Shown piece after piece: positions 1-64,000 of a stretch of 64,000 nucleotides of DNA. Numbering within the stretch: position 1 is the first letter of the stretch; each line of letters begins with the position of its first letter. The stretch is taken from the IMG/VR virus record IMGVR_UViG_3300026076_000002; one strand, given 5' to 3'. The DNA is from a virus. Below the pieces are notes generated by a model. The model was not told the DNA's origin. It searched no databases and was given only the letters and a program-made list of their open reading frames with translations. The translations under genes and the position numbers were made by a program.

Positions 1-1
1 A

Positions 2-328
2 TCTGAGACATTACTTGTATCTGGAATTGCTACTGCTACATCATTTGATGGTCCAGCAACTGGGTTAAGTGGTACTCCTAATATTATAGTAGGACACAGT
101 ACTCATTATAGTATAGTTCCATCAGCAGATGATACCTATAATCTAGGTGCTAACGACAAACGTTGGGCAAACATATATTCTGCTGACATGCACTTTAGTA
201 ATAAGGGAGCATCTAACAGTGTAGATGGTACATGGGGAGACTGGACATTACAGGAAGGAGAAAATGATATCTTTATGCTTAATAATCGTACAGGTAAGAA
301 GTTTAAGATCAATCTAACAGAAGTCTAA
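2..328 (+). CDS. Tail-fibre-like protein, C-terminal fragment (5' end outside window)
   Basis: Hand translation of frame 2 is open to TAA at 326-328. It ends RWANIYSADMHFSNKGASNSVDGTWGDWTLQEGENDIFMLNNRTGKKFKINLTEV, homologous to the C-terminus of the next ORF. Confidence 0.85.
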   Translation, partial: SETLLVSGIATATSFDGPATGLSGTPNIIVGHSTHYSIVPSADDTYNLGANDKRWANIYSADMHFSNKGASNSVDGTWGDWTLQEGENDIFMLNNRTGKKFKINLTEV

Positions 329-331
329 ATA
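325..331 (+). promoter_or_regulatory. T4-type late promoter-like motif (CTAAATA)
   Basis: TAAATA core about 30 nt upstream of the fibre gene. The same core precedes other structural genes (2457-2463, 31861-31877, 47274-47281, 56075-56081, 56829-56835). Confidence 0.55.
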
Positions 332-359
332 ATAAGGTAGTATAATAGTATAATCCACT

Positions 360-2450
360 ATGTCTAGAGCCAGAGAACTGGCAAAAGCAGGTGGAACTCA
401 ACAGAGGATAGCTGGTCTATCTTCACACGTTGGTGTTTCTACTTTTGCCTCAGACGTTTATATCTATGAGGATCTCGTGGTATCTGGTGACATTAATGTC
501 ACTGGTGACATGTCATTCGATGAGCAGACAGCGACTAACTCGAAGATTACTGGAATCGGTACGATAAACGATCTCTATGTAAGTCAGAATTTTACAGTTG
601 CAGGAATTTCAACAATTCCACAAGTAATAGCTAGCACAGTTAACGCTAGTGGTATCATAACAGCAGCTGGTCTTGATATTGGCGGTAATTTTGATATTAC
701 TGGTAGTATTTTACCAAGTGCAGATAACACCTATGACTTAGGTTCAGCAGAAGCAATGTGGCGAGATGTCTACATTGGTCCTGGATCACTTTACGTTAAC
801 GGTCAGAAGGTTATTGAAGAAGATTCTTCAAACATTATCGTTAGTTGTGATGCTAACCAAAACCTAGTACTTCAAACCAGTGGGTCTGGAGACTTAGAAC
901 TTGATCCAACTGGAACAGGTGTGGTTCAGGTTAAGGGTACATTACAATTAGAAGACGGACAGAATGTTACCAACAGTGCTGGTAATGATGTCACATTTGG
1001 AAACAGAATTGCTGTTGACCAAATCATTTCTAAGACTGACGATACAAACCTAACATTATCTGGAGAAGGTACTGGTAAGGTTCGAGTTTCAGATGACTTT
1101 GAAGTTACAGGATCATCTAATTTCACAGGTGGTTTAACCATTGGAACTAATGGTGTTAGTGTAACGACTTTAAGTGCAACTGGTATTGCCACTGCAACAG
1201 GTGGTTTCGTTGGAAACTTGACTGGTAATGTCACAGGTGATGTTACAGGTGACGTAACTGGAGATCTAACAGGAGATTCAGCAGGTACTCATACGGGTGC
1301 AGTTGTTGGAGATGTTACAGGTTCTATCACTGACACAGGTGATTCTACCATAGCATATCTTAACTCAACCACTGTAAACGTTGGTGCGGGTCTGACAGTA
1401 GGAGGCAACGCAGTAGTCGAAGGTAACTTGACAGTTAATGGTACAACCACAACTGTTAACAGTACTACGATGACTGTTGATGATAAGAACATCGAACTTG
1501 GTTCGACTGCTTCACCTAGCGATGCTGGTGCAAATGGCGGTGGTATTACACTAAAGGGAGATACAGATAAAACTATAGCATGGGATTCTACAACAGGTGC
1601 TTGGGATCTATCCGAGGATGTTAATGTAGTTTCAGGTAAAAAGTTCAGTATTGCAGACACTTCAGTTCTTACTGCTACTACACTTGGATCTGGTGTTGTT
1701 AACTCTAGTTTGACTAGCGTTGGTACACTTGGATCACTTGGAGTAACGGGTACTGTTACTGCTGGTGGATTTACTGGAGACGTGACTGGTGATGTAACTG
1801 GAGACTTAACTGGTGATGTAACTGGTAACGTAACTGGTAACTTGACAGGTGATGTAACTGGTGACGTGACTGGTGATCTAACTGGTGACGTAACGGGTGA
1901 TGTAACTGGTAACCTAACTGGTACAGTTAATACAGCATCACAAACCAACATCACATCAGTTGGTACACTCGGATCACTTGCAGTAACTAACAACATCACT
2001 GTTGGTGGTACTGTTGATTCACGTGACATCGCTAGTGATGGTTCAAAACTTGATGGTATAGAATCTGGTGCTACTGCCGATCAGTCTGCTGCTGAAATTT
2101 TGACAGCAATTAAGACTGTTGACGGTGCTGGTTCTGGACTTGATGCAGATACACTTGACGGTGTAAGTTCTGGATCTTTCTTAAGATCAGACACTGCTGA
2201 TACTATGACTGGTAATCTTACCATGACTGGTAACATTACTCCATCAGCGAACGACACATATAACTGTGGTTCATCTGCTAACAGATGGGCGAACGTCTAT
2301 AGTAATGACTTAGACTTATCAAACGAAGGAAGTGCAAACGAGGTCGATGGCACTTGGGGATCTTACCTTATACAAGAGGGTGAGTCTGACCTATTCATCA
2401 TCAACAGACGTAGCGGCAAGAAATTCCGTTTCGTTGTTGAAGAAGTTTGA
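360..2450 (+). CDS. Tail fibre protein (696 aa) with TGD(V/L)/TGNV tetrapeptide repeats
   Basis: G/T/S/V-rich beta-repeat composition, VDGAGSGLDADTLDG fibre motif, and a conserved C-terminal DGTWG..QEGE domain. Confidence 0.85.
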   Translation: MSRARELAKAGGTQQRIAGLSSHVGVSTFASDVYIYEDLVVSGDINVTGDMSFDEQTATNSKITGIGTINDLYVSQNFTVAGISTIPQVIASTVNASGIITAAGLDIGGNFDITGSILPSADNTYDLGSAEAMWRDVYIGPGSLYVNGQKVIEEDSSNIIVSCDANQNLVLQTSGSGDLELDPTGTGVVQVKGTLQLEDGQNVTNSAGNDVTFGNRIAVDQIISKTDDTNLTLSGEGTGKVRVSDDFEVTGSSNFTGGLTIGTNGVSVTTLSATGIATATGGFVGNLTGNVTGDVTGDVTGDLTGDSAGTHTGAVVGDVTGSITDTGDSTIAYLNSTTVNVGAGLTVGGNAVVEGNLTVNGTTTTVNSTTMTVDDKNIELGSTASPSDAGANGGGITLKGDTDKTIAWDSTTGAWDLSEDVNVVSGKKFSIADTSVLTATTLGSGVVNSSLTSVGTLGSLGVTGTVTAGGFTGDVTGDVTGDLTGDVTGNVTGNLTGDVTGDVTGDLTGDVTGDVTGNLTGTVNTASQTNITSVGTLGSLAVTNNITVGGTVDSRDIASDGSKLDGIESGATADQSAAEILTAIKTVDGAGSGLDADTLDGVSSGSFLRSDTADTMTGNLTMTGNITPSANDTYNCGSSANRWANVYSNDLDLSNEGSANEVDGTWGSYLIQEGESDLFIINRRSGKKFRFVVEEV
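1773..1922 (+). repeat. Degenerate 12-nt tandem repeat (ACTGGTGACGTA-like) encoding TGDV/TGDL/TGNV
   Basis: Directly visible. A shorter block lies at about 1215-1325 and several blocks lie in the 56869-61608 fibre. Confidence 0.9.
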
Positions 2451-2485
2451 TCACAACTAAATAACAACAAGGAGATTAAACACAA

Positions 2486-3040
2486 ATGGCAATCTACGGA
2501 CAAGGTTCTAACATAACCCAAACCACAGATGCTACGGCTGGAACATATGGTTCTGCTAACCAAGTAGGTCAGATTACCATAGACTCGGACCAAAGGATCA
2601 GTGGTATAACAAATGTCTCTATAACAGCAAGCATCAATGCTAATGCTAGTACTGGAGATGTTGGTACGTATGCTTTCATGCAACAAGCATCTGGAAACGA
2701 TACGTACAACCCAGGCTCAACACTCGCTGGATCTTCACTAAGATACAGTGATGCAACTGGAAGACTTTACACTGGTACAACACCTTCGGGTACATGGAGA
2801 TGTATGGGATATGACTCAGGTTCTGCCTTAGTCAACTCAGGTTCTGGTACTGGTTCTGGTTCAGGTTCAGGTAACGTATCAGGTTCTGTATCTGGTAACG
2901 TATCTGTATCTGGTAAAGGATCTTACGGTTTATCTAGTGGTACTGTTAACGATGGTTCTGCCTCAGTTAACGTGAACACAAACGTATCTGTAAACACAGA
3001 AGTTGCTTACTCAGCAACACTGTGGATGCGGTATTCTTGA
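2486..3040 (+). CDS. Short fibre/fibre-tip protein with Gly/Ser-rich insertion
   Basis: GDVGTYAF...PGSTLAGSSLRY...SGTWRCMG...ATLWMRYS resembles tail-fibre C-terminal tip domains. Precedes a Tfa-like gene. Confidence 0.65.
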   Translation: MAIYGQGSNITQTTDATAGTYGSANQVGQITIDSDQRISGITNVSITASINANASTGDVGTYAFMQQASGNDTYNPGSTLAGSSLRYSDATGRLYTGTTPSGTWRCMGYDSGSALVNSGSGTGSGSGSGNVSGSVSGNVSVSGKGSYGLSSGTVNDGSASVNVNTNVSVNTEVAYSATLWMRYS

Positions 3041-3067
3041 TTCATATATACTAGGAGGTAAAAACCA

Positions 3068-3463
3068 ATGGATCAATCACCATACTACACAGTAAAGGCA
3101 GGGCGTAACCCTAAGTGGGCTAATTCTGAGCATAACATGATCGACTTAGAAGTCGATTTCATGGATTTGGTTGAGGAATGGCTACCATACTCAGCATGTG
3201 CAGACGACCCTTGCCAACATAGTAGAGAAGTATATTCTCGTGCTATCAATGGCGAGTTCGGAGAAATACAGGAGTATGAAGACTACATGAAGTGGGTTCC
3301 TGTCAACAAGACACAAATTAATGTGTCAACTGAGGGACTTGTACAGATTCTACTGGAAAAAGGAGTTCTAACTGATGAGGAAGTTGATACTATCCTCGTT
3401 GAAGAGACTTCAACAGTAGGTTTCGCACGTACATCAACAGACGGAAGAGCATACGAATATTAA
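3068..3463 (+). CDS. Tail fibre assembly chaperone (Tfa-like)
   Basis: NPKWANSEHNMIDLEVDF..WLPYSACADDP..HSREVYSRAINGEFGEI matches the N-terminal signature of tail fibre assembly proteins. Strong SD (AGGAGG). Confidence 0.65.
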   Translation: MDQSPYYTVKAGRNPKWANSEHNMIDLEVDFMDLVEEWLPYSACADDPCQHSREVYSRAINGEFGEIQEYEDYMKWVPVNKTQINVSTEGLVQILLEKGVLTDEEVDTILVEETSTVGFARTSTDGRAYEY

Positions 3464-3466
3464 ATC

Positions 3467-4459
3467 ATGAATTTTGCTGACTTATCTGATAAGTGGCATC
3501 ATTCAATCTGTAGGTATCTGGGTCTCGACTCGGATACCTATTTTTATTTTGGTGTTATGCCAGGTGTCTGCCGAGAAGTGGCTGGTAGACGTGACTTTAT
3601 GTACACAAATCCACAGTGTTTTAACAGTAAGATGGTGTACTCATGGACTGAGTACCACCATAAGAAGATAGATGACAGTAAATATGTTGACTCATATTAT
3701 GGTACGTGTCCATTCTTATGGGAGGTGGGTGCATTAGCCAGCAAGAATAACTATGAACCAAAGGGTTCACTATTCTTCTTACCAAGAGATGATCAAGTTA
3801 CTATAAGAGACTCGGATTATAGTAAGGTACAGAAAATAATAGATGAAGCACCACGCCCAGCCACGTTTCTGCTGCCATGGAGATCCTGTGATATCTGGAA
3901 GTCATGGGATAAAATAAAACTAGGTGGTGACTGTAGATTCATACAGATGAAAGATCCTGTGACCAGACAGTTTACACTAGCAGAAGCATTTTTACAACAT
4001 GAGTTCGTGTACATTCCTTGGCCTGGTACTGACATGTATTACAGTGAATTTCTTGATAAGAATACTATAATATATGATGACATAACAATGTATCGTACTA
4101 AGACTTCAGAAGAAACTGAACGTGATGAGAAGGGTAGTGTGTTGAGGTTCTTGAAGTGGGGATATGACTATCTAAATGATGTGCAGAAGGAATACTTCCA
4201 TTGGACTGAAAAGTGGAATGATATTCGTGTACAAGACAGAAAGTTCTTAGCACAAAAAATGCTAGGTCTTGATGTACTCAAGAGCCCAGCATCATTACAT
4301 GAAGATTTAACTAATAGAGGATTCTTACAACATGAACACCATTATAATCAATTCAAGAATTATCAATATGATTATTATACATCATATGAATGGTTACGTG
4401 AACGAGTAGACAACTATAAACCTAGTGACTATTGTAGTAAGATCTATAGTGCTTTGTGA
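3467..4459 (+). CDS. Hypothetical protein, possibly GT-B/capsule-modification-like
   Basis: 330-aa aromatic-rich ORF. FFLPR and YIPWPGTDMYYSEFLDK segments weakly resemble GT-B-fold motifs. Converges on the sugar operon. Confidence 0.4.
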   Translation: MNFADLSDKWHHSICRYLGLDSDTYFYFGVMPGVCREVAGRRDFMYTNPQCFNSKMVYSWTEYHHKKIDDSKYVDSYYGTCPFLWEVGALASKNNYEPKGSLFFLPRDDQVTIRDSDYSKVQKIIDEAPRPATFLLPWRSCDIWKSWDKIKLGGDCRFIQMKDPVTRQFTLAEAFLQHEFVYIPWPGTDMYYSEFLDKNTIIYDDITMYRTKTSEETERDEKGSVLRFLKWGYDYLNDVQKEYFHWTEKWNDIRVQDRKFLAQKMLGLDVLKSPASLHEDLTNRGFLQHEHHYNQFKNYQYDYYTSYEWLRERVDNYKPSDYCSKIYSAL

Positions 4460-4908
4460 GTATAACTCCTTCCTGTTAGTTTCTCAATAAATCTCTTCCA
4501 ATTATAACTAAAGAACTTACCATCTTTGATGCCTCGGTCATCCACATATAATTTTGCTCTAGGTTTACCGAAAAACAACTTCGTGTATTTTACACCCCAT
4601 GATTTGAGTTGTGCTTCAGTTCGTTCTCTAGCATGTCTATCTTGTTCTATCTGTATTTGTAGTGGATCTTCGTGTATTTTACAGGCATGTAAGAATCCAC
4701 GTGCTGTCTGTAGATATATTGTATCTCCAGCATCATACATTTCATTTATTACTGATATTCTATCTTCACGTGGTTTTGCTATCCATGGAGTACCATTATG
4801 AGGTTCAGTCAATGTACCATCTATATCAATAACATAGATGTTCTCCCTATCAAGGGGTTTAAGTGTTGACTCTGTAGTTACTCCTACTACTGGTTCATTC
4901 ATTTTCAT
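4444..4908 (-). CDS. HAD-family phosphatase (capsule-biosynthesis phosphatase-like)
   Basis: Motif I DIDGT, motif II TARG, and GKP..LYVDDR motifs III/IV. Confidence 0.85.
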   Translation of the reverse strand: MKMNEPVVGVTTESTLKPLDRENIYVIDIDGTLTEPHNGTPWIAKPREDRISVINEMYDAGDTIYLQTARGFLHACKIHEDPLQIQIEQDRHARERTEAQLKSWGVKYTKLFFGKPRAKLYVDDRGIKDGKFFSYNWKRFIEKLTGRSYTHKAL

Positions 4909-5372
4909 GGTAATTCAGGTAATTGTACACCTATGGATTCCATAAGCATATAGATTGTCCATAAAGCATTGACTTCAAATTCGTGATAATTTCTACACTT
5001 ATCTAAGGTGATAGTGTGTATAATATCATGCTTTTTGGGTGCAATTAATAATACTTTAGATCTATCTGATAATGTATTTAATGACCTAACAATATCATTA
5101 TTAAGTCTACATGTAACACCAATGAATAGATCTATATTATTATAACAATGGTCAATCCATTGTTGTTGCCATGGTACATCAGGATTGTCTGTCTGCAATG
5201 CTGTGATCTCAATAGCATTAGCAGTTACACAGAATTTACCAGTATGCCTAGCAATATCACTTGCCATGTGTTGACATATAGCAAGGTTACCACCATGTCC
5301 TATCAACCCAATACTCTTGGCATTGTTAAACATTTCTTTGGCAATATCTAAGTTAGCATTATATAAGGTCAT
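4905..5372 (-). CDS. SIS-domain sugar-phosphate isomerase (GmhA-like)
   Basis: IGHGGNLAICQHMASD resembles GmhA GNGGS..AQH.A.E; C-terminal YHEFEV. Confidence 0.7.
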   Translation of the reverse strand: MTLYNANLDIAKEMFNNAKSIGLIGHGGNLAICQHMASDIARHTGKFCVTANAIEITALQTDNPDVPWQQQWIDHCYNNIDLFIGVTCRLNNDIVRSLNTLSDRSKVLLIAPKKHDIIHTITLDKCRNYHEFEVNALWTIYMLMESIGVQLPELP

Positions 5373-6070
5373 AAATTATCCTCTACTTCTTTAATATGTT
5401 CAGGTCTATCTACTGCTCTTATCTTACCACATTCAAGATCAAATGGTATAACATTATATCTACCACAAAATCCAATAGTGTCTAACCCTTTCCAATACTT
5501 AACAAATGTCATGTCAAGGTTAGGGAAGTTTCTAATAACATCATGCCTATAGAAGTATAGTCCTAACTGAACAGTTATGTTAGAGCATACTACGTCAGGT
5601 GTACGTTGCATGTGCATTACTCTATTATTATTTTCAATCATCTTGACTACATCTTCATCTTCTAGTTCTCCTTCTTCTAACTTCCTAGATGCTTGTACCA
5701 TATCATAGTCATTAGCAATACCATGAGATATTATATCATCTATCCATGATACTCTAGTCAATGGTTCATCACCCTGAAGATTGAACACATAGTCACTCTT
5801 GATTCTATCAGCAACTTCAGCAACCCTGTGAGTACATGTATAATGCTTGTCAGTAAGCATTGACTCATACCCATGTATTTCGCATGTACGTTGTATGATC
5901 GGATCCTCAGTTGCTACTATAACCCTATCAACATACGCTGATAGTGATGCTATCTCAGCAACTCTTAGTATCATCTCACGTCCATGTATCTTAGCAAGTG
6001 GTTTACCATGAAACCTACTACTGGACATTCTTGCTGGTATTACACAGTTGATTGTTTTGCTTTTAAACAT
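5369..6070 (-). CDS. kdsB: CMP-Kdo synthetase-like cytidylyltransferase
   Basis: IPARMSSSRFHGKPLAKIHG, VIVATED, NLQGDEP, VKM, LGLYFY and AVDRPEH are hallmark KdsB motifs. Confidence 0.85.
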   Translation of the reverse strand: MFKSKTINCVIPARMSSSRFHGKPLAKIHGREMILRVAEIASLSAYVDRVIVATEDPIIQRTCEIHGYESMLTDKHYTCTHRVAEVADRIKSDYVFNLQGDEPLTRVSWIDDIISHGIANDYDMVQASRKLEEGELEDEDVVKMIENNNRVMHMQRTPDVVCSNITVQLGLYFYRHDVIRNFPNLDMTFVKYWKGLDTIGFCGRYNVIPFDLECGKIRAVDRPEHIKEVEDNL

Positions 6071-7211
6071 AGGGATTGTTCCATGATGTAGGGATAGTAC
6101 CGAATACTTTTTTATAGTGATCGTATATCGGAATGAAGTTTGGCATTACCTTATCAACAGTAGTTTGTTCAAGTGTTTCAAGATCACTTGTCCATTGGTC
6201 TCTTAGTTCTTTATACTGTGGTGCATTGTTACCTAGATCAGGGACGTAACAGTTCCTATGCAGATTTGTGATAGGAAATTCAAGAAACTTAGATAGTTCT
6301 TTGAGTGGTCTGGACAGTCTGGGATTCCATAGTTCTTCCATTATAACATGATGGACGTTCTTTTCACCAAAATACTGTACAAACTTAAGGAAGTTCTCAG
6401 CATACTTACCTACACCAAACTGACATATCTTATATGTATTGACCATTGTTATGAAATAATCATTGTGACCTTTACCCTTAGTGGACATGGTGTTATGCTT
6501 ATTCCATATTGTTACAAACTCTGGAATATCAGGTGTAGGACATTCTGGCAATATTATAGTAGAACCCAGTTCAGAGAATAACCTTCTAATAGGATCTCTA
6601 AATTCTATCAATACTTTTACATTAAAGTGTTCTCTTAATTGAGGTGCGATTCTTGCATAGAATTCTGCTGGTAGATTCATGTTGAAATTACTGAAGTCAG
6701 CAACAGCATGATAACCAGCATCCTTAATGAAATCCCAATGCCTAGTATAGTAATCAATATACTTCTCTAAGGTCATAGGATACTCAAATAACTTTTTAAG
6801 GTACTTGCTAGTATAGTGGTAAGTCTTATCAGTATACTCTATCTGAGTTTGGTAATTACTCCATTCTCTAGTATCAGTACAAAGAATACCATAAGGATTA
6901 TCATGCCATTCAGGATAGATCCCATTAGTGAGTATGTTATTATCGTATTGTCTATGCCTGTACCAGTCTCCAGATCCACGTATTCCAAAACCCCAATAGC
7001 ACACGTGTTCACCACAATGCTTACCTAGATTTTGAGTTTTGAACCAGTCACGTTCTACTGTATGCTGATAATGACATTGTGACAACCACAGTGGTTCCTT
7101 CCTATGACCTGTATGACAATATCTATTGTCACGCTGTAAGGTTAACCACATGGGTGTAGTCGCTGCCCATCCACACCCAGTATTAAGTAGTAGTGTTGGT
7201 TTATCCATCAA
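6063..7211 (-). CDS. Sulfotransferase-fold protein (family A, paralogue 1)
   Basis: N-terminal GCGWAATT loop, KE motif, AVADFS and FRDPIRRLFS (3'-phosphate-binding R..S motif). Confidence 0.65.
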   Translation of the reverse strand: MMDKPTLLLNTGCGWAATTPMWLTLQRDNRYCHTGHRKEPLWLSQCHYQHTVERDWFKTQNLGKHCGEHVCYWGFGIRGSGDWYRHRQYDNNILTNGIYPEWHDNPYGILCTDTREWSNYQTQIEYTDKTYHYTSKYLKKLFEYPMTLEKYIDYYTRHWDFIKDAGYHAVADFSNFNMNLPAEFYARIAPQLREHFNVKVLIEFRDPIRRLFSELGSTIILPECPTPDIPEFVTIWNKHNTMSTKGKGHNDYFITMVNTYKICQFGVGKYAENFLKFVQYFGEKNVHHVIMEELWNPRLSRPLKELSKFLEFPITNLHRNCYVPDLGNNAPQYKELRDQWTSDLETLEQTTVDKVMPNFIPIYDHYKKVFGTIPTSWNNPYV

Positions 7212-7232
7212 CTAACATAACCTATATTATGT

Positions 7233-7496
7233 ATGGTATACTACATAACATTAGTTATGTTAGTTTGGATGACCACATTGCCATCACTTAATGATTTATA
7301 CATGGGAGATACAGTAAGAACTACACAGGGTGATGTAGGAACAGTAGCATTTATAAGTGAGTCATACTTTACTATCCTCGTAACTAGAGGTCATCATAGA
7401 TCAAGAGATGTACATTTGCTTGTACATTGGGACAGTGCATATACTGTCACACATACTGTAGAAAACCTTTCTGATGATGATATTATAGTATCATAA
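7233..7496 (+). CDS. Small hypothetical protein (SH3-like beta-rich; start uncertain)
   Basis: GDTVRTTQGDVGTVAFISESYFTI pattern in the ORF track. Confidence 0.5.
   Translation: MVYYITLVMLVWMTTLPSLNDLYMGDTVRTTQGDVGTVAFISESYFTILVTRGHHRSRDVHLLVHWDSAYTVTHTVENLSDDDIIVS
7431..7486 (+). promoter_or_regulatory. Palindromic early-promoter cassette, copy 1
   Basis: GACAGT-gcatat-ACTGTCAC, 30 nt, TATTAT, upstream of the vWA gene. Confidence 0.7.
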
Positions 7497-7510
7497 ACAA
7501 GGAAAGAAAC

Positions 7511-9712
7511 ATGACAGTCAACATTGAGATTAAAGGAAACCTTGCTAGACTACTAGCAACTGAGGATCTAATGGTTGAGCATAAGAATGTAGAGACTGCT
7601 TCATTTAATGTAGAGTCTCGTATTCTAACACTACCACAGTGGAAGACTGCAAGTGAGTTTGTGTATGATATGCTAGTGTCACATGAAGTAGGACATGCAC
7701 TATTCACACCATGTAGAGACTGGAATAAAGAGGATGCTTATACTCAAGTACCTATGGACTATGTAAATGTAGTTGAGGATGCAAGAATTGAGAGAATGAT
7801 GAAAGAGAAGTTTGCTGGTCTTAATAGAGACTTCTTTAATGCTTACAAGGAACTACAAGATGATAACTTCTTTGAAGTAGAATTATCTGAGTTACCAACA
7901 TATACTCTTATTGATAGAATCAACCTATACTTTAAAGTTGGTCTATACTTACCAATACCATTCAATGATGATGAGTCAGAGTTTGTAACTAGAGCATCTA
8001 AGACTGAGACTTTTGATGATGTACTTGAACTATCAAGAGATATATATGAGTATGCTAAACAGCAACAGGAAACTCAAAAGCAACAAGCAACTGCTGATCC
8101 TGAAGGTCAGGATGATGTAGAGAATACTGATGGACAATCAACTGATACATCAACTGATGCACAATCTGAAGGTAGCAGTAACAATAAGACTGAGCAAGAG
8201 GAAGGTGGAGAAGATGATGATGAAATGACTGCTGGTAAGTCAGGTGGAAATAGTATTGAGGAGTCAAGAACTCAAAGAGCATTTGATAGAAATAGTGACT
8301 CTATGATTGATAGATCAGATAGTAGAGAGACCACTTATGTTAGCATACCAGACTGCAACTTAGATAAGATAGTAATACCAGTTGATGTTGTTAAAAAGTA
8401 TCTTGATGAGCATTGGAATGATATTAGAAATGATGAGTCAACTTATGATGAAGCACACCACGAGCATAAGAGAAGATATTATGAAAACTATTGCCCATTC
8501 ATGGATGCTGAGAAACAGTATACAGAGTATAAGAGATCAGCAATGAAGGAAGTTAACTACCTTGTAAAGGAGTTTGAGATGAAGAAATCTGCTAATGCTT
8601 ATGCGAGGACTGCAACTGCTAAGACTGGAGTAATTGATACATCTAAATTGCACACTTATATGTACAATGAGGATATATTTAAGAAGATCAATGTAGTTGC
8701 TGATGGCAAGAATCATGGTCTAATATTTGTACTAGACTGGAGTGGTTCAATGTCAAACATACTACATGATAGTATGAAGCAACTATTCAACTTAGTATGG
8801 TTTTGTAAGAAAGTAAACATACCATTTGAAGTATATGCTTTCAGCAATGACGCATGGTCAATAGGTATGGATGCTGAAGATTATGATAAGAGTAAGTATG
8901 CTTACAGGTATGATGATGGACTTAAACGTCAGGATCTAGTTAACAACATTAAACTTAATGATCTTTCTATTGAAGCAGCATTTCGCATGGTGACAGTATT
9001 AGACAATACATTGAACAATAGAGATCTTGATGCACAAATGAAGAATCTATGGTTGACTTCACAATCATTTAGAAATGGTGCATACCAGCATCCACATAGA
9101 TTCCACTTATCAGGTACACCACTAAATGAAGCAATTATATCTCTTAAGAGTATAACTAAGAGATTCATTGCTGAGAATCAAGTACAGAAGTCTCACATTG
9201 TTATCTTTACTGATGGAGAAGGTTATGATGCTTCATACAATAGAAAGTCTACCTATGATGATTCAATCATGGCAACTTCAGTACCATACGATAGTGCTAT
9301 TAGAGCAAATGGTAGAACATTCCATGTACTATCTAATAGATGTGACTTCACCAATAAATTGATTGAAGCAGTAAAGTCAACACTACCAGATACATCCTTC
9401 ATTGGATTTAGGGTACTTGCTACTGGAGATACTAGATCATTTACACATTACTATGCAAGGAACTTGACTGTTGAGTACATTAAAGGTGAGATCAGAAAGA
9501 AAGGATGTGTATGTGTTAAGGATCCTAAAGGTATGGATCTAATGTTTGGTCTACCTCAAAAGAATCTTAATCTTGATACAGACTTAGATGATACAATGCC
9601 AGAAAAGGATAACATCACTAAGAGCGATATATCAAGAGCATTTAGAAAGACTTTTAAAAATAAGAAGTCTAATAAAATAGTATGTCAGACTTTCATAAGT
9701 CAAATAGCATGA
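7511..9712 (+). CDS. CobT-like protein: N-terminal HExxH metallopeptidase-like domain, acidic linker, C-terminal vWA domain
   Basis: HEVGH and NVVEDARIE; MIDAS DWSGS, GTPL and IFTDGEG. Adjacent to a MoxR/CobS ATPase. Confidence 0.85.
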   Translation: MTVNIEIKGNLARLLATEDLMVEHKNVETASFNVESRILTLPQWKTASEFVYDMLVSHEVGHALFTPCRDWNKEDAYTQVPMDYVNVVEDARIERMMKEKFAGLNRDFFNAYKELQDDNFFEVELSELPTYTLIDRINLYFKVGLYLPIPFNDDESEFVTRASKTETFDDVLELSRDIYEYAKQQQETQKQQATADPEGQDDVENTDGQSTDTSTDAQSEGSSNNKTEQEEGGEDDDEMTAGKSGGNSIEESRTQRAFDRNSDSMIDRSDSRETTYVSIPDCNLDKIVIPVDVVKKYLDEHWNDIRNDESTYDEAHHEHKRRYYENYCPFMDAEKQYTEYKRSAMKEVNYLVKEFEMKKSANAYARTATAKTGVIDTSKLHTYMYNEDIFKKINVVADGKNHGLIFVLDWSGSMSNILHDSMKQLFNLVWFCKKVNIPFEVYAFSNDAWSIGMDAEDYDKSKYAYRYDDGLKRQDLVNNIKLNDLSIEAAFRMVTVLDNTLNNRDLDAQMKNLWLTSQSFRNGAYQHPHRFHLSGTPLNEAIISLKSITKRFIAENQVQKSHIVIFTDGEGYDASYNRKSTYDDSIMATSVPYDSAIRANGRTFHVLSNRCDFTNKLIEAVKSTLPDTSFIGFRVLATGDTRSFTHYYARNLTVEYIKGEIRKKGCVCVKDPKGMDLMFGLPQKNLNLDTDLDDTMPEKDNITKSDISRAFRKTFKNKKSNKIVCQTFISQIA

Positions 9713-9846
9713 CTACTCCCAACTGGCAACATAACTCAGGTAAGGATGCTAAACGCATCCTTAAACCTAGAGCATTAAAATCTGCCAAGCAACGGTTACA
9801 GGCACTTAAGAGACAGTTGCTAAACCGACCACCAAACAACTCATAA
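9709..9846 (+). CDS. Small basic hypothetical protein (45 aa, MTTPNWQHNSGK...)
   Basis: Hand translation; ATGA overlap with the upstream stop. Confidence 0.6.
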   Translation: MTTPNWQHNSGKDAKRILKPRALKSAKQRLQALKRQLLNRPPNNS

Positions 9847-9867
9847 TACCATAACAGGTATTATAAT
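9812..9867 (+). promoter_or_regulatory. Palindromic early-promoter cassette, copy 2
   Basis: GACAGTT-gcta-AACCGACCAC, 29 nt, TATAAT, upstream of the cobS-like gene. Confidence 0.65.
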
Positions 9868-9892
9868 AAGTACATAACAAACAAAGAGGATT

Positions 9893-11023
9893 ATGCCACG
9901 CACTATTGACTTTACACCACACTTCGATTCTATCATCAATAAGTATGGAGTCGAATTGGATGCCGATATGATTAAAGAGTACGTTGCTTTGAATCCTGAT
10001 GTATCATACCAGACTGTCACCAAGTATCTTAATGATTTTAAGATCAAGCGTGGCAAGTGGGTAATAAACAAAAATCAAAAGGAACAGCAACCAGTAGTTC
10101 AAACTATTGCTCAACCAGTACCAACAAATACTGATAGGTCACTTAAGAAGACTACCATTGATGTAGAGAATCTTGTACCTGATAAGGATAAAACATTTGT
10201 TCCTTTTGGTGGATTTAGTGACCTAAAGAAAGTAATAGCATCAAGACAGTTCTATCCTACTTTCATTACTGGTATGAGTGGTAATGGTAAGACTTTTGGA
10301 GTAGAACAGGCATGTGCCCATTTAGGTAGAGAACTTATCAGAGTCAACATCACAGTTGAGACTGATGAGGACGATTTGATCGGTGGATTTAGACTGGTCA
10401 ATGGTGAGACCGTATGGCATAATGGACCAGTTATTGAAGCACTTGAAAGAGGATGTGTATTATTACTTGATGAGATTGATTTAGCATCAAATAAAATACT
10501 ATGCTTACAATCTATTCTTGAAGGCAAAGGAGTATTCCTTAAAAAGATAGGTGAGTATGTTAAACCTACTGCTGGATTCACAGTTGTTGCTACTGCCAAC
10601 ACTAAAGGTAAAGGTAGTGATGATGGAAGGTTTATTGGCACTAATGTATTGAATGAAGCGTTCCTTGAGCGATTCCCTATTACATTTGAGCAAGCATATC
10701 CTACTCCAAAAACTGAGAACAGGATACTTAGAGCATTATGTGAACAACTCAACATACCTATGATAGGTGAGCATGAGGACTTCATTGTACATCTATGCTC
10801 ATGGGCAGAGATAGTCAGGAAGACTTTTGCTGAAGGTGGAGTTGATGAGATTATCTCAACTAGGAGACTTACTCACATTATGAAAGCATACTCCATTTTT
10901 GGAGATAAAATGAAAGCAGTTGATCTATGCTTGAATAGATTTGATGATGAGACCAAAGAGTCTTTCAGACAACTCTATACTAAGTTAGACCCTACTGTTA
11001 CTATCACTCCAGAATCGGAGTGA
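9893..11023 (+). CDS. cobS: CobS-like MoxR-family AAA+ ATPase
   Basis: Walker A GMSGNGKT, ETDEDDLIGG, Walker B LLLDEID, TANTKG, LNEAFLERF and ISTRRL. Confidence 0.92.
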   Translation: MPRTIDFTPHFDSIINKYGVELDADMIKEYVALNPDVSYQTVTKYLNDFKIKRGKWVINKNQKEQQPVVQTIAQPVPTNTDRSLKKTTIDVENLVPDKDKTFVPFGGFSDLKKVIASRQFYPTFITGMSGNGKTFGVEQACAHLGRELIRVNITVETDEDDLIGGFRLVNGETVWHNGPVIEALERGCVLLLDEIDLASNKILCLQSILEGKGVFLKKIGEYVKPTAGFTVVATANTKGKGSDDGRFIGTNVLNEAFLERFPITFEQAYPTPKTENRILRALCEQLNIPMIGEHEDFIVHLCSWAEIVRKTFAEGGVDEIISTRRLTHIMKAYSIFGDKMKAVDLCLNRFDDETKESFRQLYTKLDPTVTITPESE

Positions 11024-11058
11024 TATACATATAATGTACTTCATTCTCCCAGTTTACC

Positions 11059-11187
11059 ATGAACCCTTACCTACTTGCATTTGAACCGACTGAGTGGTAC
11101 AATGAGGAGTATGAGAACTGGGATGAGGATGATTATAGAGATCAAACAGATCACTATGAGGCATTATCGGTCAAATTCTATTCATAA
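11059..11187 (+). CDS. Small very acidic protein (42 aa)
   Basis: Hand translation MNPYLLAFEPTEWYNEEYENWDEDDYRDQTDHYEALSVKFYS. Confidence 0.5.
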   Translation: MNPYLLAFEPTEWYNEEYENWDEDDYRDQTDHYEALSVKFYS

Positions 11188-11208
11188 GCAATGCTTATCA
11201 TTAGATAC

Positions 11209-11237
11209 TTGACAAGCACTTCAATCCATAGTATACT
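11209..11237 (+). promoter_or_regulatory. Sigma70-type promoter
   Basis: TTGACA-17 nt-TATACT. Confidence 0.85.
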
Positions 11238-11243
11238 TTGTAT

Positions 11244-11480
11244 ATGAATCGGGGTTGAGCAACTAGGAGAGCATCACTGCCGATCCCTGAGAACTGAGTT
11301 AGTACCTAACCTTGTAGTTAGGTGAAGCACCACTTGACCAGTTCAGACATCTCGGAGTGTAAACTGTCCGTCTTATGACGTTGCTTGTAAAACACTTTCC
11401 CTTCTTTGTTATGTCCACGTATGACTCAAAACTGCTAGGGTGTACCGCCTCAAACTATTACCTACATTAGTTAGAGGCAT
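11244..11480 (+). ncRNA. Candidate structured RNA / long structured 5' leader
   Basis: Follows a near-consensus promoter, has no sizeable ORF and is richer in GC than its flanks. Nested stems: ATCGG/CCGAT, CTGAG/CTCGG, AACTG/CAGTT, ACCTAAC/GTTAGGT, AGTGT/ACACT, CGTC/GACG, GCCTC.AACTA/TAGTT.GAGGC. Confidence 0.5.
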
Positions 11481-11501
11481 TATTCTATATCATGCTAAAT
11501 C

Positions 11502-11717
11502 ATGCAAATCTCTGGTTCATCCGCTATCACATCCGTATCATTTGGTGACAACAACAGCGTTGCTGTTAAGTACACTACTAACGATAAGGAGTATGGATTT
11601 ACAGCGAAAGATCAGAATGTGATTAAGGCAGGTCTTGAGACCACCATTTCAAAAGGTGAGTCTGTTGGTCGTCTTATTGCTGGTTACCGTAGAAACGGTC
11701 AACTACAAGCAGTTTGA
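11502..11717 (+). CDS. KTSC-domain-like small protein
   Basis: SSAITSVSF..VAVKY...EYGF.....SVGRLI matches the length and spacing of KTSC domains (SS.I..V.Y...L.V.F..G..Y.Y...S.G). Confidence 0.5.
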   Translation: MQISGSSAITSVSFGDNNSVAVKYTTNDKEYGFTAKDQNVIKAGLETTISKGESVGRLIAGYRRNGQLQAV

Positions 11718-11759
11718 TCTTTAAATACAACTGAATACTTTTATTAATTAATTTAATAT

Positions 11760-11790
11760 AACCCCTATTGAGTAGGGGTTTTATTGTTTT
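11760..11790 (+). terminator. Rho-independent terminator
   Basis: AACCCCTA-ttgag-TAGGGGTT followed by a T-rich run. Confidence 0.75.
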
Positions 11791-11810
11791 TACACTAAGG
11801 AGTTTTTAAA

Positions 11811-12404
11811 ATGTCATGTGACAATCATTTGGATTATAACACAGTCTGGGAGGCAATGAACTCTTTAGATGAGGAGATAAGAAACTTTCAACAAGCGATT
11901 GAAATGTCAAACGATTTGTTGACTGAGGCAAGGGAACATGGTAATGAGTCTATCATAAAGACTGCTGAATTACTACAACGATATGTTGACTGGCAATGGC
12001 ATAGGTTAGAGTCAGTTGGTGTTACAGCATGGAATGAGACAGTTGTTAAGTTGAAAGACTCAGAAGAACCACTTGTTATCAACACAGGACTAGGTACTGA
12101 GTCAGCAACATATAATGTTGATCCAACATCATTTATTACTGATGATGATTATACATTGAACATTCCTGAAGATATGACAGTCAGTTTAAATACTGATGCT
12201 GAGATTCCAGGAATTGACATAAGTGATCTAGGTTATGCTGGTCTCACTCCTGAGAGTATATCATTAGATACTGATGATATTATAACAACTGGTATTCATA
12301 CTGACTACTTAAATGATGCAGCGTATGGACTAGGTGAGGATAAACAACAAGCAGATGAGTTATGGGATGCAGTTGGGTTTAATCCTGATGAGGAGGTCAA
12401 ATGA
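11811..12404 (+). CDS. Hypothetical protein with acidic C-terminal half
   Basis: ORF with AAGGAG SD; D/E/T-rich tail. Confidence 0.7.
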   Translation: MSCDNHLDYNTVWEAMNSLDEEIRNFQQAIEMSNDLLTEAREHGNESIIKTAELLQRYVDWQWHRLESVGVTAWNETVVKLKDSEEPLVINTGLGTESATYNVDPTSFITDDDYTLNIPEDMTVSLNTDAEIPGIDISDLGYAGLTPESISLDTDDIITTGIHTDYLNDAAYGLGEDKQQADELWDAVGFNPDEEVK

Positions 12405-12613
12405 AACTTGAAATAGATGAAAACGATAGAGAACTATTGTTTGAATCATTATGTCATTATGATATGCACAATGAGTTAAACTCAAAAGAGAATGATTCAT
12501 TCCATTATCTCTATGGTGAACTTTCACCTTCATTCACACCTGATGAAATAAAACAGAATAAGGAAGTGGCAGCAAGGGTAAGGGCAACAGTTCCACCAGA
12601 GACATATACATAA
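12401..12613 (+). CDS. Hypothetical protein
   Basis: GAGGAGG SD and ATGA overlap with the upstream gene. Confidence 0.7.
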   Translation: MKLEIDENDRELLFESLCHYDMHNELNSKENDSFHYLYGELSPSFTPDEIKQNKEVAARVRATVPPETYT

Positions 12614-12656
12614 TTGTCACAAGCACCCTTAACAGGGTGCTTTTTTATGTTATAAT
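12601..12656 (+). promoter_or_regulatory. Early promoter fused with terminator hairpin (PeSL-like cassette), copy A
   Basis: GACATAT-acat-AATTGTCAC-AAGCACCCT-taac-AGGGTGCTTTTTT-atgt-TATAAT. Confidence 0.8.
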
Positions 12657-12662
12657 ACTATT

Positions 12663-13484
12663 ATGGAAAGACAAGATCGCTTCACTAATTTAATCAAGCA
12701 CTCATTTGGTGGACAACGTGAGGAGATATTGATGTGTCTTGAGAATGATGAAGGATACAAGTTTGATAGTGCTAAGTTTGGTGAGCGAGTAGCATTTATA
12801 ACTGAGGATACTAAAGGTGTTGCATCCAATGGTGGATGTGCATTTGATTGTAAGGATGGAACTGAAGCAAAAGCATTGTTTCTAGGTCAAACATATATGT
12901 GTCCTGTTTGTTCGTCTAAAAATAATTATTATTCGTCTAAATGTACTAGGTGTGGGTCTACTGAAAGAATTGATCCCAATGATACAAGATGGGGAATAGA
13001 CTGTGAAGCACACGTCAAATATTATGGTCAGATACCAAACTACATCTTCAGTCACATTCAACCATTAAATAGAGATCTTGATGAATTAAAATTTAGACTA
13101 AGAGTTTTTCGTGTATCTGCATCTGAACCGTATTTCACTTCGTGTTTAGAGTATCAACATAAGCATGGGTCTAAACCACATAAAAATTTCATGCCATTTG
13201 GCAGAGATTTCTATATGTCATCACCTAGTAGATTGATAGATTGTACTATTACTGTTTATCAATCAAATGTAAATGTTGAGTATGAATATTATAACCTAGA
13301 CAACAAATTAAAATGCTTAAATATTCCTATTTCAAAGTTTACCAAAAAAGAGTTAAAACAATTAACAGTCAAAAATGGAAAAGTTAGTGTTAATGAAGCA
13401 GTAAATGTCTTAGGAGTGAAGAAATCAACCCATGGTAAATTACGTGGACAACTTAACAGAAACAAAAACCATGTTCAACTTTGA
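12663..13484 (+). CDS. Putative restriction endonuclease (PD-(D/E)xK-like with Zn ribbon)
   Basis: AFDCKDGTEAK (D-x5-E-x-K) followed by CPVC...CTRC. Overlaps a DNA methyltransferase. Confidence 0.55.
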   Translation: MERQDRFTNLIKHSFGGQREEILMCLENDEGYKFDSAKFGERVAFITEDTKGVASNGGCAFDCKDGTEAKALFLGQTYMCPVCSSKNNYYSSKCTRCGSTERIDPNDTRWGIDCEAHVKYYGQIPNYIFSHIQPLNRDLDELKFRLRVFRVSASEPYFTSCLEYQHKHGSKPHKNFMPFGRDFYMSSPSRLIDCTITVYQSNVNVEYEYYNLDNKLKCLNIPISKFTKKELKQLTVKNGKVSVNEAVNVLGVKKSTHGKLRGQLNRNKNHVQL

Positions 13485-14424
13485 ATTAACATATAAGAAC
13501 CAAGATTGTCTTGAATTCTTATCAACAATAGAAGAAGGATCTATTGACTTAGTGTTAACTGATCCACCATATTACAGGGTAGTTAATGATAGTTGGGATA
13601 ATCAATGGTTTACATCTAACGAGTATTACAGTTGGTGTAAACAATGGATTGAAGAATTAAGCAGAATATGTAAATATAGTGCTTCATTTTGGTTGTTTGG
13701 TTATCCTCAACAACTAGCACATTTACTGCCAGTAATTATAAAGAATGGGTGGACATTTAGGCAACAGATAGTAATAGATAAGGGCATAAGATCTGTTGCT
13801 GGTAGAACATCTAAGAATCTTAAAATGTATCCAACTGCGACTGAATCTATCTACTATTTTCATTATGAAAGCAGAGATATTATCAGGAGTTATTTACAAT
13901 CAGAAAGACAAAGATTAGGTCTTAATGGTAAACAATGCAACGAAATACTAGGAAAAGCAACAACTGGAGGAGGCACTTTTGCATGTATCGCAAGCGAGAA
14001 GAAACCACTTGAACATAGAACTTATCCTACTAGAATTGACTGGACTAAGTTACAATCAGTAATGAACTTACCAGACTATGATGATCTAGTTTACAAGTTT
14101 AATTTACAATCAGGTCTAACAGATGTGTGGACTGATATAAACTTTTATCATAAAGATAAGAAGATACATAGTACACAAAAACCCTTAAGTTTGATGCAAA
14201 GAATAATAGAAACTTCGTCAAATAAGGGTGATAAAGTGTTAGATATGTTTGCTGGTAGTGGTTCAACTGCGGTTGCATGTAAAGGTCTTAATAGACATTT
14301 TACAGGTTGCGAAGTTGATAAAAAGTATTATAAAGACTCACTTGAAAGAATAAACAATTCGTGTGTAGGTTATTTAACTGGCACATCCGATAGTGATAAT
14401 CCATTACTGTCTGCTATAATATAA
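13471..14424 (+). CDS. Beta-class amino (N6A/N4C) DNA methyltransferase with HTH-like insertion
   Basis: DCLEFL, catalytic DPPY, HSTQKP, SAM-binding DMFAGSGST and GCEVD. Likely start is ATG 13471, inside ORF-track ORF 13432-14424. Confidence 0.92.
   Translation: MFNFELTYKNQDCLEFLSTIEEGSIDLVLTDPPYYRVVNDSWDNQWFTSNEYYSWCKQWIEELSRICKYSASFWLFGYPQQLAHLLPVIIKNGWTFRQQIVIDKGIRSVAGRTSKNLKMYPTATESIYYFHYESRDIIRSYLQSERQRLGLNGKQCNEILGKATTGGGTFACIASEKKPLEHRTYPTRIDWTKLQSVMNLPDYDDLVYKFNLQSGLTDVWTDINFYHKDKKIHSTQKPLSLMQRIIETSSNKGDKVLDMFAGSGSTAVACKGLNRHFTGCEVDKKYYKDSLERINNSCVGYLTGTSDSDNPLLSAII
14365..14420 (+). promoter_or_regulatory. Palindromic early-promoter cassette within the MTase 3' end
   Basis: GTAGGTT-attt-AACTGGCAC, 30 nt, TG-c-TATAAT. 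Confidence 0.7.
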
Positions 14425-14444
14425 ACATACAACGGGTTAAAACC

Positions 14445-14615
14445 ATGGACATGCCTAGTATTATGCTAGAAACTGAACATCACATGATGGAAATTGAGTC
14501 ACAGTTGTATGTAACAATCAAACGATATTGTCAAGAAAAGAATATTACTCTTGACTATTTTATGTTTGAATTTATGAACTTTGACCCTGAATCAGGTGAT
14601 GGAAATGTTATTTAA
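14445..14615 (+). CDS. Small hypothetical protein (56 aa, ...ITLDYFMFEF...)
   Basis: Hand translation; first ORF after the promoter. Confidence 0.6.
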   Translation: MDMPSIMLETEHHMMEIESQLYVTIKRYCQEKNITLDYFMFEFMNFDPESGDGNVI

Positions 14616-14759
14616 CAAGCATGAATGTGATTTAATTGTTTACTGTCTTGAGCAACAATCTATTGATTTCAATGAGATTGAAGAGCAAGATATGACATCA
14701 ATTCTTCACAAATTACGTCAACAATCCCAACCAATTACTAACAACAACCGAGGTTAATT

Positions 14760-14972
14760 ATGTCCAACGGATTATTAAACAGTTACACATTTGAAGCAAA
14801 GAAAATTGTATATTATTCTGTAACTGTTGGTGCTAATACTAAAACTGAAGCACGAAAAATTGCATCTAATTTTGAACATTGCCAACATTATGAGGAGGTT
14901 GAGTATATTGAAGGTGATGATTATAAGGTAGGTAAAATGTTAGAAACAACTGATGAAAAGTGGTTAACATGA
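14760..14972 (+). CDS. Small hypothetical early protein
   Basis: GAGG SD; V.ANTKTEARKIA motif common in small phage proteins. Confidence 0.65.
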   Translation: MSNGLLNSYTFEAKKIVYYSVTVGANTKTEARKIASNFEHCQHYEEVEYIEGDDYKVGKMLETTDEKWLT

Positions 14973-15108
14973 GACAATTTACTGTAAGTGCCATTGTTGA
15001 AGGTTATAGAATTGATGAACAATTTACTGCTGTAAGTATTCATCATGCTATCAAATTAATGAAGGCAAAGTATTCATCTGCACGAAATGTATTCGTAAGA
15101 AACTAACA

Positions 15109-15366
15109 ATGAAACAACTAACTTCCCCACAATGGGATGAACTAATCGACCAGTATGTTCAACTACAAATTGATAGTATGGATCACAAAGATATGTACCA
15201 ATTTGTATACAATCAACTCGTACATGAGTTAGGTGAGATAGAATCAAGACAAGAATTATGTGATGATATTAAATACTCATTTGATGAAGATACATTGAAT
15301 GAGTTAATAGATAACGTCACTAATCCTACTGTATTAGATGTTAACCAGACTGGAGGTAAGTATTAA
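15109..15366 (+). CDS. Acidic helical early protein (paralogue of 19869-20132)
   Basis: LQIDSMD...DEDTLNELIDNV aligns with LQIDNMD...SEETYLEMVDNI. Confidence 0.75.
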   Translation: MKQLTSPQWDELIDQYVQLQIDSMDHKDMYQFVYNQLVHELGEIESRQELCDDIKYSFDEDTLNELIDNVTNPTVLDVNQTGGKY

Positions 15367-15632
15367 TGAGTAGACCAATTATCACCAATATCTACAAACG
15401 TAGAACTGCATTTAGTGATGAATTGTTATCAATCATTGCCGACTATCCTGACCAACAAATTGTTATCATTGATGAGTTATTATCTAAATTAAATCATATT
15501 CAATTAGATGAATTAGAGGATCTAATTGTTAACAACTATGATAGCGAAGAAGATGATAATATTACAAATGATGTTGTGACAGATGATAAACTGTCTACTT
15601 TTCATTGCAAAAGAGACTTAGATAGTTTATAG
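15366..15632 (+). CDS. Acidic early protein (paralogue of 17350-17520 and 18812-19114)
   Basis: GGAGG SD, TAATG coupling and a shared 43-aa helical core. Confidence 0.7.
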   Translation: MSRPIITNIYKRRTAFSDELLSIIADYPDQQIVIIDELLSKLNHIQLDELEDLIVNNYDSEEDDNITNDVVTDDKLSTFHCKRDLDSL

Positions 15633-15633
15633 T
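15578..15633 (+). promoter_or_regulatory. Palindromic early-promoter cassette
   Basis: GACAGAT-gata-AACTGTCTAC, 29 nt, TATAGT. Confidence 0.65.
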
Positions 15634-15662
15634 ATAAGAGTCAAACAAATACTATCATTTTT

Positions 15663-15995
15663 ATGCCTGTTAGTTCTACTTCCACAGTATCAACAACTGC
15701 CAAAAAGAGAACAAGGAAAGTAACAACAACTCCAAAGAAGTCTGTTACTAAAGTAAAAAGAACTCCTCGCAAGTCTACTTCAAAAGTAACAACTAAGAAG
15801 TTAAAAAGACCAGCGAAAACAGTATTGACTTTAAATCATTATGTTCGTGACTATCAATCAAGAGTCAAGATTCATAACTATGAAGTACAACAATTCATGG
15901 AAGATTTAAAGGTTGGTTATACATTAGCAAGCAAATTGTCCTCACAGTTTGTTAATTATGCCAAGGAGTCATACAAAACACACTTCAACGTGTAA
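15663..15995 (+). CDS. Basic Lys/Thr-rich early protein
   Basis: N-terminal KKRTRKVTTTPKKSVTKVKRTPRK low-complexity basic tract; has its own promoter and terminator. Confidence 0.75.
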   Translation: MPVSSTSTVSTTAKKRTRKVTTTPKKSVTKVKRTPRKSTSKVTTKKLKRPAKTVLTLNHYVRDYQSRVKIHNYEVQQFMEDLKVGYTLASKLSSQFVNYAKESYKTHFNV

Positions 15996-16049
15996 CACTT
16001 CTCAAACTGTCACAAGCACCCTACACAGGGTGCTTTTTTAGTGTATAAT
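15994..16049 (+). promoter_or_regulatory. Early promoter fused with terminator hairpin (PeSL-like cassette), copy B
   Basis: AACACTT-ctca-AACTGTCAC-AAGCACCCT-acac-AGGGTGCTTTTTT-agtg-TATAAT; near-identical to 12615-12657. Confidence 0.8.
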
Positions 16050-16077
16050 AATAGTATAAACAAATTAAGGTTACTAA

Positions 16078-16341
16078 ATGAAACTTTATTCCAAGAATCT
16101 TGATACAGTTATTGACTATTACCCTGTAAAGAATGTAGCAACTGGGTTAATACTTGATGACTACATTTTAAAGGTAACAAGTGATAACGAGTTTACAACA
16201 ATGAAGCAGAATTATATTACTAAAGGTGAAATGTTGCATGAGATTAATATAAGATTAAGCATGTCTAATTTAGGTTACAAAGTAATAGGTAACAACGAGA
16301 ATTTACCTCAGTTAGGTAATCCATTTAGAGACCTAGGTTAA
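16078..16341 (+). CDS. Early hypothetical protein (IDYYP family, paralogue of 19119-19376)
   Basis: Shared IDYYP...DY...Y.V...N.LPQ motifs. Confidence 0.75.
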   Translation: MKLYSKNLDTVIDYYPVKNVATGLILDDYILKVTSDNEFTTMKQNYITKGEMLHEINIRLSMSNLGYKVIGNNENLPQLGNPFRDLG

Positions 16342-16578
16342 TGGTATTATTATTATTTTGGTCTTACAATCTATTCGCACTAAGTGTATTCATTTATTTA
16401 AAAGTTACGGAGGTTAAGTAACAATGTCAACCCTACATCATGCGTCAATTCTTGAAAGTTTAGCAGAGACAATCTATGATGAGATTGTATTAGTTAACTT
16501 TAGTGAATTGTCCCCTAGTGAAGAAGATTTAGTGTATGAAATTGCATGTACTAAAGCACAACAATCATTTGAGGATTT

Positions 16579-16785
16579 ATGCCAGTAATTAACAACAAAG
16601 AAGTGCAATTAGCATGGGGTAATTGTTATCCTGATGATGAAATATCATTAGATTATAATGATTATGAAGTGCTAATTGACCTCGTGTTTGATGTTATCAA
16701 ACAAGACTACATTAATGATGAAAAATGTAGATTAAACAGCAAATTACTAGGTAAACTATTAATTTTAGCGAACAAAGATGACTAA
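16579..16785 (+). CDS. Small hypothetical early protein
   Basis: GAGGA SD; part of the packed array. Confidence 0.6.
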   Translation: MPVINNKEVQLAWGNCYPDDEISLDYNDYEVLIDLVFDVIKQDYINDEKCRLNSKLLGKLLILANKDD

Positions 16786-16916
16786 ACAAACTATTATCCA
16801 ACTCGCAGATTGTGTCAACTATGTTATACGAAATGATGACAAGTTAACCGCTTGCGATATACTTAACCTAATCAAGATTAGGTCTGATTTATTGTTAACT
16901 TATGAGGACAAATTAA

Positions 16917-17120
16917 ATGCTTAATAGTGATAAGTTTGGCATGACATTCTGGTTTGATGATGACAATTACCTCATGTATTGTCCTACACAAACTAACAAC
17001 TTCCCAGACTTTAATTGTGCTGGTTATGTACATGAATGGGATGATTTTAGCAATGTTAATTTCAAAGATCTCTTTGATATTATCAGTAAGTTAGTATTAC
17101 TTAAGGAGATGGATTTATGA
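16917..17120 (+). CDS. Small hypothetical early protein
   Basis: GAGGA SD; part of the packed array. Confidence 0.65.
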   Translation: MLNSDKFGMTFWFDDDNYLMYCPTQTNNFPDFNCAGYVHEWDDFSNVNFKDLFDIISKLVLLKEMDL

Positions 17121-17347
17121 ACTATTATTCACCTAAAGACATAGGAATTGGTGACAAAGTATTATATAAGGGCAGCGAATATGATGTCCTTATTAATTAC
17201 ATAAAGGGAGAAACTGATGCAAAAGGTTATACTCCTAAAATGAATCGTACTGTCTTAATTGATAGTTTAGATCAAAAGATTACCTGTCTTGATTATAAAG
17301 AACTTCAGGTAATTGAACAAATAACTTATCATGGGAGACTAATTTAA
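17117..17347 (+). CDS. Small hypothetical early protein (SH3-like, IGDKVLYKG)
   Basis: AAGGAG SD and ATGA overlap. Confidence 0.65.
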   Translation: MNYYSPKDIGIGDKVLYKGSEYDVLINYIKGETDAKGYTPKMNRTVLIDSLDQKITCLDYKELQVIEQITYHGRLI

Positions 17348-17349
17348 CA

Positions 17350-17520
17350 ATGGTAATGAACAACAACCTAGCACAATTCTTGTCAGAATGTTGTAAATCA
17401 AATGAACAACTTACTGACCTTATATGTACAAATTATGTTGAACGCTTAAATGATAGCGAACAGAACGATTTAACAACAGTTCTTTATACAAACTACAACC
17501 ATTTTAAGGAGACTATTTAA
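17350..17520 (+). CDS. Small early protein (56 aa), paralogue of 15366 and 18812
   Basis: Hand translation LAQFLSECCKSNEQLTDLICTNYVERLNDSEQNDLTTVLYTNY; GGGAG SD. Confidence 0.6.
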   Translation: MVMNNNLAQFLSECCKSNEQLTDLICTNYVERLNDSEQNDLTTVLYTNYNHFKETI

Positions 17521-17603
17521 CATGTTTATTCTTCCAATTACCATTGCTTCATTGTTAGTAATAGCATACATATTGTATGTACTAATTGTCAACAATCCAC
17601 ACC

Positions 17604-17855
17604 ATGAGTAAGTATGATATACCAGACAAATATGACATTCATTTGGTACTCAAACCCAATGAAATTAGAGAACTAAAGCAAGTATTTAAGACTGCATTTA
17701 GAATACATGATGACATTGATTCTATGCCTAACTTGTTAGATAAGTGGCAAAAGTTGTTCACTAAAATAACACTTCAGCATGATAATTATGTCAAAGAAAA
17801 TTACAATGGAACTGGTAAGATTGTAAGCGAAGATCAAACATTAGGCAGTGGTTAA
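17604..17855 (+). CDS. Small hypothetical early protein
   Basis: ORF-track ORF 17586-17855; the ATG at 17604 is preferred. Confidence 0.6.
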   Translation: MSKYDIPDKYDIHLVLKPNEIRELKQVFKTAFRIHDDIDSMPNLLDKWQKLFTKITLQHDNYVKENYNGTGKIVSEDQTLGSG

Positions 17856-17888
17856 CTAACAACAACTCAACTCAATCCCCTAATCAAA

Positions 17889-18110
17889 ATGAGAACAATT
17901 AACAGACAATTACACTATGCAATGTGTAACTTACTAAAGGAATTAGCGACACTAAATCCTACATTGCATGAATATTGGACGTGTGAATTGTATAAATCAA
18001 ATGGTGATATTAATGAGGAAGAGTGGATAGAATTGAACTACAATGACCTCTATGAGGATGTAAACAATGCACAACGATTACAACAACAAAATGTCAACAA
18101 AGCAAACTAA
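17889..18110 (+). CDS. Small hypothetical early protein
   Basis: ORF track; same strand as the array. Confidence 0.6.
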   Translation: MRTINRQLHYAMCNLLKELATLNPTLHEYWTCELYKSNGDINEEEWIELNYNDLYEDVNNAQRLQQQNVNKAN

Positions 18111-18198
18111 ATCGTCATCTAAGAGTGATAAGAAAGAAGTGGTAATCGTGCCACAAAATATAATAAAATGGAGGACGCTAAAAAACTATTGATCGTGT

Positions 18199-18253
18199 AC
18201 CAGTTGGGAAAGTGTCCACTATTACCCCACAATACCCTAGAATCGGTTATTAT
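18199..18253 (+). promoter_or_regulatory. Palindromic early-promoter cassette followed by 5' hairpin
   Basis: ACCAGTT-ggga-AAGTGTCCAC, 28 nt, TATTAT. Then a TCGG..GG-AAA-CC..CCGA stem at about 18260-18282. Confidence 0.65.
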
Positions 18254-18308
18254 AAGTATATCGGGGAGGGAAACCAAACCGAGAGTCCTTAAACCAATTA
18301 GATTCTAC

Positions 18309-18539
18309 ATGAAACTAACTCCAATAGCAGCAAACCAAACTGAGTTAACACTAAACAACGGTACACAAGTTTTCTTCAGTTATAAAACCCCAGTTGCCGC
18401 TTATGACTCCGTTTCTGGCAAGTTTTTAAGAACTTCTTACAAATGGTCAGTAACAACTAGCAGACATATTAACAAGTGGTTAGATACAAGAATTGCTGAG
18501 AATGTTGACCAAAGTGTATTAGATTCACTGGTCAATTAG
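18309..18539 (+). CDS. Conserved small phage protein (FSYKTPVA...SVTTSRHINKWL family)
   Basis: Recognisable widespread phage motif. True start is probably ATG 18309, because the ORF-track extension crosses the promoter. Confidence 0.8.
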   Translation: MKLTPIAANQTELTLNNGTQVFFSYKTPVAAYDSVSGKFLRTSYKWSVTTSRHINKWLDTRIAENVDQSVLDSLVN

Positions 18540-18560
18540 TATTCTTGACTAACAACTGAA

Positions 18561-18586
18561 TACCCCTAATCCTAGGGGTATTTTTA
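18561..18586 (+). terminator. Rho-independent terminator
   Basis: TACCCCTA-atcc-TAGGGGTA-TTTTT. Confidence 0.75.
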
Positions 18587-18811
18587 TACCCAAAATTATT
18601 AATCCCTTCACTAAGTAACAATCAATGAAAACAGTTAAATTAACAGATATACAACACAATCTTCTCTTAGATGTTATATCAACGGTTGCAAGTTTGGATC
18701 TTGATAATAACTATGAGGGAACAGAATTTGATGGACAATTTAATACTTTATGGGATGCAGTTATAGCAGCAAACTAACATTTAAACCCACCCAATTACCC
18801 CACTAATTATT

Positions 18812-19114
18812 ATGACTTCCATGCCAAACTATCTCTACAAAAATGATATTAACCGAGAGATATTAGAGGATACATTGTTATCAGTTTGTATGAAAAATGA
18901 GGGTATCTTAGATATGTGCATTAACCACTTAGTTAATACACTAAGTGATAACGAGGTTGAAAGATGGGATGAGTTAGTATCAACTAACTTTTGGGATATT
19001 TACGAAGAAAAATGTGTCAAACGCCATGCTAATCCTGTGGCAATAGATCATAACAAACCAGTTGATATTGTACCTGAGTTTGATACACCTTTAGCAGAAC
19101 AATACGGAGGATAA
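18812..19114 (+). CDS. Early hypothetical protein
   Basis: Shares its helical core with the 15366 and 17350 ORFs. Confidence 0.7.
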   Translation: MTSMPNYLYKNDINREILEDTLLSVCMKNEGILDMCINHLVNTLSDNEVERWDELVSTNFWDIYEEKCVKRHANPVAIDHNKPVDIVPEFDTPLAEQYGG

Positions 19115-19118
19115 AGTA

Positions 19119-19376
19119 ATGCAAATTAAACCCACAATTACATCCCAATTATGTATAGATTACTACCCAATCTGTGACATAAATGGTACAGTTAACAAGG
19201 ATTACAAGAGAAGAGTAATAAGATTAAAAGGCAACATTATCAAAGATGTATTAATTAGCATCACAAAATACTCTTATCAGTTATTAGATTACACCGAGAA
19301 TCACAATTACGTTGTAACTAATCAAAACAGATTACCCCAGTATTATTCATTTAATGAGGACACAATCTATGCCTAA
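19119..19376 (+). CDS. Early hypothetical protein (IDYYP family)
   Basis: GGAGG SD; paralogue of 16078. Confidence 0.7.
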   Translation: MQIKPTITSQLCIDYYPICDINGTVNKDYKRRVIRLKGNIIKDVLISITKYSYQLLDYTENHNYVVTNQNRLPQYYSFNEDTIYA

Positions 19377-19542
19377 AGTATCAACAACTATGCAACCCCT
19401 AAGTAACACCGAGTATCAAGCATTACTCGACATTTATAACAACAATGTCCCTAATGATTTCTATGCCTACAATGATACTTATTATCAAATGTTTGGCAGC
19501 GAAGGTGTTAGTGGAGCAACTCTAATCTCCCGCTTTAATTAA
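19369..19542 (+). CDS. Small hypothetical early protein
   Basis: GAGGA SD upstream of ATG 19369, in frame with ORF-track ORF 19354-19542. Confidence 0.55.
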   Translation: MPKVSTTMQPLSNTEYQALLDIYNNNVPNDFYAYNDTYYQMFGSEGVSGATLISRFN

Positions 19543-19868
19543 CAATGACTAGACAAACAATTACTGTTAATCAGTACGAACAATTACAAAAACAATTTAA
19601 CTTTCAAGATCAACAATATGGATCTGTTAATTGTTATCATTCTCCAAAGTATTACAACAACCCTTTATACTTTGATCCACTATCTTATGAGGTTATTTAA
19701 CAATGAAAGAACGACTAATTCTCGTGACTGATTGTAACATAAAGGATGCAATCGGTCTATGGTATACTAACAAGTATTCCACACTAATTGATAAGATAAG
19801 TAATACTTTTGACCAAGAGATTACACATCTTTCATTAACACATAACACACTACATTCTCTGACCAGTT

Positions 19869-20132
19869 ATGTATAACAATCTACCCCTAAATTCTGAACA
19901 GTTAGATACACTTAAGGATGATTTTGTTGCTCTACAAATTGATAACATGGATATGCAATGTTTGATTGAGTTAGCATCAGATTATCTCTACAATTCGTAT
20001 CATAGATTAACACAAACTGACATGAAAGAACGTATTGAATGTTTATACTCAGAGGAGACATATTTAGAAATGGTTGATAACATTTTATCAGACCAATCTG
20101 ACCAGTACAAACTAATCCCTACTCGCTACTAA
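19869..20132 (+). CDS. Acidic helical early protein (paralogue of 15109)
   Basis: See 15109. Confidence 0.7.
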   Translation: MYNNLPLNSEQLDTLKDDFVALQIDNMDMQCLIELASDYLYNSYHRLTQTDMKERIECLYSEETYLEMVDNILSDQSDQYKLIPTRY

Positions 20133-20137
20133 TTACA

Positions 20138-20308
20138 ATGAACAAATTAACATTTTTATCATCACAATCTTCAGATGAAATGTATGAAGCGGATTTTGAA
20201 TATGACCCCACTAAGTATCACTTAGAGGAAGAACAGTTCTTATCAGATAGTGGTGGGATTACAGAACAAATTGATAGTGAAACAATGCAAATCTTAAGAC
20301 AATGGTGA
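20138..20308 (+). CDS. Small acidic protein (56 aa)
   Basis: Hand translation ...DEMYEADFEYDPTKYHLEEEQFLSDSGGITEQIDSETMQILRQW. Confidence 0.55.
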   Translation: MNKLTFLSSQSSDEMYEADFEYDPTKYHLEEEQFLSDSGGITEQIDSETMQILRQW

Positions 20309-20672
20309 TAACAATGCGACTTAAATTAATGTTTAAATTAATATACTTAGTCTTTCTATTAAGTATGATAAGTATTAATTATGTGACGTAATAAGGTGTT
20401 CAGTTATTGTTACCTAAGACTGCACAATATCGTCAAAATGTCAACAACAAGTGTGCAAATCCTCGTGTATACTTATGGGGAGTAATTGCTGCCCCTTTAA
20501 AGACAATTAGTCCACAAACCAGTTACTAACAACAATTATGACAATCGAACAGGCATTTGAGTTACTTTGGGATGCACAATCTGGCACAGAATTGTTATAC
20601 AATCTCGACATAATTGTCGATGAACTTAACAATTAAGTGAGGTAAATTAGCAGTCCTTCGTTAACAACAACT

Positions 20673-20726
20673 GTGTAACACTAAGTATCACTCAGGCTTG
20701 ACAGTCTGGGTGAATAGTGTTATACT
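20673..20726 (+). promoter_or_regulatory. Sigma70 promoter embedded in a long inverted repeat
   Basis: TTGACA (20698-20703), 17 nt, TATACT (20721-20726). Arms are GTGTAACACTA/TAGTGTTATAC and TCACTCAGGCT/AGTCTGGGTGA. Confidence 0.8.
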
Positions 20727-20822
20727 TATGACAGTTAATTTGTGATCTTCGATGATATTTTGTGGCGGTGCGTATATTAAAAAAGTACCTTCTTTCTAAC
20801 CTACAAACGTTCCCAAACGACC

Positions 20823-20830
20823 TATAAATA
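20823..20830 (+). promoter_or_regulatory. T4 late promoter (TATAAATA)
   Basis: Perfect gp55-type consensus 33 nt before the radical SAM ATG. Confidence 0.75.
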
Positions 20831-20863
20831 TTAAAAATCTTGAAAATTTTTTTGGTATAAAAA

Positions 20864-22234
20864 ATGAAGATAGGGGGAAATGATATATGTATGAGTCCAT
20901 TTAGCGGGCTGACCATAGGTCCTAGGGGAGATATCCAGTTATGCTGTATGGCTTCGAGGTATTCATTAGGTAAACTACAAGAAGTAGACGATCTGGAAGA
21001 GTTTTACAATAGTTCTCCACAGCTTGTGGAAATCAGGCGGTTGTTTTCCACAGGGCAGTATGGAACGTTTGAACCATGTACTGAAGCATGTTACCATAAG
21101 GAGATGGCAGGTGATACAGGGATAGTAAAGGTAATACAGGAGACAGAGGCAACAAAACTTACTTATTTTAAAGAGGACTTTGAAAAAATTGCCTGTGGAA
21201 AAAAAGTCCCTATAAGATTTTTAGAGGTAACTACGAGTAATCAGTGTCAGGCATCATGTACTATGTGTAGTAGTGAGTTCAGTAGTAAGTGGGCAGAGAT
21301 AGAGGAAGAGAATAATAATAGTGCTAGGTGGAAATTCTTTAGAGGACATGAAAATCAAGGTCTACTAAGAATAGACGATCCTGAGATAGAGAAGATAGTA
21401 AAGGTAATACCAGAGTTAACACAATTTTGTTTAAAGGGAGGAGAACCCTTTGCAGATATTAGAAACATCTACTTACTGGAGAAGTTTGCAGAGTTAAATG
21501 AGAACAATGCTCAGATAGACATAACAACTAATGCTGGAATACTTACAGATGAAGAGTTTAAGATTATTGAGAAGGTAATAAAGAAAGGATGTCATATTAA
21601 AGTTATGTGTAGTATAGACAACGTTGGAAAGATATATGAGTATATTAGGAGTATACCTTTTGAAAGAAGTATTCAGAATGTAAAGAGATTACATGCAGTT
21701 GGATGCCAAGTAGATATCTATTTGACACATAGTACATGGAACTGGTTTAACTTTGGTGACTTCTTAGAGTATATGGTAGAACATAAAGCATGGGAATGGT
21801 TAGATTGGATAAATGCTTTCAATGTGGTATGGAATGGTCCCGTGGAATCTGACCCACGTATACTGTCTGAAGAGTTGTTCCAAGAAGGTAAGAGAAAGTC
21901 ACTTGCTGCTGTGGAAAAGTATGGAAAGATACTATGGGATAATGCATGCTTCAATCCAGTTGATACTAAGAATGCAATTGAGAATAAGTTATATAAACCT
22001 TATACCGACAGTGCTAAGATGTTTATGGGACAACATTGGATATTCAAAGAGTATGTTGATATGATGAAGAAGAACAGGATGCATGATATATTAGGACTTG
22101 TGCCTGAACTTAAAGACTATTACTTCTATGGTAGGAATATTGAAGATAAGGAATGGCATTTGCCGAATGACAATATTTTATACTTTGATAAGGATGGTAA
22201 GGCGAAAGAGAAACCAGCTGAGTGGAATACTTAA
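20864..22234 (+). CDS. Radical SAM protein with N-terminal SPASM/twitch-like Cys cluster
   Basis: CQASCTMC (CxxxCxxC), KGGEPF, TTNA and SIDN; N-terminal C..PF...CC...C...C. Confidence 0.88.
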   Translation: MKIGGNDICMSPFSGLTIGPRGDIQLCCMASRYSLGKLQEVDDLEEFYNSSPQLVEIRRLFSTGQYGTFEPCTEACYHKEMAGDTGIVKVIQETEATKLTYFKEDFEKIACGKKVPIRFLEVTTSNQCQASCTMCSSEFSSKWAEIEEENNNSARWKFFRGHENQGLLRIDDPEIEKIVKVIPELTQFCLKGGEPFADIRNIYLLEKFAELNENNAQIDITTNAGILTDEEFKIIEKVIKKGCHIKVMCSIDNVGKIYEYIRSIPFERSIQNVKRLHAVGCQVDIYLTHSTWNWFNFGDFLEYMVEHKAWEWLDWINAFNVVWNGPVESDPRILSEELFQEGKRKSLAAVEKYGKILWDNACFNPVDTKNAIENKLYKPYTDSAKMFMGQHWIFKEYVDMMKKNRMHDILGLVPELKDYYFYGRNIEDKEWHLPNDNILYFDKDGKAKEKPAEWNT

Positions 22235-23391
22235 GACTTACGTTCGTCTTGATAATATCCAGAAGTCATATCTTGTTCTTTAGTTCCATCTCCCACTGTT
22301 CCACCAACATTTCCTACGGTTGATATAGTACCGTATGACCCTCTGGTTGTTCTCTCTGATACTATACCGTATGTACCATCTTCTTTAATAGCATAATCGT
22401 TATTGTTAACGTGTTCTATTGGGTCTGATTTATCTTTCTTTTGCCAACACCAAAAATAGTGATGCCCTCCTTTTGACATCCAACTGGCATTCTTTACACC
22501 ATTAGACTCTGAGAATTTTTTAGAAACACTCATCAGTATTGGAGACATTACACTCATCTCTGGATGACCTTGATGTTCACAGTATTGGAAGTCGTGATAC
22601 CATTTCTGTTTAAATCCAAATGCCTGTCTTTTGATTTCTAATGCTTGTCTACACTCCTCGGACGATAAGTTCTTAAATCCAGGATTACATTTACCTTCTT
22701 CAGTTAAAGGTAAACGACATGCAAACTGCTGTAAACGTCTCATTGAAGAACGAAAATAAACCCTCCCTCCTGGTTTAAGTATTCTGAATATCTCACCAAA
22801 TATTATCTGTCTAAATCGTCTTCTAAAGGTTTGACCACCCATACACAATACCACATCGGCAGAATTATCTTTTAAGGTTGTCTGAGCAAAGGATGTTTGT
22901 ATGTCTACTCCTGGGTATGGTTCAATATCAATAGCACATAAGTTTGGTATGTATCTCTTATATGGATTAGTAGCACATGCTAAGTCTACTACTAGGTCAT
23001 TCTCTGTTTTATTAACGTCTCTAATCATATTCCAACCACTTTGAACAAATCTGTCTACTATCTTGTCATTTAGTTCATCTAATGTAATAGTTTCTCCTCG
23101 CATTGCTGCTAATACATTATAAGGTAAATATCCACCCTTTATAAATTCCTCAAGCATTTCTGGTGAAATCTTTGTAAAATCACCTTGGGCACAGTATTCT
23201 GTCCAACGTCTTTGTGCATGATCTACCCTTCTTTGAACAAATCGTTCTACATCTTCTTGTATAAACTCAGAAAAGTCGGTGCGAACCTCTACTGGTTCAC
23301 AAGGATCTGCCTTTAACTTCTGAATAGGAGTTCTATTAGGTAAAGGTGTTGCATTTTGATGATATGTTGGACTCATTTTTCCACCGTCCAT
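22231..23391 (-). CDS. Class I SAM-dependent methyltransferase
   Basis: VVDLACATN, SADVVLC and EIFRILKPGG. Confidence 0.78.
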   Translation of the reverse strand: MDGGKMSPTYHQNATPLPNRTPIQKLKADPCEPVEVRTDFSEFIQEDVERFVQRRVDHAQRRWTEYCAQGDFTKISPEMLEEFIKGGYLPYNVLAAMRGETITLDELNDKIVDRFVQSGWNMIRDVNKTENDLVVDLACATNPYKRYIPNLCAIDIEPYPGVDIQTSFAQTTLKDNSADVVLCMGGQTFRRRFRQIIFGEIFRILKPGGRVYFRSSMRRLQQFACRLPLTEEGKCNPGFKNLSSEECRQALEIKRQAFGFKQKWYHDFQYCEHQGHPEMSVMSPILMSVSKKFSESNGVKNASWMSKGGHHYFWCWQKKDKSDPIEHVNNNDYAIKEDGTYGIVSERTTRGSYGTISTVGNVGGTVGDGTKEQDMTSGYYQDERKS

Positions 23392-24170
23392 GTCCAGAAA
23401 TAGTGCTGTCTTGGAAATTTATTTAACTTATGCTTGTTGTTTTCCACATAGTAACTGCTGCTACCATCAAACTCATCCATATCTAATGCATTACCTTCTA
23501 CATATAACCCTTCTTCTAGTGGCGTTCTTATTTTAAATCCAAATGCTTCACCCATTTTCTCTGGTAATGGGGTATCATTCTCTAATGTAATGGCAGTTAT
23601 TACTGGATGCTTTGCTTGTTCTTCTTCATTCATCGTGCAAAGTCTATGCATACTTCTTTCATTCATATACTTTTTCTTTAATTTACGGAATTTTTGCTTT
23701 GGAGTTCTACAATATATGACTGCACCGTTCTTAGCAATACGTCTTACTTCAGTTAATGAAGCCTTATTATTAATAAATCTGAAGAATTGACCTGTTAAAC
23801 ACAATATTACATCAGCACAATCGTCTACGAAAGGAGTATGGGCAAAATCTGCCTGTACATCTATATCTTTATAAGGTAAAACGTCTGCACCTACACAATT
23901 TTTTATATACTGCACATAAGGATTAAACCCACAACCCAAGTCTATGACTAGATCCTTGTTCATTGAATTGACTTCCTCACACAATTTCATGCCAGTTTGG
24001 TCAAATCTGTCTATAACTTCCTTTGCATCATATGGTGCATTAACATTATCACCATATTGATATATTGCTTGTTTTACGGATTGGTCTGTTCTTATGTTTT
24101 TTGCAAGTAAAGCACCATTCTCATTTGTCCCATCAATCTTATCGGGGTCAATATACCATGGTAAACTCAT
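23373..24170 (-). CDS. Class I SAM-dependent methyltransferase (tandem paralogue)
   Basis: VIDLGCGFN, CADVILC and EVRRIAKNGA. Shares DRF.Q.G, NPY and HYFW.W with its neighbour. Confidence 0.8.
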   Translation of the reverse strand: MSLPWYIDPDKIDGTNENGALLAKNIRTDQSVKQAIYQYGDNVNAPYDAKEVIDRFDQTGMKLCEEVNSMNKDLVIDLGCGFNPYVQYIKNCVGADVLPYKDIDVQADFAHTPFVDDCADVILCLTGQFFRFINNKASLTEVRRIAKNGAVIYCRTPKQKFRKLKKKYMNERSMHRLCTMNEEEQAKHPVITAITLENDTPLPEKMGEAFGFKIRTPLEEGLYVEGNALDMDEFDGSSSYYVENNKHKLNKFPRQHYFWTWTVEK

Positions 24171-24316
24171 TTAACTACCTCAACTGCTATGGGTTTTGAT
24201 AAAAAGTCAGTTATTCTAATTATACCATAGGCAGTAAATACCTGCGGTATTATAAATGCAACCATTGCTACTACCCAGAACAAGTAATAGTAGTTCTCTT
24301 TATTTTGTGTTCGCAT
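24167..24316 (-). CDS. Small membrane protein (49 aa)
   Basis: Hand translation MRTQNKENYYYLFWVVAMVAFIIPQVFTAYGIIRITDFLSKPIAVEVVK; ATGA overlap with the next gene. Confidence 0.7.
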   Translation of the reverse strand: MRTQNKENYYYLFWVVAMVAFIIPQVFTAYGIIRITDFLSKPIAVEVVK

Positions 24317-24336
24317 GAACATGACGAATCTTTTTT

Positions 24337-24344
24337 TATTTATA
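24337..24344 (-). promoter_or_regulatory. T4 late promoter (TATAAATA) on minus strand
   Basis: TATTTATA on the + strand, just upstream of the membrane protein/MTase operon. Confidence 0.7.
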
Positions 24345-25332
24345 GGTAAATATGTTCACCCCAACCCTTTGGTAGACTACCAAATTCCTCTTCCCATTCA
24401 TCATATACAAATTGCAACTTTTCCTTAATTATAGCATAGAATTCTGGTGTCATTGATTCACGTTCTGAGTGCCATTGATCTCTTAAACCAGGAATTTTAG
24501 GTGAATTTACACCCATTTCTGGCCAATAACAGTTAGAGTGAAGTTTTTTAATCTCATAATCTAAGAAATTTGATAAAGGTTCGGTTTTACCATCCCAAAA
24601 TTCTTCCATTACGGTAGCATGTGTAGGAAAATACTTCTTCCATTTCCTATAATGCTTAACATATTCGCAATCTTCAAATGAACGGACATCTTGACAAGCA
24701 ATAACCTTATCAAGTTCAGCAATTAAGTATTTCATAGCGTTTGGATAGACTCTTCCATGGTGAAGTCTGTAGTATCTGGTCTGAAATTCTGAAAAAACCC
24801 GTCTAACTGGGTCTCTAAAAATCAATGATACCTTAGTATCAAACCATTCATCTAAAAATGGTTTAAATTTTTTGATTTTTTCCTCCGATAAATGGAAATT
24901 TGAATTAGAAAAGTCAGCAACTGCCTTATAATTACTACAATGTTGTAATTCTAACCAGTGATTTCTATAAAAATGGCAATATTTTTGAATTGTAAAGGGA
25001 GGAGTCATCCAATTTATCTTTTCTTCCTCAGTAAGTTTCATAAATGGGGAGTGAACACCCACAATTACCTTTTTATTACAATCAACCCAATACTTATTGT
25101 TAGTTTTTTCTTCTATTTTTGGAGTTGAAATCTCTTTTTTGTACTTATCCAAATAATATTGCTTCGGAGGACCATCTATGAACCTCAAATATTCAGATTC
25201 TTTCCAATAACCAGGATGGCAGTACTCATTTTGAATCGCTAAAGTACACATTAGGGGAGTTGTAGCACTCCAACCTGTACCTGCTGCTATAAGAAGACTG
25301 GGAGTCTTATTAGTATAACGATTTTTATTCAT
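24340..25332 (-). CDS. Sulfotransferase-fold protein (family A, paralogue 2)
   Basis: GTGWSATT, YCH.G..KE, AVADFSN, FRDPVRRVFSE, MEE.W and LRDQW are shared with 6063-7211. Confidence 0.65.
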   Translation of the reverse strand: MNKNRYTNKTPSLLIAAGTGWSATTPLMCTLAIQNEYCHPGYWKESEYLRFIDGPPKQYYLDKYKKEISTPKIEEKTNNKYWVDCNKKVIVGVHSPFMKLTEEEKINWMTPPFTIQKYCHFYRNHWLELQHCSNYKAVADFSNSNFHLSEEKIKKFKPFLDEWFDTKVSLIFRDPVRRVFSEFQTRYYRLHHGRVYPNAMKYLIAELDKVIACQDVRSFEDCEYVKHYRKWKKYFPTHATVMEEFWDGKTEPLSNFLDYEIKKLHSNCYWPEMGVNSPKIPGLRDQWHSERESMTPEFYAIIKEKLQFVYDEWEEEFGSLPKGWGEHIYL

Positions 25333-25347
25333 TTAAGGTAACCATTG

Positions 25348-26667
25348 TTACGAATCTTTTTTATTCTTTATATAACTGAAGTCTCCCTTTTCTCCTTTTC
25401 TCTTGAGATCGCTTGTGATGCAATGTAATCCACCATCCCAGAAATATCTATGTCTGAAATTGATAACATGGGGTGTAACATTATACTCATCGAACTTTTT
25501 GAACAGTGCTTCATTGTAATTATTGCAAATTACGTTATTTTCGTCAATGACTAACATGTTTACATCAAAAACTGACTCTGCTGCATAATTTACCCAGTCA
25601 TTCATCCAAGAATCTATAAATTCTTCCAATTCTTTGTTGTTTTCTTCACCTTCTATCCACCATCTGCCTCTATTTTTGTTTTTAATGTTTCTCCATCCTT
25701 CCATTTTATCCCAATGTGGGTCAACTTTGACAATATCCCAACCTGGAAAGTAATTAGGAGTTTCTACGGTGTTAACTGCTGCAAGAAGACCAGGTTTTAT
25801 TGGATGCATACCCCCATCACAGTGTCCTGGTTCGTCCATAACGTGAATATTGTAATCTGGGAAGATTTTTTCCCACCTTTTTACACAATGATCTCTATTC
25901 ATGTAATTAACTATGTTAACTAGACTGAAATATAGGTCTTTTCCCATTCTCCACATGGTTGCACTGTTAATATACTTGTCATAAACCTTCTCTACACCAT
26001 TATCGTCACACCATTTACGAACAGGGTTCCAAACGTCATAGAAAAGGTCTCTGTCAACCCTATTATTAGATCCTATAGTGTTTCTTTCAGCAGCAAGTAT
26101 CAATTTCTTTGCAGCTTCTAGATCTAAATGTGCTAGGAAACTTTGTCCGTTCAATAATATGTCATCTTTCCAGTTTTCTCTTATTTCATCCAAAGATCCC
26201 TTGAGGTCATGAGGTCTACCAGGTTGCATAGCGTCCAAAATGAACTTTGCCATGACTTGTTCATCATGTAGTCGTTCAGGAGTTTTATCCCAGTCGCCAA
26301 ACATACCAAAATGGAGACCTTCTATATTATTGGGGTTGCAAAAGTCAGGTCCAGGCATAAAAAAGCGATCTCCCACCATTGCAGTGAAATCTCTTGGTTG
26401 CATGGGTGGACAAACCCTGCATAAATCGTTTTTATCCTTTGCCCTATCGTAATAGTCCTCATATGAACCAACATCCATCCTTACGATTTCTACATTAAAC
26501 TCTTCTAACTTAGATATGATCTTTTGGTAGTCTTCTTCTGTTTCTATTGCTATCTTTTCAAATGTATTACGTATTTTTGGGTTCTCTATATAACTATAGA
26601 ACTCAGGACTATAGGATTTTCCGACTAAGCAAGCTTCGAGAGGATCCCAATGTTGATGTACCGACAT
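25348..26667 (-). CDS. Amidinotransferase (glycine/inosamine amidinotransferase-like)
   Basis: HWDPLEACLVG, PMQPRD, GHCDG (catalytic His), FDVNML and WDGGLHCIT (catalytic Cys). Confidence 0.85.
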   Translation of the reverse strand: MSVHQHWDPLEACLVGKSYSPEFYSYIENPKIRNTFEKIAIETEEDYQKIISKLEEFNVEIVRMDVGSYEDYYDRAKDKNDLCRVCPPMQPRDFTAMVGDRFFMPGPDFCNPNNIEGLHFGMFGDWDKTPERLHDEQVMAKFILDAMQPGRPHDLKGSLDEIRENWKDDILLNGQSFLAHLDLEAAKKLILAAERNTIGSNNRVDRDLFYDVWNPVRKWCDDNGVEKVYDKYINSATMWRMGKDLYFSLVNIVNYMNRDHCVKRWEKIFPDYNIHVMDEPGHCDGGMHPIKPGLLAAVNTVETPNYFPGWDIVKVDPHWDKMEGWRNIKNKNRGRWWIEGEENNKELEEFIDSWMNDWVNYAAESVFDVNMLVIDENNVICNNYNEALFKKFDEYNVTPHVINFRHRYFWDGGLHCITSDLKRKGEKGDFSYIKNKKDS

Positions 26668-26668
26668 T

Positions 26669-27349
26669 ATGACATATAGCAGTATACTATTTAACGGTTG
26701 TTCTCTTTGTTGGGGAGATGAACTAAATTCACCTTATGAGCAGCGATATTCTAGAAAAGTTGCTGAACATTTTGGTGCAGTAGATCATAATATCTCAAAA
26801 CGTGGAATTAGTAATGATGGAATTGCTAGAACCACAATGGATTGGTTAAGAACCAATGATTGTGATGCTATGGTTATCCAATTTACTGTCACAAGTCGTT
26901 TAGATGGGTATGAACCCAATACAGGAAAGAAGTTTGAAGCGACAACTACGAATGGGATGAAAATGCATGTAGATATTGGACATGTTGACAAAGACCCGTA
27001 TAAATGTGTTACTGTTCAAACCCCTAGGAAGTGGAAAGGGTTTTATCAAAGGTATTACCACCCCCAGTTGGGTATGGATGCCCTTTGGAAGAACTATTAC
27101 CTGTTAGAGCAAGAATGTATCAGAAGAAGGATTCCATATTGCTTTATGACCCATGATGATTGGGTAATAAGTGAATACTACTTACCTTGTATATGGAAAG
27201 ATTATGTTGATAGGGAACCTAGGTTTATTTGGGGTGTTCCTGACAGCGATTTCCTATTAAAGGATCATCAGGAGACATTACCACTAGGTCATCCAACTGC
27301 TGAAGCACATCAGCACCTAGCAGATTATGTTATTAGTGTGTTAAAATGA
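26669..27349 (+). CDS. SGNH/GDSL hydrolase- or acyltransferase-like protein
   Basis: Block I GCSLCWG, block II GISND and C-terminal GHPTAEAHQHLA. Confidence 0.75.
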   Translation: MTYSSILFNGCSLCWGDELNSPYEQRYSRKVAEHFGAVDHNISKRGISNDGIARTTMDWLRTNDCDAMVIQFTVTSRLDGYEPNTGKKFEATTTNGMKMHVDIGHVDKDPYKCVTVQTPRKWKGFYQRYYHPQLGMDALWKNYYLLEQECIRRRIPYCFMTHDDWVISEYYLPCIWKDYVDREPRFIWGVPDSDFLLKDHQETLPLGHPTAEAHQHLADYVISVLK

Positions 27350-27350
27350 T

Positions 27351-27358
27351 CATAAATA
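27351..27358 (+). promoter_or_regulatory. Late promoter-like motif (CATAAATA)
   Basis: Upstream of the small genes, carbamoyltransferase and second radical SAM. Confidence 0.6.
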
Positions 27359-27379
27359 CTTTCAATTGAAGGAGGGCTG

Positions 27380-27559
27380 ATGTACAGTGTCTACCTTGAT
27401 GAAAAGCAAGCTTTTCACCATCTTAGCAAAGAAGAAGCAGAAGATATCCAAACAAAGATGCGACAGATGATATCTGCTGGCATAAAAACTTATTATCAAC
27501 CCGAAGACATTACTATTAAAGACGATGAAAAGTATACTAACATGGGCGAAGAAACTTAG
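27380..27559 (+). CDS. Small hypothetical protein (59 aa), likely paralogue of 31514-31690
   Basis: AGGAGG SD; YSVYLDEKQAFHHLSKEEAEDI versus YNIFIQGELEYDSITEEEMFDI. Confidence 0.65.
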   Translation: MYSVYLDEKQAFHHLSKEEAEDIQTKMRQMISAGIKTYYQPEDITIKDDEKYTNMGEET

Positions 27560-27722
27560 TACGCCTAAAGATGCTTTACAGAAAGCATTTCCACATCACT
27601 ATATAACTAGGGTTGAGAACCCAGATGGTTCCATTCGTATTTCATTATTACCTAAAAATGTTCAGAAGACTGATAAGGAAAATTCAACAGTGGCAGAAGT
27701 TGAGGAAACTTCGGAAAAGTGA
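27525..27722 (+). CDS. Small hypothetical protein
   Basis: ORF track; overlaps both neighbours. Confidence 0.45.
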   Translation: MKSILTWAKKLSTPKDALQKAFPHHYITRVENPDGSIRISLLPKNVQKTDKENSTVAEVEETSEK

Positions 27723-27744
27723 TCCATACATTTACGAGGAATGA
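27658..27744 (+). CDS. 28-aa basic peptide ending DPYIYEE, coupled to the carbamoyltransferase
   Basis: Hand translation MFRRLIRKIQQWQKLRKLRKSDPYIYEE; ATGA overlap with the carbamoyltransferase start. Confidence 0.55.
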   Translation: MFRRLIRKIQQWQKLRKLRKSDPYIYEE

Positions 27745-29132
27745 TTGGATTTAGTGAAGGTTTTCATGATGCTGCCATTTCAGTTGTAAAGAATGGGCGT
27801 ATTACATATGCCAGTCATGCTGAACGATATTCCCGTAAAAAGCATGATAAACGCTTAACTGCCGAACAAGCAACTCTAGCGTTAGAACTAAATGGCGATG
27901 ATACTATAGCATTTTACGAAAAAACTGGATTTCTCAAAAGATCACGTCAATGGTTCGCAGGTCAATTTGATACTGCGAAAAAAGAACGTGTTTTAGCACT
28001 AAAACCGACAGTTAATCACTATCATCACTTATCACATGCTGCTGCTGCGTTTCAAACGTCAAAATATGACGAGGCAGCTTGTGTAGTAGTAGATAGTATT
28101 GGAGAATGGGATACTGCAAGTATATGGAAGGCGAAATATGAAAATGGAGTTGCGAAATACTATAAAAAGTGGAATATGTGTTATCCAAGGTCTATTGGAC
28201 TCTGGTATTCTGCTTTAACTGATTATGTTGGTCTAAAACCCCTAGATGAAGAATATATCTTCATGGGAATGAGTGCCTTTGGAAAACCCTGTCATACCAA
28301 GCGATTACGGAGACAATTATGGGCAAATAATCACAAAGGTATAAGAAGACCGATAAATGGAGACCATGTAGACATCGCTGCTAGTGCTCAAGTAGTGTTA
28401 GAGGAGGAGTTAAGTAAGATATTCAAGATTGCTCTTAAGTTTAGTGATAATATTTGTTATGGGGGTGGAGTTGCATTGAATTGCGTTGCTAACTCTAAGT
28501 TGCAAGTACAGTGTGATGATAACTTATGGATTATGCCCAATCCTGGCGATGCTGGTGGGTCATTGGGTGCTGCTTTGCTTTCTTATGGTAAAAGAGTTCC
28601 ATTTAGTCCGTACTTAGGTTATAATATAGAGAAACCGTGTGATCCTAAAGAAGTTGTCGAAGAAATCCTCAAAACTGGACTCGCTGGTGTTGCAAATGGT
28701 CGTGCTGAGTTTGGTCCTAGGGCTCTTGGTAACAGAAGTCTATTGGCGGATCCGAGAAAAATGGAGAACAAGAGAAAAGTAAATGATATTAAGAAAAGGC
28801 AAAGATTTAGACCATTTGCACCAGCAATACTAGAAGAGCATGCAGTAGACTACTTTGATATGCCTAGGCAGTCAAGGCACATGTCTTATGTGTACTCTGC
28901 AAAGCGTGGTAGTGCCATTCCAGCATGCATACATGTCGATAACACTGCAAGAGTCCAAACTGTCCCTAAGATCTCTTCTAGCGTCATTAGACCCATACTG
29001 GAGTGCTGGTATGAAAGAACAGGGTGTCCTGTCCTCTTGAATACGTCATTAAACATTCGTGGCATGCCCATGGTAAATACAATAGATGATGCTGTAGCAT
29101 TTTCTACAAAATACGATGTAAGGGTATTCTAG
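27741..29132 (+). CDS. O-carbamoyltransferase (CmcH/NodU/TobZ family)
   Basis: HDAA, ERYSRKKHD, HHLSHAA, DSIGE, GGVALNC, EFGPRALGNRS, FRPFAP, HVDNTAR and LLNTSLN. Confidence 0.95.
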   Translation: MIGFSEGFHDAAISVVKNGRITYASHAERYSRKKHDKRLTAEQATLALELNGDDTIAFYEKTGFLKRSRQWFAGQFDTAKKERVLALKPTVNHYHHLSHAAAAFQTSKYDEAACVVVDSIGEWDTASIWKAKYENGVAKYYKKWNMCYPRSIGLWYSALTDYVGLKPLDEEYIFMGMSAFGKPCHTKRLRRQLWANNHKGIRRPINGDHVDIAASAQVVLEEELSKIFKIALKFSDNICYGGGVALNCVANSKLQVQCDDNLWIMPNPGDAGGSLGAALLSYGKRVPFSPYLGYNIEKPCDPKEVVEEILKTGLAGVANGRAEFGPRALGNRSLLADPRKMENKRKVNDIKKRQRFRPFAPAILEEHAVDYFDMPRQSRHMSYVYSAKRGSAIPACIHVDNTARVQTVPKISSSVIRPILECWYERTGCPVLLNTSLNIRGMPMVNTIDDAVAFSTKYDVRVF

Positions 29133-29133
29133 T

Positions 29134-30423
29134 ATGTGGATAGATGAGAACCCAAATAAAATATGGACTCAAGAAGAGTATGAGTCTATAAAAAATAGTA
29201 GTGTAATATGCAATTTGCCATTTCAGCAGTTGCGGAATGGTACTGGGATAAATTATCAACCATGTTGTTGGGCTAGGACTCTGACCCCAAATGGTCCTCA
29301 GAACACGGTTCCTTTTGATCATTTCAAAGGAGAAGAGTTTAATGAATTGCGAAAAGATATGCTATTGGGCAAGAAGACTCCTAGATTAAAGCATTCTTGC
29401 GATTTATGTTGGAAAAATGAGAAAGAAAGTGGATGGTCGCCAAGAATGGAAAATCTACTTAATGTAGATTGTCTGCAAAACTTTGATAAAGAAGGAAAGA
29501 TGGTTGAAACAGACCATAGGTTCATTAAGTTAGAATTAAATGCATTTGGTAACTACTGCAATCTTCAATGTTATGAGTGTCAGGTAGACAACTCTAGTGG
29601 TAGACTACAAGCAGCAAAACAACTTGGTAAGATAGATCCAAAATGGTTGGGATTATTACAACGCTATTCATTTGTTGATAGGGATGTTAAAAAGGTCAAT
29701 CCAGAGCAATGGCGTAAATTTAAAAATGATATTATCAAGCATGCAAAGAATATTAGGGTTATAGTCTTTTGTGGGGGAGAACCCATGATGATGAAATCGC
29801 ATTTTGAACTTCTAGATGAATTAATAGAAGCAGGTGAAGCGAAAGGTATTGAATTGGGGTATGTTTCAAATATGACACATACTACTATTGATAAGATGAA
29901 GAAGTATCTTGACGCTTTTAGGTGGACAGAGTTTCAATGGTCTGTAGATGGTTTGACTGAACGTAACCATTGGTTGAGATATCCTACAAATTGGGATACT
30001 ACTATCAATAACGTATTTGCAATGCGAGACTATCTCCATCATTCTAATCCAAATTGGAAGATAGGTAATTTTAAATGTACTATAACACCAAGTATCCTTG
30101 GTATATTGCAGTTACATAAAACAGTACAGTGGATGAAGGATAATGATATATTTGGTGATGATAATGTACTTTTGAATAGAATTGAAAACCCTGCATTTTG
30201 TCAAACCCGACATTTACCAGATGAAGTAAAAGAACAGATAGCAGATAATGTGAAAAGTGTATCCGATCATATATACCAGGACATGATGCAACCACGGAGT
30301 GAACATCTGTGGAAAATTGCATTAGAATATTTTGATAAAACTGACCAAGTACGTGGAGACACGAATTGGAAAGAAACATTCCCTGAATTAGCGAAGTATG
30401 CTTTGGAGTACCCACTATCTTGA
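29134..30423 (+). CDS. Radical SAM protein with N-terminal SPASM/twitch-like Cys cluster (paralogue of 20864)
   Basis: CNLQCYEC, GGEPM, SVDG and LRYP..W. Confidence 0.88.
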   Translation: MWIDENPNKIWTQEEYESIKNSSVICNLPFQQLRNGTGINYQPCCWARTLTPNGPQNTVPFDHFKGEEFNELRKDMLLGKKTPRLKHSCDLCWKNEKESGWSPRMENLLNVDCLQNFDKEGKMVETDHRFIKLELNAFGNYCNLQCYECQVDNSSGRLQAAKQLGKIDPKWLGLLQRYSFVDRDVKKVNPEQWRKFKNDIIKHAKNIRVIVFCGGEPMMMKSHFELLDELIEAGEAKGIELGYVSNMTHTTIDKMKKYLDAFRWTEFQWSVDGLTERNHWLRYPTNWDTTINNVFAMRDYLHHSNPNWKIGNFKCTITPSILGILQLHKTVQWMKDNDIFGDDNVLLNRIENPAFCQTRHLPDEVKEQIADNVKSVSDHIYQDMMQPRSEHLWKIALEYFDKTDQVRGDTNWKETFPELAKYALEYPLS

Positions 30424-30652
30424 CTTTAAGTTCAAGGATGAGAATGTTCCCAAGTCAAGTTGGGAGATAGTATATGATGCCATCAATATTATGGCAATTG
30501 ATTGCGAAGACGATAAAACTGCGGAAGATATAAAGGAAGAGTTAGCAGAATATTATAAGATTGAAGTTATACGGTGGGATTTGAAGCCAACTCCACAACA
30601 AGATTTCACATACTATGTGCTACCTGAAAATGATGTATGGTTTTGCGATTAA
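30398..30652 (+). CDS. Hypothetical protein
   Basis: ORF track; acidic; overlaps the upstream stop. Confidence 0.55.
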   Translation: MLWSTHYLDFKFKDENVPKSSWEIVYDAINIMAIDCEDDKTAEDIKEELAEYYKIEVIRWDLKPTPQQDFTYYVLPENDVWFCD

Positions 30653-30657
30653 CACCT

Positions 30658-30686
30658 TTGACAAACCGCTATATATCGTGTATGAT
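30658..30686 (+). promoter_or_regulatory. Sigma70-type promoter
   Basis: TTGACA-17 nt-TATGAT. Confidence 0.8.
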
Positions 30687-30728
30687 CCTTTTGGGTGATA
30701 CCCGTTTACGTAAACACTTGAATATAGT

Positions 30729-31496
30729 ATGGCAAAAGGTTTTAAGGTTGTAACTCAACCTCCTACTGCTAGTCAGAAAAAGACAGAAGAACCAAAAACA
30801 ATTGTAGATAAAGGCAGAGAAGCAATCAGAGGCAAGTCTATTGTCTTCTGCTTACCTGGTCGTGGTGTTTCATACACATATCTAAAGAACTTTGTTCAAC
30901 TGTGTTTTGATCTAGTACAAAATGGTGCGAGCATTCAAATCTCACAAGATTACTCCTCCATGGTTAACTTTGCACGTTGTAAGTGCCTAGGAGCGAATGT
31001 TCTAAGGGGACCTGATCAGTTACCTTGGGATGGTAAGTTAAAATACGACTATCAACTCTGGATTGATAGTGATATCGTTTTTGGACTAGAGCAATTCTAT
31101 CGTCTTGTCTTAATGGATAAGCAGATTGCTGGAGGATGGTATGTAACTGAAGATGGTAAGACAACTTCATGTGCTCATTGGTTAGAAGAGGACGATTTCA
31201 AAGAAAATGGTGGAGTCATGAATCATGAAATGGTTGATGGCATACAAAAACGTAGAAAACCATTTACTGTTGACTATTCTGGATTTGGATGGTTACTTAT
31301 TAAGCATGGTGTGTTTGAACATCCTGAAATGAAGTATCCTTGGTTTGCTCCACAAATGCAAGTCTTTGATTCTGGTGAAGTACAGGATATGTGTGGTGAA
31401 GATGTCAGTTTCTGCCTAGATGCTATCAAAGCAGGTATTGAGATTTGGATTGACCCTGCATGTCGTGTTGGTCACGAGAAGACAAGAATTATATAA
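30729..31496 (+). CDS. GT-A-fold (family 2-like) glycosyltransferase, conserved in cyanomyophages
   Basis: WIDSD (DxD), GFGWLLIK, GEDVSFC and VGHEK. Confidence 0.8.
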   Translation: MAKGFKVVTQPPTASQKKTEEPKTIVDKGREAIRGKSIVFCLPGRGVSYTYLKNFVQLCFDLVQNGASIQISQDYSSMVNFARCKCLGANVLRGPDQLPWDGKLKYDYQLWIDSDIVFGLEQFYRLVLMDKQIAGGWYVTEDGKTTSCAHWLEEDDFKENGGVMNHEMVDGIQKRRKPFTVDYSGFGWLLIKHGVFEHPEMKYPWFAPQMQVFDSGEVQDMCGEDVSFCLDAIKAGIEIWIDPACRVGHEKTRII

Positions 31497-31513
31497 GTAT
31501 AGTACAGAAGTGC

Positions 31514-31690
31514 ATGTCCGAAATGACAGATCGATACAATATTTTTATTCAAGGTGAATTAGAATACGATTCTATTACCGAGGAAGAAATGTTCGATATA
31601 ACCCAAGATCTTGCTGATAAGTTTTATTCAGAAGGTACTCCCCATCCTGACGATGTTGTGGTAGAATACCTAGGCAACGAATTAGACTAA
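31514..31690 (+). CDS. Small acidic hypothetical protein
   Basis: In frame with ORF-track ORF 31460-31690; the downstream ATG is preferred. Confidence 0.65.
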   Translation: MSEMTDRYNIFIQGELEYDSITEEEMFDITQDLADKFYSEGTPHPDDVVVEYLGNELD

Positions 31691-31827
31691 TGGCAGCAGG
31701 TTTTGGAACCCTAGACAAGATGGAAGCAAGACCAAAACGTACTAGGCAAGGAAGAGGAAAGCATACTAAATATGCTGCTACTTCTAAAAACAAAGCTAGG
31801 AAACGTTACCGTGGACAAGGCAAATAA
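31690..31827 (+). CDS. Small highly basic protein (45 aa, ...PKRTRQG.GKHTKY...KRYRGQGK)
   Basis: Hand translation; TAATG coupling; typical gene upstream of gp25 in cyanomyophages. Confidence 0.8.
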   Translation: MAAGFGTLDKMEARPKRTRQGRGKHTKYAATSKNKARKRYRGQGK

Positions 31828-31856
31828 AGGGGGGATCTTCGGATCCCCTTTTTTTA
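31828..31856 (+). terminator. Rho-independent terminator
   Basis: GGGGATC-TTCG-GATCCCC followed by a T run. Confidence 0.9.
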
Positions 31857-31897
31857 TGGTCTAAATAAGGATAAATACATCGAATTGTAGAAGACCA

Positions 31898-32302
31898 GTG
31901 CCTCTTCAAGAAGTATCACGGGGATTTAAAGACATTTCATTGTCCTTTAAACGGCATCCGATAACTTCAGACTTACTTCCGCTAAAAAATGAGGACGCTA
32001 TTAAAAAAGCAGTCCAGAATCTTGTTCGTACCCAAATAGGGGAAGTATTCTTTGATGAATTGCTTGGCACTAATGTAACTGGATCATTATTTGAGTTAGC
32101 AACAAGGGATCTTATAGATCCACTAGAAACACAGATTCAACTGGTAATACAGAATAATGAACCAAGGGTAGATCTTAAATCAGTAAGGGTTACATCAAAA
32201 CCTGATGATAATTTATTAAACATTGAGATACGTTATGACATAGTTGGTCTATCACTTCCTACTCAAACTGTTTCGTTCGTATTAGAACCGACTAGACTAT
32301 AA
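31898..32302 (+). CDS. gp25: Baseplate wedge subunit gp25
   Basis: FKDISLSF, AIKKAVQNLV.T..GE.FF...G and EPRV. Confidence 0.92.
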   Translation: MPLQEVSRGFKDISLSFKRHPITSDLLPLKNEDAIKKAVQNLVRTQIGEVFFDELLGTNVTGSLFELATRDLIDPLETQIQLVIQNNEPRVDLKSVRVTSKPDDNLLNIEIRYDIVGLSLPTQTVSFVLEPTRL

Positions 32303-34182
32303 TGGCACTACAACAGTTCACAAACTTAAACTACGAGGACATTAAGACCTCGATAAAGGATTATCTACGGGAGAACTCCAACTTCACGGATTTCGACTTT
32401 GAAGGTTCTAACCTTTCAGTACTTATCAATACTTTAGCGTATAACACATATATTACAGCATATAACACCAACATGGTTGTTAATGAGTCATTTATAGACT
32501 CTGCAACGCTCCGTGAGAACGTTGTTTCCCTTGCACGTAACATTGGGTATGTTCCACGTTCTAAACGTGCTGCAAAGGCAACTGTGTCGTTTCAGTTAGC
32601 AGGTATATCTTCATCAACTAAGACTATTGAAATACAACCAGGTTTAATATCAAATTCAGACGTACAAGACACAACCTTCTTATTTTCTATTCCTGATAAG
32701 ATTACTTTACCAGTATTAGAAGGAGAATCGTTTGGTGAGTTTGATATATTCCAAGGGCAGTATCTAGAAAACGCATGGACAGTAAATAACTCACTTGAGT
32801 CTGAAAGATATGTTTTACCGAATGATAGTATTGATACTTCAACGTTAAGAGTAACAGTTCAAGAATCAGGTACATCTACTGTTGAAGAACAGTACACAAT
32901 GGTTGATAATATTGTTGGTGTTACTTCTACTTCTAATATCTTCTTGATTCAAGAGACTTCTGATGAAAGATATGAGTTGTTATTTGGAGATGGTGTCTTT
33001 GGTAAGAAACTACCAAATGGTGCAATTGTTAGAGCATCTTATATTAAGACTCAGGGTAGAGCAGCAAATGGTGCTGTTGGATTCAGGTTTGTTGGTCAGA
33101 TAAGGGATGATAACGGTGCTAAGTTAAATAATATCGATCCTTTGTTGGATACTGTATCTCAGGCAGAAAATGGAGATGATATTGAGTCATTACAATCGGT
33201 TAAGTATTATGCACCAAGGTTGTATAGTTCTCAGCATAGAGCAGTTACCGCAACTGACTACGAAGCAATCATTCCTTCAATCTATCCTAATATCCACTCA
33301 GTCAGTGCCTATGGTGGAGAAGAACTTGACCCACCGCAATATGGTAGGGTATTCATTGCTGCAAAACCCAGAAACGGTAGTTACCTGTCCGACTATACTA
33401 AAAAGCAACTATTAAAGTCTTTAAGGAGTTATACCGTTGCTGGTATTGTTCCTATGTTCATAGATCTTAAATTCTTATATGTTGAGATCGATAGTTACGT
33501 TTATTATAATACTAATTTCATTGGAGATCCAGATAGTTTAAAAGCATCCATATATAACAACTTAACTCAGTATGCAGTTGAATCTGAGGTCAACCAGTTT
33601 GGTGGTAGATTCAAATACTCCAAGATTCAGACTCTAATTGATAATGTTAATAGTTCTATCACTTCTAACATTACTATGGTTAGAATGAGGAGGAATTTAG
33701 TTGCAAAAGTTAATCAGTTTGCACAATATGAATTGTGCTTTGGAAATGAGTTCTATTGTGGTAATGATACTTACAATATTAAGTCTACTGGATTTACTGT
33801 TAGTACATTCAGTGGAACTTGCTATTTTTCCGATTCTAAGATAGAAGGAACCTCAAAAGGCAACTTATTCTTGTTTAGAAAGAAGACAGATGATGAAATA
33901 GAGATCTTAAGTACTAAGTTTGGTACTATTGACTATCAGAAGGGTGAAGTGCTTATAGATACTGTCAATATTACATCTACTGTCAAATCCAACAATATCA
34001 TTGAGGTTCAGGCAGTTCCATTATCTAATGATGTACTTGCAAGACAGGAATTGTATTTGCAACTTGATGCATCCAATAGCAACATCTATATGAGGCAAGA
34101 TGTTATTTCTTCTGGTAGAAATACATCTGGTACTAGATTTGATGTTCAATCTTCCTATCAAAACGGCAGCAAAACTCGATAA
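32302..34182 (+). CDS. gp6: Baseplate wedge subunit gp6
   Basis: FTDFDFEGS, LAYNT, SATLRENVVSLAR.IGY.P, YELLFGDG and RAVTATDY. Confidence 0.95.
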   Translation: MALQQFTNLNYEDIKTSIKDYLRENSNFTDFDFEGSNLSVLINTLAYNTYITAYNTNMVVNESFIDSATLRENVVSLARNIGYVPRSKRAAKATVSFQLAGISSSTKTIEIQPGLISNSDVQDTTFLFSIPDKITLPVLEGESFGEFDIFQGQYLENAWTVNNSLESERYVLPNDSIDTSTLRVTVQESGTSTVEEQYTMVDNIVGVTSTSNIFLIQETSDERYELLFGDGVFGKKLPNGAIVRASYIKTQGRAANGAVGFRFVGQIRDDNGAKLNNIDPLLDTVSQAENGDDIESLQSVKYYAPRLYSSQHRAVTATDYEAIIPSIYPNIHSVSAYGGEELDPPQYGRVFIAAKPRNGSYLSDYTKKQLLKSLRSYTVAGIVPMFIDLKFLYVEIDSYVYYNTNFIGDPDSLKASIYNNLTQYAVESEVNQFGGRFKYSKIQTLIDNVNSSITSNITMVRMRRNLVAKVNQFAQYELCFGNEFYCGNDTYNIKSTGFTVSTFSGTCYFSDSKIEGTSKGNLFLFRKKTDDEIEILSTKFGTIDYQKGEVLIDTVNITSTVKSNNIIEVQAVPLSNDVLARQELYLQLDASNSNIYMRQDVISSGRNTSGTRFDVQSSYQNGSKTR

Positions 34183-37100
34183 TGATAGAAACTTCAATAT
34201 ACAAGGTAAAAATCAATGATGTTGTTCAGAGCCAAATTCCTGAACACATCAATACCGATAATCCATTATTTGCTGAATTTTTAAAGCAATATTACATATC
34301 ACAAGAATTTCAAGGTGGTACTGTAGACATTGCTGATAATTTAGTTGAGTATAAAGGATTATCTCGTATTACTAACGAGAATCTTGTTGGAGTCACCAGT
34401 TTGACTGCATATGTCGATGGTCGTTCTGATACTATCAATGTTCAGTCAACTAAAGGTTGGCCTGAGCAATGGGGTCTTCTAAAGATTAATAATGAGGTAA
34501 TAACCTACACAGGAATCACAACTAACTCCTTTATGGGTTGTGTTCGTGGTTTTAGTGCTATTGAGAAGAATGAGACTACTAATAAACCAGAATTTTTAAC
34601 ATTTACATCAACTGGTATTGGTACTCATGCTAATGAAGCACAAGTTACCAATTTAAGCAATATCTTCCTAAAAGAGTTCTTAAGGAAGTTAAAGATACAA
34701 GTATTACCTGGATTTGAAGAAAGAGGACTATTTGGTGAGTTGGATGAAGCAAATTTCATCAGACAGGCAAAAGACTTCTATGCAACTAAAGGAACACCCG
34801 AAGCATTCGATATTCTCTTCAGAGTTCTCTATAATGAAGATGTTGACTTAGTACAACCACAAAAATACTTATTCAAACCTTCTGATGCCGATTTCATTAG
34901 AAATACGGTTCTTTTGTGTACTTTGGTTAATGGAGACCCACGTAGAATCTCTGGAGAAACATTATTCCAAGATACGACCCCAATACAGTCATCTGCTGCA
35001 ATTTATGATATAGAAGAGTATGTAATCAATAAAAAACGTTATTATAAAGTTTCTTTATCAACAGATACAATAATTGGTAATTTTGAACCAATTAAGAAGA
35101 CTTACATCACAGAATTTGGTGCTTTAAGTACAGACATCTTAAATGTCGATTCTACGGTTGGATTTGCTAGTGAAGGCGTTTTAAAATTTGGTGGAGACAG
35201 ATTAACGTATGGTGCAAAGAGTTATACTCAATTTAGGGATATTAAAGGATTATCAAGCACTGCTGGTATAGGATCGACTGTAAGTTCAGGTTTGAACGTA
35301 TATTCTTATGAAGAAGGTGATTTAAGCAATAGAGTCGAATTACAAGTCGTAGAAGTCTTAAATGACTTTACTGGAGTTGCTCAGAACCAAAATGTCGGAT
35401 CTGAGATTAATGTTAGAAGTTTAGGTCTTGAAAAGGACGAATTGCGTTATAATGCTTGGATTTACAATACACCTTCCAAATATTCTATATTTAAAATTGA
35501 TTTAGTGTCACCTGGCACATATGAGTTAATATTGGAAAATAAGAACCAATTATACGTTGATGACAATATAACTGTATATGACATTAATACTGATACTCCA
35601 GTTCCCGCAAAGGTCACAAGTATCATAAGTGACCTAGTTATTCGGATTAATGCTGGTACACTCGATTTAACCAGAAATCATTACCTTAGAAGAAATTTAA
35701 AGACAACTAACACATATACTGCTGATGTTCAGAATACTTATTCAAAAGGAACTGATTTATACGTTGCATCAAATAGTATTCCACATTGGGAAATAAATGC
35801 CGATAATAAGATAAGAACATTTAATAACAGTCAAACTGGACAAACGATTAATATAAGTCAGCATAATTTCACTACTGGTGAATTAGTCGTATATGAGCAT
35901 ATTAGTGACTGGGATAGTAGTGTAGGTCTGAATACTGCACAAGGTTACTATGTTAAGAAGATAAACGACAATCAGATCAAATTAGCATCTACACAAGAGA
36001 ATGTTAGGAGTGGTGAGTATATTGATGTATTCAGTGTAATAGCTGGTGTATCAACCCATAGACTAACACCGTTTAATCTATATGGTCATACTCTAGGTGG
36101 GCAAAAATTATTCAAGAGAATACCTATACCAACCTATCCACCTATCCCATCTTCTACAGGTAAGAAATCTGTAGCATCTGAAGGTGCTATTGGTTTATTT
36201 GCCAATGGTGTTGAGATTGTATCTTACAAGTCACCAGATAAAGTATACTTTGGTGCTATAGACTCTGTAAGCGTTCTAAACAACGGAGAAGGTTATGATG
36301 TCGTAAATCCACCTAGACTGTCTGTAAGGGAAAATATCAGTGGTGTAGGGGCATCTGTATATGCTCATGTAAGTGGTGAAGTTGTTGATGTTATTGTAGA
36401 TAATGAAGGTGTCGATTACTTAGATACACCTATCGTATCAATCACTGGTGGCGGTGGTCAAGGATACGCTGAAGCAAAGATGAAAAGAGTTCCACATGAA
36501 GCAGTCTTTAATAGTGCTTCTGTTGGTGGGGTTGTTAGTACAGAAGATAATACATTTACCTTTAAAACTCCACATGGATTCCATGTTGGTGAAGAGTTAA
36601 TCTATTCTACTCAAGATACTACACCAATTGGTATAGGCACAACTCCTGGTAATTTGGTAGATAAAGCATCATATTTTGCTATACCAAATCCTAATGATGA
36701 CTTTAAGATGACCATTACTGATAGTAAGAATAATTCTCTTGCTGGTATTGGTACTATAGACATCACACAGAATGGTATTGGATACCATATATTTGAAACT
36801 AGAGAAAGAAGATTGAAGGTTGATAAGGTTAGAATTATAGATGGTGGTAGATTCTATAATAAAGAAAATACATTAAGAGTACCAAATCCAACTGTAGATC
36901 ATAGGATTAATAAGTATACCAATGTAATCTATGTCCCTAATCATGGATATGCTGATAAGGATGAGATCCAGTATGTATGTGACGATCCTATAAGTGGTCT
37001 AGACAATAAAGGTCTTTATACTGTAGAGAAATTAGATGATGATAACTTTAAACTTGGTGTAGATTTTGGTACTGTAACTGCTGGTATTCATACCTTTAGG

Positions 37101-40100
37101 TATGCTCCTATTGAAGTTACTATCAAAGGTAGACAAGGTATATCTACAGACCCTGCATCAGCATCACCTATTATTCGTGGTTCTATAGATCATATTCATA
37201 TCATAGATGGTGGTAAGAACTATGGTTCTACCGTTATGAACGATAACTTTAGAGTTCCTATTGATATTATTAAAGGTAGTGGTGCATTGCTGAGACCATA
37301 TGTTGTTAATGGTAGAATAGAGCAAATCTTTGTTAAGGATGGTGGTAAGGATTGGTATAGTATTCCAGATATCATTATTGAAGGAACTGGATATGGTGCT
37401 AAAGCAAGAGGAAGAGTTAATAATGGAAAATTAGTCGGTGTTGATATTATTGACAAAGGTGGTAACTATCAACAATCTAATACATTCGTAAGAGCAGAAA
37501 CACCAGGTAAGAACAGTATTCTTTCCAGTAATATTAACTCATGGACTCTTGATGAAGTAGATAGACATTATGATATGGTTGGTGATGATGATGGATATAT
37601 TGATACACCAACTAAGAGTGCTTATGGTTCTAAGTATGTTAACTACTATGCTCCTAAGAAATTAAGAGAATTCTTAGGTGATGATAATAATGGACATTCT
37701 CCTATTTTAGGTTATGCCTATGATGGAAACCCAATATATGGTCCTATTGCAAATCATAATGTAGATGGAACTGGTGGATTAAGGTTAATGAAGTCCAGTT
37801 ATGCACTTCAGAATTTTGGAATTAGAATTAATGGACCTGATTATACAGAGTATCCAGCAGGGGCATTTGTAGAAGACTATGCTTATGTTGAAAATTATGG
37901 AGATCTTGATGAGCATAATGGTAGATTCTCTATTACACCAGAGTATCCAAATGGAATCTATGCTTACCATGTGACAGTTAAAGAGTCTCAAGGTGATCTA
38001 GTTCCTGTATTCCCATATGTTATTGGTCATACTTATCATTCAGATCCAGTATTATTCAATTATGGTTTCTTCTCCAATCAGGAAATAGACCCAGGTTCAT
38101 TAGGTCTATTGAAGAATACTCTTCCATATAACCTAAAAGAATATGAGTTCTCAGGTCCTGCTAATCGTGGAACAGAGACTAACTCAAGGATTATTAAGGT
38201 TAGTGAAGGTGGTATTGAGAAACTTGATATATTTGAGTCTGGATTAGATTACACAGTCGGGGATAGGGTAGTATTTGATAATGAAGGTACAAATGGATTT
38301 GGTGCTTTAGCAAAAGTTTCTAGAATAGAAGGTGTTGGTATTACTACCGTAACATCATCTATCAATGAATTGCTTGATGTTGAACTAATACCAATGGGTA
38401 AAAAAGTCCTTGGTATCACTACAATTCCACACGGTCTGAATGATGGATATTATATCAATGTTACAAATACAAACTTCCCTGACCTTGAAGGTAGATTCCA
38501 AATAGATTTAGAGTACGTTTCATCCTTCCTATTGGAAGAAATACAACCTAGTGGTCTTACTACATCTGTATCTACAAGTGATGATGTACATAAGAAGTTT
38601 AGGGTAGATGATATACTACAAATAGATGCTGAGAAATTTAAGGTACTAGATCTAGACCTCAAGAACAATAAGTTAGTATTAGAAAGAACACTTCTAGGTA
38701 CTGCTGGTGCTGCACATACTTATAGATCTAAGATTGAAAGACTAGAAAAAGAATTTACTTATGAAGTACCAAGAAAACTAAACTTTAGTACACCTACAAA
38801 CTACATTAGATACTTTGATGCTGCTAACTCAGTTGGTGTTGGTTTAACTGTTGGTATTTCTACTCTTGGTATTACTAGCACTGGTGTTGGTATAGGAAGT
38901 TATGTTTCTATTGTAGCAGCAGGTAATACTACTAAACCATTCTTTGTACCTGCTGGTGGTATATACATTCCTGGCAACTCATTCCTCAATAATGAGGAAT
39001 GTAAGTATAGTCCTGGTGCTGGTACTTCTTTAACATATTCTCCAGATGGTGTACAGCAACAACCACTACCAAGTACTGTTTATATTTCTCAGATAGGAAA
39101 TAATATCGTTGGTATCAAGACTGAACCTACTGGAAGTCCTGTACTATTCAATGGTAATATTGGTATTGGTAATTCACATAGTCTTAAGACTAATAGAGCA
39201 GTTGGATTAGGAACTGTACAATCATTTGAGATTACAGTTACTACAGACAAAGAACATGGTATGAGACCAGGTGATGATATTGATTTAACCTTGGTTTCTG
39301 CTGCATCAAGTTCTGTATATGCTGGTTATAGTGCTGGATCTAGATTTGTAGATGTTGATGGTGTTAATAACCCTAGAATATCTGTAACTAAGGGTGATAC
39401 ATTAAGATTCTTAACTCATTCACCAACTCTTACAGATACTAAGATTGAATTTTTCTTAGATCCATTCTTTACACAAAGATTCTATGGTTCTGCTTTAGAT
39501 GCTATTGAAATAACCAATGTTGGTGTTGCAGGTGATAATAAAGAATTTGAAACATACACAGATATTCATTTTAGTGAGAATGTACCTGATTTCTTATTCT
39601 ATAAATTTGAATCTAATAATCCTACAAAGATAATTGAAGTAGATGTAGACCAATCCGAATATGGTAAGATTGTTGTTAGTCCAAGTAGGTTCTCTGGTAA
39701 ACATTCTTTATCTACAACTACATCTAACACATTTACTTACAATATATTTGATTGTCAGGAACGTATTGGATATAGTACAGATTCTACAATATCATATACC
39801 ACTACATCAGAAAATACTATAGGACCTATTGCCAAGGTTGATATGCTTAACCAAGGTAAGGGTTATGTTTCTATACCTAACGTAGAAGTTGAATCTGATA
39901 CTGGTAATGGTGCTGACCTTATACCATTTGGTACTAAGATTGGTGATTTACAAAGAGTTGATATTGAAGAGTATGGATATGATTATCCAACTGATAAGAC
40001 AATGCAACCACAGGCAGTTGTTCCTGATGTAATTACATTAAGAGACAATTTCCAGTTAGATTCTGTTGGTATTGTAACAGGTGGTAAGAATTATTTGATA

Positions 40101-42359
40101 GCACCTGATTTAGTTGTATACAACACTAAACAAGACGTATTACAACCTGAAGCAGCAGTAAGATGTGAGTTAGTAGGTAATTCTGTAGGAGAAGTTGAAA
40201 TTACTGCCAATGGTGGATCTATGGAATCCACTGATAATGTACTATTCCCTGTCAATAACAGTAACGGTGTTGGTATTGTATCAGCAGCATATGCAGCACC
40301 ATATGTAACACTACGTCTTAAAACTCCTCAGTCTGGATTTACTACAGAGTTCCCAGTACCATTTACTATAGGTGATAAGGTATTTGTTGAGAATATAGGT
40401 GTATCTTCAGGTCATGGTTATAACTCACAGGATTATGCTTTCCAATACTTTACTCTAACTGGTGTTTCAACAGCATTTGGTATGTTGGATCAAGCAACTG
40501 TAACCTATGAAGTTGATACAGACCCAGGTGATCATGATGCTCAACAGTATGGTTCTGTTGTTAAGAAGAGTGATATGGCATCCTTTGATATAAAATTGAA
40601 GGAAGCACAGTTCTATAATGGTGAAGAAATATACACTAAGAAGGCATCTAATAATTGTATTCGTGGTGATGGAAACTTAACTAATGTTCTTAGAGTTGAT
40701 AGTATAGTAGGTTTTAATACTGGAGATCAAATTAGAGGTAAAGTATCTCAAGCATCTGCATACATTAAGGGTATGCAGTCCTTTACAGGTAATTTTGATA
40801 CAGGTGTTTCTATTATTCGTAATTCTGATTGGGAACGTGATACTGGTAAGTTAAATGAATACTTCCAGAGAATACAAAACAGTGATTACTACCAGCAGTT
40901 TGCATACTCATTGAAGTCTAGAGTTGGTATTAGTAGTTGGGATGAACCAGTTGATTCACTGGCACATATTGCTGGATTTAAAAAGCATAGTGATCTTTTA
41001 ATACCATCTATTGCTGGTGTTGCTGGATCTATCACAATGACAGATCAAGTGAAGACACCATCTACTATCTTCCTTGATAATGAGGCACATATTAACTGCC
41101 ATTACAACTATGATTCAGTATATGAAATTACTAATGATACTGAGACTAAATCTGATGAGATTGTCTTTAAGTCTCTTAAGTTTGGTAATTCATTAATGTG
41201 TGATGGTAACAGGGTTCTTGAGATTGATGACATATCACCTCAGTTCTATAATGACCCTGCTATTAAGAGAAATATTGAAATTGATACTTTAAATTTAGGT
41301 TCATTTAATGCTATCAAATATTTTGCACAAATAGTTGTTACACCATCAACTATGCTTCAGTCTAATGAGACTCAGTATATTGAGTTTGTAATTAGTGCTG
41401 ATGATACAGTTGCTTTCAATAACCAGTATTCAACTTTATCCGATGCATTTAATCTTGGAACATTCTATACAGAAACTATAGGAGATCTAGTATCAGTTAG
41501 ATTTAGTCCATTCAATTCTGTATTAACTTATGATATTACCTTCTATAAGGAGATAATGACTATAGCAACTGGTGTTGGTGCAACATCATTTGGTGGTGCT
41601 CTTAAGTCAGGTAACACTACTAATGTCCCTGCTAATACAAGTCGCAATTTATTGTCCGTAAATGCTATGGACTTTAAGTGTGGTCAGGTATTAGTTGCAG
41701 CATCTGGTAATGGTAAGAAGGAAGTTGTAGAAAGTACCTTTATTGGTATTGGTTCTACAGCACATTTTGTTAACTATGCAGAAATGGATAGTGATGGTAC
41801 TGATCTAGGTGACTTTAGTATTAATATCGATGGTAATAATCAAATCCTATTAGACTGGCAGTCTAATGTAGCATATGCAGCAACTGTATCTGCATTAGCA
41901 TCATTCATAGGAGTTGGACAAACTTATAATAATTCAACAACAGGTATTCAGACTTCTAGGTATCAGGTTGGTGATTCTGTATTACATACTTCATATACAG
42001 AGATAGCACAAAGTCCTTCTAGCAGTATAGAAACCATTGAAACTATGGGATTCAATGATTTCACTTCTTGGAGATTACTTGTTAACATCGAAAACGTAAC
42101 TGATGGTGAACAGTCTGTATTCAATATGGCAGTCAACACCTTTGAAGGTGATGCTAACTGGAATAGGTATGGTTTAGTATCAACTGGTTCGTCAGACCCC
42201 AAGCGTGACCTACTAAATACGGAGATACAGGTCTCTGGTTCAAACTGCCTACTTAGGTTTACTCCAAGAGACAATATTGACTACATTATACGGACATCAC
42301 AGATCAGGATAACTAAACCTGATGGTATACCTTTCGATACTGTAAAAACACTAAGCTAA
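34182..42359 (+). CDS. gp7: Large baseplate wedge initiator (gp7-like) with embedded YHYH-like domain
   Basis: Follows gp6; FY.TKGT, IQNSDYYQQFAYSLKS and H.AG motifs; HSPILGYAYDGNPIYGP...LDEHNGRF..YAYH domain. Confidence 0.8.
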   Translation: MIETSIYKVKINDVVQSQIPEHINTDNPLFAEFLKQYYISQEFQGGTVDIADNLVEYKGLSRITNENLVGVTSLTAYVDGRSDTINVQSTKGWPEQWGLLKINNEVITYTGITTNSFMGCVRGFSAIEKNETTNKPEFLTFTSTGIGTHANEAQVTNLSNIFLKEFLRKLKIQVLPGFEERGLFGELDEANFIRQAKDFYATKGTPEAFDILFRVLYNEDVDLVQPQKYLFKPSDADFIRNTVLLCTLVNGDPRRISGETLFQDTTPIQSSAAIYDIEEYVINKKRYYKVSLSTDTIIGNFEPIKKTYITEFGALSTDILNVDSTVGFASEGVLKFGGDRLTYGAKSYTQFRDIKGLSSTAGIGSTVSSGLNVYSYEEGDLSNRVELQVVEVLNDFTGVAQNQNVGSEINVRSLGLEKDELRYNAWIYNTPSKYSIFKIDLVSPGTYELILENKNQLYVDDNITVYDINTDTPVPAKVTSIISDLVIRINAGTLDLTRNHYLRRNLKTTNTYTADVQNTYSKGTDLYVASNSIPHWEINADNKIRTFNNSQTGQTINISQHNFTTGELVVYEHISDWDSSVGLNTAQGYYVKKINDNQIKLASTQENVRSGEYIDVFSVIAGVSTHRLTPFNLYGHTLGGQKLFKRIPIPTYPPIPSSTGKKSVASEGAIGLFANGVEIVSYKSPDKVYFGAIDSVSVLNNGEGYDVVNPPRLSVRENISGVGASVYAHVSGEVVDVIVDNEGVDYLDTPIVSITGGGGQGYAEAKMKRVPHEAVFNSASVGGVVSTEDNTFTFKTPHGFHVGEELIYSTQDTTPIGIGTTPGNLVDKASYFAIPNPNDDFKMTITDSKNNSLAGIGTIDITQNGIGYHIFETRERRLKVDKVRIIDGGRFYNKENTLRVPNPTVDHRINKYTNVIYVPNHGYADKDEIQYVCDDPISGLDNKGLYTVEKLDDDNFKLGVDFGTVTAGIHTFRYAPIEVTIKGRQGISTDPASASPIIRGSIDHIHIIDGGKNYGSTVMNDNFRVPIDIIKGSGALLRPYVVNGRIEQIFVKDGGKDWYSIPDIIIEGTGYGAKARGRVNNGKLVGVDIIDKGGNYQQSNTFVRAETPGKNSILSSNINSWTLDEVDRHYDMVGDDDGYIDTPTKSAYGSKYVNYYAPKKLREFLGDDNNGHSPILGYAYDGNPIYGPIANHNVDGTGGLRLMKSSYALQNFGIRINGPDYTEYPAGAFVEDYAYVENYGDLDEHNGRFSITPEYPNGIYAYHVTVKESQGDLVPVFPYVIGHTYHSDPVLFNYGFFSNQEIDPGSLGLLKNTLPYNLKEYEFSGPANRGTETNSRIIKVSEGGIEKLDIFESGLDYTVGDRVVFDNEGTNGFGALAKVSRIEGVGITTVTSSINELLDVELIPMGKKVLGITTIPHGLNDGYYINVTNTNFPDLEGRFQIDLEYVSSFLLEEIQPSGLTTSVSTSDDVHKKFRVDDILQIDAEKFKVLDLDLKNNKLVLERTLLGTAGAAHTYRSKIERLEKEFTYEVPRKLNFSTPTNYIRYFDAANSVGVGLTVGISTLGITSTGVGIGSYVSIVAAGNTTKPFFVPAGGIYIPGNSFLNNEECKYSPGAGTSLTYSPDGVQQQPLPSTVYISQIGNNIVGIKTEPTGSPVLFNGNIGIGNSHSLKTNRAVGLGTVQSFEITVTTDKEHGMRPGDDIDLTLVSAASSSVYAGYSAGSRFVDVDGVNNPRISVTKGDTLRFLTHSPTLTDTKIEFFLDPFFTQRFYGSALDAIEITNVGVAGDNKEFETYTDIHFSENVPDFLFYKFESNNPTKIIEVDVDQSEYGKIVVSPSRFSGKHSLSTTTSNTFTYNIFDCQERIGYSTDSTISYTTTSENTIGPIAKVDMLNQGKGYVSIPNVEVESDTGNGADLIPFGTKIGDLQRVDIEEYGYDYPTDKTMQPQAVVPDVITLRDNFQLDSVGIVTGGKNYLIAPDLVVYNTKQDVLQPEAAVRCELVGNSVGEVEITANGGSMESTDNVLFPVNNSNGVGIVSAAYAAPYVTLRLKTPQSGFTTEFPVPFTIGDKVFVENIGVSSGHGYNSQDYAFQYFTLTGVSTAFGMLDQATVTYEVDTDPGDHDAQQYGSVVKKSDMASFDIKLKEAQFYNGEEIYTKKASNNCIRGDGNLTNVLRVDSIVGFNTGDQIRGKVSQASAYIKGMQSFTGNFDTGVSIIRNSDWERDTGKLNEYFQRIQNSDYYQQFAYSLKSRVGISSWDEPVDSLAHIAGFKKHSDLLIPSIAGVAGSITMTDQVKTPSTIFLDNEAHINCHYNYDSVYEITNDTETKSDEIVFKSLKFGNSLMCDGNRVLEIDDISPQFYNDPAIKRNIEIDTLNLGSFNAIKYFAQIVVTPSTMLQSNETQYIEFVISADDTVAFNNQYSTLSDAFNLGTFYTETIGDLVSVRFSPFNSVLTYDITFYKEIMTIATGVGATSFGGALKSGNTTNVPANTSRNLLSVNAMDFKCGQVLVAASGNGKKEVVESTFIGIGSTAHFVNYAEMDSDGTDLGDFSINIDGNNQILLDWQSNVAYAATVSALASFIGVGQTYNNSTTGIQTSRYQVGDSVLHTSYTEIAQSPSSSIETIETMGFNDFTSWRLLVNIENVTDGEQSVFNMAVNTFEGDANWNRYGLVSTGSSDPKRDLLNTEIQVSGSNCLLRFTPRDNIDYIIRTSQIRITKPDGIPFDTVKTLS

Positions 42360-45300
42360 TGGGATTTCAGTTAGGATCTATAAATCGCCAATATAATTCT
42401 TTAACGGAAACCTTTAGGTATTCGTTTAATTTGACACATAAAGGAGATTCTATATTTCATAAGGAATTTGATGGATCCTCTACTTCTGAGGTTTTGTTAG
42501 GTGCTGATACGTTTGTAGTTAATAATCATTTTTATGTAACAGGTGAACCATTACATTACGAAGCAGGTGGTGGTGGAACTGCTATAGGTATAGATCCTAC
42601 TATTGGTATTGGTAACACACTACCTGAAAGAGTATTTGCTATTAAGATTGATGAGAATAAGATAAAGGTTGCAGAGACAGAAGCAGATGCTCATTCAGGA
42701 TCACCAATTAATATTATAACTGTAGGTGCTGGTACTACTCATTCATTTACAGCAGAGAAGCAGAATAGTAAGTGTATAATTGCATTGGATAATATGATCC
42801 AGTCTCCACTATATCAAAGACCTGGATATAATACTGTTTTAACTGGTGTAAACAATAGAATTATCACTGTTGAAAATGCACAGTTATTTAAAAACTATGA
42901 TCTTATAAAGATTGATGATGAAGTTTTAAGGATTTTAGTTGTAGGGTTCCAAGGTAATACTAACGATTTATTATGTGATCGTGGTTGGATGGGAACAAGA
43001 AATGAACCACATGCTGCTGGTTCTACTGTAGAGTTAGTATTGGGTGATTATAATATTGTAGATGATATACTTACTTTTGCTGATGTTCCTTTTGGTGGTA
43101 TTAAATTTAGTGCTGGTATATCATCAGAAGTAGTTGATGTAGCAAGTAATAGTTTTGTTGTATTAACTGATCTATTAGAAACAGGATCCTCTGTAAGGTT
43201 GGAAACTTTAGATCCGCCAGAACCATTAGTTGCTAATGAAGATTATTTCTTAATTAGAAACCAGCAAAATAGTTACTCATGGGCAGAAACACGTGATGAT
43301 GCATTAGCAGGTATTGCTATCACCATGACCAGTTCTGGTATTGGCACACATACTATTAGGTTGATTGATGTAGTAAATGGATCATCATTCCAAGGTAGAT
43401 CATTCATTAGATCTGACTATACTGGAAACATCGTAATGGATGATCTATCCCAAGAGTTTACTGGTATAGGTAAGACATTTACTTTAACAAGTGCTGGTGT
43501 TAATACTGTTGGTATAACAAGTGATTATGGTGTATTGCTAGTTAATAACATATTCCAAAAACCTGATACAGACTATGAGTTTATTGGCGGTCCTGTAACT
43601 GGTATTACATCTATTGAATATACTGGTAATAGTAAAGACCCAGTAGAAAGATATAGTTTAGATGATGTTAATGCTAATAATCTACCTAGAAGAGGATTGA
43701 TTGTTACTCTAGGTAATAGTCAGGGATTTGGATACCAACCACAATATACTGCTATTGGTACTGCTACAGTATCTGCTGCTGGTACTATAAGTAATGTTTG
43801 GGTTAAGTATGATGGTAGTGGTTATATAAACGGTCCTACAACATATGAGTTTAGGGTAGCAGGTGCTGGATCTACTGTTTCTGCTGCTGGTACTTTTAAT
43901 GTTGCAGACGGTCATATAGATCAGACTTGGTTAAATGAAGGTGGACAAGGGTTCTATACAGCAAGGGATATATCAGATTTTGATTATGACCATACAAGTG
44001 GTATTGCTACTATAACTGCTGTAGGTCATGAACTAAAACAAGGTAATACTATTAGTCTTGCAGGTATATCCTTAACATGCTATTACAGTCCAGGTAGAAC
44101 AATTACCAATGCAGACTATGATGGTGGCAGTGGTATTATGACTGTTACTACATCTTCGGATCATGGATTTAGTCTAGGTAAAGATGTTGTATTTGATGAT
44201 ATAAGACTTACTTGTGCATATACAGTATCAGGTGGATCAGATGCTTACCCAAGAACTACTGACCCATACTATAATGGCACTCCAGTATTAGAAATACTTT
44301 CACCTACACAATTTAAGGTTCAGGTAGGTCAGTCTACTATAGAGGCACACAGTTACCATTCAGGTGGTTTTGTGCAGGGAGTTCTATTTGCTCCTAGGGG
44401 TGGTGACTATGCTGGATCTAAGACTAATGTTATTAGAGTTATTGATAATGATACATTCACATGTCAAGTTGGTACTACAACAGAAAGACATTACTACAAA
44501 CGTGGCGGTAAACTATCAAAACCAGTTAAATGTGAGTTTGATGCCCCAGTTCCTTATGATGATCTACAACTCATAAGTTCAAGTACAGGTATAGGTGCAT
44601 CTGTATCAGTTGTCATTAATGATGCTAAACAGTTAGATAAATTTACTCTTGGTAATATAGGATTTGGATATACCTTTAGAGAAGAGTGTACTATTGCAGG
44701 TATTCCAACAACACCTGGTCTAGTATCACATCCAATTCAATCTGGTGGTGCTTATAACCATACCTTTGTTGGTGCTACTCCATATGGAGTTATTAGTGGT
44801 GGTGAGTATGAGCATGAGACTGTCAGTATTGAAGGTAATTCTTTAAGAGACGGTAGTTGGAATGGATCTGCTATTAGTCCTACTGATGTTTCATATAATC
44901 CCACTACAGGTGATGTTGAATATACATTAGCTGGTCATAGTTTAACTACAAGTGATAGTGTAGGTATCAGGACTGGTTCTATGGTCTTGAAATGTAGTAT
45001 GGATGGTAAAGAGACTCTCCATTCTTATCCTAGAGCAAGTGACCCAGTGGCAGGTGTCATCACTTCTATCACAGGTGTTACTACAGACACATTTACAGTT
45101 AATGTAGGTGCATCACAGACTGTAGGTCATCTCGTTAGTGGAGCAACTTACGATGCTACTACTGGTGATATGGTCATGTCTATTGGTTCCCACACATTAC
45201 GTGGTGGATCTACACATTCCTTAACAACTGCTGCATATAATCCTAACACTGGTATAATTACATGTACGATATCCAATCATGGATTCACTGTTGGTGAACG

Positions 45301-47278
45301 AATCAAATTCGTTGATGAGTCATTAACCTTTAAATGTGCAAAGGACAACTATGGTACAGAACACAATTATCCAAGATCTTCTGATCCTTACAGCAACCAG
45401 TGGCTTAGCATATCTAACATCACTGCTAATAGCTTCGAGGTTGAAGTACTCAAGGTAACACCTTCAACTAACGTATCAGATCATATATTCCAAGAGTCAA
45501 GTGCTGACTGTATTATTAAGGGTGGTGAATCTTTAAGATTCATGCCAGAAAGTATCACCTTCACATGTGATATGGATGGTAATGCCAGTGAGCATAGTTA
45601 TCCTAGATCAACAGATCCATTCTACAATACAGCATGTCCTATAGTATCTGTTGCTGGCACTACAGTAACAGTTAATGTAGGAAGATCTCCTCATGTTCAG
45701 CATAGGGTTAATGATGCTACTTATAGTGGTGATACAGGTTTATTAAGTTTAAATATAGGTTCACATAGTCTTAAAACAGGAACTAATGTATTCGTAAGGA
45801 ATAACTCCTTATGGTTTACATGTGCTAAAGATGAGTATGGTAGTGCTCATTCATATCCTAGATCAGGTATAGATCAAATATCTGGTATAGGTACTCAAAT
45901 AACATCTGTAGGTGGATCTACTATAGAATTAGATGTTGGCATGCCAGAAGCAGGTGAAAGGTATACTCATGAGTATCTTGGAAGTGATTTAGAAGAACCT
46001 AAGTTTACTATTAGTGAAGTAAGAGACGATGAGTTTGCTGGATGGGTTCTTGGTAAGTTACAAATATTAGATGACTTCTCACATCAGTTTAACGGTAGAA
46101 GAAGAACCTTTACTATTCATGAAAATGGTAAACCATTATCTATCGAGAAATTAGAAGGTTCTCCAATTAGTTTAGAAGATGTATTATTAATCTTCATTAA
46201 TGATATACTACAGGATCCTGGTGTTGCATATACGTTTGATGGTGGTACTAGATTAACGTTTACTGAACCACCAGTTGCAGGGTCTAGTTTACAAATACTA
46301 TTCTATAGGGGTACTGATTCAGACGTTAGTGACTCAACATCATTACAGACAGTTAAACCTGGTGATAAATTAACTATACAAAAACGTAATGGAACAGTAA
46401 ATCCAGTAAAACAGGATGGTAGAATTATTAGAGATATCATTAGTAGAGATAGTGTATTAACTACTCTATACAATGGTGTTGGTATATCTTCAGAACCTCA
46501 ACCACTTAGACCAGTTACATGGTGTAAGCAAACTGAGGATATGGTTATTTCTGGTATTAAGATACATAAAACCCGTGACATGTTGAGGTCTAGAGTAAGA
46601 CCTGTAACTAGATTGATACAGGGTATTACTTCAAGTACCAATACATTCTATGGTTATGGTGGCAGTTTGGTATTCAGTAAGACTGAAGAACCAGATACTG
46701 CTGAGTTTGATATTAAAATTGTAGATGAAAATGCAGAAGATACATCCACTATTGAGACAGTAACTGGTTGTGAAGTACTTGGTGATGAAGGTATTATTAC
46801 TGGTGTAGGATGTACTGCTGATGCATTACAGTTTGAATTCTATATTCCATTAGAATCTCCATTAAGAATTAATGAGTTTGGTGGAATATTGAAGACTGGT
46901 ATTAGTACAGGTGATTACTTTGTTGTTTCCAACAGTAATGTTGGTTCAGGTGTAACAGCAGTTGGTGTTGGTACTACATCTGTTATTGGAGTCGCTACTT
47001 CATTCCTAGATTCTGTCTATCAAGTTAGTCATCTTGAGGTGGTAGGAACGGGTAAGACTATGCGTATACATACTAATGTCCAAGATAATCATGGACTGTC
47101 CTTTGTAGGACTAAGTTCTGGTGCTGGAAATACTTATGGTTCCTTCAGTTGGGCGAAGTTTACTTCATCCAGAGCTGGTGGATTTGAGCAATCAGTCACC
47201 ACAAATAATGGTCTAGTAGGTCTGTCAACAGCACCGCAGTTGATCAGAACCACACACTTACTAGATTCTTACACATAA
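42359..47278 (+). CDS. Large virion structural protein (gp7-associated) with repeated ~90-aa modules
   Basis: Lies between gp7 and gp8; repeats of the form A.Y...TG...H....G...C..D....H.YPR..DP. Confidence 0.75.
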   Translation: MGFQLGSINRQYNSLTETFRYSFNLTHKGDSIFHKEFDGSSTSEVLLGADTFVVNNHFYVTGEPLHYEAGGGGTAIGIDPTIGIGNTLPERVFAIKIDENKIKVAETEADAHSGSPINIITVGAGTTHSFTAEKQNSKCIIALDNMIQSPLYQRPGYNTVLTGVNNRIITVENAQLFKNYDLIKIDDEVLRILVVGFQGNTNDLLCDRGWMGTRNEPHAAGSTVELVLGDYNIVDDILTFADVPFGGIKFSAGISSEVVDVASNSFVVLTDLLETGSSVRLETLDPPEPLVANEDYFLIRNQQNSYSWAETRDDALAGIAITMTSSGIGTHTIRLIDVVNGSSFQGRSFIRSDYTGNIVMDDLSQEFTGIGKTFTLTSAGVNTVGITSDYGVLLVNNIFQKPDTDYEFIGGPVTGITSIEYTGNSKDPVERYSLDDVNANNLPRRGLIVTLGNSQGFGYQPQYTAIGTATVSAAGTISNVWVKYDGSGYINGPTTYEFRVAGAGSTVSAAGTFNVADGHIDQTWLNEGGQGFYTARDISDFDYDHTSGIATITAVGHELKQGNTISLAGISLTCYYSPGRTITNADYDGGSGIMTVTTSSDHGFSLGKDVVFDDIRLTCAYTVSGGSDAYPRTTDPYYNGTPVLEILSPTQFKVQVGQSTIEAHSYHSGGFVQGVLFAPRGGDYAGSKTNVIRVIDNDTFTCQVGTTTERHYYKRGGKLSKPVKCEFDAPVPYDDLQLISSSTGIGASVSVVINDAKQLDKFTLGNIGFGYTFREECTIAGIPTTPGLVSHPIQSGGAYNHTFVGATPYGVISGGEYEHETVSIEGNSLRDGSWNGSAISPTDVSYNPTTGDVEYTLAGHSLTTSDSVGIRTGSMVLKCSMDGKETLHSYPRASDPVAGVITSITGVTTDTFTVNVGASQTVGHLVSGATYDATTGDMVMSIGSHTLRGGSTHSLTTAAYNPNTGIITCTISNHGFTVGERIKFVDESLTFKCAKDNYGTEHNYPRSSDPYSNQWLSISNITANSFEVEVLKVTPSTNVSDHIFQESSADCIIKGGESLRFMPESITFTCDMDGNASEHSYPRSTDPFYNTACPIVSVAGTTVTVNVGRSPHVQHRVNDATYSGDTGLLSLNIGSHSLKTGTNVFVRNNSLWFTCAKDEYGSAHSYPRSGIDQISGIGTQITSVGGSTIELDVGMPEAGERYTHEYLGSDLEEPKFTISEVRDDEFAGWVLGKLQILDDFSHQFNGRRRTFTIHENGKPLSIEKLEGSPISLEDVLLIFINDILQDPGVAYTFDGGTRLTFTEPPVAGSSLQILFYRGTDSDVSDSTSLQTVKPGDKLTIQKRNGTVNPVKQDGRIIRDIISRDSVLTTLYNGVGISSEPQPLRPVTWCKQTEDMVISGIKIHKTRDMLRSRVRPVTRLIQGITSSTNTFYGYGGSLVFSKTEEPDTAEFDIKIVDENAEDTSTIETVTGCEVLGDEGIITGVGCTADALQFEFYIPLESPLRINEFGGILKTGISTGDYFVVSNSNVGSGVTAVGVGTTSVIGVATSFLDSVYQVSHLEVVGTGKTMRIHTNVQDNHGLSFVGLSSGAGNTYGSFSWAKFTSSRAGGFEQSVTTNNGLVGLSTAPQLIRTTHLLDSYT

Positions 47279-47301
47279 ATAAACAAAAATAGTCTAACGA
47301 G

Positions 47302-48834
47302 ATGCCAGCGATCATAACTGATCAGATTAGAGTTTTGAATGCGTCTAATTTCGTCAGTGGAATTTCAACTGATACTAATAGCTATTACGTCTTCATTGGT
47401 TTGCCAAACGCAACCGATGTAAAAGCGGATTGGAATACTAATACCCCAACACCCGTTGATAATTTTAATAACTCATCAGATTGGTTTGAAACTCTGATTG
47501 CAGCTAAAAAGATTACTTCAACAGATGTTCTTAGAGTTATACCAAAAATAGAATGGACTAATGGTGCAATCTATGACATGTATAGGCATGACTATAGTGT
47601 TGACAATACAGATAGACCAGTCAACTTGTATAAAGCCGCACGTTATTATGTGATGAACTCTGATTACAGAGTATATGAGTGCATATATAACGGTGCTGCC
47701 CCTTCCAATTTGGGCAAGGGTATAGTATCATTAGAAGAACCTACCCACACCGACCTTCAACCAAAACTAGAAAGCGATGGATACATCTGGAAATACCTTT
47801 ATACAATTAAACCAGCTGAAATCGTTAAGTTTGACAGTGTTGAATACATTCCAGTCCCAACTAACTGGGTGGAGAATTCCTCCGTATCAGCTGTTAGAAA
47901 TGCTGCTGTAAATGGTAAGATTGAAGTAATCACCATTGATGACGTATCAAGTGCAGCATACCAGTATGCTGGTGTACTAAACAATGTACCTATAGAAGGT
48001 GATGGTTTTGATGGTATGGCATCTGTTGAGTTTACTGATGGTAAACCAACTAATGTACAAGTAACTGATGGTGGAAGAGATTATACATTTGGAACATTAA
48101 ACTTAAGTAATCTAGTATCTGGATCTGGTGCAGAATTTTCGGTAATCATACCTCCTCCAGGTGGACATGGTGCTGATATATACAGGGAACTTGGCGTTTA
48201 CCACGTACTTGTATATACAAGACTTGAAAATAGTGATGTAACAAACCCTGACTTACCTATTGGTAACCAGTTCTCACGAATTGGTATTATAAAAAATCCC
48301 GAAATTAATGGTACAACTAACCTTCTCACAGATACACTGGCATCAGGCGTTTATGGTCTACGTCTTACTGGATCTTCTGCTGGAAGTTTATCTGTACAGA
48401 CAGATGGTATCGTCACTCAAACGATAGGTATTGGTTCTACTGCTGTTGGAAAAGTAGTTTCATATGACACTACAACGAATATTTTAAAGTTCTGGCAAGA
48501 TAGATCACTTGCTACAGATAGCGTTACTGCTGGAATTCCCGCTTACGGTTACCGTCTAAATAGATTCACGAGCACCCCAGATACGGGTGGTAGCACCAAC
48601 GTTGTTATTACTACAACAACGGGTACTGAAACTCTTGCCATTGATACTAATTACAATGGTGATTCAGGACTTGTGAACTCAAAGACCTATTACTTTGGTC
48701 AAAACTTCACAAAAGGTCTTGCTGAACCTGAGATTAAACAACATTCTGGAGACATTATCTACGTAGATAATAGACCCGAAGTGACTAGAGCAGAAAATCA
48801 GCGAGAAGATATTAAAATCGTTCTAGAATTCTGA
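47302..48834 (+). CDS. gp8: Baseplate wedge subunit gp8
   Basis: AIITDQIRVLNA, YDMYRHD, YVMNSDYRVYECI, DGYIWKYLYTI and GDIIYVDNR...EDIKIVLEF. Confidence 0.92.
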   Translation: MPAIITDQIRVLNASNFVSGISTDTNSYYVFIGLPNATDVKADWNTNTPTPVDNFNNSSDWFETLIAAKKITSTDVLRVIPKIEWTNGAIYDMYRHDYSVDNTDRPVNLYKAARYYVMNSDYRVYECIYNGAAPSNLGKGIVSLEEPTHTDLQPKLESDGYIWKYLYTIKPAEIVKFDSVEYIPVPTNWVENSSVSAVRNAAVNGKIEVITIDDVSSAAYQYAGVLNNVPIEGDGFDGMASVEFTDGKPTNVQVTDGGRDYTFGTLNLSNLVSGSGAEFSVIIPPPGGHGADIYRELGVYHVLVYTRLENSDVTNPDLPIGNQFSRIGIIKNPEINGTTNLLTDTLASGVYGLRLTGSSAGSLSVQTDGIVTQTIGIGSTAVGKVVSYDTTTNILKFWQDRSLATDSVTAGIPAYGYRLNRFTSTPDTGGSTNVVITTTTGTETLAIDTNYNGDSGLVNSKTYYFGQNFTKGLAEPEIKQHSGDIIYVDNRPEVTRAENQREDIKIVLEF

Positions 48835-51800
48835 TGCCACAGAATACCAACCTAAACGTCAATCCATATTTTGACGATTTTGACAAGGATAAAAACTTTA
48901 GTCGAGTTCTCTTTAAGCCTGGTGTACCAGTTCAGGCAAGGGAACTAAGCACCCTTCAATCTATTCTACAGAATCAGGTTGAACAATTTGGTAAGCATTT
49001 TTTCAAAGAAGGTAGTGTAGTAATTCCAGGATCAGTGGCATATGATCCTAATTTCCATGCTGTCAAGATAGAGCAAACATTTTTTGGTGTACCAGTAGAA
49101 TTATATTACGAAAATATTATAGGAAAGACTATTAAGGGTAAGAGTTCAGGTATTACTGCTATTGTTAAGAAAGTATTACCTAAAGCACAGTCTGTAGAAG
49201 GAGAAACAACGATATATGTTAAGTATCTAAAGTCATCTGAGCAAGATTTTGGAACACAACAGTTCCTAGATGGTGAGAACTTACTTACTTTAGAAGATTT
49301 TACATACGGAACTACAACCATTGAAAATGGTTCTGACTTTGCAACTTGTATTGCTACTAATGCAACTGATACTGGATCAGCATTTAGTGTGACTGCTGGT
49401 GTCTTCTTTGCTAGAGGAACCTTTATTAGTGTAACTTCTGAGACTCTTTTATTAGATCAGTATTCCAATACTCCTTCGTATAGGGTTGGATTCTACGTTA
49501 AAGAAGAAGTTGTAACAGCAGTTGATGATGAATCATTGTATGATAATGCTGCTGGATATAATAACTATACAAGTCCAGGTGCTGATAGATTTAAGATATC
49601 ATTAAGTCTATACAAGAAAGACCTACAAGATTTCCAAGACGAGAACTTCATTGAACTCTTTAGAGTACGTGAAGGTCAGACTAGAAAGTTAATCAATACA
49701 ACCATTTATAATGAACTTGCTAAAGAATTAGCACGTAGGACTTATGATGAGTCTGGTGATTATTATGTTAGAAACTTTGATTTATATGCTAAAGAATCTT
49801 TAAATGATAGACACCAGAAATTTGGTGTGTATTATAAAGATGAGGTAACAGATCAAGGTAATAATCCATCATATGACTTGATGGAAATTCAAGTTGGACC
49901 TGGTAAAGCATATGTTCGTGGATTTGAGGTAGAGAATTTAGGTAACCAATTTATTGATGTACCTAAACCTAGAACTACTGGATTAATAGAACAGGCTGCT
50001 GTTCCATTCCAAGCAGGTAACATGATTCATGTTAACAACTGCTTTGGTGCTCCTCAGATAGGTCTTGCTACAGATGAGTTTATTGATTTACGTGATGAAC
50101 GGTTAGGTTCTACTAAATCAACTGCTGCTGGTAATAGTATTGGTAGAGCAAGGATATATGACTTTAAATCTAATGCTGCTGCATATGCTGACAATGCTTC
50201 AGTATTTGATCTATACCTATTTGATGTTCAGACTGATACTAAACTGACTCTTAATCAGGCAGTAACAGTTAATACCCCTGCTGTTATAGAAGGTAAGAGT
50301 TCAGGTGCTAGAGGATATCTAAGAACTGATGCTGGTGGTGTTGTTGATATCACATTACACCAAATATCTGGATCATTCATAGAGGATGAACAGATTACTA
50401 TTAATGGTGTTAATGATGGACGTACAATTAGTGATATTACAGAGTACGATGTAAGTTCTATTAAGTCTGTAAGATCAGATAATTCTGGTGATATATTTGC
50501 TGCTGATACTGAGTTAGTTGTTAAGCATAACTTTGGTGCTCAAGGATTTACTATTACTGCTGCATCTGGCAGTGAGTCTACAGTTACCAGTGGTGTTAAG
50601 GGTTGGAAGTCACATGCTAAAGTTGGAGATATAATTGCTTATCAAAGTGATGGTGGAGATGCTATTGCCTTTAATAGAGTTAAAGAAATAAGTGCAACTG
50701 GTCAAAGTCTTACTGTAGAAGCAGTTGAGTCTGTTACTAATGTATGTCTTGGTGCTCTTCCTACAAGTGCATTGACTGGTGTTAATCTACAGGTAATGGG
50801 ACCTAGGTTTGACTTATCTAAGAGTGCATACTTATATGCAGATATGCCTAGGGAGTTTATCGAGTCTATTGACTTAACATCTTCTGATATATTTGTAAGG
50901 AAGACTGAAGATGGACTTGCTACCAATTCCCAAGGTGTATTAGATCTACCTAGTTTGTCAGGTGGTGACTTTGTTTATGCAGCATTTGATGAAGAAAGAT
51001 ATGTTCTACATTATTCAGATGGTAGTATAGAACCATTAACACCTGATCAGTTTACGATGGGTGCTAATGCTAAGAGTGCTACTATTTCTGGATTGACTGC
51101 TAGTCAAACTGGTGTAGAAGCTATTGTTACTCTTCAGAAAGGTAAGGTATCTTCTAAAACTAAGACACTTAAGCGTTGTCAGTCTTTAGTAGTTAATAAG
51201 TCTAAGTATAATCATTCTGGTATTACTACAGGTATTACTGATGGTTTAGATTTCAACCCATCATACGGTTTAAGAGTTCAGGACAATGAGATTTCATTAA
51301 ATGTTCCTGATGTTATTAAGGTTCATGGTGTATTTGAATCTTCAGGACCTGGTGATGCAACAGTACCTTCATTGGTTCTTAATAGTTTAAATGGACCTAA
51401 TGCTAATGTTGATGATATATTTGTAGGTGAAATTATTGTTGGTAAGAAGTCTGGTGCTTCTGCTATTGTTGTAGCAAAGACAGGTACTTCTCAAGTATAC
51501 ATCGTTAATAAGAACAAGTATGTGTTCAAAGAGACTGAGGACATTGAGTTCTTAGAATCTGGTGTTACAGGTAATGTTGGTGAATCTAACTTAGGTGATA
51601 GAAACATCTTAAATGCATTTACCTTAGATAATGGACAAAGAACTGATTACTATGACTTCTCCAGATTGATTAGAAAGCGTGGTCAATTAGAACCATCTAA
51701 GAGACTTACAATATTCTATGATGTCTATGTTATAGACTCACTTGATAATGGTGATATTATAACCGTTAATAGTTACGGAAAAGAGAATTATGAATTTAAT

Positions 51801-54800
51801 GTACCATCCTTCCAAGGACGTAGAAACACTGACATACTTGACTTTAGGCCAAGAGTTGCTAATTACACAGGTAGTAAGTCTCCTTTTGAGTTTGAAGCAA
51901 GAGATTTCAGTTCTGGCGGTCAGATACCAAATGTTATTGTATCCGATGAGAACTGCTTATTCGATTACAACTACTATCAACCAAGGATTGATAGACTTTA
52001 TGTTAACAAGAATAAGACCTTCACAGTTAACCAAGGTGAACCATCTGATAAACCAGTTGCACCTGAGAAGATTGACACTTCATTTGAACTTGCTACCATT
52101 GTTTACAAACCTTATGTTATTGACGTAACTAAGGATGTAGTAATACAATTAAAGGCAAACAGACGCTACACCATGAAGGATATTGGTGGTCTGGAAGATC
52201 GTATTGAGAATCTAGAATACTATACATCATTATCTCTACTAGAATCTAAGACAGAATCACTACTTATTCAAGATCCTGATACAGGACTTGATAGGTTTAA
52301 GTCTGGATTTGTAGTTGATAACTTTGATACTAAGCAGTTATCTGATACTGAACCCAAGCATGATGTTGCTAGTGGTGTATTAGTTCCTCAACGTTACTTT
52401 GATACTGTTGACTTATTAGTAGGTTCTGAATCATTAATTGGTGCTACAGGTACACCAGACCTTAGTGTTGACCCTAGATATGCACAAGATTTAGGATCAC
52501 CAAATATCACTAAGGATAATAATAATGTGATGCTGTCATATAGCGAGACAGATGATAGAGTACAACCATTTGCTTCTAGAGTAGAAAATATAAACCCATA
52601 TACTGTCTTTGACTGGAAAGGTGTAATGACCTTGAATCCAGAATCTGATGTATTCATTAGGTCAGAGTCTGTATCATCTGATGGTGGATTTGGATTCAAT
52701 AATACTACTATAACCACAGAACGTAATATTACTGATATGCGTTCTCAGAATATTGCATTTACTGCTTCTAGACTGAAACCTGGCACTGAGCACTTTGCTT
52801 CATTTTCCAACGTAGATCTAAGTGGTGAACGTGCATTAGTAGTTCCTAAGTATCTTGAAGTTACACCTGTACAAGGTGCATTCCAGATTGGAGAAACTAT
52901 TATAGGTAAAGCAATAGGTACTCAAGATAGTAATAGTATTGCTGATATCAGATTTAGACTTGCACAACCAAACCATAAAGATGGTCCTTTTAATGCTCCT
53001 TCATTAACACTTGCCAAGTCTCCTTACAGTGATACTACATTAGCAGCATCTTATAGTGATACATCAACTATTCTCAACATTGATATAAACAGTCTTAACC
53101 AAAAGTCTGATGAAAGATTCTATGGTTTTGTTACTGTTGGCATGCAGTTAGTTGGTGAAACAACTGGTGCAGAAGCAACTATAAGTGCTGTACGTTTAAT
53201 TTCAGATTCTAATGGTGCTTTATTAGGTTCTATACATTTACCACCTGATAATCCATCATTTGAGAATGGTACAAATACTGCTGTATTGGTGTCAACTAAG
53301 GCGAATGATAAGATACCTGGACGTAAGACTTCTAGTGCTACTGCTAACTTTACATCAAGAGGAACTCTTGTTACAGAGACTACGATAGTAAGAACTGCAC
53401 CACCCCCACCTCCACCACCAATTATTATAATAATAGAACCGCCAGCACCCCCCGATCCCCCACCTCCACCACCGCCACCAGAGCCTGAGATAGAGGATGA
53501 TGATGACCCATTGGCACAGAGTTTCCAAGTAGAGGAACCTAATGGTATATTCATGACATCTGTTGACCTTTACTTCCAAAGTAAGGGTGCAACTGCTCCT
53601 GTGGAATTAAGGATAGTTACATTGGAAAATGGATATCCTACAAGGAAGATGATGAAGAATGCTTCTGTAACATTAGAACCTGAAGCAATTGAAGTATCAA
53701 ATGATGCGTCTGTATTAACAAACTTTAAGTTTCCTAATCCAATATACCTCCCTTCTGGTGAGTATGCATTTGTAGTCATCACAACAACTGATGAGTACAA
53801 CTTGTGGATCTCTCAAGTTGGTGAAGAGGATATTAAGACAAGAAACCTACCTGAATTACAGAAGGTTATTATTGACAAGCAACCAACTCTAGGTTCTCTA
53901 TTCAAGGCACAGAATGCTTCCACATGGACTGCATCTCAACTTGAAGACCTTAAGTATACATCACATAAAGCGAAGTTCGTTACAGAAACTGCTGCTTTCA
54001 GATTGTATAACCCAGAACTTAGAACGTTCGCTGATAGAAATAGACTTAAGGAAAATCCAATTGATATCTTCTCTAAGAGGATAACTCTAGGTTTAACCTC
54101 ATCTATAACATATGCTAACAACCCAGATATAGTTGTTGGTACACAAATCAAACAGGAGAATAGATCTTCTACTGGATTTGTTGAAAGAGTTAATGGTCCT
54201 ATGGGACTACATGATACTGGTATCAATATCACTAAGGCTGGTATTGGATACTCAGCAGGTACTTACGGTAGTGTAAACTTCATTACTAAGACAGGTTCTG
54301 GTACTGGTGCTGTTGGTATAGTAACTGTTTCTGCTGGTGGTATAACCAAGGTATGTGTTACCAATTCTGGTACAGGATACAATGTTGGTGATACACTGAC
54401 TGCTGAATTAGGAACAACTGGTGCAAATTCTGTATTAACTGTTGGAGTAGTTACTGCTACTAACCAATTAGTTCTTGCTAATTGTGAAGGAGTTGACTTC
54501 AATAGTTCAGATCAGTTACAGTATGTTGTTGAATCAAGTGGTGCTACAAATACACTAACATCTATAGTTCCAGCAACAATCAATGTTAACTCAGATGAGT
54601 TTGATGGTAAGCACTTCAGGGTATCTCATGATAACCATGGTATGCATGCTGAAAACAATAGAGTTGAAATTATAGGTGTATCTGGTGATTCTATCCCAAC
54701 TAAAATTACTGCTGGTTATGCAGTAAGTTCTACTGATGCTATTGGTATTGGTAATTCTATGGGATTCAACTGGTTTGAAGGGGCACAAGTTGAACCAAGC

Positions 54801-55901
54801 AATCCAGGATTTGCAATCATTGGAGATGAAGTTTTAGCATATACTGGTGTTACTCTTAATACTTTAACAGGTATTACTACACGTGGTATTGATGGTACTA
54901 TACCTAGAACATACAATTCTGATACTCCTATTCAGAAGTATGAGGCAGCAGGTATCTCACTAAGAAAGATTAATACCGAGCATTCATTTGCTAATGTCAC
55001 AAATAACATTGTAGACAAGATTAATCTTGATTCTTATGTTCTGAAGATTGATGGAGATAAGACATTTGATACCAACTACAAAGGTGGTGGTACTGATGTA
55101 CGTGCTTCTCAAAATATTCAGTATGATTCATTAACATCATTCTTAAATTATAGTGTACCAGATGCTACTGAGGTTTCAGGTCAGGTAAGGACAACTACTG
55201 CCACTAGCGTTAGTGGATCAGAAGGATCCTTTAATGATAATGGATATCAAGCAATTTCACTAAATGGTGAAACTGTATTCTCTAAACCACAGATGGTTGC
55301 ATCTAGAGTTAATGAACTTGCTAAGTTAGAAGACCAGCCAGGTGCTAAGTCATTTACCTTAGAGGTATCATTATCAACCACAGATGAAAACGTATCACCT
55401 GTAGTCAACGTATTTGAAAGTTACATTGCTACCAAGTCACATAGAGTTAATGCTCCTATTGCTGACTACACACTTGATAAGCGAGTTAATCTTGATGTAG
55501 ATGATCCACATGATTACAATTATGTGACCAAGACCATTACACTTGAAAACCCTGCTACATCACTGAAGGTATTGATGGGTGCATATAGACCACCTGATTC
55601 TGAAATCAGAGTTCTCTATAGGTTACAAAGAGTTGACGGATCTGAAATAGACAAGGTATTCTCACTCTTCCCTGGATATGATAACATGGATGTGAACGGT
55701 AAGATCATTAGTGCTAAGAGCAATAGTGGATTACCAGATCGCAATATTTCTCCATCACTAACTAACCAATTCACGGAGTATGAGTGGAGTGTAAATGATC
55801 TACCACAATTCAGTGGTTTCCAAGTTAAGGTAGAATGTATTTCTACTAATCAGGCAGATCCAATACAGGTCATAGACTTTAGAACGATAGCATTAGCATG
55901 A
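48834..55901 (+). CDS. Large virion structural protein (DUF4815/VrlC-like)
   Basis: PYFDDFD...VLFKPG.PVQAREL.TLQSILQ.Q, PGADR, ARRTYDESGDY, YTMKDIG.LE.RI.NLEYYTSL and DPLAQSF. Confidence 0.88.
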   Translation: MPQNTNLNVNPYFDDFDKDKNFSRVLFKPGVPVQARELSTLQSILQNQVEQFGKHFFKEGSVVIPGSVAYDPNFHAVKIEQTFFGVPVELYYENIIGKTIKGKSSGITAIVKKVLPKAQSVEGETTIYVKYLKSSEQDFGTQQFLDGENLLTLEDFTYGTTTIENGSDFATCIATNATDTGSAFSVTAGVFFARGTFISVTSETLLLDQYSNTPSYRVGFYVKEEVVTAVDDESLYDNAAGYNNYTSPGADRFKISLSLYKKDLQDFQDENFIELFRVREGQTRKLINTTIYNELAKELARRTYDESGDYYVRNFDLYAKESLNDRHQKFGVYYKDEVTDQGNNPSYDLMEIQVGPGKAYVRGFEVENLGNQFIDVPKPRTTGLIEQAAVPFQAGNMIHVNNCFGAPQIGLATDEFIDLRDERLGSTKSTAAGNSIGRARIYDFKSNAAAYADNASVFDLYLFDVQTDTKLTLNQAVTVNTPAVIEGKSSGARGYLRTDAGGVVDITLHQISGSFIEDEQITINGVNDGRTISDITEYDVSSIKSVRSDNSGDIFAADTELVVKHNFGAQGFTITAASGSESTVTSGVKGWKSHAKVGDIIAYQSDGGDAIAFNRVKEISATGQSLTVEAVESVTNVCLGALPTSALTGVNLQVMGPRFDLSKSAYLYADMPREFIESIDLTSSDIFVRKTEDGLATNSQGVLDLPSLSGGDFVYAAFDEERYVLHYSDGSIEPLTPDQFTMGANAKSATISGLTASQTGVEAIVTLQKGKVSSKTKTLKRCQSLVVNKSKYNHSGITTGITDGLDFNPSYGLRVQDNEISLNVPDVIKVHGVFESSGPGDATVPSLVLNSLNGPNANVDDIFVGEIIVGKKSGASAIVVAKTGTSQVYIVNKNKYVFKETEDIEFLESGVTGNVGESNLGDRNILNAFTLDNGQRTDYYDFSRLIRKRGQLEPSKRLTIFYDVYVIDSLDNGDIITVNSYGKENYEFNVPSFQGRRNTDILDFRPRVANYTGSKSPFEFEARDFSSGGQIPNVIVSDENCLFDYNYYQPRIDRLYVNKNKTFTVNQGEPSDKPVAPEKIDTSFELATIVYKPYVIDVTKDVVIQLKANRRYTMKDIGGLEDRIENLEYYTSLSLLESKTESLLIQDPDTGLDRFKSGFVVDNFDTKQLSDTEPKHDVASGVLVPQRYFDTVDLLVGSESLIGATGTPDLSVDPRYAQDLGSPNITKDNNNVMLSYSETDDRVQPFASRVENINPYTVFDWKGVMTLNPESDVFIRSESVSSDGGFGFNNTTITTERNITDMRSQNIAFTASRLKPGTEHFASFSNVDLSGERALVVPKYLEVTPVQGAFQIGETIIGKAIGTQDSNSIADIRFRLAQPNHKDGPFNAPSLTLAKSPYSDTTLAASYSDTSTILNIDINSLNQKSDERFYGFVTVGMQLVGETTGAEATISAVRLISDSNGALLGSIHLPPDNPSFENGTNTAVLVSTKANDKIPGRKTSSATANFTSRGTLVTETTIVRTAPPPPPPPIIIIIEPPAPPDPPPPPPPPEPEIEDDDDPLAQSFQVEEPNGIFMTSVDLYFQSKGATAPVELRIVTLENGYPTRKMMKNASVTLEPEAIEVSNDASVLTNFKFPNPIYLPSGEYAFVVITTTDEYNLWISQVGEEDIKTRNLPELQKVIIDKQPTLGSLFKAQNASTWTASQLEDLKYTSHKAKFVTETAAFRLYNPELRTFADRNRLKENPIDIFSKRITLGLTSSITYANNPDIVVGTQIKQENRSSTGFVERVNGPMGLHDTGINITKAGIGYSAGTYGSVNFITKTGSGTGAVGIVTVSAGGITKVCVTNSGTGYNVGDTLTAELGTTGANSVLTVGVVTATNQLVLANCEGVDFNSSDQLQYVVESSGATNTLTSIVPATINVNSDEFDGKHFRVSHDNHGMHAENNRVEIIGVSGDSIPTKITAGYAVSSTDAIGIGNSMGFNWFEGAQVEPSNPGFAIIGDEVLAYTGVTLNTLTGITTRGIDGTIPRTYNSDTPIQKYEAAGISLRKINTEHSFANVTNNIVDKINLDSYVLKIDGDKTFDTNYKGGGTDVRASQNIQYDSLTSFLNYSVPDATEVSGQVRTTTATSVSGSEGSFNDNGYQAISLNGETVFSKPQMVASRVNELAKLEDQPGAKSFTLEVSLSTTDENVSPVVNVFESYIATKSHRVNAPIADYTLDKRVNLDVDDPHDYNYVTKTITLENPATSLKVLMGAYRPPDSEIRVLYRLQRVDGSEIDKVFSLFPGYDNMDVNGKIISAKSNSGLPDRNISPSLTNQFTEYEWSVNDLPQFSGFQVKVECISTNQADPIQVIDFRTIALA

Positions 55902-56092
55902 AGAAACTGAAGGTTGCCGACTCAAAGTCCCTTTATAGGGACGATGAGACGGGGGCGATTATTAATAGTGACAAAGAAGGTTATGATAAGTATATGGCAC
56001 AAAAAGTATACAGAGAAGATCAGAAAGCAGAACTAGATAACCTTAGATCAGAACTAGATGAGTTGAAGAGACTGATAAATAAAATTACATAG
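55898..56092 (+). CDS. Small coiled-coil protein (LYRD..TGAIIN family)
   Basis: ATGA overlap; typical neighbour of DUF4815 genes. Confidence 0.75.
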   Translation: MKKLKVADSKSLYRDDETGAIINSDKEGYDKYMAQKVYREDQKAELDNLRSELDELKRLINKIT

Positions 56093-56103
56093 GAAATAGT
56101 TTA

Positions 56104-56442
56104 GTGTCAGTTCCAGTAATTAACATAGTACTTGAACAGGGAACAGATTTTTCAAGGGTTTATAACTTGAAAAGATCTGATGGTAACCCATTGGATTTAT
56201 CTAACTATTCATTTGAAGCAAAGATGAAAAAGTGGCCTGGTGCTGCTGGTGCTATTTCATTTGCTACAACATACAATGCTGATCCATCTTTGGGTCAGAT
56301 TACAATGTCATTAGATAATGCTTCTACTGGTATTATTACTTCTGGTAGATATAATTATGACATTGTGTTGAATAATCTTAACAATAACATCAAAACCAAA
56401 GTAATAACAGGACAAGCAACTGTAAATTCTACGGTAACTTGA
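56104..56442 (+). CDS. Virion structural protein (Ig-like adaptor)
   Basis: LEQGTDF, PLDLSNY and GRYNYDIV; GTG start after a late-promoter motif. Confidence 0.7.
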   Translation: MSVPVINIVLEQGTDFSRVYNLKRSDGNPLDLSNYSFEAKMKKWPGAAGAISFATTYNADPSLGQITMSLDNASTGIITSGRYNYDIVLNNLNNNIKTKVITGQATVNSTVT

Positions 56443-56443
56443 A

Positions 56444-56818
56444 ATGGATGACATCGTTGTCACATCGGAAAATGGTAACGGATTCAACGTTACTAACGTT
56501 ATCGTGGAAGATGATGGTGGAATTTCTGTTACTGTTGGTGCAGCAGGTGGTGGTGTTTCAGGAGTTGGTGACGTGCAAAAATTAACCGAACTACTAGATG
56601 TAGACTCAAGCAATTTGTCTACAAGCACTAACAAATTTGTCCTGACGTATGATTCAGGAGATAGTAAGTTTAAATTTATAAATCCAGATGACGTAATTGA
56701 CAGTGCTGTTGGTATATCAACTACCGATCCAACACCTTCTGGACTAAGCGATGATACAATAGATTACCTAGATGACGTGTTAGATAATAAGATCGATCTT
56801 GATGCTGGAGAATGGTAA
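56444..56818 (+). CDS. Small fibre-associated structural protein
   Basis: LTELLDVD...VLTYD fibre repeat and C-terminal IDLDAGEW. Confidence 0.65.
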   Translation: MDDIVVTSENGNGFNVTNVIVEDDGGISVTVGAAGGGVSGVGDVQKLTELLDVDSSNLSTSTNKFVLTYDSGDSKFKFINPDDVIDSAVGISTTDPTPSGLSDDTIDYLDDVLDNKIDLDAGEW

Positions 56819-56868
56819 GCGTAATTTACTAAATATAAATGAAGAAATAATACCCTACTCTTATAAGA

Positions 56869-59800
56869 ATGGCTGCTCCAGTAATTCAATTTAAGAGAGG
56901 TCTGTTTGCCAACCTACCAGGACTCCGTGCAGGTGAGCCTGGTTTTACCACGGACAAATACGATCTCTATGTCGGAATAGACTCGACATCATCAAATAAT
57001 AAATTTTTTGGATCTCATCGATATTGGACAAAGGAAGAGGCTGCTGCTGGTTCTGCTGTCAACCTTGTTGAAGGTTCTGGCAATGGATCTAACTACATCA
57101 GTTTAAAGTCTCCTGCAAGTCTAGCCGAGAATTTAACACTAACTTTTCCATCGACAATAACCACAGACGGATATCTGAAGGTTGCTGCTGATGGAACTTT
57201 AACATGGGACGACACCCTAGATGCAACCAGAGTTAACTCGGTTGGTGTAGGTACTGTCGCATTTTTACAATCAACTACAGTAAATGTCTCTTCAGCAGCT
57301 ACCATTGGTGGTACTCTGACTGCAAGCGGAGGTGTAACTGGAGACCTTACTGGAGATGTCACTGGTGACGTAACTGGAGATGTCACTGGAGACCTTACTG
57401 GTGATGTAACAGGTAATGTAACTGGAAACCTAACAGGTAATGTAACCTCAACAGGTGACAATTCCTTTGGTCAGATTACATCAAACCAGATTAATAATTC
57501 TGGTATCGTTACAACTTCAGCAGTCCATTTGGGTACTGAAGGAAATGCGTTAAGATTAACTACAAGTACTATATCAGGTCCATCTACATTAACACTTGAC
57601 CCTGCTGGTGTTGGAGATAACACAGGTACGGTTGTTATTGCTGGTGACCTTCAAGTTGATGGTACACAAACAATCGTTAACTCAACAACAGTTAACGTAA
57701 CAGATAAGAACATTCAATTATCCACAGGTGCAGCAAACGATGCTGCTGCTGATGGTGCTGGTATTACTGCTGACTCTGGAGATGGTGATAAGACCTTCCA
57801 GTTTGAAGCAACTGGCGACAACTGGGGTTCATCTGAAAACATTAACCTTGCTTCAGGTAAGGTACTTAAAGTTGCTAACACAGAAATCCTTTCAGGAACT
57901 GCTTTAGCCGCTGCTGTTGATGTCTCACTAGAGTCACTTGATATTGACGGTGCTACCGCTATCGGTGCTGACCTAGAGAACGAAGACTTATTCATCGTTG
58001 ATGATGGTGCTGGTGGTACTAACAGAAAGATTAGTGCTGAAGACATCAAGGATTACATGCTTGGTGGTGGTGCTGGTGCAAACTTTGCTGCAATAAACGT
58101 AAGTGGTATTTCAACAGTTGCATTTACAAAGGCAACAACATTAACTGTTGGTGCTGGTGCAACAGTTACTGGAGCATTGGACGTAGATGGAGGTGCTAAC
58201 ATAGCATCTGGTCTAACTGTTACTGGTGGTGCTACAGTAAACTCATTAGGAGTTACTGATTTAACATCTGGTAGAGTCGTACTAGCAGGTACATCAGGAG
58301 AATTAGAGGACAGTGGAAACCTAACATTTAGTTCTGGTACTCTTGCTGTTACTGGTGACGCAACAGTCAGCAATGACCTAACAGTTTCTGGTAACCTTGT
58401 AGTTGATGGTACAACAACCACAATTAACAGTACTACTGTAAGTGTTGATGATAAGAACATTGAACTTGGTTCAACTGCTTCTCCTACAGATGCTTCTGCC
58501 GATGGTGGTGGTATAACTCTGAAGGGTACATCAGACAAGACATTTAACTGGGTAGATTCTACTGATGCTTGGACATCTTCAGAGAAGATGGATCTTGCTA
58601 CTGGTAAGGACTACAACATTGGTGAAACATCAGTTCTTAATGCTACTACTCTTGGTTCAGGAGTTGTTAACTCTAGTTTAACTAGCGTTGGTACTCTTGG
58701 AAGTTTGACTGTATCAGGTGGAATTACTGGAGACTTAACTGGTGACGTAACTGGTGATATCACTGGTTCTCTTGCTGGTGCTACTGCTGGAACTCTTCCA
58801 CTTTCTGCTATCGACATAGATGGTGGTACTGATATCGGTGCTGACATCGTTGATGCTGATGAATTTATTGTAGATGATAGTGGTAACGGTACTAACAGAA
58901 AGGTAGACGCTTCAAGGATAAAAGATTATGTCCTAGGTGGTGGAGACGGTGCTACTTTCACAGCAATCAATGTAACTGGTATCAGTACTGTTGCTTATGT
59001 TGATGCAACACAACTTAAAGTATCTGGAATCACTACATTCAGTGGAGCAGTTAATGCTAACGGTGGTGCTACAGTCCAAGGTGGAGAACTAACTGCTTCT
59101 TCTGCAACTGTTCAAGACTTAACAGACAACCGTGTTGTTATTGCTGGTACAGGTGGTGCTCTTGAAGACAGTGGAAATCTAACCTTTGATGGTTCGACTC
59201 TTGCTGTTACTGGTGCTCAGACATTAAGTGGAGATTTAACTGCTAGTTCAGACGTAAATGTAACTGGTGGATTAGATGTAGACGGTGCTACTACCTTAGA
59301 CGGACTAACCGTTGCTGAAGCTTCAACCTTCAATGCTGCTATAACAGCAAGTGGTGGAGTTGTTGGTGACGTAACTGGAGATCTAACTGGTGACGTAACT
59401 GGAGACGTGACTGGTGATCTTACTGGTAACGTGACTGGTAATGTAACTGGAGACGTAACTGGTGATGTAACTGGAGACCTCACTGGAGACGTAACAGGTT
59501 CAATTTCTGGAGGAACAGTTGCTGGTTCAACTGGTACATTCTCTGGTAATGTTTCAGGTAATCAGTTTGCTACTGGTGCTTCTGGTTCTGCTCTGATTGT
59601 TACATCAGACAGTATCACAGGTCCTGCAACATTCTATCTTGACCCTGCTGGAGTAGGTGATAACACAGGTAGAGTTATAATTAAGGGTGATTTACAGGTT
59701 GACGGTACACAAACAATCGTTAACTCAACATCAGTTACTGTTGATGACCTCAACGTAATGCTTGCTGATGGTGCTGCTAATGATGCTGCTGCTAACGGTG

Positions 59801-61608
59801 GTGGTATTACAGTTCAATCAGGTGACGGAAATAAGACATGGCAATATTCATCATCAGGCGATAACTTCACATCATCTGAGAACATTGACATTCAGTCAGG
59901 TAAAGTTCTTAAGATAGACAATACAGAAGTTCTAAGTGGTACTGAACTTTCTTCATCAATTACTGTTGATGCTGCTTCTGTTGATATTGACGGTGCTACC
60001 GATATCGGTGCTGACATCGTTGATGCTGATTTACTACTAATCGATGACGGTGCTGGTGGTACTAACAGAAAGACCACAGTTGCACGTGTTAAAGACTACG
60101 TATTAGGCGGTGGACAGGGTGCTAACTTCAGTGCCATTAACGTATCTGGAATGACAACATCCCAGAGTGTTGATGCTGAACAGTTAGACGTATCTGGTAT
60201 ATCATCACTTGGTCAGGTTTCTGCTAACACAATTAATGTTACAGGAGTTGCTACTGCTTCTGACTTCAGAGCAGCAAGTATTAAGAAAGTTGACGGTGGA
60301 TTAATTCCTCTAGTTGGTGTTTCTTCTGCTACTCACGCTGGTATTGTTACTGCATTTAAGTTCAACGGTACTGGACTTGAAAACTTTGTTGTTGAAGAAG
60401 AGATGGCAACCATCACCATTAGTGGTGTTGCTGCATCGACTTACACAACAAACCAGACAATAACTGCTGTACAGAACCAAACAACATTTACGTTCGGTGC
60501 TGGATACACAGACGGATTCGTTGATGTATACTTGAACGGTGTTCGCCTAGTTACAGGTACTGACTACACAGCATCAGATGGAGCAACAGTTGTTCTTGCA
60601 TCTGGATCAAATGCTGGTGATGAAGTTGAAATCGTATCATTTAAAGAACTTGGAGATCTAATCCATGTTCAATCAATTAAGACTGCTGGTGATCTTACAG
60701 TTTCAGGAATTGCTACTGCAACAGGATTCAGTGGTAACTTGACTGGTGTTGCTGTAACTGCAACAAACTTTACTGGTGATCTAACTGGTGACACAACTGG
60801 AACACACACGGGTAACGTAACTGGTGCTGTAACTGGTAACGTAACGGGTAACTTAACTGGTGACGTAACTGGAGACGTGACTGGTGATCTAACTGGTGAC
60901 GTAACTGGAGACGTAACTGGTGATGTTACAGGTAACGTAACTGGTAACTTAACTGGTGACGTAACAGGATCTATCACAGACACAGGCGATTCTACAATCG
61001 CTTACCTTAACTCTACAACGGTTAATGTAGGTGCTGGTTTAACTGTAGGTGGTGCTCTTGATGTTAACGGTGGTTCTAGCATTACTGGTGGAGAAACAAC
61101 CTTAAGTTCTGCTACTGTATCCGATTTAACTGCTGGAAGAGTTGTTATTGCTGGAACAAGTGGTGCTCTTGAAGATGACTCAACCTTAACATACTCAGGT
61201 GGTACTCTAAGTGCAACTAACCTGAATGTCTCTGGTAACCTCACAGTTGACGGCACAACAACTCAGATTAATACAACTAACACAACCATCGAGGACGTGT
61301 TACTTGAACTTCAAGTTGTTGACGGTGGTGCTTTAGGTAGTGATACCAACAAGGACGTTGGTATTGTGATGAACTACTATGACGGATCTGCTAAGAAAGC
61401 AGCGATGTTCTGGGATGACTCTGCTGGACGCTTTGTGTTCGGTGATGAAGTCACTGAGACATCTGGAGTCATGAGTTCCATAAGTTACGCTGGTCTAGAA
61501 GTTGGTTCTCTATACTTAAATGACTGTGCTGGTGCTTCACAGGTTATCTCCTGTAGCGGTACTACACGATCACTTGAGAACATAACCATTGACGGTGGAT
61601 CGTTCTAA
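56869..61608 (+). CDS. Long tail fibre protein (1579 aa), modular
   Basis: N-terminal IQFKRG...LRAGEPGF...LYVG anchor; TGDV repeats; internal duplications; C-terminal IDGGSF. Confidence 0.88.
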   Translation: MAAPVIQFKRGLFANLPGLRAGEPGFTTDKYDLYVGIDSTSSNNKFFGSHRYWTKEEAAAGSAVNLVEGSGNGSNYISLKSPASLAENLTLTFPSTITTDGYLKVAADGTLTWDDTLDATRVNSVGVGTVAFLQSTTVNVSSAATIGGTLTASGGVTGDLTGDVTGDVTGDVTGDLTGDVTGNVTGNLTGNVTSTGDNSFGQITSNQINNSGIVTTSAVHLGTEGNALRLTTSTISGPSTLTLDPAGVGDNTGTVVIAGDLQVDGTQTIVNSTTVNVTDKNIQLSTGAANDAAADGAGITADSGDGDKTFQFEATGDNWGSSENINLASGKVLKVANTEILSGTALAAAVDVSLESLDIDGATAIGADLENEDLFIVDDGAGGTNRKISAEDIKDYMLGGGAGANFAAINVSGISTVAFTKATTLTVGAGATVTGALDVDGGANIASGLTVTGGATVNSLGVTDLTSGRVVLAGTSGELEDSGNLTFSSGTLAVTGDATVSNDLTVSGNLVVDGTTTTINSTTVSVDDKNIELGSTASPTDASADGGGITLKGTSDKTFNWVDSTDAWTSSEKMDLATGKDYNIGETSVLNATTLGSGVVNSSLTSVGTLGSLTVSGGITGDLTGDVTGDITGSLAGATAGTLPLSAIDIDGGTDIGADIVDADEFIVDDSGNGTNRKVDASRIKDYVLGGGDGATFTAINVTGISTVAYVDATQLKVSGITTFSGAVNANGGATVQGGELTASSATVQDLTDNRVVIAGTGGALEDSGNLTFDGSTLAVTGAQTLSGDLTASSDVNVTGGLDVDGATTLDGLTVAEASTFNAAITASGGVVGDVTGDLTGDVTGDVTGDLTGNVTGNVTGDVTGDVTGDLTGDVTGSISGGTVAGSTGTFSGNVSGNQFATGASGSALIVTSDSITGPATFYLDPAGVGDNTGRVIIKGDLQVDGTQTIVNSTSVTVDDLNVMLADGAANDAAANGGGITVQSGDGNKTWQYSSSGDNFTSSENIDIQSGKVLKIDNTEVLSGTELSSSITVDAASVDIDGATDIGADIVDADLLLIDDGAGGTNRKTTVARVKDYVLGGGQGANFSAINVSGMTTSQSVDAEQLDVSGISSLGQVSANTINVTGVATASDFRAASIKKVDGGLIPLVGVSSATHAGIVTAFKFNGTGLENFVVEEEMATITISGVAASTYTTNQTITAVQNQTTFTFGAGYTDGFVDVYLNGVRLVTGTDYTASDGATVVLASGSNAGDEVEIVSFKELGDLIHVQSIKTAGDLTVSGIATATGFSGNLTGVAVTATNFTGDLTGDTTGTHTGNVTGAVTGNVTGNLTGDVTGDVTGDLTGDVTGDVTGDVTGNVTGNLTGDVTGSITDTGDSTIAYLNSTTVNVGAGLTVGGALDVNGGSSITGGETTLSSATVSDLTAGRVVIAGTSGALEDDSTLTYSGGTLSATNLNVSGNLTVDGTTTQINTTNTTIEDVLLELQVVDGGALGSDTNKDVGIVMNYYDGSAKKAAMFWDDSAGRFVFGDEVTETSGVMSSISYAGLEVGSLYLNDCAGASQVISCSGTTRSLENITIDGGSF

Positions 61609-61634
61609 AAGACGCTCATAAAACTCACATATAT

Positions 61635-61660
61635 AAGGGGACTACACAGTCCCCTTTTTT
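61635..61660 (+). terminator. Rho-independent terminator
   Basis: AAGGGGACT-acac-AGTCCCCTT-TTTT. Confidence 0.85.
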
Positions 61661-61663
61661 ATT

Positions 61664-62011
61664 ATGGATCCAGAAGTACAAGCATTATTAAACGTATATC
61701 AGAAACGTTTGAGTGATTCACAAGCACAGTCTATTGCATATGAAGCAAAGATAATGGTGTTGAATACTCAGATACAGCAGATGGGAGAAACAATAACTCA
61801 ATTACAATCAGCACCCCCACCCCCACCAGTACCAGCACCAGTTGCAGTAAGTAGGAGTCCTATTATGCAACCAGAACCTGAACCTACACCTGAACCACCA
61901 AAGGTTAAGGCAGTACCTGCATCTAAGGCAAAGAAAGCACCTAAGAGTAGGACGTTAAGAAATCAAAAACCTGCTGCGAAGAGTGCTGCTGCTAATGCTG
62001 GAGAATTTTAA
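61664..62011 (+). CDS. Coiled-coil protein with Pro/Lys-rich tail
   Basis: ORF track; N-terminal heptads, then PPPPPVP/PEPEP. Confidence 0.7.
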   Translation: MDPEVQALLNVYQKRLSDSQAQSIAYEAKIMVLNTQIQQMGETITQLQSAPPPPPVPAPVAVSRSPIMQPEPEPTPEPPKVKAVPASKAKKAPKSRTLRNQKPAAKSAAANAGEF

Positions 62012-62753
62012 AGAAGAACAATTAATATTTTACGTAGCAATACCTGGCAGTGGTTGGTCAAAACTATCACTGCTACTATCTTGCTGTAAAAAATTAAATC
62101 TTAATAATACTGACAGGTCTATAGAAAGACAGGAATGTGGTAAGAATGGAGTACCTGAAATAATACATCATAAAGGTGCTTACTGGGATCCTATGATGGA
62201 GTTTGGTGATGGGTTTGATGATATTGGTAAGAACTATACTAAGCAAGAGTTTATAGAGGAATGCTTAAAACCATTTAAAGAACATGATGATAGGAACTAT
62301 CTTATCAGATCTCATTTCTTTGCCGAGACTCATAACCTTAATTGGTTAACAGAGAACTTCCCTAACAATAAGATTATATGTGTTCTTAGAGAAAGGCAGT
62401 TAAGTTTAGAAGGTTGGTATTCTGGTATGACCTTTACTGGCAACTATCCTCAGTACAAAGCATGGATGGAATGGGAGCATAGACATGATGATGACCACCC
62501 ATCACATAAAAAGAAACTATGGTCTTTGATACAAAGACATGATAAGATGTTAAGGCAATGGGTATTGGAAAATGATAGTAGGGTATATGTAATAAATCCT
62601 AATAGAAGATTCTTAAATGATCTAGACTATTCTTGGGATAGAGAAGGCATAGAAGAATATAATAAACTGATGCTAATACACCAGTTTTATAAATGTGATT
62701 ATCCACATTACGATTCACCTTTTGTATTATACAACTGTAACGACTTATGGTAA
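61995..62753 (+). CDS. Sulfotransferase-like P-loop protein (family B, paralogue 1)
   Basis: AIPGSGWS, HKGAYWDP.MEFG, IRSH.F and CVLR. ATG 61995 is in frame with ORF 61983. Confidence 0.55.
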   Translation: MLENFKEEQLIFYVAIPGSGWSKLSLLLSCCKKLNLNNTDRSIERQECGKNGVPEIIHHKGAYWDPMMEFGDGFDDIGKNYTKQEFIEECLKPFKEHDDRNYLIRSHFFAETHNLNWLTENFPNNKIICVLRERQLSLEGWYSGMTFTGNYPQYKAWMEWEHRHDDDHPSHKKKLWSLIQRHDKMLRQWVLENDSRVYVINPNRRFLNDLDYSWDREGIEEYNKLMLIHQFYKCDYPHYDSPFVLYNCNDLW

Positions 62754-63523
62754 GAGATGAGCAATTAGTATTCTTTCTTGGTATACCAGGATCAGGATGG
62801 GCAAAGATAGACTCTTTGTTGAGGTGTTGTAGTAACTTTAAATTTAATATGTCTGACTACAACGAAGATCGTTGTATGAAGCATGAAGGAAGATATTACG
62901 TTGAACATAAGGGTCATTTCATAGGACCTGGTATGACATATGGTGAGAAGTTTGATGATATACCTGAGAATTATACTAAGGAAGAGTTTATACAAGAATG
63001 TATTAGACCGTATGAGGATATTAATGATAATGATAACTATATGATTAAGTGTCACTGGTTCTGTGAGGAACATAATATACGTTGGTTGTTTAAACATTTT
63101 CCCAATAATAAGTACATATGTGTACTAAGGGATAGAGACCTCTGTGATGACCGTTGGCTGACCTCTATGACGTTTGATAAGGATTACCCTAGATATACTG
63201 CTTGGATGGTTAAGGACGATCCTGACGAGTCTGCTGGTGTAGGTAATCACTGTAAGGAGAATGAAGATAACTTTAAAGAGATAAACCATAGACACAATGT
63301 ACAGTTAAGAGCGTTTGTAAGACGTACAAAGAACTCTGTTATTATATCTCCTACTAGGTTTACTTTAGGTAAGATGGGGTTTGTGTGGGATCAGAATGGT
63401 GAGTTTGAATACACTGCATATATAAGAAACTACTGCGTAGATTATTCAATTTATACCAGATCCCCCAGTTGGGATACTGCTATTGCATTTATTAATTGTG
63501 AGGATGAAATTGGTTATGGATAA
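62747..63523 (+). CDS. Sulfotransferase-like P-loop protein (family B, paralogue 2)
   Basis: GIPGSGWA, HKGHFIGPGM.YG, NYTKEEFI.EC, IKCH.F and CVLRD; tandem duplicate of the upstream gene. Confidence 0.55.
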   Translation: MVRDEQLVFFLGIPGSGWAKIDSLLRCCSNFKFNMSDYNEDRCMKHEGRYYVEHKGHFIGPGMTYGEKFDDIPENYTKEEFIQECIRPYEDINDNDNYMIKCHWFCEEHNIRWLFKHFPNNKYICVLRDRDLCDDRWLTSMTFDKDYPRYTAWMVKDDPDESAGVGNHCKENEDNFKEINHRHNVQLRAFVRRTKNSVIISPTRFTLGKMGFVWDQNGEFEYTAYIRNYCVDYSIYTRSPSWDTAIAFINCEDEIGYG

Positions 63524-64000
63524 ACCAACATTGTTCATGTGTATAGGTACAGGTTGGAGTGGTACAAGTCCACTGTACTATACTTTAGGAGATTGGAATA
63601 GATATTGTCATTGTGGACATTTAAAAGAAAACAAATATCTAGAGCACATATATCATTATAGTATTGGAGATTTTTATACTTTAGATAAAAAGAAGGTAAC
63701 ATTTCGTAGAGTAATGCATGAGACCTTCCGTGATGATCCAGATAATGAAAAATTTATGGGGTTTGGTTTAAGAGATAGACCAGCACAGGTGATGTATACA
63801 TCAGGTGCTAATGCTCATTGGGATAAAGAATTTGTAGATGATTTCTTCACACAACCACATACATGGGAAAAATATATTAACTACTATAAGACGCATTGGG
63901 AGGCAGTAGTTCAGAATGGGGAATATAAAGCAGTATCAGATTTTTCAGTTAATAACATTTATTTTCCAGAAGACTATGTACAGGAAATAGCAAGAGAATT
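63516..64000 (+). CDS. Sulfotransferase-fold protein (family A, paralogue 3), truncated by window end
   Basis: Hand translation MDKPTLFMCIGTGWSGTSPLYYTL..NRYCHCGHLKE...KYINYY..HW...YKAVSDFS. Confidence 0.7.
   Translation, partial: MDKPTLFMCIGTGWSGTSPLYYTLGDWNRYCHCGHLKENKYLEHIYHYSIGDFYTLDKKKVTFRRVMHETFRDDPDNEKFMGFGLRDRPAQVMYTSGANAHWDKEFVDDFFTQPHTWEKYINYYKTHWEAVVQNGEYKAVSDFSVNNIYFPEDYVQEIARE

Follow-up and report, generated by a model that had tools for sequence, protein, structure and literature searches.

Previously, orphan structured RNAs of T4-like cyanophages, namely manA (RF01745), wcaG (RF01761) and PhotoRC-II, were reportedly described by Weinberg et al. in 2010. Structured elements at the start of transcripts have also been connected with the fate or the use of the message. 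For example, the E. coli ompA leader is said, after Emory, Bouvet and Belasco in 1992, to carry a stabilising stem-loop at its 5' terminus. The leader of T4 gene 32 is autoregulated by means of a structured 5' element followed by an unstructured tract, which is occupied by the encoded single-strand binder. In the T4-type coliphages RB49 and phi1, PeSL (promoter-early stem-loop) cassettes were found, in which simple G/C stem-loops sit within or next to the promoter and act as terminators, with about 50 per genome (Arbiol et al. 2010, PMC2839356). Among plant RNA viruses, the coremin motif, or xrRNA-C, stalls Xrn1 and needs a YGAD or YGNNAD loop to do so; it has a 4-bp first hairpin, a conserved 8-10-nt spacer UUAAACUAC and a second hairpin directly after, and it contains GUUAAACUAC (Dilweg, Peer and Olsthoorn 2023, PMC10520033).

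The locus described here lies in a 64,000-nucleotide stretch of viral DNA, which is called the window below. The window comes from an uncultured T4-like marine cyanomyophage, and its positions 11209-11790 form an early transcription unit (Table 1). The upstream neighbours of the unit are a VWA/CobT-like gene (7511-9712) and a gene for a CobS-like AAA ATPase (9893-11023), the product of which matches Pfam AAA_5 and phrog_249 and shares 62-65% identity with the CobS proteins known from Synechococcus phages. An earlier note, made from the letters alone, had described the unit as a strong promoter (TTGACA-17-TATACT), about 260 nt without a real ORF that fold into four consecutive domains, a KTSC-like gene and a terminator. 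Promoter, ORF-poor leader and terminator were all confirmed. The promoter agrees with the consensus at 11 of 12 positions, has the joint-best score in the 5 kb scanned and is unchanged across four close relatives; from its spacing, the transcript start is predicted at ~11244. No ORF lying wholly inside 11238-11501 is longer than 39 aa. The terminator, a hairpin at 11760-11780 with a T-run, is likewise unchanged in close relatives, and nucleotide similarity between the loci of distant homologues extends to ~11780-11800, which indicates that the terminator travels with the gene.

The search of Rfam that had been proposed for this RNA was also carried out, and the RNA, which is structured, matched no Rfam 15 family. 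With 4227 families, there were no gathering-score matches in the whole 64-kb window or in 12 related loci. Within 11238-11500 of the window, nothing matched at E up to 10 either, and at E up to 1 no match in 10 related loci fell on any module. Weak matches to DPB, STnc260 and BsrC were dismissed as chance, lying on the terminator or outside the RNA. The whole 64 kb contains no tRNA that we could detect. Among Logan contigs, the stretch is contained in 20 runs from 12 studies, at least 13 of the runs being recorded as RNA. The metatranscriptome contigs may include DNA; some of them cross the promoter or the terminator, and one spans the promoter. Contig breaks at 11302 were considered as transcript ends and rejected, being due to branching at a variable module.

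Table 1. Features of the early transcription unit, in positions of the window.
Feature	Position	Strand	Description
Sigma-70-type early promoter	11209-11237	+	TTGACA 11209-14, 17-nt spacer, TATACT 11232-37
Module A-type nested hairpin	11244-11409	+	Helices P0-P3c, reproduced by the MFE structure
P0	11244-48/11405-09	+	Module A helix, weak in the window
P1	11251-54/11398-401	+	Module A helix, weak in the window
P2	11257-63/11380-86	+	Module A helix
P3a	11266-71/11364-69	+	Module A helix
P3b	11275-83/11352-59	+	Module A helix
P3c	11291-96/11339-44	+	Module A helix
Conserved junctions of Module A	UAG 11264-66; UUAUGAC 11373-79; GUAAAAC 11387-93	+	Window copy
Module F in the tip of P3	11287-11349	+	Closing stem, GUUAG/UUGAC 11298-302/11334-38, tip hairpin 11304-10/11317-23
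Proximal leader, part 1	11410-11446	+	Hairpin GUC 11413-15/GAC 11423-25, then single-stranded UCAAAACU spacer 11426-33
Proximal leader, part 2	11447-11478	+	Hairpin GCCUC.AACUA/UAGUU.GAGGC
Gene for a 71-aa protein of predicted KTSC fold, phrog_4357	11502-11717	+	phrog_4357 match, E = 2.6e-10
Intrinsic terminator	11760-11790	+	9-bp stem, 3-nt loop, then T-run; hairpin 11760-11780

The ~260-nt leader is a composite of three separately evolving RNA modules and not a series of four consecutive domains. These parts are a long nested hairpin, termed Module A (11244-11409), a module in its tip, termed Module F (11287-11349), and a proximal leader next to the gene (11410-11478). What had been drawn as a separate first domain (11248-11284) is the 5' side of long-range helices whose 3' side lies in 11352-11409, and the CGTC-ttat-GACG hairpin of the former third domain is broken in two close relatives (CAAC...GACG in L019 and CAAC...AACG in L020). 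The second domain (11287-11355, with an ACCTAAC/GTTAGGT hairpin) survives as a copy of a widespread exchangeable motif, Module F. The fourth (11447-11478) also stands: its hairpin is found in both the MFE and the centroid structure, and a compensatory change from A-U to G-C at 11453/11472 is seen in L019 and in the metatranscriptome contig X7. The MFE structure of 11244-11412 gives all drawn helices of Module A. By itself, the folding energy is only modestly unusual, with z = -1.64 on the + strand versus -0.57 on the - strand and z = -1.76 for 11244-11412, and the case is carried by the comparative evidence.

A protein search found homologues of the 71-aa protein at 96%, 90% and ~68% identity, and an alignment-based scan gave 16 viral and 49 metagenome homologue loci. 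Nucleotide similarity in the RNA is confined to four Tara contigs (L017-L020, 91-96% identity); at more distant loci it begins only at ~11480-11500, just 5' of the start codon. Neither blastn of 11000-11900 against the phage collection nor a single-protein scan of viral contigs gave a match. The record nearest to the window does not contain this region. In the alignment of the five close relatives (A2), the flanks of the RNA are nearly invariant and the tip is hypervariable: the closest relative, L018, is without window positions 11298-11333, and L019 and L020 have other hairpins there. The helix GAACUG/CAGUUC is maintained by a paired one-base deletion in L020 and by three double changes in L019, and P2 shows a compensatory change from G-C to A-U in L017. 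Overall, 98.9% of the cells in A2 are paired and five pairs are changed on both sides, compared with 41-48% paired after the partners were slid, in an alignment where the majority of pairs are constant and which includes the sequence that the structure was drawn from. The N-terminal extensions of the predicted proteins P0001, P0005 and P0006 are artefacts of gene calling; the L020 gene is fused to an upstream frame by a 1-nt insertion.

What lies upstream of the ~65%-identical homologues is a patchwork in which the same blocks recur. The block that we call Module A has the form P1-P2-UAG-[P3 hairpin]-ACAUGAYGUU(P2')-GUAAAA...-(P1') and stands directly after the promoter behind the cobS-like gene. 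UAG, ACAUGAYGUU and GUAAAA are conserved in the internal loops of the family, and the tip tolerates inserted cargo. A covariance model built from six copies (R1) matched Module A in 14/65 homologue loci and, used after pattern scans, also in L120, L182, L185, L187 and L188, contigs that lack both a cobS-like gene and any homologue of the small gene. A first, loose DNA pattern had returned 116 loci, nearly all by chance and one of them real, and nhmmer with half-models was uninformative. In the 12 distinct copies, 91% of the cells are paired and 10 of the 18 pairs are changed on both sides. The covariation score of 0.55, compared with at most 0.09 after sliding the partners and reached by none of 500 shuffles, was obtained on an alignment fitted to the model, which leans towards the structure. 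Covarying pairs, which the earlier note had proposed to seek upstream of homologues, are thus present in Module A.

A model rebuilt from the 12 distinct copies (R2) has its best match in the 5 kb of the window that was searched at 11247-11405, with 13.8 bits, E = 0.022 and the full model covered. Its alignment is the same as the one drawn by eye; it has one additional base pair in P2 and a 105-nt insert in P3. This insert accounts for the weak score, and the long P3 insert is also the reason why R1 missed the window copy. Module A is likewise the best R2 match in each of the close relatives, at 17.5 bits in L020, 15.7 in L018, 12.7 in L017 and 10.9 in L019. Judged by the model, support for assigning the window copy to the family is modest, and its synteny behind the cobS-like gene and a promoter adds to it.

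Cultured cyanophages also carry the module. With blastn and R2, one clear copy per genome was found in S-SSM4 and S-SSM6b (57 bits each), P-SSM7 (54.5), P-SSM5 (31.9) and P-SSM2 (31.7), and AG-345-F15 has one strong copy (40.7 bits). R2 found no Module A in Syn9, S-PM2, P-SSM4, P-HM2 and S-RSM4, and no clear one in S-B43 and S-CAM1, where weak matches occur only elsewhere in the genome. The 64-kb window has a single copy of each module and no repeated array. A -10-like hexamer lies 6-18 nt 5' of 13 of the 17 Module A copies. The window copy is in sense orientation, with the promoter (11209-11237) before the foot of the hairpin at 11244 and an ORF downstream. The outer stem starts at the predicted +1 in S-SSM4, P-SSM7, P-SSM2 and L182, and the copies of cultured phages have an extra outer stem, GGGAAAACAAAC.../...GUUUUGUUUUCUC, then UCACC. 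The S-SSM4 copy follows TTGACA-17-TATAAT and precedes an unannotated basic ORF of 30 aa and tRNA-Val; in P-SSM7 and P-SSM2, the module comes after a gene for a DNA methyltransferase and is followed by unrelated hypothetical genes. The ORFs 3' of Module A copies are unrelated, comprising the KTSC-like protein, DUF7294, a weak DUF5457 match, the PSSM2_070 family, a basic peptide with a tRNA, and others, and Pfam found only DUFs in the genes downstream of the other copies. We rejected a terminator-like U-tract as the regular end of Module A; such a tract occurs in a subset of copies only, and the mean U fraction after the hairpin is 0.38 versus 0.31 in the background.

Module F has the conserved loop strands UAC and GUGAAGCACCAC. 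Its pattern of UUAGUAC, a tip hairpin and UGAAGCACCNCUU inside a closing helix is matched exactly at 11299-11335 of the window, and an exact 19-base pattern places this ~50-nt module in at least 84 IMG/VR contigs, where by our own estimate chance would yield ~1e-5. In an ungapped MAFFT alignment, 15 copies have 96.4% of the cells paired and 8 of 15 pairs changed on both sides, and the fold has z = -2.68. Module F stands on its own in L043, L044, L060 and AG-345-F15, and L018 lacks it. Its contexts include a 5'-terminal hairpin, the P3 loop of Module A, a bare outer stem and the inside of other modules. Metatranscriptome contigs join the core of Module F to the flanks of two other modules, and the modules are nested in some phages and in tandem in others. 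The pairing also reveals the strand: the invariant G-U pairs of Module F and the G-U pairs of Module A would be A-C mismatches on the other strand, so that the fold belongs to the sense RNA.

The proximal leader behaves differently from the two larger modules with respect to the gene. In 58 of 63 homologue loci, which span 43-100% protein identity and different promoter types, the stretch from -80 to -15 contains a hairpin followed by YUAAAC/G, and among the collected loci the type-1 form of this motif precedes this gene family only. By eye, the stem of part 1 covaries between loci (AGUCAU/AUGACU vs ACUCAU/AUGAGU; AGAC/GUCU, CGUC/GACG). The window has a degenerate version, in which the part-1 hairpin is weak, with 3 bp, and absent from the MFE structure, CAAAAC replaces CUAAAC, and the spacer has 21 nt. 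A scan of the window for a hairpin plus TAAAC was swamped by chance matches and did not recover this 3-bp hairpin. At loci of the L002 type, CUAAAG lies within a loop and not after a hairpin, and upstream of the S-B43 and S-CAM1 homologues the sequence is different.

According to its structural model, the 71-aa protein is a divergent phage subfamily of the KTSC fold. The AlphaFold2 model has a pLDDT of 89, and its best match among 992 solved chains is 7x8c_A, a KTSC family protein (Z 7.9, rmsd 2.1 A, 63/69 residues), which lies ~2 Z units above the next entry and is 19% identical to the window protein. A Foldseek comparison with 7x8c gave TM 0.60 over 68 columns with E = 0.84. Pfam gave no match to the window protein at E up to 1, and a profile search of solved structures returned nothing useful; among relatives, Pfam KTSC is the commonest weak match (3/26, best E = 0.0019). 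The label KTSC-like from the earlier note is therefore borne out by the modelled fold and not by the Pfam HMM (PF13619). The KTSC domain (PF13619; 7x8c, Methanolobus vulcani) and the window protein have the same length of ~70 aa and, in the model, the same fold of three strands, two helices and one strand. The window protein also has the motifs SSxI and ES-G-K/R, which we take to be those of the KTSC consensus. The title of the 7x8c paper by Tian et al. 2022 calls the KTSC family protein single-stranded DNA-binding (cited in PMC11237433), and a KTSC protein is termed DNA-binding in a passing remark in PMC9503650.

The distribution of the modules does not bear out the dedicated RNA-protein module that had been proposed. 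Module A precedes unrelated genes in S-SSM4, P-SSM2, P-SSM5, P-SSM7 and at loci L120, L182, L185 and L188, where no homologue of the protein was detected: tblastn with the 71-aa protein gave no match in the phage collection outside S-B43 and S-CAM1 and none in L120, L182, L185 and L188. For the majority of homologues, just a promoter and a ~60-nt leader precede the gene. Since Module A occurs without the gene in some phages and loci, and the gene without Module A at most loci and without a clear one in S-B43 and S-CAM1, the two are independently distributed. The proximal leader and the terminator are the only parts that travel with the gene, and the conserved cassette thus consists of the leader, the KTSC-like gene and the terminator. 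At loci of the L030 type and in L011 and L040, Module A and the gene are separated by a second promoter, indicating that Module A is not needed there as the leader of the gene.

We consider it an evenly balanced proposition that Module A influences, in cis and independently of the KTSC-like protein, what becomes of the early transcript. In most copies, its 5' strand starts at or near the predicted transcript start. The module could shield the 5' end from RNase E or RNase J, provide a processing site or mediate attenuation, and a stable ~165-nt leader RNA would be a likely by-product. The covarying helices of the family, the position behind early promoters, the distribution independent of the gene, the G-U pairs that fix the sense strand, the modular exchange and the runs recorded as RNA speak for this view. 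On the other side, a generic stabiliser should be found at many early genes, and each genome has one copy; the strongly conserved loop sequences suggest a specific partner; and the second promoter at loci of the L030 type and in L011 and L040, the low score of the window copy with its weak P0 and P1, and the modest U-richness after the hairpin also count against it. The main rival is a trans-acting small RNA, in which Module A and its cargo would be a stand-alone gene, for example for a decoy or sponge of a host RNA-binding protein or nuclease, and the downstream gene would be incidental. The single copy per genome fits such a gene, as do the strong conservation of the loop sequences across several cyanophage genera, the order of promoter, Module A, second promoter and gene at loci of the L030 type, the position of the S-SSM4 element in an RNA-gene neighbourhood beside tRNA-Val, and the U-rich tract after several copies. 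We nevertheless regard it as unlikely: most copies are not followed by a clear terminator, Module A always lies in sense and close upstream of an ORF, and in L001 and L023 it stands behind another module and not at the 5' end. The earlier note had also considered an autoregulatory leader or a riboswitch. The former part remains plausible for the proximal leader alone, because this is the only RNA part that travels with the gene. The KTSC-like protein, a probable single-stranded nucleic-acid binder, might repress its own translation by binding the hairpin and the unstructured CUAAAC-rich spacer up to the start codon, by analogy with T4 gene 32. The retention of the hairpin with YUAAAC/G at the 58 loci, the absence of the type-1 motif elsewhere in those loci, and the predicted KTSC fold, of which one member is by title a single-stranded DNA binder, speak for this regulation; the degenerate leader of the window, the CUAAAG in the loop of the L002 type, and the different upstream regions of S-B43 and S-CAM1 speak against it, and on balance we doubt it. 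Being confined to 11410-11501, it could coexist with a cis-acting Module A.

The riboswitch part fared worse. Conserved bases in internal loops, tips that differ in length, and a closing stem with, in some copies, a U-rich tract behind it would suit Module A or Module F as a metabolite aptamer, but the genes downstream encode unrelated small proteins without a metabolic theme, which makes a riboswitch unlikely; moreover, the modules nest in one another, which is unusual for an aptamer, and have no conserved expression platform, so that we deem this reading extremely improbable. The large RNA might still be the cognate ligand or the loaded decoy of the KTSC-like protein, given their adjacency in the window, in four close relatives and at ~14 further loci with Module A upstream of a homologue, and given the modelled fold of a nucleic-acid binder. 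This is very unlikely, as the independent distribution of Module A and the homologues has already largely refuted it. Finally, the modules could be mainly recombination joints or selfish cassettes, PeSL-like and without an RNA-level function for the phage. The mosaic hotspot between the cobS-like gene and the small gene, the presence, absence or replacement of Module F among relatives that are 91-96% identical, the occurrence of its core on different flanks and the PeSL precedent in T4-type phages (PMC2839356) are consistent with this explanation. However, the window has one copy of each module and no repeated array, and the covarying pairs, the strand-specific G-U pairs and the unpaired loops conserved across genera argue for selection on the folded RNA; we consider mere joints quite unlikely. 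In a wider picture, possible although we would not lean towards it, Modules A and F and the neighbouring B- and C-type modules would form a toolkit of exchangeable RNA devices that T4-like cyanophages plug into one another at the start of early transcripts. Every device would have its own host or phage binding partner, such as a ribonuclease, RNA polymerase or an RNA-binding protein, and so set the fate of the transcript, and Module F would be a mobile cassette of RNA that enters other RNAs at their loops.

These results add two covarying RNA families that are missing from Rfam and are present in P-SSM2, P-SSM7 and S-SSM4, model cyanophages sequenced for two decades. The same two families occur in many ocean viral contigs, and their sequence is found in marine metatranscriptome libraries. 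They head early transcripts, where abundant viruses take over Prochlorococcus and Synechococcus. The plug-in architecture, with one folded module nested inside another, is unusual. The existence of cultured carriers makes the function directly testable, be it RNA protection, attenuation or the capture of a host factor. The analysis also corrects an attractive but unsupported pairing of the large RNA with the adjoining KTSC-like protein.

Among the described systems, the coremin motif resembles the proximal leader in its short hairpin, its spacer containing UAAACUA (in the type-1 relatives) and its second hairpin. We do not class the proximal leader as a coremin, since the loops do not fit the required consensus and the spacer of the window is longer. 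The loops fall outside YGAD/YGNNAD (CACGUAU on a 3-bp stem in the window; GUCGU, CUGAGAU and CUGAAUA in relatives), and the window has UCAAAACU with 21 nt before the hairpin at 11447, whereas the coremin spacer has 8-10 nt. To our knowledge, cyanobacteria have RNase J and not Xrn1. The PeSL cassettes and the window unit are alike in their strong sigma-70-like early promoter with a stem-loop, in their location in a hyperplastic region of small ORFans and in their modular shuffling. The window unit has the sigma-70-like promoter of a PeSL, without the adjacent simple terminator stem-loop and the many-fold repetition. Unlike the PeSL stem-loops, Module A is a multi-helix RNA of 70-165 nt located 3' of the transcript start, with conserved loops and one copy per genome.

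Like the RNA of the window, the manA, wcaG and PhotoRC-II motifs are folded, conserved and covarying, and they are situated in the intergenic leaders of marine cyanomyophages. The modules of the window differ from them in having no Rfam 15 match, in being nested and in standing before unrelated genes. The ompA-type leader and Module A are alike in having a helix that starts at, or right beside, the first transcribed base. The ompA and gene 32 elements, however, are simple and specific to one gene, whereas Module A is a conserved multi-helix family with sequence-conserved loops.

Between the cobS-like ATPase gene and the small gene, which encodes a 71-aa KTSC-fold protein, we repeatedly found another folded block, Module B, for which Rfam returned no match. 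It consists of GGCAAGG..GGGU, a variable hairpin and then ..CGAACCUCUUGU..GUAAGUCCC. In P-SSM5 and at locus L024, Module B lies inside P3, the inner helix of the promoter-proximal nested-hairpin RNA Module A, and in P-SSM2 it is located downstream of Module A and is not nested. The same intergenic hotspot carries a further recurrent block, Module C (ACGAGGAAAGGCGAAAGUGCCUCGUAGGU..CUACUAAAAGAC), of which a related form is present in P-SSM2 and P-SSM5. Many RNA modules are preceded on their 5' side by a second class of promoter region, in which a palindromic GTGTGACAG..ACAAAGTGTCAC box or a AACTGGCACACACCCCC box is followed by a -10 hexamer, without TTGACA. Elsewhere in the window, the first covariance model of Module A, built from six copies, gave a weak match at 30187-30248 (14 bits, E = 0.36), a short helix followed by GUAAAAG, which is probably due to chance.

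Coordinates of features in the window and in viral, metagenome and cultured-phage loci (L-numbers)
Feature	Window	Other loci
Module B		L023:540-640; L026:770-930; L035:700-880; L040:420-560; P-SSM2 L207:1380-1450
Module C		L021:60-130; L024:1380-1450; L032:1345-1410; P-SSM2 L207:1450-1510
Second promoter class, upstream of RNA modules		L232, L250, L261, L257; also L003, L029, L120, L188
Acidic 42-aa ORF	11059-11187	
Terminator	11760-11790	
197-aa and 70-aa genes	11811-12613	
Next terminator-promoter element	12621-12656	
Part of the region upstream of KTSC-like homologues		S-B43 L208:300-360; S-CAM1 L209:375-435
Basic 30-aa ORF, S-SSM4 (HQ316583.1)		L189:1416-1508
~148-aa family		L257:613-1056; L195:1666-2106; PSSM2_070 L207:1518-1964

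In the window, a very acidic 42-aa ORF occupies the gap from the cobS-like gene to the promoter; its 3' part is kept in all four close relatives, and searches of Pfam and PHROG gave no match. Two genes (197 and 70 aa) lie 3' of the terminator, and no promoter of their own was predicted ahead of the next terminator-promoter element. They would be expressed only if transcription ran through the terminator. RNA-library contigs bridge this terminator (11302-11988, 11302-11930 and 11425-11912).

Both cultured phages, S-B43 and S-CAM1, have 270-350 nt of non-coding DNA ahead of the KTSC-like homologue, and neither upstream region resembles the window RNA. The block ATAGGTAWTGTGCGG..GTTGTTGG.TTAGCAC is conserved between the two regions, which also share direct repeats rich in A/T (GAGTTTTTCAG). 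In S-SSM4, an unannotated, highly basic 30-aa ORF with the ribosome-binding site GAGGAAG is found between Module A and tRNA-Val. A conserved protein family of ~148 aa (M[AG]TRSRIGLQL..HHWDGYPEWLG), without a match in Pfam, follows leaders carrying Module A and/or Module F, the ~50-nt module nested in the tip of P3 in the window. The leader contains Module F only in one IMG/VR contig, Module A with no Module F pattern seen in P-SSM2, and both modules in AG-345-F15.
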